Shown: one piece after another, positions 1 to 64,000 of the stretch
How positions within the stretch are numbered: position 1 is the first letter of the stretch
Layout: each line of letters opens with the position of its first letter
Assembly: GCA_020891255.1 (NCBI GenBank)
Contig: BQFW01000006.1
Coordinates: 2,108,001 to 2,172,000 of the forward strand
Source of the DNA: Entomortierella parvispora E1425
Taxonomy: Eukaryota > Fungi > Mortierellomycota
Length of the DNA: 64,000 nucleotides
Reading direction: 5' to 3'
The notes under the pieces: model-generated
The model's input: only the letters and a program-made list of their open reading frames with translations
Database searches by the model: none
What the model was told of the DNA's origin: nothing
Program-made: the position numbers and the translations under genes

Positions 1-11681: not shown

Positions 11682-13302
11682 ATGACCCACACCAAGGACC
11701 TGCCTACCCCTGCCAACCCTGGTCCCTTTGGCCATGCTCAACGCAAGAACTTTCTCTTCCCCGAGGGTTACACCCAGTTCAACCATGGATCCTTTGGTAA
11801 ACTATGAACAAGCTTTGACTTTCATCTGGGTTTACGAGGAAAACGTTCAAGAGTCATTAACACGGGCCACGCTGGGGGGTTTTTTTTTTCTCTCGTTTCA
11901 TGGTAATCAGGTACTTTTCCAAAGTCCGTCCAGGATGCCATGATTGAGTGGCACCAACGCGCCGAGCGCAACCCTGGTAAGCATGGGATTTTTTTCCCCG
12001 CGCCCTACAACCAAGATGAATGTCAACTAGCCGGCAAGGAGAGAAAAAAAACAAGGAGTTTGTTGTTGGTCACGTTCAATTTTCTCACGGTCCTCCACTT
12101 TCCTCTATTTTCCTCTTTCAAACAGATCTGTGGATGCGTCGCGACCTCTATTCGTCCCTGAAGCAACTCCGAACCGACCTCGGCGACTTTTTGAACTGCT
12201 CTGCCGACGAGTTGGCCTTGGTGACCAACACGACTCAGGGCGCCAACACCATTATTCGCTCTTTGGACTTCCAACCGGGTGATCGTATCCTCCAGTTCTC
12301 GACCGGCTACGTCTCTGTGGACAAGACGGTGGAATATGTCTGCGATACCTTGGACGACGTCAAGATCGTCCAGGTCCCTGTGACCTACCCCATCTCGGAC
12401 GAGGATCTGTTGAAGAAGGTCGAGGAAACTGTGGAGGCGCATCGTCAATTGAAGGACGGATCCAGGATCCGATTGGCCATCGTGGACTGGATCTCGAGTG
12501 TGCCCTCGATCTTGCACCCCGTCCACAAATTGGTCGACTACTTGCAAGGAGAGGGGATCTTGGTCTTTGTCGATGGCGCACATTCGATCGGCCAGGTCCC
12601 TGTGGATCTCACGGCTTTGCACCCTGATTTCTACATCACCAACGCTCACAAGGTAAAAAAAAAAAAAAAAGAGAAAAAAGTTTAATCCCTGAAAAAGAAT
12701 GCCCAAATCCTGACTACCTTCCCCTTTCTTCTCTGATACACACCATACAGTGGCTCTTCAGTGTCCGTGGATCGGCTGTTCTCTATGTGGCCAAGCGTCA
12801 TCAGGCAAAGATCCACCCAACTTCTATCACGGGCGATTACAAAAAGGGATTCGACGCCGAGTTCGCATGGTCCGGCACTCAGGATTACTCTTCGCTTATG
12901 TCCATCTCGGACGCCTTGAAGTTCCGCAAGCAATACGGAGAGGACGCCATCATCAACTACACACACCGATTGGCTGTCGAGGGCGGCGCCGCTATTGCCA
13001 AGATCCTCGGCACCAACACTTTGACGCCTGATGATCACCAGGTCGCCAACATGGTCAACATTCGTCTCCCCATTCACGACTTTGATCACCCTACCTTGAA
13101 GGAGAACCCTAATTATATCATGGACTTGATGTTTGACAAGTTCAACGTCTTTACACCTGCCTTCAAGCACGATGGAAAGTGGTGGACGCGTGTCTCGGCC
13201 CAGATCTATTTGGAGTTGTCGGACTTTGTCCGATTGGGCAACATCTGGAAGGAGGTCTGCGATGATCTCAATGCCTTGGTTCTAACGAACTCGAGACAAT
13301 AG
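11682..13302 (+). CDS. EGT2: PLP-dependent class-V aminotransferase / C-S lyase, hercynylcysteine sulfoxide lyase (Egt2)-like, 4 exons
   Basis: FGHAQRKNFLFPEGYTQFNHGSFG|TFP; LVTNTTQGANT; VDGAHSIGQ; PDFYITNAHK|WLFSVRG (PLP lysine); C-terminal WTRVSAQIYLE. Confidence 0.85.
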
Positions 13303-13879
13303 CGCGGGAAATCATGGTCGATGAATTGAGTTCAACTAACCCTCTGGGATCTTGGTCCGACCATGATGATTGGGATGGTTAGAGCACTCGACCATTGACA
13401 AAGGCGACCATTCCCATTCCTTCAGAAAAGATCGGTCGCCAACACGTCCAATAATATATCCCTGTTTCTACTGTCAGTTTGAAAGATTGTTTATTTTTTT
13501 TCCTTTTTTTTTTCTTTTTTCTGTTGATACCAGTACAATGGCAGGTGCATGGATGGATCTGATAATGAAACAGAAAACGAGAGAGATCAATAGAAAAAAG
13601 AATGCATGAACACATTTTTGTTTTTTTGTGTGTCAAGGACGATTTATTTTGCGCAAAGGGTCAGGGGCCAACAACTTTATCATATGTTACTTTGCGCCGT
13701 CGTCCCCCAAACTGCAAAGCATGAAAACGAACAACAAAAAAACGGAATCCCGTCATTCCCTCATCTAAAAAACTTCAATTAAAAGGAAGAAACACGACTT
13801 TTTTTTTTTTATATTAAAAAACGAAGCTATGCAAAAGCAAAAAAAAAAGGGCAGCAAGAGTAACATTCCCTCAACTCTT

Positions 13880-16800
13880 TCAATATATCCTTTCCATGAT
13901 GGTCTCCAGCGTTACACGCTCGTCCGCATGGACCGTCATCATATCCTGTAGTAATCTCGCAATAGATCCTGAGGGATCCAGGATTTGACTCCGCTCGTAC
14001 GCTGCCGACATTTCCTGTGCTGAACCCGGGCCGCCATAAGAATACTGAGCCGGCACAGGGGGTGAGGGTGGGTAGGGCACTCTAAAGTTCTGCGACGTCC
14101 ATCCGCCTTGATTCGACCATCCTCCGACCAATGCCCAAGCTTCCGCTTCTGTTTGGAACAGTGCTTGACCGCCCGTCAGAATCTCATAGTAGACACAACC
14201 CAGTGACCAGGCATCCATGCAAGCTTCTGCCGGATACGTCGTATCGCCCGCACGCCAAGCTTCCAACAATTCTGGTGCTGTATAGGCTGCTGGCAATGGG
14301 TTTCCTCCGATCCGATCCATCTTTTCCTCGTGCTGACGCTGTTCCATGAACGCAAACGATTCTTGACCGACGCCCAGATGTGAGGGCGATGCCGATCCAG
14401 AAGAAGGTCCAGAGCTATGCTGTCCCATCTCATGTCCTCCTCCGCCGCCTACAAGACCGACAGGCTCGCCAATAAACCGTGCACATGTGAAATCCCAGAG
14501 CTTCCAGGATGCACCTTCGGTCATGGGATCGATTCCGTCCTCCAAAAAGAAACTTCCAGGTTGGATATTCAAGTGAACCACGCCATGGCGATGACACCAT
14601 TCCACCGCCGCAGAGACGGATCTCAGGATGGATCGTGCATGGGCCGCCGTCTGGACAGGGCCAAGATCCGACAAAAGACTACTGCAACCGCCCATGGCAT
14701 TCACAAACGGATAGGTATGGACCCGGTTCTGAAGGGATGGAATACAGTACGACTCCAACAGCTCCATCACAAAGATGGGGCTCTTGAGGTGCTTCAACAG
14801 CGCGGCTTCGCGCTTCCAGTGAATCTCGGTCATGTACCATTTGAGCGTCGCCACTTCGAATGTGTGCTGGTTCTCACACTCTGTCAAAAGCATAGAGCTC
14901 TCTCCTGCTGCTGCCACGGCATCCGCTGATCCCGCTGCAGCTGAATTCATATCGACTCGACTTCTCCGGATGACCACAGTACCGGAACGGGCCACGCCTG
15001 GGGAGGCTCCTCCTTGTCTTTTGATTGAACGGGCACTCCTGGGTAGCGACACGACGTGATAGGTGCCCAACACCAAGCGCCCTGTGGGTCCGTGAGGGCT
15101 GATCATATGTGCGTCCGGCGTCTCGTACCGAATCACCTGCAGTTGAATCTTTTCCTCAAACCGCTTCCCGCTCTTGGCGTTCCTGCGCGCAAAGTTGGAG
15201 GTCGTGGAACTGACAGAGATGGAATGTGTCAGTCCTTGAGGCGTGTGCGTTTCGTGTTGGTTGTGTCTCATCGCAGCCTCCAGAGGGATCGTCGAGTCCA
15301 AATTGGATTGAACACTGTTCCTGGGATCATTGGCGAGGTACGACGCCCTGGATGGGTAGGGCTGATGCATGTTGCCCTGCTGACTCAAAAACGTGTTTCC
15401 ATATCCATCCTGGGTCCGTGGGGCAGCATATCCAAGTCTCTCCAGGTCATTGTCCAGATGGCGAGGGATCTCGGGCAGACTGCGGTCCTGATGATAGAGA
15501 CCCAGAGGAATGAGGGTATCATCCCGCTTAGCTGGGAAGAGATCCTTTGGTTTCCTGGTCCGCCTTCTCCACAGGATCAAAGCCGCCGCAACAATCATTA
15601 ATACCACCACGCCGCCTACAATCCCCAGAATGACTGCAAGTGGGCTTGTGTGTTTGTGGGTGGGGGACGTTGGGTCGGTAGGGTGAGGCAATGCAGTTCC
15701 AGAAGCAGTTTGCTCTGAAGTGGCTGATCCAGCAACTACAGAGGCGACCAGCTGGGAAGGGTTGACCTGCAAGACGCTACTATCGCTGACGACAAACTGA
15801 TCCTGAGTCAAGGCATTTGGCCCGGTGATGATGCTTTTAGCTACGGCAGCTTTGCCAGTCCAAAAGTATTGGATGAGGGTAGAAGAAGTACTCTAGAAAT
15901 AGAGAAAGAAGAATGAAAGAGAGAGGCGAATGAGAAGAGGCGAGAGGGGGCGTCATCATTTCGAAACCCCGCGATCGCAATAGCCAAAGGTCCCTTGTCC
16001 GTTCTTTTGATAGAGTTGCACCGATCCAAAACTCCATTCCTGATCTCTTACCATTGTTGATCCGAGGAGTGCAACGCCATCGTTGGTGGTCAGCGGCACA
16101 AGGGTCGTGAGCCCAGCAACGACCGAGGTCTCGAAGGTGTGGTCTGTAAAATTGTCCAGATTGATCCGCACAAGTTGCGAGGAGTTGTTGACGGCTGTGT
16201 AGTAGATCCAGAGGGTGGCTGGCCCTCCCGCAGATGACAGTGCCATACCCATGATGCTCGAGTCGCCACTCATTGAAGCGAACCTGCAAAAAATAAAATA
16301 AAAACAGGGGTCGTGTATCAGGCTCTGATTGATTGTGCAAAAGTGCAAAAGTAGAATCAGGTTCCAGCGTCATTTTCTTTGCAACACAAACAAGACGTTG
16401 GTCCATCTTTTGTGGCCTCTAGTCGCTGTTGTGGTTGTGTTCACTGTCCACCGCTCCAACAAGATTCTTTTGAACGTACTGTGTAATGCTGCCGAGGCTA
16501 GAAGCCGCGTTACTGACAAGGTCCCATCGACTGACCTGTCCATTGAGGATGGCTACAGCCACATTGTCGGTTGATCCTGTTAGTCCCAATCCGATTGCAG
16601 TGGTAGGAGCATTCAGTTTCGAGACCTCAAAGCTAGAGGCGGGCGAAGGTCCCGAGTAGTTCCAGGTGGCGACGGGTCCGTTGATGTCAATTTGTCCTGT
16701 AAGGGAGTCTGAGAGGTAGTAGATGGCGGTCGGGCTGCCTTCGAGGCATTTGCCCACCTTGAAGTATTTATCCGCCGCGGGTATTCCGGCCGGGACATAT

Positions 16801-17123
16801 GTCTGTGGGAGAGTCGATGATCCTGGCATGACCTTGGCGAGGGTCACGGTTGTGCCATTGAGTCCTACGATCCAGGCGCCACCGTCGGAACTGGCACAGA
16901 CGGTGGCGATAGAAAGGTTGGTTACAGGTGGTGACTGAGGCTGCCCTGGCCCGAGAGGTGATCCCGAAGGGCTGGAACCGGGGGCCGTGGCTGAAGCTGA
17001 GGCTAGAGAAGGAGTCCCGGAGGGTGCACCGTGCGCTGAAGGCAGAGGAAGGACGAGGGTGTAGAGAGCGGCGAGCAACAGTAGGAGGACCGAGAACGAA
17101 AAGGACGGTGTTGAGGAAGACAT
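13880..17123 (-). CDS. Single-pass transmembrane receptor-like pseudokinase (~962 aa, 3 exons)
   Basis: Exons 17123-16480, 16283-16052 and 15892-13880 join in frame with canonical GT-AG introns. Order: signal peptide, beta-rich ectodomain with NxS/T sequons, TM LAVILGIVGGVVVLMIVAAALILW+RRRTRK, then a kinase fold (ATLK, KREAALLKHL, HLNIQPGS, DFT, YTAPE, DAWSLGC, ER). Confidence 0.82.
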
Positions 17124-17600
17124 GGTCTACTCTCGACTGTGGTTACCGGGTTGTTGCAGCAGAGTCCAAAGAAGGTATGAAGGGGAGGAGAGAAGGGAAA
17201 GGAAAGGGGAAGGAAAGGGATCTCGGCCACAGAGTCCCTGGGGGATGAATTAAAAGTTGGATCCTTGCAAGAAGGCAAAGAATGAATGCAAGAATGCGAG
17301 AATGGGCTGAGCGGGATGATGTCGCATGCACAGGGTCGAGGGGGGAGGACAGGCCCGGGAAGGAGGACCAAGCGCGACGACCGATGAGAGGAGAGGGAGG
17401 AAGAAGGAAGAAGGAAAAGAAGGAAGGAGCAACGACACAAGAAAGAAACAAAGAGAAAGAAAGGACGTATCTCGCGTGGACAAGGTGAATGGTGGGAGGT
17501 ACCTTTGCTTTGGTGCCTGTTTGCTTTGCTCTCTGTGATGTACTTTTGCAGACAAGGAAGGAAGAAGGAGGAAGTAGGGGCGGGCGGGGCTGTGCATAGG

Positions 17601-17639
17601 GCCATGCCATGCCATGCCATGCCCTGGGCCATTCACACC

Positions 17640-17680
<41 letters not shown>

Positions 17681-17790
17681 CAGCCGCACCCTGCCACTGC
17701 CACTACCGCTGCCACTACCGCTGCCCTGTGCCCTTGCCATGCGATAAGAGAGAGAGGGTCGACTGGACAGGTGCATGTGCTGTAGGTACA

Positions 17791-17831
<41 letters not shown>
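17601..17831. repeat. Microsatellite cluster: (GCCAT)4, (GACA)10, degenerate hexamers and a (GT)n run of about 19 units, in a divergent promoter
   Basis: Read directly at 17601-17620, 17640-17679, about 17691-17730 and 17793-17830. Confidence 0.95.
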
Positions 17832-17833
<2 letters not shown>

Positions 17834-17965
17834 CTCGTTTTTATTTTTTTGTATCTTTTTTCTTGTGGTCCCTTCCCTTCTTTGTTCCTTTCCTTCTTCC
17901 CTTCAATCCCAATCTCATTCCCTTTCTTCCCCGTCTTCCCTTCCCTCACTCAATCTACTCTTTCC

Positions 17966-19363
17966 ATGTCCTTCTTTGACAAGTTCAAGGTCGCCGCCCA
18001 AGGTACATTCCCGCGGGAAACACTGTCCCCATCTTCAAAAATAGTCTCTCCTTTTTTTAGAACATTGCTTTCTCCCATCCACCTGCTGTACCTCTCTCAC
18101 GACCCCTGCGCCTGGTCACTGGCATCGCCCTTTTTTTTGACCTTCTTTTTGTTTCTTTGCTGATGGACACGATCATCCACGCTCCTCTTTCATGCCTTGT
18201 CCGTCGGCAATGCACCGCCATTGTCGTTTTCCTTGTCTTGTCATTGTCTACTTGCCCAGAGAGGAAACACAATTCGACTGTCGACTGTCGACGCGTCCTT
18301 TTTCCGAAACTGGGCACGCGCGCCTTCCTCTTTCTTCCGTACTCCCAATCATGTTCCACTGACTGACAACCCCGCTTCCAAACCATAGACGTCGGCAAAA
18401 AGGCCGGTGAGGCTGGACGCCGTTTCCAGGAAACCGCCACCGTCGCCACGCGCCAGATGCAAGAGTCTGCCAAGAATGCCAACATTTCCTCGCCTTTGCC
18501 CGACACCAGCGCTGCAGAGGATCTCAAGAAGGCTGCCAACTTGCTCCGTGGCTTTGTTGACAAGGAAGAAAACGAGGCTGGATTCGACAACATTATCCCC
18601 ACAGAGGTCCTTCGTCGTGCCAAGGGCTTGGCCATTTACACTGTCATCAAGGCCGTAAGTCATGAGAGCAACGGAAACAAAAAAGAGGCAGAGAAGAATG
18701 AAAGGACTGGACAAATCCACGCAGAGGAAAATGATTGAAAGAAAAAAAAGAAGGGGCAGAAGTCATGACGCCATGCACGATAAGAACTCGTGTTCGACTG
18801 CGTATTTTCCCTTGTTTTCGCATATTCACATATGCTAAATAATGCGCTCTCTTTCCCATTCTTCATAGGGCTTTATTGTCAGTGCTCGCGGAGGCAGCGG
18901 AGTGGTTGTGATCAAGAACCCAGATGGACAATGGTCAGCACCCAGCTTTATTGCTACGGGAGGTGTCGGATTCGGTGCCCTTGTCGGAGCTGATATCACA
19001 GACATCATCTTGGTTCTCATGACGGACGAGGCTGTGGAGACGACATTTGTTCAGGGCGGCAGTGTGACTCTTGGCGGTGGATTGTCTGTCAGTGCTGGAC
19101 CTGTTGGTGTCGGTGGAGAGGTCGGTGTCTCTGCCAACACGGTTGCAGCCAACACCTCGCAGATTTACTCGTACACAAAGTCAAAGGGACTCTACGCTGG
19201 TGTGTCCTTGGACGGCACCGTCTTGTTGGAGCGCAAGGAGGCCAACGCTGCTTTCTATGGACGTGCCATCACTGCTGCAGAGATCCTCAAGACCATTCCT
19301 CAGCCCCCCGAGGCTTTGGAGTTGTACACTGTGATCGAGGCCGGTTTGAACCGCGAGCTCTAG
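17966..19363 (+). CDS. YSC84: SYLF/Ysc84 actin- and lipid-binding domain protein without SH3, 3 exons
   Basis: IIPTEVLRRAKGLAIYTVIKA|GFIVSARGGSGVVVIKNPDGQWSAPSFIATGGVGFGALVGADITD and YTKSKGLYAGVSLDG...ERKEANAAFYG are Ysc84-domain signatures. Confidence 0.88.
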
Positions 19364-19783
19364 GAGATTTATCTTGCATCTTTTTTTTTTTCCCTCACCA
19401 TTCATCATCAGATACCAATTGCTCCTCCATCTTCTCCCCCTTCCGTTGTTACTGCTTTCCATATCTCTGCCAAGTAAAAAAACTTCATAATAAAGAACAC
19501 ACCCCCTTCGTATTTTGTGGCCGAGGGAAAAAAAATCCCTCGGGCCGACCAGCCAAGTCCTCCTTCCGAGCAATGCATAAAACGCGTGCAAGGCTGTGCC
19601 GTGACTGTGCCAAATCAAATTGAAGACCAAAAGGAAAAAAAAAGCCCGTCGACTATGCATGTGTCTCTCTCATCCTTCTCTTTTCTGCTCTGTCTACGCC
19701 CCTTCCCTCCATCTCATTTTCCACATCAAGTACACAAGGACCCATTCCACAGGAACCTGCACTAGAAAAGAAAGGAAAAATAG

Positions 19784-21386
19784 ATGCTGGACCCTGTCGA
19801 CCCAACAGAACCCATGCCCTGGGACCTGATCCGGATGGCCATGGTTGTTGGACCAGTGACGGGCTACTTTCATCAGTACTACACAATGTACAGGATGAAG
19901 ACCTCCATGGGCTTTAGTAGTGTCACCTGTGGCGTCTTGATCGTCTCAAGGTAGGTCATGAAGACCATGGTGAAGCATTCAATGCCCAAAACTCAAGAGA
20001 GAGGGTTCTTTCTGTATTACGACGTGCTAAAATATACGCGGTTCTTGAATTTCCCTCTCTGCATTTAGTATCATCCGCATCTTTTTCTGGTAACAAAGAA
20101 GCGTGGCGTTGGGACTATTCAGTCCATCTTGTCATTGTCCTACCGATGATGGTCCACTTTGACCTCTTTTACTAACTGGCACTAGAACCACTCTTTAATT
20201 TTTGATTTTATTTTCCTTTTACATACACTCTTTGGGTCGGTCGGCTGTTTTCAGGGTCGGAGAACCGTAAGTCTCTTTGGCCATCTGAAAGAAGTCCGTT
20301 CAGTCTTGAGAAAACTACACACTCTTCAAGAACTAACCGTACCACTCTTTTCTCTCTCTAGGTTCGATGACGCTCTTCTCTATCAATCCATCTTGATGAC
20401 CATTGTACAGCTCTTCTTGTTGGAACTCTGTGTCCGTTACTACCCTTGGACCGTCCAGATACCCGCACCCGTCACCCATTCAATCCCGGCCTCTCGACTC
20501 TTTAACGTGTTCCGGAATCAACAGAGCCAGTACCAGCAACTGAACCATGGCATCAACGGCGCGCTCTTCTCCTCTGTTGGATCAGGGTCTGCTTCTTCCC
20601 CCACTTCCTCGACCCTCCCTTCAGTACCTGCTCAGGACCATGTGACGACAAGAGCCTCCAGAGTCCATGGATCAGGCGTTGGCTGGTATAGAGAGCATGC
20701 CGCGTATTGGGGCACTCACTTCTGGAATTGGCCCACAATTGGACCCTATTACTTGTTCTTGGCTGGATTTACTTTGCTCGTGGGATTGTCCCTTCTTGTG
20801 ATCGGAAATACTCCCTTTTACGTTGGACTTCTTGGACTCGCTGTAAGTAGAAAGAAATGATGACCATGACGAAAAAAGGATTATGAAGAATCGGACACAC
20901 AATGGAACTAACAACAACAAACGATTTTTTTTTTAAAAAAAACAAAAACAGGCCCTCGGTATCGAGGCCACAGTCCCGTTGCCTCAAGCGATCCAAAACT
21001 TCCGGACGAAATCGACTGCAGGATTCTCGCCCGCGATCTTGTTGATGTGGGTGATTGGAGACTCGTTCAAGACGTATTATTACATCGCGAACCACCTCAA
21101 GTACCAGTTCATTGCCTGTGGCATCATCCAGCTCTGCATCGACTGTGTCATCATTGGTCAAACGATCGTCTATTCAAAGTACTGGAAGGACGCTCGGAGG
21201 GGACGCCATCAACGCCAACGGTCGGGGTATGGCGGCGCCGACGATTCCGGGGCTGCAGCCCCATTGCAGGATCAGCGTCATTTGACCGTCGGACACGCGG
21301 GTGCAGGTCAGGGCAGGTCTAGCTCGGAGGCCCTTCTTTCTGGACATGGATACGAGGACGATGATGTGGATGAAGGAGAAGTTTAG
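19784..21386 (+). CDS. PQ-loop repeat membrane protein (PQLC1/SLC66A2/Any1-like)
   Basis: MAMVVGPVTGYFHQY...GFSSVTCGVLIVSS|IIRIFFW|VGEP|FDDALLYQS; second repeat EATVPLPQAIQNFRTKSTAGFS...WVIGDSFKTYYY. Confidence 0.9.
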
Positions 21387-21656
21387 AAAACAAGGGGGAA
21401 AACCCCCCCGTCCGTCCGTATTATTATTATTATTATTACTTTTTTCATCGAGAATTTTCCCATACCTTTCAATAATGGAGACTATTTATCCACATATTCC
21501 TCCTCTCCTCTCTTTTTGTCTCGTCTCCTCTCCTCTCTCCTTTTCCATGCAATACCCATCTTGGTCATCTTTTTTTTTCTAGGGCGGACCAAATTAAAAA
21601 GAACGCTTTTTTTACAATATGTTTTTTTTTTTTGATTTTTTTATTGGTCTTGAACC

Positions 21657-24600
21657 TCAAGAAGGCGAAGAGCCGTTCGAGGCCAAGTTCATGGTGGTCC
21701 GAAGGGACAAGGCCGGGGTGTTGGGTTGAGAAGAAGTAGAGGAGGAGGAAGGCAGAAGAGGGGGTGCCAAGGACTTGTAACGATATGTCAAGACAACATC
21801 ACTTCCCGATTTCCAATGATGGGTCCGGATCGTGGCCAGGGTCATGGTCGGGGGCAGGACCTGGTCATTGCACAGGATCTCGAGCCAATTCTCGGGTCGC
21901 AAGTATTCTTCCCTCAGATCCTCTTCTTCCTCCGTGGTATCCGTCACGGGCGCCACTCTCAGCACAGGGCTGGATCCGTTCAGTCCAGGTAAAGTAGCCG
22001 CCCTGGCGTTGGGAGAGGACGATGGGGAGGCCGAGGGCGAGAGGTGATGGGAGTGAGAAGAGGAAGAAACCGTCGTGGCTTTGGAATGGACAGACAGGGA
22101 AGACGAGGGACGGTCCTGTTCTGCGGTTGTCGACCCGTTGACAGATCCAAGAGTTGGAAGATGATCCTGAGGTGCCTCTTCTTCCTGCACAGATTCCAAT
22201 GCCCTAGGACTCTGCTGTTGCTGTTGCTGTTGCTGCTGTTCATCCTGCTGGGTAGACAAGGTGGATGACTCCATAGAATTGGCCAAAATCAGCGCTGCAG
22301 CAGCCTCGAGCATATACTTTGGTGGACTCAAATTCAACTTTTCTGCCACATGGGCCACCACCTTGCGCACCCTCAGCATACGTGGCGCTGTCAATCTCGG
22401 GTTTCCGCCCGGTAGATCGCCCAATCGACCTGGAGTCGCTGGTCCCACTGCACCGCCAGTCGTCGCTTCCTGATCATGATGAGGTCGGAGCACAAACGAG
22501 ATCTTGGCCACTTCTTTCAAGGGGATGGTGTTCTTCAACAGCACCTCCAACAACCAGTTTGGCATGATCTGGACCAAAGGAACATAATCCTGTCCCAATA
22601 TTCCCACACTGCCCCGGTAAAGGTCCACCGAGGAAGAGGCCTCGCGCGACTGTTCAGAAATGATCACAGGGATATGAGCCGGGACATGGATCGGGGGACA
22701 ATCTGTGGGCGGTGTGAAGGGTGGGTGAGGGGGTCGAACACTGATGGTGGAAGAGGGAAGCTGCATCACAGGACTGGGCATCGAATCCACAGAAATGCTC
22801 GAGTTTGAATCCAGTGTCGACTGATCATCTTCCGTGCCCTTGGTCAATCCAAGCCCAAAACCGCCTCCCACCGCAGGCATCGCTAGCGCTGGTGGAACAA
22901 GACCCACCCCATCCATGATGGTGGTCCTAGGAGACGAAGCAGCCGAGGTGTTGGTGGTTGTTCCTGTTGCGGTGCCCGTGACCGAGACGCCTGTCAACGA
23001 GGCGGTTGTGCTATCGGGAACGGCTGGGCTAGCGAGTGCGCCTTGGTTGGACGCCAGTGTTGCAGAAGTTGTCGTAGTGCTGGGGGTCTGAGGTCCAAAG
23101 CTCTTTCTAGAAGTGATGGGTCGTCCGTTTTCAAAACGTTGCTCCGCACTGGGTGATCTGGCTAATTTCTTGACAGACTGCTTCAATCGGCCCATGAGAC
23201 CATTACTCGAGCTAGAAGTGCTCGTAGGCGAGGCAATCGAAGAGACAGCAGGAGATACTGCCAGGGATGCAGGGAGTGGTCGAGGCGGCACAGCGGGAGA
23301 GGATGAAGGAATCAGTCGAGGTGAACTAGCTGGGGGTTGCTGGGTCGTTGCAGAGTTATGGTCCTGAGGCGTGAGTGAAGCCGATGTAGCTTTGGAGCTT
23401 TCGCTAGAAGGCGCTTGAAAGTCAGCTCCACCGGGTCCCTTCAATCCTTCGGGTGATGTATTAATGGTGGGTCGACCGCTTCCATTCTGGTCTGACACTG
23501 ACGCTGTTGTTGCTGCTGCGGATGCTGCTGCCGACTCTGGGGCTTGGGTATCGTTTCCGTTCACAACCTCGTTCCTTTCATTGGTGACCACTGTGGTGGG
23601 GACTGACGGCTGATTAGGGTGATCCTCCAAATGTAATTGACGGTTTTGTTCCTTTTCATACGCTTCGATATGTACAGGGACATATTGTTCAAAAAGATTC
23701 TTGAGCACCCACTTTCCAATGCTGACTAGAAATTCAATTGAGAAAAAAGCAGGGTTAATAAGGGAGAAGGACAAAAAGGGCAAGATCACTGGTCCACCGC
23801 TGCCTGATTTCTTACTCCTTTGGTCATCGGGTCTCTCTGGATCGGGCACATCCTCGACTTCGTCAGCGTAGACCTCTGCATCAAAGCAACGACCCTCGTC
23901 CAAATGAACCGTGAGAGCTCCGATACGGGTGTCGATGGTGCACCAAGTGGGAACAGACTCGATGGTATTGAGATCATTCACGACATCATCCAGCTTGCGT
24001 CCAGTATATGTTTCCACTTGCACGCACTACATGACAATTTTGTCAGAAATCAATTTCCAAATGATTAGTTTTCAAGAGTTCTTTTTTTTCCAAAAAGTGA
24101 AAAAAAAACTCCCTCTGTCGCTTACCTTGATGAGATCCCAGAGAGCGACCTCACCACACTTGTCCTCTGTGACGACCATGCGGCGGTTGTTCAAGACTGT
24201 GTGCTTGATAAGACCATGCTCTCCCAAAATGACGTTTTCTGGCTGATCAAAAATGGGCGTGATAATTCCCTCATCGTCCTCTGAACTATGTTGACTGAGT
24301 TTATCCCGTCCTGCGCCAGTCACCAAAAGGGATCCCAAGGACGCTGCAGAATAGACCGTTGAGATTGGGTAGTACTGTTCTGGCGTCGGGTCCATGAATG
24401 TAGACTCGTTCAGGTTCATCTTCAACAAGTTGGCGGGTACAATGGCCTCTGAGAGCTCTGCAGATCGATTGGCTCGAGTAGGGATGTCGGGCCATTGGTA
24501 TACACTGCTGGAAGATGTGGCTGTCCAGATCCGTGCATTGTCGTGCGCCACCAACTAATATGTCAGACAAAAAAATCGTGTGAGCATTTCGTCGTTCTGG

Positions 24601-26874
24601 ATATTCATCTCCGCCTAATGCAATCTCTCGAACAAACACGAGCGAAATCTCTTTGGACCCATTGAGCATGAGGCCGTCAACAAAAAAGGAGGCTTTACCC
24701 TAGCAACGCCTGCGTCTGCTTTGCAAATGACGACACATTGTCCTGGATCCTCATCATCGTAGTCACCATGGTTCTGAGGGCTATAACGATTGATCTCTGT
24801 CTTTGTCACGAGTCCATCCTTGCCACCACCATAGAACGTCGAGAGTTCAGGGTGGTCTGAATACAATGACCAAACAGAATCCGAGTGCATGGTAAAAGTG
24901 GTGATGCAACGCTGAGCTGTCAGGGACCACAGTTTAATCGTAGTATCCGACGATGCGGACAGAATCTATAATAGGCGGTCGAGCATGTTAGTTTGGGAGA
25001 AAAGAGCGCGGGCTTGGGTGCAATCCTGAAAACTTGACATGTTAAAAAAAAAAAAAAAAAAAAAAAAGAGTCTGTTTTCCTTCCGTGATCATTTACCGTG
25101 TCACCGCTTTCGCTCACTAACAGGGCACGGATATTATCAGTGTGTCCAGCAAACTTGGTAATCCTTTGACCTGATCGTGGGTCCCAAACTCTGATAATCT
25201 AGCGTGGAAAGAAAGAGCAGAGCAAAGTCAGCTCGAATACATTACCCAGAAAAGTCATGATGCAGAAAAAAAAAAAAAACTTCAAGGGGTTTACCTTCTC
25301 TGGCGAACCAGTCGCCAAAACAGTGCCTGCAGGGTTACAGGCCAAGGCATAGATCGAGGCCTTGGAAGAAGTCTCAGGAATGCTCCCTAAACAAAGTTTA
25401 AGCATTGATACAATCTTTTTTCGTGAGCATCCGTGTGTTCCGTGGTTTTTTTTTCCCCTCTTTCTCTTGCTCTCTCCATCTTTTGGCGCTACTGTGGACG
25501 GGCTGTAATTCATCGAAAATTCGTGGGTCTGTTTGCCGTCTGTGCAACTTTGGTCGACTTACCAATTGCTCCATATTGCCCGCTGCGGCCTTCCTTGATG
25601 TCCCAAAGATGGACCGTCTTGTCTAGACCACCACTGGCAACCCATCCTGGACCAGAGGCATAGGCTAATGTCTTTACATAATCTCCATGCGTTCCAATGA
25701 TGTGTGCTGATGTTGGGCTACGGGAATGAGGTCGAACTAGTTTCACTGTTCGATCCGAGGAAGCAGAAATCACTGAGATAAAAAAGGAAGAACCCGTGTA
25801 TGTCAGTGGAGGTATCAAGATTAGAGACAAGGCGTGAGAGAGAGTTAGTAAATAAAGAAGAAGAAAGAAAAACAAGTACGATCGATCGATGCTAGCTAAA
25901 AACGAAACGAAGGCGAATGACAGAGTGACCTTTGGAGACTTACAAGTTTCTCCATTGTGGCACAGAACAATGTCATTGACCCAGTCTGTATGTTGGTTAA
26001 AGGACTGCCGGAACGTCGAAGGAGGAAGGCCCTGAGAATGGAGAAGAGAAAAGAAAGGTGGGGTCAGAGGAGACAAGGGAGCATAAAGTAAAGGCCGCGG
26101 TTCTTGCTCCTTCCACTCGATCCAACGCCCGCGCAGTACGAGTCCTGCTCCAATGATGATGTTCTGACAACAGCCTTTTTTTTTTGGTCGATGCAGATGA
26201 GTTAAGGACAGGACGCCTGCATTACCTTGGGTTTATCCAGGTCCTCTCCAGGGATATCTCGAGCGAGTGGAGACTAGAGGACAAGCACGGAAAGCACGGT
26301 TAGTAACAAGACGAACAGACTGACAGGGCAAATGGTGTGGGAAGAATACAAAAAACGAGCTGACTCGTCGTTCTCTCGAGAGAACAAACGTGGGGCAGAA
26401 TGAGAGAAGGACGGAGCTTTAGAGTTTTGGGGGACATGCCCGCCGTTGTTTGTTGGCTGCGTTTTTGTTTCCTGTTTTCTTTCCTGCTCGTTGGTGTCGT
26501 CTGTCTCCTTGCATGCAAGCATGTCAGCGTGATGGGTGGAGCAAGAGAAGGGCGATTGGAATGATGGTAGCCCTTGTCCCTGGCATTGCTTCTAGTACAA
26601 ATGCAAATGTAGAAAAGAAAAAGAAGAAAAGGTCGTTTACCTCGAGGTGCAGGTCCCAGGCAGCAATCATGCCATCCCTGCTACCTGTGTAGAGGATTCC
26701 CCCTGGAAGCGAATGCTTGTGGCGGTGGTGGTGTGGGACCGAGCTGGGGCTGGAAGCGGTGAGCGTTGATGTGTCGAGGGCAAGGGCATTGACGCCCAGC
26801 AGATGGGCATTGCGGTTCTCGTCCTTGCGGAGGACATAGGATATCCGCTGGGTGACGGCGGGCCGTTGGTACAT
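21657..26874 (-). CDS. WDR48: WD40-repeat USP1-associated factor (WDR48/UAF1/Bun107-like), multi-exon
   Basis: [25 protein letters not shown]; [14 protein letters not shown]; [10 protein letters not shown]; [10 protein letters not shown]; C-terminal [35 protein letters not shown]. Confidence 0.92.
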
Positions 26875-27192
26875 GCGCCTTCTCTCCTTGGATGGAATGA
26901 ATGAAAAGATGGAAGGAAGGAAGAGAGGATGAAATGAATGAGACTGAGAACGAGACTGAGAATGAAGAATGAGAATGAAGTGGAAATGAAAAGAGAGAGA
27001 GAGATGAAGAGAAAAAAAAAAAAAAGGAATGAAGCAAAAGAAGGGAGCGAGGGCTGAGATGCAATGAGAGTGGAGAGAGGGGAAAGGAGAGGAGCAGAAG
27101 GAACAAAAGGAAAAGAAGGAACGTCAAAAACGTGTTCATTATTTTTTTGTGTTCTGTTCTCTGCTCTCTGCGGGTGTGCAATTGACGTGTAT

Positions 27193-27241
27193 CAGTGTGC
27201 AGTGTGCAGTGTGCAGTGCGCAGTGTGCAGTGTAGCAGTGT
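27193..27241. repeat. Tandem 7-mer (CAGTGTG)n, about 7 imperfect units, in the WDR48/DHHC divergent promoter
   Basis: cagtgtg cagtgtg cagtgtg cagtgcg cagtgtg cagtgta gcagtgt, read directly. Confidence 0.9.
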
Positions 27242-27989
27242 TCTGTTCCATGGGAAGTGTCGAGAATGAATGAATGAACGTGAACGGCACACAGCAGAGC
27301 ACACACGGACACAGAAGCAGAGAGCGCACGCGTCTCTCTTTTTCTTCTTTCCCTTCATTCCCTTCTCCTTTCTCTTCGCCCCTTCCTCACATCCCCTGTC
27401 TAGGCCAGGTTTATTTCCACCCATGCCAGTCAGTCGACCTCATGGTCGTGTCTTGTCGGTCCTTGCCCGTCGACTTCGTTGAGCAAACATCCCCTCCACA
27501 CGCGTCTCGACCTCGTTTTTGGCTCCCTCTTTGCCTTGCCAGTGTTGTCTGCCCTCTCAGCCAAACAAATGCGGAAGAGCACAGCCACTTGGATGCATGG
27601 CCTCTTCCTCTTTCGACTCTTTTGGAGTCGATTGCACACGCTGCAGAGAACCAGTCTAGCAGTAGACACAAAAGGGAGGAGACCCCAAAGAACATGAGGC
27701 AGGCAGGGAATGAATGTGCACAGCCAACATGCAACGTTCATACATTGGGATTCACTTGTCCATCCATGGCGCACAGTCCTCCTTCCTCTTCTCCTCCTCG
27801 TGGTCGTGCTCGTTACGTTACATTTCGTCTCGTCTTGTTTCGTTCTTGACTGACGACGTCTCTTGCATTCTCTTTTTTGTTCCCCCCTCCCCTTGGCACC
27901 CGTCGCCCATTCCCTCTCTCTCTCTCTCTCTTCACCACTTTTTTTTCACATTCCCATCCCATGGTCAAAGGTGCTGCTCCTGCATAGTC

Positions 27990-29962
27990 ATGTTCCCCTC
28001 TTCCTCTACCTCCTCAGCTGCCTTTGCTCCGCTCGCGACTCACGACCCCTCGTCTAAAGATGATTTACCTTTCACCACAGCCCCCAAAAAATCCCCTGCA
28101 TATTGGACTACGCCCAGCGACTCTAGCTCCAGCTACAGCGCCCTCGCCGACCGGATACAGGTCCTTGTCGAAGTCACCAGCTCGCGATTAGGACCCATCC
28201 TCTTGGTCATCGCGTCTGTTCTCTTGTCTTTGACCATCTACTGCTACTTTGCTGTCTTTATCCCTTTTCACTATCAATGGCCGGAAGGGACAGGGCCTGG
28301 TGAGAATCTTGGGTATCTCTCCACCATGGTCTGGTCCCTCTACCTCGTCTGGGGGATCCTTGCCAATTATTATTTTGCAGTCCAGACCCCTCCTGGCACT
28401 GTCATGGACGGAGTATCGTCCGATAATGTGAGTAATCCTCCGTTGTCCAACCACAATCGGAAAAAAAAGGGCAAGGGAGGATGCCCGTTCGATAGAACCC
28501 GCACTTTTTCTAATGTAATCCTCACCCCCCTCCCTGTCTCTTCTCCTTCCTCCTTTTCTTTCCTGCAGCAAGAAGCATCGTTTCAGGATGTGCTTCTGGA
28601 GATGGAGTGTAAGTTAGGATCTACTATGATGCACGGATCAAGAATATCCCGCCTCGGAAATGACAACGCTAACAAACACCCTGGTGTTTCTCCAATGTCA
28701 GCCTTTACCAGGTTCCCTCCTACCTGCAGACAATGTCATTTGCCCAAGCCAGAGCGGACGCATCACTGCAGCATTTGCAAAAAGTGCATCTTGAAATATG
28801 ATCATGTAAGTGTATACTCTCTACGTTGGAGCAAGTTCGTTGTTTCGTGCGAGAATGGTTGGCTAAGAGCTCCTGCCCGGCTCTTTTACCTTCATAATCA
28901 AACCTAGCACTGCCCATGGATCAACAACTGTGTGGGCCATTTCAATCATCGCTACTTTGTCATGTTCCTCACCTACTTGACGATGGCCTGCGTGTACTTT
29001 TTGTACATGGGCATTGGCCCCTTCATGCTCTTGGTTGAACTGAACGCGAACAATGTAAGCGAGTCGATATGCAGAAATATGAAGTGAAACCAAATTCGCC
29101 TGACCTGAACTGACCATTATCAAAAAAAAAAAAAAAATCCACAAATAGATGGAGTGGCCCTACCCCTTACCACAGGCTCTTGTCGCGTTCTCTGAAGTCC
29201 TTGCCGTCATAATGGGTCTGGCAGTCGGTGGCATGGGCAGCTGGCATTGGTATCTGGTAATTTTTTATTCAGAAAAAAGAAAAAAAAAAAGTCGATTTGT
29301 TGATTTCTTGGGCACATGAATACCTTTGTGTTTTAGTTTGGAGCTTTTGTAGGCTATGAAGGTTTCTACCTCTGGCACAATCTCTTGCTGTGCCGATTAT
29401 CGATTGTGAATGTTGGATGGATGTATTCAAGTCTGTATCGTTCTCTACATTTTTTTAACCTATCTATATAGACCTTGACGGCGCAAACGACGTTGGAGCA
29501 ATACAACAACAACCTGATCAAGGATATTTGCAAACGGAAGGGCGATGTCTTTTCCAACATGTATGATTTCGGGATCTTTGGTAACCTGCTGAACTTTTTC
29601 AATGTTGGACCCAGAGGACACTAGTAAGTCACCGAATGCGATACGCAGGGAGGAGTAAGAGAGAGTAAAGTGTCACTGCCCCTTTTCTATGATACTTTTC
29701 TAGTATAAGCGCTATTTTTGCTATTATTGTCTATACATGGGGTTCTACTTTTCCGTCCAAGCGATATCATGGCTGCTGAAAATATGACTTGTAAACTCAT
29801 CTATGTTCTTTCTCATTTTGTCCGCGTTGTTTAAAAAAAAGCCCGTGGTATACCGTGCTCCTTCCAATCCGTATCCCTCCCATCGGCAATGGCAAAAAGT
29901 TTGAAAAGAGCAGCCGAGGATTCGTTTTAGATTTTGGACAGGATGCGGACGAAATTGTGTAG
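27990..29962 (+). CDS. DHHC-type protein S-palmitoyltransferase (ZDHHC16-like), multi-exon
   Basis: CRQCHLPKPERTHHCSICKKCILKYDH|HCPWINNCVGHFNHRYF; TM segments; TTLE motif; C-terminal PWYTVLLPIRIPPIGNG. Confidence 0.92.
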
Positions 29963-30430
29963 AACCAAATCCTCCACCCTCGAAAAAGTATTAAAAACTA
30001 CAAACTCTTTTGTTGCTTTGGGTTCTTGATGTCATCGAATCGGTGAAGTGGGGGAATATACTACGACTATTGGATGGCACGTTCTGGGGATATTATGAAG
30101 TGCATACTCAGCCCAAATCCTGTCAGAGGCGATATGTGGTTTACAGCTTCCCGTTCAAAGTATAAGCCGCCGCGGCTATCGAAGCTACAAACTGTCCTAT
30201 CGAAAAATGCGGTGCAGTCTGCCTTGTAACGAGGAGATATGTGACTTCTGTCAAAATCCTACTATTTTCTTTCTTTGATGGACAGACGTAGTCAGTTGAT
30301 CAAGGGTTTGCGAAAAGGAGAGAGGAGACGGTGGAGGAGGAGTGAAGAGAGGATATGACTTTTGCTACATGATGATGTTGAGTTGAGAGGAGGGCATTCG
30401 ACGCTCCTTTATATTGAAATCAGAAGAGAG

Positions 30431-30465
<35 letters not shown>

Positions 30466-30703
30466 GCAATCCAATCTTCCACTCTATCATACAAATGGAT
30501 ACATCAACCATGATAGTCATCATCCGGTTCTGTCCTTTCCTCCGAGGAATAGATTTGACAACTATCAGTCTCAATGGAACAGGGTCATTGTAAAGTTCAT
30601 AATCTGGCCAATGTATCATTATTATTAAGACATGTCTAAACTGGTATCACTCTGTCTGTCATTCAAGGTGCCTCGACGGGGGATCGTGCGCGACAGAGAT
30701 GTC

Positions 30704-33700
30704 TTACACCTTGTGCGAGTCTGTGACCACTGGGGTCTGTTCCCGGCTGTCCTTTTCGTCTTCCTCCTCCGTCTCTTCTTCATCGTCTTCAAAGTCTTCA
30801 GTAGCGGTAGGGTGGTAAGGTGGAGATTGATCACCCTTGGACTCCTCCCACTCGTTCTCGTCGTCTTCATCCCGCTCTTCCACGACGGGGGTAGGTGCCT
30901 CAGCTTGGACAGATGCATGCTCCTCTTCTTTCTCATGGGACTTCTCCTCGGCCTCCTCCTCCTTGACCTCCTCCTTGACCTCTTCCTTGACCTCTTCCTC
31001 TTCCTCTTTCTCCTCGACAACAGGTGCTAGCTCCGTGACCTTGATAGTGTCGCGAGTTTCTTCTTCCTCCTCTTCTTCCTCTCGCTCAACTACGACGGGC
31101 AAAGGAGACTTCTCTTTGGTTGCCTCATCTTCCTCCTTCTCTTCCACCTTTGGCTGTGGGTTCTGCAAATCCTCCAGTCTCTGCTGCAAGATCTTGACAT
31201 TCTTCATGCCTTCGAGAGCCGCATACCTGCTGCCGTTCCTAGCCTTGGCCACGGTATCAGTCTTCATCCTCTGGATATAGAACTTGAGATGATCCACTCT
31301 GGTCGACAGCATCATCTCTTCCATGGTGGCCTCAGGTCCCAATCGACCGTCGTCCAAAGATCCTGCAATACTAGCAGCCACGGAAGCTTCGGATCTAGTC
31401 GTCGAACCTCCCTCCTGTTCTTCCTCCGCCAAGATCGCCCGCGATACATTGGTAGGGGAAGTCAGAGTAGGAGACTTGTTCGTGCTCTTGTACTTTGAGT
31501 ACTTGTCGACAGCAATGCTGCTCCTGCTAATAGTGTTTCTCCTGCGATGTGTTGCGTACGTCTCCTCTTCTTCCTCTTCATCTTCCTTTGCCTCGGGAAC
31601 AGGAGTCACGATCGAGAGTCCCTTCTTGACCACAAGCTCTGCAACCGTAGGCGCTGGTTCAGTAACGGCGGTGGCGATCGTCACAGTTGCTGGTGCGGCT
31701 CTTCTCTCTTCTTCAACTGGCACGGCCGCGACCTTCTTCTCGGGTGTGGACTCGGCAACAACAGCAACCTTCTTGGCCTTCTTCTCCTTCTTGACCACAG
31801 GGGGTGGTGCGACTACCACAGGTGCTGCCTCCTCCTCGCTGCTCTCTTCACCTTCTTCAGAGTCTTCCTCCTCCAGCAATTGATCTGTGTCCTCGTCGCT
31901 TGAAGCCATCTCGAGCAAGATCTCCTGCCAGCGTGCCTCCAAAGCTTGGGCACGCTTCAAGGCAATTGCAGCCGAGCGCTTGTCGCCCTTGTTCATCCGG
32001 CTGGTGGCGTAAGTCTTGGCCTGCTGGACATATGGCCAAAGCTCTTCCGCGTTCTGCATCTTGAGCAACTCGGCCAAAGGCGTAGAGATAGGGAGAAGTT
32101 TGGGCTTGTTAGACTTTGCTTTGGGCTTGACTACAGGAACAATAGCCACTTCGGTCTCCTCCTCCGATGCCTGAGCATCGGGCTGAGCTGCAGCGACTAC
32201 AGTCTCTGCCTTTGCCTCGACTGCAGGGGTTAAAGCAGAAGCTGGGACAGACTCCATAGCAGCAGGTGCCTCTTTGGAGAGCAAGAGAGATGGAGCAGGA
32301 GTCGAAGGCTCGTTCAAAAGGATGGGCAAGGACATCAATTGGGTATCCAACGAAAGATCCTCGCTTGATTTGACCTGATCCTTTGCCTGAAGCAACGATG
32401 AAAAGTGTTGATCCTGCTCCAAATCCGCCATCGAGTACGCGTTTGAAACCCTGTACATAGATGAAGTCTCTTTTCGCTTCCACCAACGCTTCTTGGGCTG
32501 GGGCAAAGCCATGAGCTGTGGAGGCATCTCGGATTCGCCTGATCGGGAAGACTGGAACGAGGGTCGAGGTGCAATCGTTGCATCGTCCAACAAGGTTGTA
32601 CTCATACTCAAGGGCCTGTTGCTGTCCATGAGATGTGAGTTCAAATCCAAGGTGGAGCTGGCGCGAGATTTGACAGTGTCCGATCGGCCGATGCCACCAA
32701 AAATACTAGATCGGTTGGCCTTGACTGCTCCCAAGTCTTCTTTGGTGGGTTTGGGTTCCTTGACTTTCTTGGCCTTCTTGATCTTTTCTTTCTTCATGCC
32801 CTTGTCCGAGAGCACCTTCTCGAAGGATTCGAGCTGACTGACCCAAGAGTCCCAGTTCTCCAACGCGGCCTCTTCGTTTTGCTCTTGTGTGTAGTCCATG
32901 ATCTCCTCCACTGGCAGGACAAACCCAATGACCTCTCGGTTTTCGGGGACAGCAACACGCTCCATGAGGGGACCTTCGACTTCCTCCTGGTACTCGTATG
33001 GAACATACTCGTCGCTATCTCTCTTCTTGGTTTCTTTCTTGACTTCCTTGGGTCGAACTGAGAGCGCGACGGCCATTTCCTGAGCCTTGCGATCGCTCTG
33101 CATGGAACTCTTTCTGGTATGTTGACTATGAAGAGATTTCGAGTCCTCATTGGTAGCAATAGGAGTCAGTGCGCCTCCATCCTTTTCCTTGTCGTCAACT
33201 TCCTTGCTCTTCTTCCTGAAGATGCTAAATGAGCGTGAGGGCTTATTCTTCTTGATCGAATCTGAGGCGATTGACGCTGCATCCTGACCAGGGAGTGTAA
33301 ATCCAGATTCGTTGGTGACCGACTCTGCAGTCTCGGGAAGCAAGACGGGTGGCTCCAAAACTTCGTCCTCAATTGTTTCGACCTGTGATTCTGCCGTATT
33401 CGCTGGAACTTCGGCGACATTCTCATGAGTCACGAGTTCCTCCTTTTCCACAACGATCGGTTCGAGCTGAGGAGGGCTGGGTTGAGATGAATACTGCTCG
33501 ATCTGAGGAGGTTCGGACTGGGATGATGGCGGCTCAAGCTCGGGAGGACTGAGGCGGGAGGATGGTGGTGTTGGAATAGCTGAGGATTCCAAGACAACGT
33601 TCTCCTTGGATGCTGCCTTGGCCATTTCTTTGCTCGATGAGGGAACAGAAGACCCTCCGGAGCCTCCGAAAAGGGCCTCGTCCATCAACTTGGCAACATT

Positions 33701-36603
33701 GTCCAAGTGGTCTGGATCTTTAACCTTGTCCTTCTTCTTTTTACCATACCAAGTGCGTCTGGTCTTTGTCTTTCCTGCAACGGGCTCCTCGACAGGCTTC
33801 GCAGCTGGGGCTGTTGCTGGGGCTGATGCTGATGAGACCGATGCTTCCAGGGGTGTTGCAGAGGTTGACTCGGCTGCGCTCACAGTTGAGGCATGCCGGG
33901 TGTGGGTGGGAGAGCGGACGGTGGCCTCTTGAATCTCCTGAACAGTGCGCTCAAGATGATCCTGCTTCTCTTGTTGAACCTCTGCGGGCTGCTGCTCCAG
34001 ATGCTGTTGCTGTTGCTGTTGTGGCTGTTCATTAGTCGCTCCAGTTTCTTCGATCTGGCTTTCGTTGTACTGCTCGTAATAGGCCTCTTGCTGGACAGGG
34101 TGAAGATCTGCTTGAGCTTCGATCCCGACTGGCTGAGCATACACAAACTTTGGAGAAAAGCTGTTTTCTTGAGAATACGAGGCACTGTGCTTCAGGGGTC
34201 GGCGAGTCGATACATCTGCCTCGACCTTGGCTCCACTACTCTTGGATCCCTTGTCCTCCTGCAAGATGAGAACGGAGAAAAAAATAGAAAAATGGTTAAA
34301 ATCAAATCTGGTTTCTCTGAGCTTTTTTTTTTTGGAGCTCTCAAAATAATAAGAGTTTCTCCACTGAAGTTTCCCAACAATCGTCTTACCTTGCCCTCAA
34401 AGGCTCGGGCACGGCCTTTGGTATCGGCAATGTAGTAAGGATCCACGTCCTCGTCTTCGTCTTCGAAATAAAGGTCCGGGTTGTCAAAGTCATCGAAGTC
34501 ATCCTCATCCTCCTCGGGTGTGTTTTCCACATACCAATCTGACTGGTTCTGTGGCTGCTGCTCTGGGTACATGTCCTGATATTCAACAGCAGGATCAACA
34601 AAATGTTGCTGCTGTTGCTGCTGTTGCTCCTGTCCCTGCTGGTAATACTGATGTTGTGGGATTTGAGCTGGAATGCTGACGGGTGGTACAGCCTGAGTAG
34701 CCTGAGGAACAAAGGAGGGAACGGCAGGTTCGGGTTCCCGAGAGGATACCATAGCCACTTCAGTTGATGCCGAGAATGACTTTGATTTTTTCTTCCCGAA
34801 TGGCTTCCATTTTGAGGACTTTGAGTGCTGGAGCCCAGGTTCGGCAGCGGGAATGGTGGTGGAGGCAGAGTTTGACTGAGAAGCTGAAGTGGGCGTGGGT
34901 GTGTGGGCCATAAAGATAGCCGAGACGGGAGGTGGAGGACTGGGGGTCTCTGGTGGCATCACATAGGGCATGGAGTCATAAGTCTGCTTTGTCATCATGT
35001 TATTATTGTTGTTGTTATTGCTGTTGTTGCTGTTGCTGTTGTTGTTGTTGTTGTTGCTGCTGCTGCTGCTGTTGAGACCGGCCTCTTGCACGCCATAGTC
35101 ATTGTATGAAGCATATCCATTAAGACCAACACCACCATTGGATCCTTGGTTGTATACGCCTTGCTGGGTCGGAGGTGCCTGGCCGAGCTCAGGGGGTTGT
35201 GAGGCCGATGGTTGGGTCTTGGATCTTTTCTTGCCAAAGAGGCGGAAGGACCCTTTCTCGGGCTTTTCCACCTTTTCGACCTTTTCGGCTGGTTGGTCCT
35301 GCTCCTGTTGTGGCTGCTGCTGCTGCTGCTGTTGCTCCTGCTGCAAGGACGGTTGCTGATGCTGGATAAAAGGGGACTGAAGTGACTGAAGTGGAGGGGC
35401 AGCAGAGCCTTGCGGTTGCTGGTACTGTTGCAGCAGCGGAGGTGGCGGTTGCTGGAACCGCTGGTGCTGCAAATGCGGCGTTGGAGCCTGGTACATGTTT
35501 GGTTGAAATTGCTGTTGCTGCTGCATTTGTTGCATCGGTTGCTGTTGAAGGAACTGCTGCTGTTGCTGCTGGTATTGAAACTGATCCTCAGGTGCACCGT
35601 ATCCCATGCCCCTCGTACCGGCCATTGAGTAGCGGTAGCTCTGATCATTGACCTCATTCGTCACTGGCGGAGCAACTGGCACCTTGGGCATGCTTCCCTT
35701 GGATGCAGACTCTCTCAGCTGTGCGACTCTGTCGAGATAGATGGCTTGCTATTGAACAGAAATCCATGCATCAAGCAAATGCAAATGCAGGGCAACACAA
35801 AGAAATCAAAGGGGGGGAAAAGGTAAGTAATCAAGCTCGTTCAGCCCCTGATCTGTCATAGACAACAAGACCATATCCAACGGTCAAGAGGATAGTAAAC
35901 TTACGATCGCCAGCATCGATTGCTTCTTCTTTTCACTCGAGCACATCGGGATAACACGGGCAAGATCGTTGGCTGCCTGTGCATACAGGTTAGCTGCCAT
36001 GGTCGTTTCCTGAAGCTCATCCAGTTGAACGGCCTGCTGTGCCTTGACCAACGCAGCATCAAAGATGCTTCGCCAGGCACTGTCCGACCAAGCCTCCTGA
36101 TCCTTTTCCCGTCCTGAACGAGAGGAAGGAGCGGCTTGGGACTGACCACCGACAGGACTCGGACTCGCCCTTGAGGAGGATGAGAAAGAGGCTCGTGGGG
36201 GTGCAAACGCGGCCGGGGCCATGAGGGGGGAAGCCATGCCAGCAGCACCCATCCCAACGCCTCCTCCTGGGTACACTAGTTGACCCTGAACATTGACGTT
36301 GAGTTGCCCAGATGCAGACGAGTAGGACGAGTGGGCGGACTGAGATTGGGGAGGGGAGAGTTGCTGCTGCTGCTGGAAGTGGAGTGGATTAGAGTAGAGG
36401 TGTTGTTGTTGCGGTTGATAATGCCCCTGGCTGTAGTTCAGACTCTGGCTGTGATTAAGAGCATGGCCGAGCCCCTGGTGATGAAAGGCAACGTGGCCGT
36501 TGGGGTGTCCAGGAGGGGTTGGTGGGGGAGGACCTGGAGGAGGAGGGATGTTGGCCAAGGTGGCAGACCGCCTGTTCCTGGATGAGGAAGGGGCAGGGGT
36601 CAT
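30704..36603 (-). CDS. Large (~1870 aa) mostly disordered protein with a MIT domain, Q/N-rich region and acidic tail, 3 exons
   Basis: Exons 36603-35905, 35748-34390 and 34258-30704 join in phase 0 through GT-AG introns. The first junction completes a MIT domain: ALVKAQQAVQLDELQETTMAANLYAQAANDLARVI...KKQSMLAI|QAIYLDRVAQL. Confidence 0.82.
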
Positions 36604-38299
36604 TGGCTGAGGGGAATGCGACGGATGGGTATAATGCGGATTAAAGGAGGGAGGAGGGGAATGAGATGGGAGGAGAGAGTGTCGAGATGAGAGAGAAGGA
36701 GAAGTGAAGAGCGAAGGAGGAAGAAAAAGAAGGAAAGAAGACAGAAGGTGCGAGAGCCGCTTTTTCACTAGGGGAGAGAGAACAGAAACACCGAACCATG
36801 AGCGCCCTGTGCTTGACACGTCAATCGGCTGCCTTTCTTTCTTTCTTTCTTTCTTTGCTTCTTGTTGTCGTCGTCTGCGTCTCTTCTGACCTTCCTCCTT
36901 CTCCCTCTCTCCATCCCTGTGTTCAACAATCATGCAAAACGAGATCGATGATGTATCGCCACCCTTCATCACCTCGTCTTCGTCATCGTCGCTGGTCTGT
37001 GGAATCAACTCTATCTGTCTTGACTCCAACAAAGCGGAGTCTTCATTTTCTGAACCTTTCTCGCCCCTGCCAGACACATCGGCGCCAGACTGGCAACAGA
37101 GACAATTCTTTTTTGGCTGGTCTCCAGCTCCTGCTCTCATCGGCATGTTTATATGTATCTGCAACTCGCATTGCTCTCATGCACTTCGATAATTCCCCTC
37201 TATTGTTGGTCATTCTCACTCTGTCCTTTGCCGCCACTACTCAATGTGCCGCTGGGACCCAGCAGGGGACTACGGAGCGAAATTCCTCATGACAGTGGTT
37301 CTTTGAACCATGTGCATGGCGACTAACTTGTTGGGTACCCACTCTATTTTTTTTTCCAGCACTCAATTGCTCATTTCTTTCACCCAATATATGTTGCTGG
37401 AGAAGGATCGATACTCTTGGACTACACAGTCCAGAGAAGCCTGAACAGAGAATCACCCACACCATCTGCACACGACGACAAATGGGGCTCTTTTCAGAGA
37501 GTCCTCTTCTTCTTCCTTTTTTCCTCGCCCTGTCTTGTGTTGTGGTTCACCAACTGTGGATGGCGCTTTGTAGGCAGCAGACTCCCTCCAGACTCAACAA
37601 CTTCTCCTCCATCCGCCCAAACTCAACAGATGGGCTGAACAAGCTTTACTTCATGACATCGTTGCACAGAGGTCCCCCTCCCTGCCTTCTCCTTCCCAAT
37701 GTCTTGTTGTCATTTGCTTTTTTCACTGTTGTGGTTACATGCCCACTGTCGTTCAGTTGGCTTTGTGGCCGACTTTTTTTTTATTTTTAAGAGACTACAA
37801 ACGGCGTCCGGACGTTTGCGTTCATGTATGCTCACTTTTTTTGTTTCTTGTGTTCCATGTATCCGTTGAGGTTTGCGATAGTTTATCCTTCGCCCCCCCT
37901 CCTCACACAGCCTACACACAAACACAGATCCCCTGCTGCTCTTTTCTTTCGTTTTATTTGTTTTTCGACAGTGTCTCTTTCTCTTGCATGAAGAAGACAA
38001 ACGAGGGCGTAAAAAAAAAAAAAAAAAAAAAAAAGGACTGGTCATTCTTCAGGTCATTTTTCAACAGAGCGAGTCAAAGCGCGTCGTGTTTTTCAGGCAC
38101 CGGCTTCCGACCGCGACATTTGGTTTATCCATTCAAAAGCGTCAAGTCGGGATGGACTTGATCACTCAACATCGAGCCTTCCTCCTTTGCTTGAAAACGC
38201 AAAGCTCTGAAAACACGATCTTTTTGGAAGCCCACTGAACTTGGGACGATGCGACTCACACGCTGACCGATGCAGATGACCAAAAGTTTTTGTGTCCAG

Positions 38300-39000
38300 G
38301 CGCAGATCAGCGTTTCCAACGACTCAAAGGCCATTTCCGTTGGCCGGAGGTAAGGATCTTAGTGGCAACCCTAGCTCTCGAAAGAGCGAATCGTAGACAA
38401 GATCGACCGTGGTGCTATTCTGGATTCGACAATACAGACGGTCAATGCGAGAGGCACAAAAAATTGGTGGCGGATGTGGAATTGGTGGCAAAATAATCCT
38501 CAGGAAAAGTCACACCTGAGGGACATGGTGTGTCAGACGAATGGAATGAAAGAGTTTGAGGATAGCGATAACTTTGCCGACGACACGGTATGGGTGCCAA
38601 CAAAGAGGGAGTAGACATTGCCCTTGTGAGTCATTAAAAGAGCGGTTACGCACATGGAAGCATGATGATGGCCTGGCACCAATGGCACAAGTCAAGGAAG
38701 AGAGGAAGAAAAGGACGCGTTGCTGCTAGCCATTGGGAATGGTGGAAGACCGCTATGGCTGGGATCACTGATGAGAAAGCCAGGGGCCAGAACAGAGGGG
38801 TGGTCCTTTCCCAGCGGACCAAAAAAGGAGACCCACCGCTCTCGACCTGCAAGCTACTCTTGCAGTCTGTATGGCCGCTTGTCCTATATAACTATGAACG
38901 CGTCCCAGCTCCAACAAATTCAACACTCCTTCCCAATACCATTCGTACAACGGCTTGGTAGCAGCCATATCCTTCATGTATAGGCTCTCCACATTCCACA
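38300..39000 (+). pseudogene. Possible decayed coding remnant (pseudogene or transposon relic)
   Basis: Several protein-like stretches in shifting frames, broken by stops (SKERIVDKIDRGAILDSTIQ..., ESLKERLRTWKHDDG..., HWEWWKTAMAGITDEK...). No family recognised. Confidence 0.2.
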
Positions 39001-39420
39001 TTTACTGTGTGGTACTGAGAGTGAAGAATGTATGATGAATTCAATTGAGATATTTTCATTCTTCACGAAATGTCTGGATCTGTTGTGGGAATCGTTAATG
39101 ATAAAGTCCAGATTCAGGCATTCGATCGAAGTTCTTTCAGGGAAATCCTGTAGTTAATTCTGTGCCAGGATCATCTTGACCTACGTTAGTCGTCTATCCA
39201 GTTTACAAGAAAGGAGACCAATCAATTGCCTTTTCCATCTTGACCTACGTTTGTCGGGACAGGAATGAAGTCGAGGCCAGATGACAAATCTTTTGAAAAG
39301 AGGCGAATAGGATCATCAGCAATGGGTTTTTGAAGTGCTGTAAAGCACAATCACGATTCTTTGTATTTTCTATGTTCTATCTTGTTGATACTACTGCAGG
39401 CTCTAGATCGAGATATATGG

Positions 39421-40308
39421 TCAGTGAAAGGCGCCGATAACTTCAGCCGTGCTCCTCACTTCAGCAAAGTCCCTCAGACTCTCGACATGGACATTGTGAA
39501 CCGTCTGTGCGTCAACCCCACCCTTGCCAAACGCCCTAGTGGCATCCCCGATGAGAATGATGCGTGCCATCTCAACCGCAAACCCGTCCTCTCCTCGCTC
39601 ATCCTCTGGAGCATCCTCTTGCGCCTCGACAAACACGCTTGCTCCATCCGTCCACCGTGCCGAGGCTGCAGCATCGGCCATGTTGCCGCGTCCGCCCCAT
39701 TTTCCGGTCAAGGCGAGATTCTGAGCTGTCCGAACGGCTGTGCTAACGGCAAGGTCCGTTGCCATGCCAGCAATTAGCAGAGTCTTGATGCCACGCTTCT
39801 TGAGGAGCGATTCAAGCGGAGTATTAATGAAGACGCTGTGGCCATGCGAGGTCATAATGACTTCGTCCGAGAGTGGCACCGGAGCAGCGTCCTTCTTGGG
39901 CTCCGCTGGCGCAGGGGTCGGTGTCTCATCAAGGCTGTAAATGAACTTTGGTCCTTCCGGACGCATTACTCTTGGCGCGGCGAATTCGAGAAAGTCAATG
40001 GCGCGCACCTGTTCTCCATTCGCCCCAAATGGACCAAGTTTGCTGACGTGCAGAGGGTGGTCAGTCCAGACAGGACGGTACTGAATGTGAATCATCACTG
40101 GTCTCTGGCCCTCTGGTTTTCCCACGCAGGCGTCGCGAAAAGCAGCAATGAGCGCGGTGATGTTTTTCTCAAAGTCTGGGTTTGAAACGCCAGTTCCCCA
40201 GGCAGCCACGTCGCGAAAACCGAGCTGATTGTCGATCAGGAGTAGTGCCGTGGTGCTCATGGACGGGACAGGCGCCATGATGTCGCCGTTGAGAGAATGG
40301 CGCGACAT
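39421..40308 (-). CDS. Isochorismatase/cysteine-hydrolase-fold protein, intronless, with catalytic Lys and Cys substituted
   Basis: TALLLIDNQLGF (Asp kept); VIMTSHGHSVFINTPLE (K to S); GIKTLLIAGMATDLAVSTAVRTA (C to A); IILIGDATRAF. Confidence 0.88.
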   Translation of the reverse strand: MSRHSLNGDIMAPVPSMSTTALLLIDNQLGFRDVAAWGTGVSNPDFEKNITALIAAFRDACVGKPEGQRPVMIHIQYRPVWTDHPLHVSKLGPFGANGEQVRAIDFLEFAAPRVMRPEGPKFIYSLDETPTPAPAEPKKDAAPVPLSDEVIMTSHGHSVFINTPLESLLKKRGIKTLLIAGMATDLAVSTAVRTAQNLALTGKWGGRGNMADAAASARWTDGASVFVEAQEDAPEDERGEDGFAVEMARIILIGDATRAFGKGGVDAQTVHNVHVESLRDFAEVRSTAEVIGAFH

Positions 40309-40833
40309 GGTTCAATGGATGGAAGTGGATGTGGAAACAAATCAGCGACGTGATTTTTTCAAGGGACAAAAAAGTCGACACGTTGCCCGAGATTTTTTAG
40401 GCTTTTCTTTTTGCCGTTGCTTTTTCTATGCGTGTCCAATGGACGTTGTTTTTTCGACAGACAACGTCCATTGCGGCCCACTTTGTTCCTTGAACCACCA
40501 CGCTGCGCAGATAAGGCAAAAGGCAAATATGGCTGTAGTTTGCAGCACATACTACAATTGAGCTATGGCGCAAGCGGTCAGTTCATGAGAGAGGAAGATA
40601 TTCCCTACTGCCCCACCATTCTTGCATGAATGAACATCCTTCTCCTCAAAGGAATATCGGCCCGATGTTCTAGCGTTGTCCAATGGATGTTTTCCGCAGT
40701 GACGAGGATTCACTGCGCAAGTCGCCTTTCTTTGTCGAAGCGTCCTGCAAATAAATATCGCCTTTGTTTTCACAACTTTTTTTCTTTCCAACATCATATC
40801 TTTCCTTGACTCTTTCAAGCAAACACCCTCAAA

Positions 40834-41778
40834 ATGACCCAAACCGTATTCATCACAGGCGCAACAGGATTCATTGGACGCGTCGTGTCCGCGAAAGCCG
40901 TGCAGCAAGGCTACAATGTCCGTGGACTTTCGCGACGGGAGGAGGGCGATCAGCTCCTCCAATCTCTGGGCGTGACACCTGTCCGTGGCGAGCTCACCAA
41001 TGCAGAGGTTCTCTCGAGAGAAGCCAAAAACGCCGACATTGTCTTGCACCTGGCTTTTGACCACGACTTTTCCAAGCCATTCCAAGACCTTGTCAACACT
41101 GATATTGCCGCTGTCAACGCCCTGGCCACTCCCTTGGTGGGCACCAACAAACGACTCGTCATTACCAGCGGCACGGGCTTTGCCCAACCAGATCCTCAAG
41201 GTGGCGAAACCTTTGAAGATTCGCCTTCGGCGAATGGTCCTCTTGTCGTCCGTCTCCAGTCAGAGGTGAACGCTCTCTCCTATGCTCAAAAAGGTGTCCA
41301 CGTCAATGTGATTCGACTGCCTCAGTATGTATACGGACGATCAAACAAGACTGGATTTGCAGCACAGCTCATCAAGCGGGCCATTGATGATGGTCAGTCG
41401 TTCTACCTCAATGATGGTGCGCACTGCTTTTCCGAGGTCTATGTGGATGATGCTGCCGACCTGTATCTGTTGGTAGCTCAGAAGGCTGCATCTGGCGAGA
41501 TTTTTAACGGAACCGGAAAGACGACCACCAGCTATCGTCAACTTGCTACAGCCATCGGTGAACTGGTCCACGTTCCTACCAAGTCGGTCTCCCCTGAGGA
41601 AGCGTTGGCTCAATATGGACCATTCTTTACAGCATTTGTTAGTGTTGCGAACCGAGCTTCCAATCGTAAGGCGGTGGAGAAGTTAGGATGGCGCCCTGTA
41701 GGTCCTCACCTGTTGACCGAGATTAAGACTGGAAGCTATGTCGGAGTCGCCGAAGAGTTTAAGAACAAGGCGAAATAG
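40834..41778 (+). CDS. NAD(P)-dependent epimerase/dehydratase-family atypical SDR, intronless
   Basis: VFITGATGFIGRVV Rossmann motif; ADIVLHLAF; LVITSGT; VIRLPQYVYG; VYVDDAADLY; ASNRKAVEKLGWRP. Confidence 0.92.
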   Translation: MTQTVFITGATGFIGRVVSAKAVQQGYNVRGLSRREEGDQLLQSLGVTPVRGELTNAEVLSREAKNADIVLHLAFDHDFSKPFQDLVNTDIAAVNALATPLVGTNKRLVITSGTGFAQPDPQGGETFEDSPSANGPLVVRLQSEVNALSYAQKGVHVNVIRLPQYVYGRSNKTGFAAQLIKRAIDDGQSFYLNDGAHCFSEVYVDDAADLYLLVAQKAASGEIFNGTGKTTTSYRQLATAIGELVHVPTKSVSPEEALAQYGPFFTAFVSVANRASNRKAVEKLGWRPVGPHLLTEIKTGSYVGVAEEFKNKAK

Positions 41779-41927
41779 ATGAGGAACGAAGTAGCTAATC
41801 AGAAACCATTGAAATACATCTTCCTTCCTGCACCCTCATCCCAAATACAAAGTTGATAAAACTCAGAGATGAAGACAACACCACTGGAGGTGCCTGTCAA
41901 AACATTGAAGAAAATCAAATATAGAGC

Positions 41928-43370
41928 GCAACGGCCATGCAGTACATTTCAGCAATCGGCACTGTGGGCTCGTTGCAATGAGCTGGCACGCGTTGTCAAA
42001 TTAAGGAGCGCTGTGCGCATGCACCCTGCTTGGAAAAGGCCGCAAAAAGCCATTTCGTTTTTTTTTTCCTTTCTTCCTTTCCTTCTTTCTTCACCATCCC
42101 TCCTTCCACTTCCCAACTACCTACCACTCACTTCACTTCTACTTTAGTTCTCTGCTGCACATATTGTCTGTTCCGTCCTCGAGATCCTTGTCTCTGTCCT
42201 TATCCTGTTCTCGCGATCCTCGATTCGTTCAGCAGCAAGTCTCCAGGACTCGGCAAGAATGCCTTCAGGGAAGCACCAAAAGGTAACTTCACGCTCCCCT
42301 CTCTACTCCACACCGGACAACACACTTCTCGGTCACAACCTCAGGTCAGTAGCTCGTCCCTTGAGCGTGGCGAGGAGTGGGTGCTGGACCCTAGTTGAAA
42401 GTCAAAGAACGGCTCAGGGGTGATGCCCAAACCCAGTAACCTTCAACTTTGGGACCAGTTTGGATCCCTTGGGGTGATGCCCAAGTCTTTGTCTGGTTGA
42501 GAGACGCAAGGTCCGAGCGGATATGTGAGTGTCTACTTTGGTCTGAAGTTCACCGGTGTGAGTTGAAGGAGTTGCTGTCCTTTTTTTTTTCTTGTGCTTT
42601 TTTGAGGACGAGCTCTCTTCTCTCCAATACAAAGGAAAGGTGAAGGTATGTTTGGCTGATCGTGGAGTTTTTGAGGACTCCCTTTTCACCTGAGGGAGTT
42701 CTAATGACTTCATTAGTGCGATCATAGGTATGTCTTGAGGGAAGAGTTCTTTTGAGCTGACCCATGCACTATTGACATGAAGGCGCTACGTCCGCCGGAT
42801 CTCTACTTGACTTTGGGGAAGGGCGGGTTTTAGGTGGCAAACGTCGTCGGCGAGATCAGTTCTCTGAGTAAGATACCGTTAAATTCCTAAAGGGGCCTCG
42901 TACGTCCATGAAGGAGATGAATCGTCTGAACAAGACACGTCCTTTGTGTTCCTCACGATGATGGGTTGTCACCAAATATTATTGGGGTGCGGATGGTCTG
43001 CCGCCTGCTCGTTGGCGCATCCTGCACAACCTCGGTTCTTTGATCAAAGAACTGGGGTTGACTGAGAGCAGACCAATAGATAGAAATGACCATCGAAATA
43101 AACATGCAGACAGTTGAACAATGAACTTTGTGTGACCCCAAGAAGGACCCTGCTGGCAATGAGCAACAACACCGGCAACATGAGGGTCATGTTCATGTGG
43201 GTTCAGCGCCATTTCCCGCGCAATGTGAATGCTGTATGTAGAAACGAGGACAATGGTGAGGTGCATTGCATTGCTCTTTCAGAATGAACCTCCCTCGAGG
43301 AATCGCGTCTCCAGGAACAATCCGAAACAGACCGCGACGGACTTTGCCCAAAGTTGCAAGCGCGCTCAGA
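41928..43370 (+). repeat. Dispersed ~1.4-kb repeat, copy 2 (inverted relative to copy 1)
   Basis: Collinear reverse complement of 8671-10089. It keeps an ATG (MPSGKHQK) where copy 1 has AAG and carries 18 extra bp at about 42855-42872. Confidence 0.92.
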
Positions 43371-43608
43371 CCACCCACTCTCAGCCCACACGTCGAAATC
43401 TGGTATTTATTAAGGGCAAGGGGGATCAGCCACAACCTCGGCCGCCCCAGAGCTCTGGGTTTGGGACGAAAGATATGGAAAGAAATAATGATCGAAGAAA
43501 GCGAAGGGCAGGTATCCTGGGGAGAGCTTGGCTGGCATGCACAAATCATCGAAGGTACTTTCGTTCACAGAAATCCCAAGGTCCCTCACTCGTCCCTGAT
43601 AACACATG

Positions 43609-45479
43609 TCAATTCATTGGTACACTTTTGGGTATCCCATGGAACTTCTCCAGATCGGGGTCATTCCGGACCCAGTTCTTGAACACCGTCTGAAGCAATT
43701 GGTCTCGTGCCTTTCTATACTCCTTGTCCAGTCGTTTCCAGTCTCCATAAGTAAAATTGTCCAGTGTGGTGTTGTCTCCCCCTGTTCTGTCGTTTTGGTT
43801 TACAAGATGCTGAATCTGAGGAAGGACCAGATCTGGAATTTTACTCTTTAAACTAGCCCACAGGAGGAGGGTACTGTCCAGCATGTTGAGTTTGCAGAGT
43901 CGACTTCTGGATGCTGGTTTGATTTCTTTCTTTGCATTGGCGCCAGCTTTGCATCCATTGATGAGAACCTCTGTTGAGGAGGTCTCAGCAGCGATCCATG
44001 ATATACCTATAAGATGAAAATAATGAGCTCAGCGACAATCTCAGAGATATGAAAAACATCGACTTTTCACTCTGGCGCTGCTGTCATGAAAGAAGGGTTG
44101 CTTACTGGATGCGCTTGCAACTGGGGGTAATAAACACCCCTCCCGCTCAACTACTTTCGTCACGGCTTCCTTGCTAAACTCAAATGGCTGATGGCATTCC
44201 GTGATGTCCATTGTGTGGGGGGAAAGCCGCTTTGAGCAGCCATCGCCTTCAGCCGCCAAGCAATCGCAGGCTCTGACTCTCTCCACGAGTGCCCTGGACA
44301 GAGCTTGAGCATCAAAGAGCTCTTTGGTGATAATCGATGTCAAGTAAAGAGGTTTCTTTAGAAACGGAGCCACAAGTGCAGACGTCAATCCCAACACATT
44401 CCATCGCGCAATCTTGTCACTGCAGGACATGCAAAGAGTCGGCTCAGAGTCAACCCTTCCAGGTTTTGTCCGCAGGACGCCAACAGAGTCGTAGTCAATG
44501 CGCCCCCTTCTGAAATCTAATGCGTGTATGCAGCTAGGTTTTGTCGAATCGAGCTCGATCTGGGGGGTCTCTGGTGTAGAGACGCGACGGTGTTTCTGTG
44601 GTTGATTAAGCGTGAATCCTTCGTTCTCTTCCCTGGTGCGCTTTGATCCTGTGCTGGCATAGCTACTGCTTATTTCCTGTGTCTTTTGGCCCTTCATAAA
44701 CGAGTTTCGTGATTCCTCTGACTGAACTTGGGCTAAGCTGGCTGTCGTGGCGTCGCCGCCTGGCAGTAAAAAATGAGATGAAAGAAGTTAGAATACCCTC
44801 GGGATTTAACTATTCCTTCTAGTGGAGAGAGCTTACAAGGCGCTTGGCTGACATAAAGGTGAAATCTACTCTTCGGGTTGACCAAGTCGAACAAAGGCCG
44901 TTTATTGCCGTTCAATGACAGAGGTGCCGAGTCCCCAATGAATTTGAATTTGTTGTTTTCCCTTCCAGAATCCTGTAGACTAAAGCGCATCTGTTCTAAA
45001 CACCACCTAATTTGATTAAACGGAGAAGCACGCCTGTTAGAGTAGATCAGGAAAATCAGTCAAGTTTTTCAATCCTACTTGCTTGTTAAAACCTCGCCGG
45101 GCGAGGACTTCAGCATGACAGTCGTTTAGAAGGTCACCCTTCGGACTCTGTTTGCCCTGGGGTAAACATTTGCTACCTGTGCTAAAGAAGATTGATACCT
45201 CAGTTCAGTTGTCCTGGCCCCCAAGTACACAGAACGTGTAGACATTTCATGCCATTATTCGAGAGCCACCTACGCTAGAGATATACACTCAACGTCCCAA
45301 GATTCCTCGTTCTCGTCTAAAGGAGTTGCGAGAACAATTGCGGCGAGAATGGTCCATTCCGCTTGGCCATTGCTCTTCTTTGTCGGTTTGCCATGCTTTG
45401 GGAGTTTTGCGAACTGCGCGTGGCATTCACTGACGATCCCCTGGGCGAGGTCTTGTGTCTGGTATACAGAGGCAGGCAT
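43609..45479 (-). CDS. TAD1: tRNA-specific adenosine deaminase 1 (A37), multi-exon
   Basis: LPKHGKP...EWTILAAIV; TGSKC; NDCHAEVLARR; FHLYVSQAPC; LRTKPGR...MSCSDKIARWNVLGL; C-terminal TYGDWK...YRKAR. Confidence 0.92.
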
Positions 45480-45713
45480 GGACAATGACCCGCACGATAG
45501 GAATGAGAGTGGTGAGAATGCGAGCACCAATGCATGCTACAAAGAAGGAAAAATGAAAACGCCACCAATCTCTCTGGCACGTGACTTCAAGCCACTGGCT
45601 CGCCCTTGGGCTCGAGAGATCACAATGATGCCGCCCTGGCCATGGTTTGATCTCCTTCGTCAACCAACTGTGTCCCCATCCTTCCACAGGAACTAGTCGC
45701 AATTCGACCCATC

Positions 45714-48347
45714 ATGGCTGATTCGCAGACAACACCCTCAGCCTCCGCTCCAGGAACTCCCGGGAAGAGCCTCTGGAAGGAATATACTCATCAGGATGGG
45801 CGCAAGTACTACTACCACACCATGTCGAAGCAGACTGTTTGGCAAAAGCCCAACGAGTTGAAGACAGCCAAGGAGGTAACATGCTTGATCAAACTCTGGA
45901 TCGCCAATGAGAAAAAAAGAACGGGTGGTCTTCTCATGGGATATAGGGCCCCAGAACCTACTCACGTAACTCACGCTTTTGTTTTTGTTACGTTAGTTGG
46001 AATTGGAGGCGAGTCCTTGGAAGGAGTACAAGACCCCCGAGGGTAAAAAGTACTATCACAACGCCGCCACTTCGACCACTGTCTGGACAGCACCTGAAGA
46101 GTATCAGGCAATCTTGGATCAACTTGAGGAGGAGCAAAAAGCCCTTGCGGCAGCGACGGCAGCGGCGGCAGCGACAGTGGTAGCACAGCAGCCATCAGTT
46201 GTTTCCCCTACGACTCCTAGCACCCCTCTCAAGCCACCAACGCCTCTCTCCTCTTCCGCAGTTTCGACTCCTTCGCCATTGCGCCACCAGACCAACATCA
46301 ACGGCATGCAAACAACCACCTCACCTCTTCCTCCCCAACATATCGCCGGAGCTCAGCCACCTTTTCATGCGCCGATTCACAATGGACCTCTGGCAGGTCG
46401 ACCAGGCTTTGGCTACCCTCCCTCTAGTCAACAACAACAACCAGGAGGCGCCAGACCTTCTCGGTTCCAGCAGTCCTTTGTGCCCCCTGCTGCGGATCGT
46501 GGTGCACGTAATCAAAACAGTGTGGAGTTTGATACCAAAGAGGAAGCTGACCAGGCATTCAAAAATATGCTCAAGGAAACGGTATGGGGAACTTTGTTCT
46601 GCAGGGTTGTTTTTTTGACTTTGTTCTAGTATGAGATATATGATCTGACATATCTATTATCTATTTTATGCAAATCATCTAGGGAGTTACGTCTACTTGG
46701 ACGTGGGAACAGACAATGCGGGCTGTGGTGACCAATCCCATGTATAGGGCACTGAAAACGACTGCTGAGCGTAAGACAGCCTTCCAGGAATACGTGGAAG
46801 ATCGCCGAATTCAGGAGAAGCAAGAAGAACGAGCGAAGCAACAAAAGCTGAAGCAGGACTTCATTGCCTTGCTCGAGAGCAGCGACAAGGTGACGCATTC
46901 TAGTCGATACACTACTATTTCTAGACTCTTTGCCGAGGAGCCAGCTTTCAAGGCGATTACGGATGATCGGACCCGCTATTCGATTTTCGACCACCATGTA
47001 GGTGAATTGATCCGAAAGGATAAAGAGGAGACACGTCTGAAACGAAAGGCAGGCATGGCAGGGCTTTTGACGGTCTTCCAATCCATGCCTGAGATCACGC
47101 TCACGACGCGCTGGTCCCAAGCTAGAGATTTGATGCTACAGAACCCCGCGTTTTTGGAAACTGAGGCTGTTAAATCGTTGAACAAGATGGATCAGCTGAG
47201 CGTCTTTGAGGACCACGTCAAAAACTTGGAAGGCGAGTATGACCACAAGCGAAACCGGGAGCGCGTTTTGAGGAAACGTGCAGAGCGAAAGAGAAGGGAG
47301 GCATTCAAGGAACTGTTGACCGAGTTGCGATCAAAGGGCAATTTGAATGCCAAAACCCTGTGGATGCAGATTCACCCCTTGGTAAAGGATGATCCCAGAT
47401 ATTTGAATATGCTGGGTCAACCTGGATCGACTCCCATGGAATTGTTTTGGGATCTCATTGAGGATTTAGACGAGCGGTTGTACCAGGACCGGAAGCTGGT
47501 CCAGGATGTGATGAAGGTAGGTTTTTTATGCCACTATTGTTGTTAGGCACCGATGCTCCTTCGTGTACTTTTGATTGCTAACGTCTCGTCTGCTCGTTAG
47601 AATATCGACTATGAGGTTCGGCCCGAAACCTCGTTTGAGGAATTCTCGGGTGTGATCTCCAAGCAAGAAAAGGCAAGCCACGCAACGGCTGAGGATCTGC
47701 AGTTAATCTATGACCATCTTTTGCGCAAAGCTGTTCACCATGCCAAGGAGGAAAAGAGGCGACAGGAAAAACTGGCCCGTAAGAAGGCAGAGTCTTTCCG
47801 ATTCATGCTGAAGACCTTGGACCCTGCCGTGACGGTAGAGTCCAATTGGGAGGATGTAAGTGCTGCACCTAACTCTTTTTCGTGATGCTGGCTGCCAGTG
47901 TTTGATCTTTTAATGAAACTAATCTCTTCCTCTGGTTTTTAAAATGATAGGTGAAACTGGTAGCTGAAAAGACACCAGAGTTTGCGGCGATGGAGAGTGA
48001 CGAGTCTAGGAAAGAGGTCTTTGATGGCTACATTGACAGGCTAAAGGTGAGAAGGATGCTTTTTTCCTTGTGAAAACATGGATTTTTCAATACTATCAGA
48101 GATATTCACCTTTCCCTTCTTTCCTTTGCTCTGACACCATTAGGAACGAGTGACCAAAACATATGATAGCGACGACGAAGATGGCTCGATCCTGGAAGAC
48201 GATGCTGATTTCTATGGTAAGCGTCCCAGTTCGAACCCTAGTAGTGCCGTCGTGGATCGACACACAAAGACGGAACCGTCAGCACCTGAGACAGAGGGAG
48301 GCGCACATACCACTATCAACATCGCCAATGGCGGTTCTAGCTCATAG
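45714..48347 (+). CDS. PRP40: U1 snRNP protein Prp40 (two WW domains and FF repeats), multi-exon
   Basis: WKEYTHQDGRKYYYHTMSKQTVWQKP and WKEYKTPEGKKYYHNAATSTTVWTAP; FF repeats; DPRYLNMLGQPGSTPMELFWD. Confidence 0.95.
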
Positions 48348-48604
48348 TTCCTTACTGCCCATTGCCCGGCGCGATTAAAAGAAAGAAACGTGTTCATAGA
48401 TAAAAGGAAAAGCGCTTTTGTTTTTTGTCATGAGAAATGTATTGGGGTTGATTTTTTTTTTATGGGAAAAAAAAAGAGAATATGGAGCTTGGAATCGTAT
48501 AGAGTGAGTGAGGGGAGGTTGGGTTCTATTGGCAGCAAACAAGAGCTGCTGCCGTAGCAACTTTTTTAAGAACAAATAAAAGAGGGGAGGAGGACAACTC
48601 GTAT

Positions 48605-50211
48605 TTAAGCCTTGTTGGCGATCTTCTCGACCTGGTTGATGGACTCGACCAAGATCTGGGACTGGAGCTTGGGGTCGGCGAGGTCGGCCTTGATCTTCTC
48701 GATCATGTAGGCGGCCAACTTGGACTGCTCACGCTCACGGACGGAGGTCTCGTAACGGACCCAGGAGTCCAAGACGGACTTGACCTCAGCGGTCATGGCG
48801 GTCTTCTGCTTGAGCTCGAAGGCCTCGGCCTCAAGCTTGGCGGTCTCCTTGGAGAGAGCGTAGAGGGCCTTGGTGACATCGACGACATCCTTCATCTGAC
48901 CGACCTGGTCGATACGGTCCTCGACAGCGGCCTTGTGGTCAACACGGGCCTTCTGCAAGATGGTGCGGATCTTGTTGATGTGCTCATCAGCCCAGGCGTT
49001 GAAGGGCTCGCGAGCGTTCTTGACGATACCACCGAAGGTGGCAGCGAAGGCCAAGAGAACCAAGGACTCCTCGTTGAAGACGTAGATCTCCTTGGAGATC
49101 AAGTAGGTGGCGGCACCAGCAAGGGCGGTGACGTATCCAGTCTTGGTGATCAAGGAGTTGCCGGGGAGAGAGTCAATGATGCTCTGAGCCTTGGACTCGG
49201 GGGAGACCTGCTTCTCTGAAAGGTGGTCGAAAACAAAAAAGAAAAAAAATGTCAATTAAATGTCTCCTGAAGTGCTTTCGCCGGAAAAGCAGAGTGGATT
49301 ATCAATTGATCCTCCAACAGCACGCCCTTCATGGTTCTGCCCATAGCCCAGGCGTAAAGGCGATTCATGGCGCCAAGTTCGTCACGTCTTCCACACTTGC
49401 TGATCCACAAAGATAATCCCAGTGATCAGTAACCATGTCTGATGTGGTGTCGTATATGCATCAAGTCCAACGAACTCTTCCCCAGATAACAGAGCTTCCC
49501 GTGTGGTAATCCTTGTCCCATGAGGTATGCTCCCCTCTCTTTCTTTTTTGGTGATTCGTTCGTCTGAATGCACGTTATGAATCAAGTGCTAACCTTCGGC
49601 AGAGGTGGCCATGTGGCGGATGCTATTAACGGGATCAGGCAAAGAGAGGTTAGACAACCATTGTTCAGACGTCACATCGGATCATGAGCAAAAAGTATAG
49701 AGATCCATGCATCCAACAGGTACGTACGCAACGGAGGCGGTGGAACGCTGGGCAGCGAGGGCAGGGCGCGCAACTAAGAGTAGATGGAAGGATAGGAGTT
49801 CGAGAATAGGTGATTAGTCGGTTTGATTCGCGAGTTGATCATGTCGATCGGGAGATTGAGGATTTAGGCAGTGAGCGCGAATCTTGATCGGATGCAACGA
49901 TCAAGGTCGGGTGGAACGAGAAGGGAGGGAAGTAGTTGAGTCGCAGATGAAATCTTTCTCGGTAGAAGTAGCGTAGAGGTGGATAGGAGAGACGAGTGAT
50001 GGAGGATTGATGTCATGGAGATTGGCGATGAAGAGGAGGAGTTCAGCCCGAGATGGACCGATTAGACCAGTGCTCGAGTGGTGTGAAGGATGAAATGAGT
50101 GGGGATTCGCGAGAGAGGGAGAGAGTAGGGGAGTAGGGGAGAAGTGGATGGGGATGTTGGTGTTGGTGGTGCGTTACCCGAGGCGCTCTTGGTCAAAAGT
50201 CGAAGGGCCAT
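48605..50211 (-). CDS. ATP4: Mitochondrial ATP synthase subunit b (subunit 4), 4 exons
   Basis: Presequence MALRLLTKSASVARPALAAQRSTASVASIRHMATSA; KAQSIIDSLPGNSLITKTG...ISKEIYVFNEES; VKSVLDSWVRYETSVREREQ. Confidence 0.96.
49258..49540 (-). ncRNA. Candidate intron-encoded structured RNA (possible H/ACA snoRNA) in ATP4 intron 3
   Basis: 378-nt intron that is not CT-biased, with several hairpins (e.g. CUGAUCAC...GUGGAUCAG at 49400-49429), ANANNA boxes near 49445-49455 and ACA+3 nt at 49263-49258 just before the branch region. Folded by eye only. Confidence 0.3.
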
Positions 50212-50720
50212 GGCGAAGGGATGGAGATGGATGATGGAGAGTGGGGAGAGAGAAGAGAGAAGAGGAGAGACTGATGTGATGTACTGACCGACTGCGACTG
50301 TCTGCCTCTGCCAGCCAGGCACACACAGGGACGGGCCGCCCGTGTGCGCGGGACAGGCAGGAAAGGGCCGATTTGAAGTGCCAAACAAACACGTCACCGA
50401 ATGGCATTTGCAGAGTGTGCTGTGCCACTGCAGTGCATCGGACCCTTAAGTCGCATCCCTCTCAAAGGGTGACTGCCCTTTTTGTGTAGCAACAAACAGA
50501 ACATGGCTCCGAAGGGGATCCAGGGCAAGGCAGCACCAGGCAGCACCTCCACGCCTTTTCAGCACCGACTTTCCTCGCAAGGACCCAAAGGTCGCATTCA
50601 CTTTTGCATTCTCCATCTCATTGCATTGCGATCCTCTTCTCCACTCTGTCCATCAGCCCACCCTTGGCCTCGACTTCTCTCCGTCAACATCTCTCTGACC
50701 CACACTCCCTCATAACAAGG

Positions 50721-52668
50721 ATGGCATCCAGAATGTTCAACACGCCGCTGACTAGGACAGCTCCCCAGACTCTTGCTGCCCGCGCCAGGACCCTTCTTCC
50801 TACCCAGTACGCTAACTATGTCACTGCTTCGGCCGTTGTCATGGCTGGTGGAAAGGCCAAGAAAGGTACTATTCTTCGTCTGGAAGACCGAGTACTGCCT
50901 ACGGATCGACTCTGACCTCTCGTTGACTAACCCGATTCGAATCTTTTCACTCTCTGTACCTAAATAGCCAGCGCAAAGGTCAAGCAGCAGTCCAACTCTT
51001 TCCGCAAGAAGAAAGTCGAGGAGGAGGATAAGGGAGAGGTATGGCTCATAGGCAACAATGGATGAACAGGCACAATGGAAGGAAATTGCGCCGTCGACAG
51101 CGGGTCAGAGCGTGCATTAGGAAGCTAACCCGGACCCTTCAATTCTGTTGACCATCGGGCAATTTTAGGGCGGATCGGGAGGAGCTGCTCGTTTGAACGA
51201 AAAATATTACAAGGCTCCCACTCCCGTCAAGGTTGAGGAGTTTCTTCCTGTAGGTGGCTTTATCAACAATTACAAGTTAGATCAATCGCATGAGCGGATC
51301 AAGGAACTTGACAACTGACAGCTGGATTTACTCTCAACCTCAAATTAGTCTACCGCCACCAAGGAGCATGTCGGACAGGTCCTCGGACTTTCCTCCGGCG
51401 TCACCTCTGCCTTGAGCCAGATCGCTTACCCCACCCTTTTGAGCGAACAAGTAAGCGATGATTTTTGAACGCAGCATCGTTCGCATTTTGGTGTCGTAAT
51501 CTTCGAGCTTTGTCATGGAATCTAAATATCCTCTGGCAATACTTGTTAAATAGTTTGACCTGATCAAGCCCGCTGCATTGGTGGTTCGTGAGAAGACTGT
51601 GGACTTGTTGGAGAAGATTGATGCCTCGATGAAGACGCCTTCGGCCGATAACAGGATCGTCCTTACAGGAGAGTCAGGAGCAGGAAAGAGTGCCATGTTG
51701 TTGCAGACCGTCAGCCATTGCCTCAATGCTGGATGGGTCGTTATTTATATCCCCAAGGCCAGCAAATGGATGAACAGTTCGTTTGCCTACAACAAGGTTC
51801 CCAACACCACCAACTTTGTTCAGCCTCTTTTGGCCTCCACCTTTGCTGGTCAGATCAACAGCGCCAACAAGGATGTGTTGAGCAAGATCGTGACCTCAGA
51901 GGACATCACCGTCGGAAGCCATCAGATTGAGAAGGGCACCCCATTGACTCAGCTTTTGGAGACTGGTGTCAAATATCAGGTTGCTGCCCAGGATGTCATT
52001 GAGGCCTTCATGAAGGAGTTGAATGCCCAGAAGGAGTAAGTTTCGATTTAATTGACTAGACCTTCACATAGACAATAGGTGAAGTCCACAAACTAATCTA
52101 CTGTTGCACTCTAGGATCCCCACTTTGATCGCCATCGACGAGGTCAACACTTTCTTCCGCCCAACAGAATACTTGAGCCAGGATGCCAAGCCATTGGACC
52201 CTGAGCAATTGAAGCTCCCCAAGCTTTTCTTGAACTACATCTCTGGCAAGAACTCTTTGAACCACGGAGCTGTCTTGTCAGCAACTAGCGATAGCTTGTT
52301 GGCCCAGAAGAGCGAGGTTTTGGAAGTGGCTTTGGGCGTTAAGAGCGTTTCACCTTACAAGAGCTTCTCGCAGACGATCGCTCCCTGGACCCAGGGCTTG
52401 ACTCGCTTCGAGGTACCAAACTACACAACAGAGGAGGCCAAGGGCATCTTTGATTACTACAAGAAGGCCAACGTCTTTTTCGATGGTAAGCTGGGTTTCT
52501 TTAAAACCAACTGGTCCTGTGGTGCGAGTTCTCAGTTCAACTTCAAACTAATTTCCTCCCTCTTTTTCACTATCAACAGCTGCGTCAGAAAGTCTGTTCA
52601 TGAGCAAGTTTATCACCTCGAACGGAAACCCTCGCAAGTTCTTCACTTCCTGCGCAAAGGGAATCTAA
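50721..52668 (+). CDS. RSM23: Mitochondrial small ribosomal subunit protein mS29 (DAP3/Rsm23), multi-exon
   Basis: P-loop VLTGESGAGKSAMLLQ; GWVVIYIP; PTLIAIDEVN; VPNYTTEEAKGIFDYY; terminal SNGNPRKF. Confidence 0.93.
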
Positions 52669-52958
52669 ATAAGTTGGAGTAAGAGCCATTGTAAAAGGCG
52701 AGGAGGAACGAGGATAGTCGGACGTGAGGTCCATAGAATTATTATTTTTTTTTACAACCATATCAATCCTGTAGAAAAGAAGGCCTGTTTTGGGCAACAC
52801 CAGCAAAACTTCAGAAAAACATAAAAAAGTTGCATCTTCCAATCTTTGTCCTTCTGTTCAAAAAAAAAAGATGTAATTTATTTACAAATACGACAGGAAG
52901 GGAGAGGATGAGAAGGGAGAGGATAAGAAGGGACAAAGGGATCAGCAGCCGTAGCAGT

Positions 52959-53895
52959 CTAAGCGGTGTTCTCACCCAAGATAACAACGGTCGGCCAAGT
53001 GATCTTTACTTCATCTTCGTTCTTGAGTCCTTCTTCTTCCATGATCTTGTCAATGGTGGCATCGACAATATCCGGACGTTCGGGATATTTCTCGGAATAG
53101 TTCTTGTAGCTAGACCAGGTCTTGATGTAATGTCTGAAATGATCCATTGTCACTCTGCCTTCCATGACCTGAGGCAATCCACCCTTGTTGTCGGGGAAGT
53201 AGTGACGCTCGACATTCTTCATGGGCACTTCAATGGACTTGTACTGGTTATCAAGGATCAAACGACCCCAATCCCAGCAAGTGCCCAATTGATCGGGTTC
53301 ATTACCCAGATCCTGAATTCGCTTTGTGGCCCGAGGGTGGTCCTCAAAGATCACAAAGGAATAACCCACAGCCGCAAACGTGCCTCTGGGCTTGAGCACC
53401 CGTTTGACCTCTGAGAAGAACTTTGGGTGATCGAACCAATGCATCGCCTGGGCCACCGTCAAAACATCGACCGAGGACGAGGGCAGGGCCGAGAGATCCT
53501 CGCCCTTACTGCAGTGATACTCAATGTTGGGCTTCTTGACCGCAGCCTCAAGCATGGTCGCGGACGCATCTACTCCATGGACTTGACGGAATTTCTCGGC
53601 AAGCACAATAGCGACCTGACCAGTTCCTGGCAGCAGTGAAAAAAAAATGAAAAAAAAAAAAAAAAAAAAAAATGTGAGAACTTCTGTGCGCCCCGATAGG
53701 TAGGATCCTGCAGATAAAGTAGAGATTAAGGAGGAGAGTGATGTCTTTACCAGTTCCGACATCGACGGCCGTGTCAAAGACACCGTTGTGCTGCGCGTGG
53801 TAGTTGTATATCATCTTGAAGAGGTTGGGGTTGTAACCAGGGCGGAAAGACTGGTAGAGGGCGCTGTTGAAGGTCTTGCTGGAGAAGGTCGCCAT
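52959..53895 (-). CDS. Class I SAM-dependent methyltransferase (Tmt1/Crg1-like), 2 exons
   Basis: YQSFRPGYNPNLF; AVDVGT|GTGQVA; GVDASATML; VDVLTVAQAMHWFD; VKRVLKPRGTFAAVGY; IKTWSSY. Confidence 0.92.
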
Positions 53896-54456
53896 TTTGT
53901 GGGTGTTGTTGTTCTTGCTATTGTTTGCTGCTGTTGAGTTGGGTTGGTGTGTGGGGTGAATGAGGAATGAATGGAGAAGAGGATGTGCTCTTTTATAACA
54001 AGGTAATGGCCATCAAGCTTTTTGTTTGCTGTGACCATTGCAGATTCCCTTGCGGCCTTCCGAAACCAAACAGCGCAGGCGTGCCGATTGATATTTGTCC
54101 CACGCTGCAGTGCACAAAAACACAAGGGCAATGACGACGACAACGACGCCAGGCTCTGACCCGTTGGCTGGAGAATGAGCAAAAGGAAGAAATCAATTAG
54201 GTTTTCCCGGGCAACTGCACTCCCTCTTTGTTTGCTCCTCTGCCTTTCCTTTGACTGATCGGCGTTGAGTTGACGGGCTTGCACCCAACGGATCAAGGAA
54301 TGCCAAATCAGGAAAACCGGAGTTCAAGCTTGGATGCCGCATGCATGTTCGTGTGTCAAAGCGCACGATCAAAACTTCGCAGCGTCTGTCCATACCATAT
54401 TGACGCTAAAAACGACCCGTGCATTATGTTTCGATCTATGATTTTATTCGTTCTTT

Positions 54457-56832
54457 TCAATTGCTTGTTCGTTCGCTCGCGTTCTCAAAGACTTGCACCT
54501 CGGGCCGGAACTTCTTGATGAACCCGTTAATGATCACCTGCTGGTTCCTTCGATCCCCTGCTCTCTGCTCAATTAGGAGCCTCTTCAGCTGCGGCCATCG
54601 CTGTTCAGGAGGAATGATGGCTGCCATCATCTCCCTTCCCGCGCCAGCCTGATAGACCTGTCGACGACCGGAGCCTCTTGACAATGTGGGAGAAGGCGGT
54701 CTCGTCAAATCTTCCTTGGATCGCTCCGAGAGATCCATGCTGATGGCGGTATGGCTACTGGCCGTGCTGATCTCGCTCAAGTCACTAAAAGTCCTCACGG
54801 CCGTTGCCGTTGTGGCAGTGGTAGTCATGGTCATGGTATCCTTCGAAATGATGGTCGATTTGACTTCAGGCGACGAAAGCCCGACCATTCTCAAGCGAGA
54901 TCGTATCAAGGACGGATCGCTCCTGGCACAATCCGGGATCCCCAACCATTCATATTGGGCACGCATGGCGGCCTCGAACCGTGAATTGTTCGTCGACATC
55001 ATGTCCGCCAGTCGCTGCAACCGTGTCGGCTCCTGAGCCATCCAACTGAAATCCCACAGGTTCAACAGCGTATCAAACGAAGGGACCCGGACATGCAACC
55101 GCTCCAGATCTGGCAACCCCGTCAACAAACACAACCCTCCATCCAAAGTACAATCCAGTCCTGGACGTTCCAACGTGATCTTGGTCAGACGAGGACAGAC
55201 CTTGGAAAGATAGCCAAACAGGATTCTAGACGATCGTCGGGCATCCTCGAGGGAGGCTGTTGGATCCGGACGTGGAGAGACACGGAGGTGGACTTCCTTG
55301 AGGTTTCGACAACCCCAAACCTTGACTTCATTTCTTGAGATGAACGGCCCGGCTCCTCCACCTTCTCCAATCTCGTCGCTTGCCCCTGATTCTGCCTCAA
55401 AAGTCTCATCTTCCAACTTTTGGAGAGCACATCCTAGATCCAAGTACTGCTCCCCAAAGACTTCGACCGTACAAACCAACGTTTCAAGCGAGACAGCCGA
55501 ACACAGAAACTCATGGAGAGCTCGCATCTCGAAGGTCATGGACGATACCCCCGATAGAAGATCAAGTCGGGTCATGGTTGGAATCCGGGGCTCAATGGCC
55601 ATCAAAAGTACTCTGGACATGCAAAGATAAGGGATATTCAGCTGTTGAAGCTGCGTCAACGGCCCTAGCGCCCCTGTCAATTCATTCCCCCGAAAAAAAG
55701 TCGCGTCATATTTGAGGCTCTTCAGCTTTGGACAAGAAGAGGCCAGAAGATCCACAAACGCGACAGAGTCTTTATGACCACTGTTGCTGTCGATAATCCA
55801 GGTGGAGGGAGGAACGTTGTTGGCTGATGTCAAGGTCGAAGTGGTCCACGTGGGCATGGGCGTATCATAGACTTGTGGCGCGTGAATCTGCGTGAGGGCC
55901 AATTCATTTAACGAGGGCGAATGCAGGATAAGATCCTCGAGGATCCTGGGATGAATAGTCACTGTGTGTAACACGACACGCTCCAGTCTAGTCTGCCGTC
56001 CCTGAAGGAGATGCCAGCCCTCCCGCTCCTCCTCGGCCGAGGACACGGCCGCAAAGAGACCCTTCTGCCGCAGGTTCAGTGTCCTCTCGGACGGATTGCG
56101 GACCTCTAGAACCTGAAGACGAGGACATGTACGGAAGAGGCTCTTCAGGGTAACCCTGGACAAATCACATCCCTCAAAGCGGACAACTGTCAATTGAGGT
56201 AAAGTGGCAAAGAGGGGGAGTAACCTTGAGCGGACATGAATTGACCCGCGACAGTCAAACAACCGGATTCTGGAACTCCCGCTTCCGTTGCTGATGGACT
56301 GGACTCGACCAGAGGAAACGATTCGATCCCGAAGACGTCTCCAGGGCACATCAACCTCGACCATCTCCTCGTAGTACATGGTCTCGAGTCGATAATGAAA
56401 CTCTGTCACCACGCCGAGCCTTTGCAGGGTTTCGCTGTACTCCTTGGCGACAGGATGTTCGACCCAATGGGCTGAAAAGTCCAGATGGGCCGTTGATGCC
56501 CTGCACCAGTCCCTGGAGACTAAACGCGCCCTGAGACGATCGCGGGACGGGACAAAGGAGAGAATCCGCTCGAGGACCTCCGGGATTAAAAAGACAACTG
56601 GCGTTGAACCCATGGAGGTCCTTGCACTGTCACTTTTGTTTTTACAGTTCCGGCTTTGGGTGCGCTTATGACTACTGTGCTTTGCTTTGAGGCTGTTCTT
56701 GGAGAAGCTGGAGCGCGGGGAGAGAAGAAGAAGGTGATATGGTTTGGAGGAAGATGATGAAGAGGTTGTGGTAGTGGTCGTGGTCGTAGAGGAGGAGGAG
56801 GACCGGTGATGGGTGCTGAATAACCAAACCAT
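54457..56832 (-). CDS. F-box / leucine-rich-repeat (RNI-like) protein, intronless; start at 56832 or 56613
   Basis: F-box VFLIPEVLERILSFV...ARLVSRDW; LRR-like repeats (LFRTCPRLQVLEV, ASSCPKLKSL); WGCRNLKEVHL and LFGYLSKVCPRL...GGLCLL. Confidence 0.88.
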   Translation of the reverse strand: MVWLFSTHHRSSSSSTTTTTTTTSSSSSSKPYHLLLLSPRSSFSKNSLKAKHSSHKRTQSRNCKNKSDSARTSMGSTPVVFLIPEVLERILSFVPSRDRLRARLVSRDWCRASTAHLDFSAHWVEHPVAKEYSETLQRLGVVTEFHYRLETMYYEEMVEVDVPWRRLRDRIVSSGRVQSISNGSGSSRIRLFDCRGSIHVRSRLLPLFATLPQLTVVRFEGCDLSRVTLKSLFRTCPRLQVLEVRNPSERTLNLRQKGLFAAVSSAEEEREGWHLLQGRQTRLERVVLHTVTIHPRILEDLILHSPSLNELALTQIHAPQVYDTPMPTWTTSTLTSANNVPPSTWIIDSNSGHKDSVAFVDLLASSCPKLKSLKYDATFFRGNELTGALGPLTQLQQLNIPYLCMSRVLLMAIEPRIPTMTRLDLLSGVSSMTFEMRALHEFLCSAVSLETLVCTVEVFGEQYLDLGCALQKLEDETFEAESGASDEIGEGGGAGPFISRNEVKVWGCRNLKEVHLRVSPRPDPTASLEDARRSSRILFGYLSKVCPRLTKITLERPGLDCTLDGGLCLLTGLPDLERLHVRVPSFDTLLNLWDFSWMAQEPTRLQRLADMMSTNNSRFEAAMRAQYEWLGIPDCARSDPSLIRSRLRMVGLSSPEVKSTIISKDTMTMTTTATTATAVRTFSDLSEISTASSHTAISMDLSERSKEDLTRPPSPTLSRGSGRRQVYQAGAGREMMAAIIPPEQRWPQLKRLLIEQRAGDRRNQQVIINGFIKKFRPEVQVFENASERTSN

Positions 56833-58416
56833 TTTCGTTTACTTTTTTCTTTCCTCTTTTTTTTCTTTTTTTCAGAGGGTGCTGAACGAGCGGTTGGCAA
56901 AAAAAAACAAGGAATGGGATTAGAATGCAAGAAGAGTGAATGAGCAAAAAAGAACGTGGTCGAATGGCAAACAGGAGAGGAAAAGGGGGGGGGGGGGGGG
57001 GGTAAAGTAAAGTCGTGGTTGAGCACCAGGAGGGAGGGGAGGGAGGGGGAAGAGCTTCAAGATAAAGAAAGAACAAGTTGGAGCGGTTTTTTCTTTTTGT
57101 TTGTCGGCAAGAAAAGGGCAAGAGTAAAAAAAAGGGCAAGGGGGGACCACAGCAGAACGCGACACAGAAAAGAAGGGGGTGGGGGTCGAGAGCAACGTAG
57201 GACAGACAGTAGCAGCAGATGAGAGAGAGAAGAGAGAGAGGAGAAGAGGAAGATAAAGCAAAAGCGCTCTTTGTGCGCACCCCCCAACCACCCACCGTCA
57301 TCACCCTCATCCATTTACTTCTACAGTAGCTTTCTTTTGTTCGTGCCCACGGATACTCACAGCCGCGGGTACCCAAAGAGGAAAAGTCCGCTATCTTGTT
57401 CGTCTCAATTAATACCAAGATAGCAGAAAAAATGAAGAAATGAGATCAACAAAGTCCAAGAAAGCAATTACAGTTCATCGCCAGGAAGAGACATCGCAAG
57501 CCATGACCCGTCCCCAGCCATGAAAAAGGAACCCACGCCAGCCAAGGCCGATGGCACAGATGGTGTGCACTGCATGTCGCGGGGGTACAAACAGGCCGGA
57601 GAAAGAGCTGCTTCGGCCTGCTTGGCCTTTTTCTCTTTTCTCTTGCTTGTCTAGCTGACCCGCGGGCGCCAGGATGTCTCCTTTCCCGTGTTTTTTTATA
57701 AACTTGGTTCAATTGAATCCATCGGCAAGGTTCAATTGATCGGGCTGTTTGCGTGGGCAAAGACGCGAGTTGTCTTTTTTTATGAAAAAGCAGAGTAGCC
57801 GTTGGAGGACCCCGCCTGCTTTGCAACAACAGATTGAAGAAAAACGTGTCTCCCTTTCAACTGCTAGCCTCTTCTTCATTACCCATGCCATGCGCTCCTC
57901 CCTGGCCCTGCCTTGCTCCCCCTTGTAATTCAAGTGCATTCCCCAGTCTTTGATCGCCTCTCTCTCTCTCTATCAATCTCCCTCTCCTGGAAAATGGAAA
58001 ATGGTCCGTTCGCTTGGCGCCAGCCTTGTTTGTTTGTTGTGCGATCAGATTCAGGCACCAGGAATAAGAAGGAAAAAAAAAGAAAGAAAGAAAGAAAAAA
58101 AAGTTCTTGCTTGCGCCACTAATCTTGAAGTGCAGCACATCTTTTGGTCTCACAAAACGAGCCTAGGAGACGCGACTTCCAAGGGAAGATGACCGAGCAT
58201 CAGGATCATGTGGATCTTACAGTCACAAGGGCACACCCCTGGCGGCAGCTCCTTCCTAGATGTTGTGCCAGAGGCGGAGCAAATTACATGCTGTATGGTG
58301 ATCGGTTTATTTTGAGAAGGGAGAGAAAAAAATGAAAAACGCAACGCAAGAAGAGGAAGGAAAGAAGCGAAAAAGCGGGTAAAAAAACAGTCGACGAGGA
58401 GGAACAAAAAAAAACT

Positions 58417-61400
58417 CTACATGGCCTCGTTAATGATTGTAAATGCGTTCTTAAAGACATCCAACATTGCTTTGCACTTTGCACGCTCTGCACTCAGGTT
58501 GTCGTCCTCCTGGAGCAGGTCATTGAAGAGCTCCTCTTTGTAGAGAGCTGCCACCAAACGGTTCTGCACTGCCTCGCGAGAGTAGTTAACGAGCAAGTGC
58601 ATCACAGCCTTGGGGACAAGATCCTGGATCGACTTGCGAGTGATGTTGAAGTACGACGTGATCAAGGAGCGGATCAGCTGCGTCTCCATATCCTCGCGCT
58701 CGTTCAAACCAGTGTAGTCGTCGTGGTCAGCAGCGTGGTCAACCTTGCGCTCAAAGTCGATAGGCTCGCCGTCGAGGACAGTCTTGGGCATGACCATCTC
58801 CTTGGCCACATTGTGAACATTTCCAGAGCGGTGTGGGTTTTCCTGCAAGGTGGGTCTATCCATGCGCTGCTGAGGTCCAAAAAAGTAGTTGAGGAAGGTA
58901 TCTTTGCTGGGAGCGTTGGGACCAGGATGCGATCCATTCAAAGAAGACGTGGATGAGTTGGAGGGGTGGTTCAGATGACTGAGCTTCTCACGCTCGCGGT
59001 CACCTCTCTCAGCAGCCTGGTGGACAGTAAGGTTGGTCATGGCATTGCTCAAAGTCTTCTCCCCAGACTCCTCTCTATGGTTAGGAGAGTCACCACCATT
59101 TCCTGCAAGAACCATGTTAACAGTGCTCAAACGTCTGGTGCGCTCCATATCCTGCTTCTTCTTCTGCGATGCCCTCTCAATAGCAGACATTGCGCCGCCA
59201 CCACCAATAAAGTCGGGGTGGTTGGTGTTGATGTACGAGCGCTGGATGCTGATCAAGCTCTCGACATAGTCCGAAGTGGGTCCCAAGCGCTCGCGCAAAA
59301 GGTCAGAGACAACCTCAATGAGCTTGGCATGGAATCGGGGGAATCGGGCAAGTTCCTATATGGCAGTGTCATTCAGCAAGGGATGAGCCTCTGTTTCACA
59401 ACCAATGGCATCTCCTAGAGTCAATAGTCGCAATCCTTACCTTGGCGCCGCAGCTGTGGCAAATCTTGACAAGCTCCTCATAAGCGAGTTCAACGCATCT
59501 CAAACTTGGGGGCTCGAGCAACTTGATCTGGGGCTTGACCAGCAAGTCAAATGCAATCTCGGGCACAAACAATGAGGGTCTTGGTCCAGTCGAGTTGCGA
59601 ATAGCAGTGCGAATATCGTGAACAGTCAAGTTTTCACAAGGGTTGACAGAGTCCAACGCAGCGCCAAAGACGTTATTAAAGATGTAGTAGATCCTGGCAC
59701 CGCCGCACAGCTCCTTGGTCGAAATCTCAGCAGAGGTTCCGTCGATGGCAGCAACAAAATCACTTGCAAATCTGGTCAGCAATTGAAGGATAAGAGAGCC
59801 CTAATAGGAACATTTAACAAGATATGATATTAGTTTACATCGAGTATTGTAATTTCAAAATAGCCTCCCCTCCCATTACATCTCGCCCGAGTTTGAGGCT
59901 CCATTCAGATACAAGTTCTTACCCTGTGAGCCTTTCCAGTGAAACTTGGGTCGCCATAAGACGACAACTCCTGCTGCGTCTGTCCAATAAGTGAGTTCAG
60001 CTTGGCCTTGATATCAGGCAGCTTGTCACGAATATGGTTCATCAAGATCTAAACATAATTCAGTCCAAAAGTCAGTTCACTTGCCAGCCTCCAAGGGCAT
60101 GCTCCAAAGGTCAAAATGTTCGAATTCCGAACACACATACAGAATTGAGATTCTTGGCCAAAAAGTTGGTTCCGCAACGATGAGCAATGGCACGGTAGGC
60201 AGGATGGCTTTGGAAAAACTCCGTCTCGCTCTTCAGTGCATCAGCCATAGGCTTGTTGGCAATGATATCCGCCTGACTGCGGTTCACAACTCCAATGAAT
60301 CCAAGCTTGAGGGGATAGGCTCTTCCGGAGAGGATATCCAGCGAGTTGGTACCAGCATCCATAAGATCCAGCTTTGTCAAGACCCCGATAGTACGCTTTG
60401 CCTCAGGATCAACATGGCGAGCGAGCTTGAGACTGTCCGAGTTGGCAAGGTCCACGTTTGCTGGCGACACGGCCAAAATAACACTGGTTGTCAAACGATG
60501 CAAAAAAATAAAATAATGCAGGTCAGCGTCTGTGCGCCTTCCGTTCCGAAATTGATCATCTTTCCGGTTTCTCTGGGCGAAATCGAGTCGGTTCTCCCTC
60601 CTGGAACCACAGTCCGTCATCATTACCTGTTGGGCTTGAGAATGTAGTCCAGAATGAGGTTACGGGTCTGCTTTTCAATATCCGTGGGTTGATCGCCTAA
60701 TCCATAGCAATGTCGGAGACGGAAATGACAGGAAACGGGGTCAATCATCGTGAAGCAAAAGTAAAAAAGGCAAGAATTCATGCATCGGTCAAAGAATCAA
60801 ATCTGCCCCCGGTGGCAGTGTGGCAGACAAAAGGGCTCCATACCAACTGGGATCTAGAGCGAAAAACAACAGCAGGTGATGGGTTAGAGTGTGTAACCAA
60901 TCTCCGTTTTCGCCACATAATAAACACTGCTCAACAGCCCTGTTCTATCCTGTAACCATACCTTTGTTACTCCGGGCAAGTCAACAAGAGTCAGGTTCAA
61001 GACGTTCCTGGAAAAGATCTTGAGATGAATAGGCGTCCTGGAGATAGCCTTGTTCTGACCTGCAACACGAGCGGTCTCGGCTTCAATCTCCTTGCGGACC
61101 TCTTCAAAATCGAAAAACTGTTTGTTGGGAAGGTGCAAGAACTCTGCACGGTCCGGGGCTTCGTTAACGGAACCGTCCGAAGAGACAGAGGAAGGGAGCG
61201 AGCTCATGTGGGTGTTGACCAATTGGAGTACAAGAGGTCGGCGGGTGACGACTCCATTGCCTCTGGGGAGGAAATCCTTCTGCACAATGGTCTCCAAGAC
61301 GGACGACTTTCCGGAGGACTGAGATCCTACAACCACAATCTGCGGCAGGTCGATTTGCTCGCTTCCGATGGTGTTGAAGACATCCTGCAGCTTGTTGACG

Positions 61401-61420
61401 AGGGGGATTAGGTCATTCAT
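58417..61420 (-). CDS. DNM1: Dynamin-related GTPase Dnm1/Drp1 (mitochondrial fission), multi-exon
   Basis: [20 protein letters not shown]; [11 protein letters not shown]; [10 protein letters not shown]; FLNYFFG; [42 protein letters not shown]. Confidence 0.93.

Positions 61421-64000: not shown

Follow-up and report, generated by a model that had tools for sequence, protein, structure and literature searches.

EMPS_04695 of Entomortierella parvispora, a predicted receptor-like pseudokinase with a propeller-type ectodomain restricted to Mortierellaceae

On the minus strand of the 64,000-nucleotide stretch analysed here (the window, part of contig BQFW01000006.1 of the soil fungus Entomortierella parvispora E1425) lies EMPS_04695, whose product is probably a receptor-like pseudokinase that spans the membrane once, in type I orientation. 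Its ectodomain is modelled as a six-bladed beta-propeller, its cytoplasmic kinase domain has lost the canonical catalytic-loop residues, and the searches found homologs of it in Mortierellaceae only. The features of the gene and protein are collected in Table 1.

Table 1 Coordinates and basis of the features assigned to EMPS_04695 within the window.
Feature	Position	Strand	Basis
Whole CDS, EMPS_04695, predicted receptor-like pseudokinase	13880..17123	-	3 exons, 962 aa + stop; BQFW01000006.1
Exon 1	17123..16480	-	splice-site reading
Exon 2	16283..16052	-	splice-site reading
Exon 3	15892..13880	-	splice-site reading
Intron 1, GTACGT...CAG, phase 2, after aa 214	16284..16479	-	sequence; homologous positions in orthologs
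Intron 2, GTAAGA...TAG, phase 0, after aa 292	15893..16051	-	sequence; homologous positions in orthologs
Predicted signal peptide aa 1-32, h-region VLLLLLAALYTLVLPLP, c-region SAHG	17028..17123	-	19-mer Kyte-Doolittle max 2.3
Ser/Pro/Ala/Gly-rich linker aa 33-65, not conserved	16929..17027	-	composition; ~20% identity to orthologs
Ectodomain aa 66-340, spans both introns	15749..16928	-	predicted six-bladed beta-propeller (ortholog model)
Thr/Ser/Pro-rich stalk aa 341-375	15644..15748	-	composition, translation; variable, 17% identity in alignment
Predicted single TM helix aa 376-400, then RRRTRK	15569..15643	-	19-mer Kyte-Doolittle up to 2.97
Juxtamembrane region aa 401-535 (135 aa)	15164..15568	-	alignment, mean identity 55%
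Ser/Thr cluster SISVSSTTS aa 516-524, just before kinase domain	15197..15223	-	near-invariant in orthologs
Predicted pseudokinase domain aa 536-962, with N-lobe and activation-segment inserts	13883..15163	-	PF00069 E 1.3e-13 / 2.8e-14
beta3 Lys K643 (ATLKW), retained	14840..14842	-	invariant column K114 of alignment A2
alphaC Glu E654 (KREAALL), retained	14807..14809	-	invariant column E125 of alignment A2; aligned to CASK alphaC
Degenerate catalytic loop HLNIQPGS aa 732-739, for HRDxKxxN	14552..14575	-	kinase alignments
DFT aa 759-761 for DFG, metal-binding Asp D759 retained	14486..14494	-	kinase alignments
Activation-segment insert aa 771-826, Gly-rich, between DFT and APE	14291..14458	-	unaligned vs canonical kinases; variable among orthologs
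APE 831-833 and DAWSLG 852-857, C-lobe motifs, retained	14198..14278	-	alignments, translation

Topology and the propeller ectodomain

By Kyte-Doolittle hydropathy the protein has just two hydrophobic segments, at aa 5-31 and 372-402. The reading frame has a stop two codons before M1, a hydrophobic N-terminus is present in all complete orthologs, and the alignment shows a TM helix with a basic stop-transfer stretch in every ortholog. Judged by hydropathy and ortholog layout, EMPS_04695 would thus have the architecture of a type I single-pass receptor. An earlier sequence-only reading of this DNA had proposed a signal peptide, one TM helix with an RRRTRK stop-transfer, a stalk and a juxtamembrane region of ~130 aa, and translation, hydropathy and the layout of the orthologs agree with it. 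The juxtamembrane region matched no Pfam family, and its conserved blocks read KDLFPxK..DDTLxPLGLYHQ, IPxEAxL and QGLTHSISVSSTTSNFxRR, the last of which contains the Ser/Thr cluster, a candidate phospho-acceptor or docking segment.

The ectodomain had been described as beta-rich, with sequons NLS, NGT, NYS and NNS, and suspected to be a beta-propeller. It contains six sequons, the four named before (NLS69, NGT89, NYS155, NNS247) and two more (NSS248 and NFT259), as well as two conserved Cys, C76 and C126. Structure prediction and fold comparison bore out the propeller suspicion on a model of an ortholog, P0005:53-335, which is 29-35% identical to the two exon pieces of the window protein. Built with 32 relatives, this AF2 model reached pLDDT 89.2 and pTM 0.89, and its 23 strands are arranged in 6 blades (4+4+4+4+4+3). 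VIA-align compared it with Kelch, NHL, fungal fucose-lectin (AAL) and PknD propellers at Z 13-15, covering 236-260 residues; the fungal fucose lectins rank near the top of these structural matches, with equally good scores for Kelch and NHL propellers. On this basis, the ectodomain of EMPS_04695 is modelled as a six-bladed propeller.

By sequence, the ectodomain is an orphan in the searches that were run. No Pfam family matched the window exons or the 33 orthologous ectodomains, a profile search of the PDB gave no match, and the fucose-lectin HMM PF07938 matched 0 of the 33 ectodomains at E up to 10. Searched against 1.84 billion representatives, the ectodomain profile returned only family members or fragments and three weak repeat-type matches. 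The latter, P0065, P0066 and P0069, were rejected as relatives, having Pfam matches below the curated cut-offs or no qualifying stretch. The top language-model look-alikes of the ectodomain were 'fucose-specific lectin' clusters at 0.84, which is below the tool's 0.9 reliability line.

Such lectin-like matches bear on a different role, that of a cell-wall or matrix anchor or mechanosensor instead of a ligand receptor, in which the propeller would grip wall glycans and the pseudokinase would tether cortical proteins. This role is consistent with a Ser/Thr/Pro stalk that adjoins the membrane, with AofleA, AFL, AOL and AAL, all six-bladed fungal fucose lectins, standing among the best structural neighbours, with the lectin clusters being the top look-alikes, and with a single gene per genome in kept synteny, which suggests a housekeeping function. 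However, the stalk of ~35 aa is short compared with the nanosprings of Wsc and Mid2, no WSC or lectin Pfam domain matched, and an ectodomain that diverges as fast as this one (26% identity) would be unexpected for binding to a constant wall polymer, so we consider the anchor role unlikely. The glycans in such a role could be, for example, the fucose-rich polymers of Mucoromycota, with the stalk acting as in Wsc1/Mid2.

A kinase fold with a degenerate catalytic loop

The cytoplasmic domain is assigned to the kinase fold, as had been claimed. Pfam PF00069 (Pkinase) scored it at 51.5 and 53.6 bits, above the gathering threshold of 31.7, and hhalign to a canonical STK gave a probability of 98.6. 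Its best sequence matches in the PDB are CASK, PLK, CDKL5, Snf1/AMPK, p38 and CDK2, with CASK as the nearest solved structure, and in an ESM-Atlas model (pLDDT 0.49) 255-282 residues align with CDKL/CDK/CASK-like clusters at TM 0.52-0.57. An AF2 model of the domain reached a pLDDT of 44, since the 43-sequence family alignment behind it (69% mean identity) is too shallow and its members too similar; the kinase fold is therefore argued from the HMM, hhalign and ESM evidence.

In these alignments, HLNIQPGS pairs with HRDVKPEN of CASK and HRDIKPGN of a bacterial STK, so that the catalytic Asp is replaced by Asn734, the Lys by Gln736 and the Asn by Ser739, and WDFTCA pairs with GDFGVA/GDFGIA. The assignment of HLNIQPGS and DFT to HRDxKxxN and DFG, made before from the letters, is in line with this. 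A homolog survey then found HLN and DFT invariant in 43 of 43 homologs; the H, L, N, Q, P and S of the catalytic loop are the same in all of them and in the query, and WDFTCAR is invariant among the homologs. The VAIK Lys, alphaC Glu, APE and DxWSLG that had been listed as kept are indeed present (K643, E654, 831-833 and D852xWSLG), the subdomain XI Arg is retained and invariant, and 12 residues remain between subdomain XI and the C-terminus.

Upstream of alphaC, no HMM aligned the N-lobe, and no canonical GxGxxG is present before beta3. The Gly loop can be placed in two ways, neither of them canonical: at HGPTGRLVLG (559-568), where the sequence-only reading had put it with an insert of ~70 aa behind it, or, with the loop lost, immediately ahead of SSMLLTE at 624. 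In the low-confidence AF2 model, the segment SSMLLTECENQHTFEVATLKW resembles a beta2-turn-beta3 hairpin, which, taken with an N-lobe that no HMM aligned, suggests that the Gly loop may have been lost rather than displaced by the insert.

With Asn734 in place of the HRD Asp in every homolog, across ten genera, the domain is a pseudokinase by the operational definition, under which at least one of the VAIK Lys, HRD Asp and DFG Asp is absent. Since the degeneration of the catalytic loop is conserved, we regard it as a fixed pseudokinase and not as a decaying gene, and the dead state appears to have been fixed before the genera of Mortierellaceae diverged. The sequence-only reading had gone on to a catalytically dead scaffold; the homologs speak to the degeneration in that claim, the loss of the catalytic-loop residues being fixed across the family.

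The degenerate motifs may still leave room for an atypical but active kinase, in which non-canonical or slow phosphotransfer despite HLN/DFT would make the protein a true receptor kinase. Asp-to-Asn kinases can retain trace activity, and activity has been found despite atypical motifs in CASK, formerly listed among the pseudokinases, in WNK and, weakly, in HER3. That CASK is the nearest solved structure by sequence favours this possibility, as does the invariance of the beta3 Lys, alphaC Glu, DFG Asp, APE and subdomain XI Arg, which exceeds the strict needs of a pure scaffold. Yet three catalytic-loop residues are swapped at once, no canonical Gly-rich loop is identifiable, and the catalytic-loop Asp-to-Asn change is in established enzymology the standard kinase-dead mutation; we therefore give an active enzyme only a small share of the probability.

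An improbable alternative is an ER-resident degenerate stress sensor, a paralogue of Ire1/PERK type whose luminal beta-rich domain would monitor folding. The order of luminal domain, TM helix, linker and kinase is the type I order of Ire1 and PERK, the kinase domain has large inserts, and an Ire1-like plant cluster is among the whole-protein language-model look-alikes (0.88). Against this, PF06479 (Ribonuc_2-5A/KEN) did not match at E up to 1, in agreement with the earlier statement that an RNase/KEN domain is absent; the best kinase matches are CASK, CDKL, CDK, Snf1, PLK and p38 and not Ire1 or PERK; the propeller has Kelch, NHL and lectin neighbours, with no Ire1 luminal domain among the matches listed; the C-terminus (...IMERIY) carries no ER-retention motif; and Ser/Thr/Pro stalks are typical of surface proteins. 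Kinship with Ire1/PERK was rejected on the missing KEN domain and the different nearest kinases.

Gene model, transcripts and family

The spliced frame of EMPS_04695 is open over 2889 nt and encodes 962 aa, and the predicted protein is letter-for-letter identical to GJJ72338.1 (E. parvispora E1425). In the database, GJJ72338.1 is labelled "hypothetical protein". The annotation of the E. parvispora genome was made with AUGUSTUS using RNA-seq-derived cDNA as input (PMC8759367). Across more than 20 independently annotated genomes, orthologs of 850-959 aa share the same layout. Intron 1 has its counterpart at aa 203/204 in Lobosporangium and at aa 174/175 in Mortierella sp. GBAus27b (an exact match), intron 2 at 278/279 in Lobosporangium and within one residue in GBAus27b, and the positions and phases of the introns are conserved across three genera. 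In the GBAus27b ortholog, introns 1 and 2 are both missing from RNA-derived contigs. The ortholog P0014 is present as an uninterrupted 936-codon ORF in five Logan contigs (SRR6256837-41, RNA-derived), from which, compared with the genome, both introns and those of the neighbour gene have been removed.

The claim of three in-frame exons in one gene has therefore held, on the identical deposited model, the layout shared by the orthologs and the ortholog RNA contigs that span the ORF; the ectodomain and kinase are encoded by one gene, with RNA support, including splicing across both introns in five runs, coming from an ortholog. A gene-model artefact, in which predicted introns would wrongly link a secreted propeller gene to an independent gene for a cytoplasmic kinase-like protein, is hardly credible: exon 1 does stay open in its frame up to a stop at 16419-16421 as a possible 234-aa ORF and the splice evidence comes from an ortholog and not from E. 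parvispora, but the five ortholog RNA runs hold the joined ORF with introns cut precisely at homologous positions, the propeller fold is complete only with exons 1-3 together, the TM helix, 84 codons past the splice site, lies with the kinase domain in exon 3, and the intron positions and phases are kept in three genera.

Four runs of unknown kind were also compared and yielded two diverged contigs. Contig X9 is colinear, genomic, less than 90% alike and retains the introns, and contig X4 is partial and covers the 3' end of the gene; these contigs gave no splice evidence. Third codon positions take 31 of the 40 listed differences from the contig of a related strain, which indicates purifying selection.

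The 43 homologs come from ten genera of Mortierellaceae and were found nowhere else in the searches, apparently with one gene per genome, and the microsynteny Ysc84 / EMPS_04695 / Aminotran_5 is conserved. Two candidate paralogs were rejected: P0067 is an ortholog fragment beside Ysc84, and P0068 is an orphan fragment on a 3-kb contig. Identity to the orthologs is 67-74% in the cytoplasmic half and 26% in the ectodomain. Outside the family, no sequence relatives of either the ectodomain or the kinase were detectable; the kinase-profile search dropped from 618 bits within the family to at most 30 bits for bacterial STKs, and, with no outside match exceeding 30 bits, it found no active sister kinase. 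By its matches, the kinase appears nearest to CAMK/CMGC and not to plant RLKs or animal RTKs, and PF07714 (PK_Tyr_Ser-Thr) scored 19.2-21.2 bits, under its cut-off of 23.1, which places the domain outside TK/TKL. Full-text literature searches found no description of the family. With homologs found in Mortierellaceae alone, the earlier idea of a possible undescribed perception system in early-diverging fungi becomes narrower in scope.

Proposed role and comparison with known systems

In the receptor-like pseudokinase reading, the cleavable signal peptide would place the glycosylatable propeller outside the cytoplasm, where the short Ser/Thr/Pro stalk would hold it, and one helix with a basic stop-transfer would cross the membrane, presumably the plasma membrane. 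The conserved juxtamembrane region and a kinase fold without catalytic Asp, loop Lys and metal-binding Asn would form the cytoplasmic part. The propeller may bind an extracellular ligand, for which a glycan is our best guess because of the lectin-like structural neighbours, and binding may alter the oligomeric or conformational state. The dead kinase domain would then not phosphorylate, and would instead transmit by contacting an active cytoplasmic kinase or an adaptor, allosterically or as a scaffold, in the manner of HER3 and plant receptor pseudokinases; the SISVSSTTS cluster may be phosphorylated by such a partner. A conserved cytoplasmic half joined to a fast-evolving ectodomain would fit a conserved output with a diverging input. 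More tentatively, and with less than even confidence, Mortierellaceae may have invented receptor-(pseudo)kinase perception independently from a CAMK/CMGC-like kinase, with the lectin-like propeller reading a glycan or microbial cue and a partner kinase relaying it. Sources of such a cue could be, for example, plant roots or the Burkholderia-related or Mollicutes-related endobacteria hosted by Mortierellaceae.

Receptor kinases of the plant or animal style are generally said to be missing from fungi. The absence of LRR pattern-recognition receptors from the fungal kingdom, for instance, is stated by Soanes and Talbot (2010), as cited in PMC3268121. One early-diverging fungal lineage nevertheless holds a conserved, apparently single-copy and, by ortholog RNA, transcribed protein with the full predicted receptor-kinase layout, built from two domains that are orphans by sequence. 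If it is a surface receptor, it would open a way to study how these fungi, which are abundant in soil, associate with roots and host endobacteria, perceive their environment. As such it would also be a clean example of receptor pseudokinase signalling that evolved by convergence, and would give structural work a new class of pseudokinase; should perception of a glycan or microbial cue prove true, plant and animal receptor-kinase signalling would have a first counterpart in fungi. Genetic transformation has been achieved in Mortierella alpina and Linnemannia elongata, so the receptor question is directly testable.

Among fungal proteins, the yeast cell-wall integrity sensors Wsc1-3 and Mid2 sit at the surface in type I orientation, with a Ser/Thr-rich stalk above one TM helix and a cytoplasmic tail to which signalling partners are recruited, but they have no kinase fold or propeller, a WSC Cys-rich head or none, and short cytoplasmic tails. 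Among fungal type I membrane proteins, Ire1 is the main one known to carry a cytoplasmic kinase domain; EMPS_04695 differs from it in having no KEN/RNase domain, a kinase closer to others, a propeller, a surface-type stalk and a dead catalytic loop. The fucose lectins AAL, AFL/FleA, AOL and AofleA (PF07938) and the PLL-type lectins are six-bladed and of similar size, with Z 13-15 over ~255 aligned residues; however, at 7-10% identity they share the fold alone, and they are soluble proteins without a TM helix or kinase.

In bacteria, M. tuberculosis PknD likewise combines a six-bladed propeller sensor, one TM helix and a Ser/Thr-kinase fold, and its ectodomain (1rwi) matched the P0005 propeller model at Z 13.3. 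Unlike EMPS_04695, PknD is active and has the reverse order, with the kinase N-terminal and inside and the propeller C-terminal and outside, and the PDB profile search found no sequence similarity between PknD-type propellers and that of EMPS_04695. Bacterial STKs with Kelch/NHL propellers (e.g. P0045) are made of comparable parts, and their kinases score at most 30 bits.

The animal receptors HER3/ErbB3, RYK, PTK7 and ROR are also single-pass type I receptors with an impaired kinase domain, and RYK and TGF-beta receptor clusters are among the language-model look-alikes of EMPS_04695. HER3 has HRN in the catalytic loop (Asp-to-Asn), keeps the Lys and works by allosteric partnering; EMPS_04695 shares the Asp-to-Asn change but loses two further catalytic-loop residues. 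The ectodomains of animal receptor pseudokinases are of L/Cys-rich, WIF or Ig type, whereas that of EMPS_04695 is an orphan propeller, and homology is confined to the kinase superfamily. The concept that receptor kinases can signal without catalysis (PMC5353636, PMC7158045, PMC11259431) carries over from plants. Plant receptor-like pseudokinases such as MRH1, DRIK1, BIR2 and STRUBBELIG run in the same order, from signal peptide and ectodomain through TM helix and juxtamembrane region to a dead kinase. In contrast to the expanded RLK/Pelle (TKL) family with its LRR, LysM or malectin ectodomains, EMPS_04695 has none of these and is, by the searches, a single, Mortierellaceae-restricted gene. The likeness to receptor kinases that had been pointed out thus stands for the architecture (type I, propeller, TM helix and kinase fold) and falls for the kinase itself, which is tied to those of plants, animals and oomycetes only at the superfamily level; the likeness is therefore one of convergent architecture, and EMPS_04695 is best read as an independently evolved, lineage-restricted receptor-like pseudokinase.

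Gene model and protein layout

EMPS_04695 lies on the minus strand, where splice-site reading joined three open segments via two canonical fungal introns into a spliced frame of 2889 nt encoding 962 aa. An in-frame stop was found two codons 5' of the ATG at 17123. Every residue of the translation is the same as in GJJ72338.1 ("hypothetical protein EMPS_04695"; Entomortierella parvispora E1425, BQFW01000006.1:2,121,880-2,125,123, GCA_020891255.1). Genes of this genome were predicted by AUGUSTUS, whose inputs included cDNA obtained by RNA-seq (PMC8759367).

Whether the ectodomain and kinase exons belong to one gene was answered through RNA contigs of the ortholog P0014 (936 aa, Mortierella sp. 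GBAus27b). While the genomic locus of P0014 requires two introns, its coding sequence runs as one uninterrupted ORF on Logan contigs of five runs (SRR6256837-41). By blastn against the genome, both introns were missing from these contigs, as were those of the convergent neighbour gene. Since the introns are removed relative to the genomic locus, where their borders are GT..AG, the contigs come from spliced RNA. The first P0014 intron position matches that of EMPS_04695 exactly and the second falls within one residue; in the Lobosporangium ortholog, both match exactly. The Ysc84 gene upstream, EMPS_04695 and the convergent Aminotran_5 gene downstream form a trio kept in Entomortierella and in GBAus27b. 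Lobosporangium retains the Aminotran_5 side, and in a further Mortierellaceae assembly Ysc84 adjoins an N-terminal fragment of the ortholog. The spliced RNA contigs, the homologous intron positions and the kept neighbourhood bear out the sequence-only reading of three in-frame exons as one gene. A gene-model artefact, with ectodomain and kinase exons wrongly joined, is very unlikely given the uninterrupted spliced ORF in all five runs. EMPS_04695 is a real, conserved and transcribed gene, its transcript evidence coming from P0014.

Two observations concern the flanks. In GBAus27b, the ends of the P0014 and Aminotran_5 coding sequences are 87 nt apart and RNA contigs span both convergent transcripts, so the 3' UTRs probably overlap. 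The 5' flank of EMPS_04695 holds three microsatellites inside 200 bp (17640-17831), a region with strong purine/pyrimidine strand skew; long spurious ORFs arise there because of these repeats.

Hydropathy analysis found only two hydrophobic segments in the protein (aa 5-31 and 372-402), and part boundaries were verified by translation. The proposed order of signal peptide, ectodomain, Ser/Thr/Pro stalk, single TM helix with RRRTRK, juxtamembrane region and kinase was recovered. The four sequons reported earlier are present in the ectodomain, where NSS248 and NFT259 bring the total to six N-x-S/T sites. Its two cysteines, C76 and C126, lie within conserved TxC and GGxC contexts. In topology the protein resembles a type I receptor: the orphan propeller faces outward and the conserved pseudokinase lies on the inner side of the membrane.

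Features of EMPS_04695, its product and its flanks (nt, window coordinates; aa, protein residues)
Feature	Position	Strand	Detail
Aminotran_5 gene	nt ~11700-13300	+	convergent, downstream neighbour
Intron 1	nt 16479..16284	-	GTACGT...CAG
Intron 2	nt 16051..15893	-	GTAAGA...TAG
(GACA)11	nt 17640-17683		microsatellite
12-mer x2.4	nt 17697-17725		microsatellite
(GT)19.5	nt 17793-17831		microsatellite
Signal peptide	aa 1-32		C-terminal end SAHG
Ser/Pro/Ala linker	aa 33-65		non-conserved
Ectodomain	aa 66-340
Thr/Ser/Pro stalk	aa 341-375
TM helix	aa 376-400		then RRRTRK
Juxtamembrane region	aa 401-535
Kinase-like domain	aa 536-962
beta3 Lys	K643		retained
alphaC Glu	E654		retained
Catalytic loop	aa 732-739		HRDxKxxN to HLNIQPGS; Asp, Lys, Asn each substituted
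DFG to DFT	aa 759-761		Asp retained
APE	aa 831-833		retained
DxWSxG	aa 852-857		retained
Subdomain XI Arg			retained

Ectodomain and kinase-like domain

The ectodomain gave no match to a Pfam family and none by sequence to a solved structure. The structure model is that of the ortholog segment P0005:53-335, built with 32 relatives that include both exon pieces of the window; it does not depict the EMPS_04695 protein itself. This model (pLDDT 89.2, pTM 0.89) is all-beta, with 23 strands arranged 4+4+4+4+4+3 as a six-bladed propeller. Foldseek searches of PDB, AFDB clusters and the ESM Atlas returned generic propellers only (TM 0.5-0.68). VIA-align gave Z 13-15 over ~250 residues to several six-bladed propellers, namely Kelch (KLHDC2), NHL (Brat), the fungal fucose lectins AofleA, AFL, AOL and AAL, and the PknD sensor domain, with no single best standout. 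At the family level, the predicted six-bladed propeller fold is established, and the earlier question of whether the beta-rich ectodomain might be a propeller is answered by this ortholog model. In a language-model search, "fucose-specific lectin" and PLL-type lectin clusters ranked first at 0.84, under the tool's own reliability line; a possible lectin-like function is only a lead.

For the cytoplasmic domain, Pfam Pkinase scored 51.5-53.6 bits against a threshold of 31.7, while PK_Tyr_Ser-Thr stayed under its own threshold. The closest solved sequences were CASK, PLK, CDKL5, Snf1/AMPK, p38 and CDK2, and hhalign against a canonical bacterial STK gave a probability of 98.6. Motifs were placed from CASK-type and bacterial STK alignments, which agree with the proposed HLNIQPGS for HRDxKPxN and DFT for DFG and with the kept Lys, alphaC Glu, APE and DxWSLG. 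A Gly-rich insert of ~55 aa separates DFT from APE. AF2 reached only pLDDT 44 for this domain because its own family alignment is shallow, and when an ESM-Atlas model of the same protein was compared with CDKL/CDK/CASK-like clusters, 255-282 residues aligned (TM 0.52-0.57). Sequence profiles are therefore the main evidence for the kinase fold. In profile comparisons, the N-lobe on the N-terminal side of alphaC aligned to nothing. HGPTGRLVLG followed by a 70-aa insert may be the Gly loop, or SSMLLTE-CENQH-TFEVATLKW may form the beta2-beta3 hairpin, the preceding Gly loop being lost; canonical GxGxxG is absent under either reading. Residual atypical catalysis by the domain would be a rival to the pseudokinase reading.

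Distribution and constraint

An exon 3 query against 5.8 billion proteins retrieved 43 homologs, the named ones all from Mortierellaceae, in ten genera (Mortierella, Podila, Linnemannia, Lobosporangium, Haplosporangium, Dissophora, Entomortierella, Actinomortierella, Gamsiella and Lunasporangiospora). Identities were 48-68%, save one closer sequence at 92%, and the gene appears to be single per genome. In the kinase-profile search, the family scored 618 bits before a drop to 30 bits or less. An exhaustive ectodomain-profile search of 1.84 billion representatives found family members or fragments and three weak repeat-type matches, none of which Pfam scans linked to any family.

HLN and DFT are kept throughout the homolog set: all 43 sequences carry HLN(I/L)QP(G/A)S, WDFTCAR, KREAALLK and beta3 TLKW, and YSAPELL replaces YTAPELL in one. 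Mean identity to orthologs is 26% for the propeller, 17% for the stalk, 55% for the juxtamembrane region, and 74% and 67% for the N and C parts of the kinase. Compared with a related strain's contig, third codon positions hold 31 of the 40 listed differences. From this motif conservation, the region identities and the third-position bias, it follows that the dead catalytic loop is an old, selected state rather than gene decay.

Contigs X4 and X9, which map to 13700-17300 of the window, are diverged genomic contigs under the E. parvispora label, one of them colinear over the whole gene with introns kept. EMPS_04695 shows <90% nucleotide identity in these runs (56 differences in ~500 nt for X4, ~115 in 800 nt for X9), so the label seems to cover clearly different lineages.

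Proposed mechanism and known receptors

We propose that the propeller would bind a ligand, possibly a glycan, and that the pseudokinase would relay the signal via allosteric or scaffold contacts. Since the Lys, Glu and DFG Asp are retained, as in HER3, it may bind nucleotide. Immediately N-terminal to the kinase-like domain, a near-invariant SISVSSTTS cluster may be the target of a partner kinase; its likeness to the GS region of TGF-beta type I receptors is purely one of analogy. A wall-anchor or mechanosensor role and residence in the ER are rivals to this receptor proposal.

Public records name the family hypothetical or, automatically, "CDKL5", "jil-1" or "receptor protein-tyrosine kinase", and our literature search found no description of it. 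The suggestion of a possible undescribed perception system in early-diverging fungi would apply more narrowly: the named homologs are confined to Mortierellaceae. The protein is taken to work like animal HER3 and RYK and plant MRH1, DRIK1 and BIR2 while being a member of none of them: its kinase resembles CAMK/CMGC members and is neither TK nor TKL, and its propeller is a sequence orphan. Membership in Ire1 fails because the KEN domain is absent, as the sequence-only reading had stated. P0045, a 771-aa Streptosporangiaceae MAG protein in which a bacterial Ser/Thr kinase is fused to Kelch-type propeller repeats, is an architectural analogue; it is the top hit outside the family in the kinase-profile search, and its score (30 bits, E 0.08) lends no support to homology beyond the kinase superfamily. 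The closest architectural analogue is PknD, whose topology is opposite and whose kinase is active, whereas EMPS_04695 is type I with a kinase dead by sequence. EMPS_04695 would represent a receptor-pseudokinase layout new for fungi, a kingdom without described receptors of such kind.
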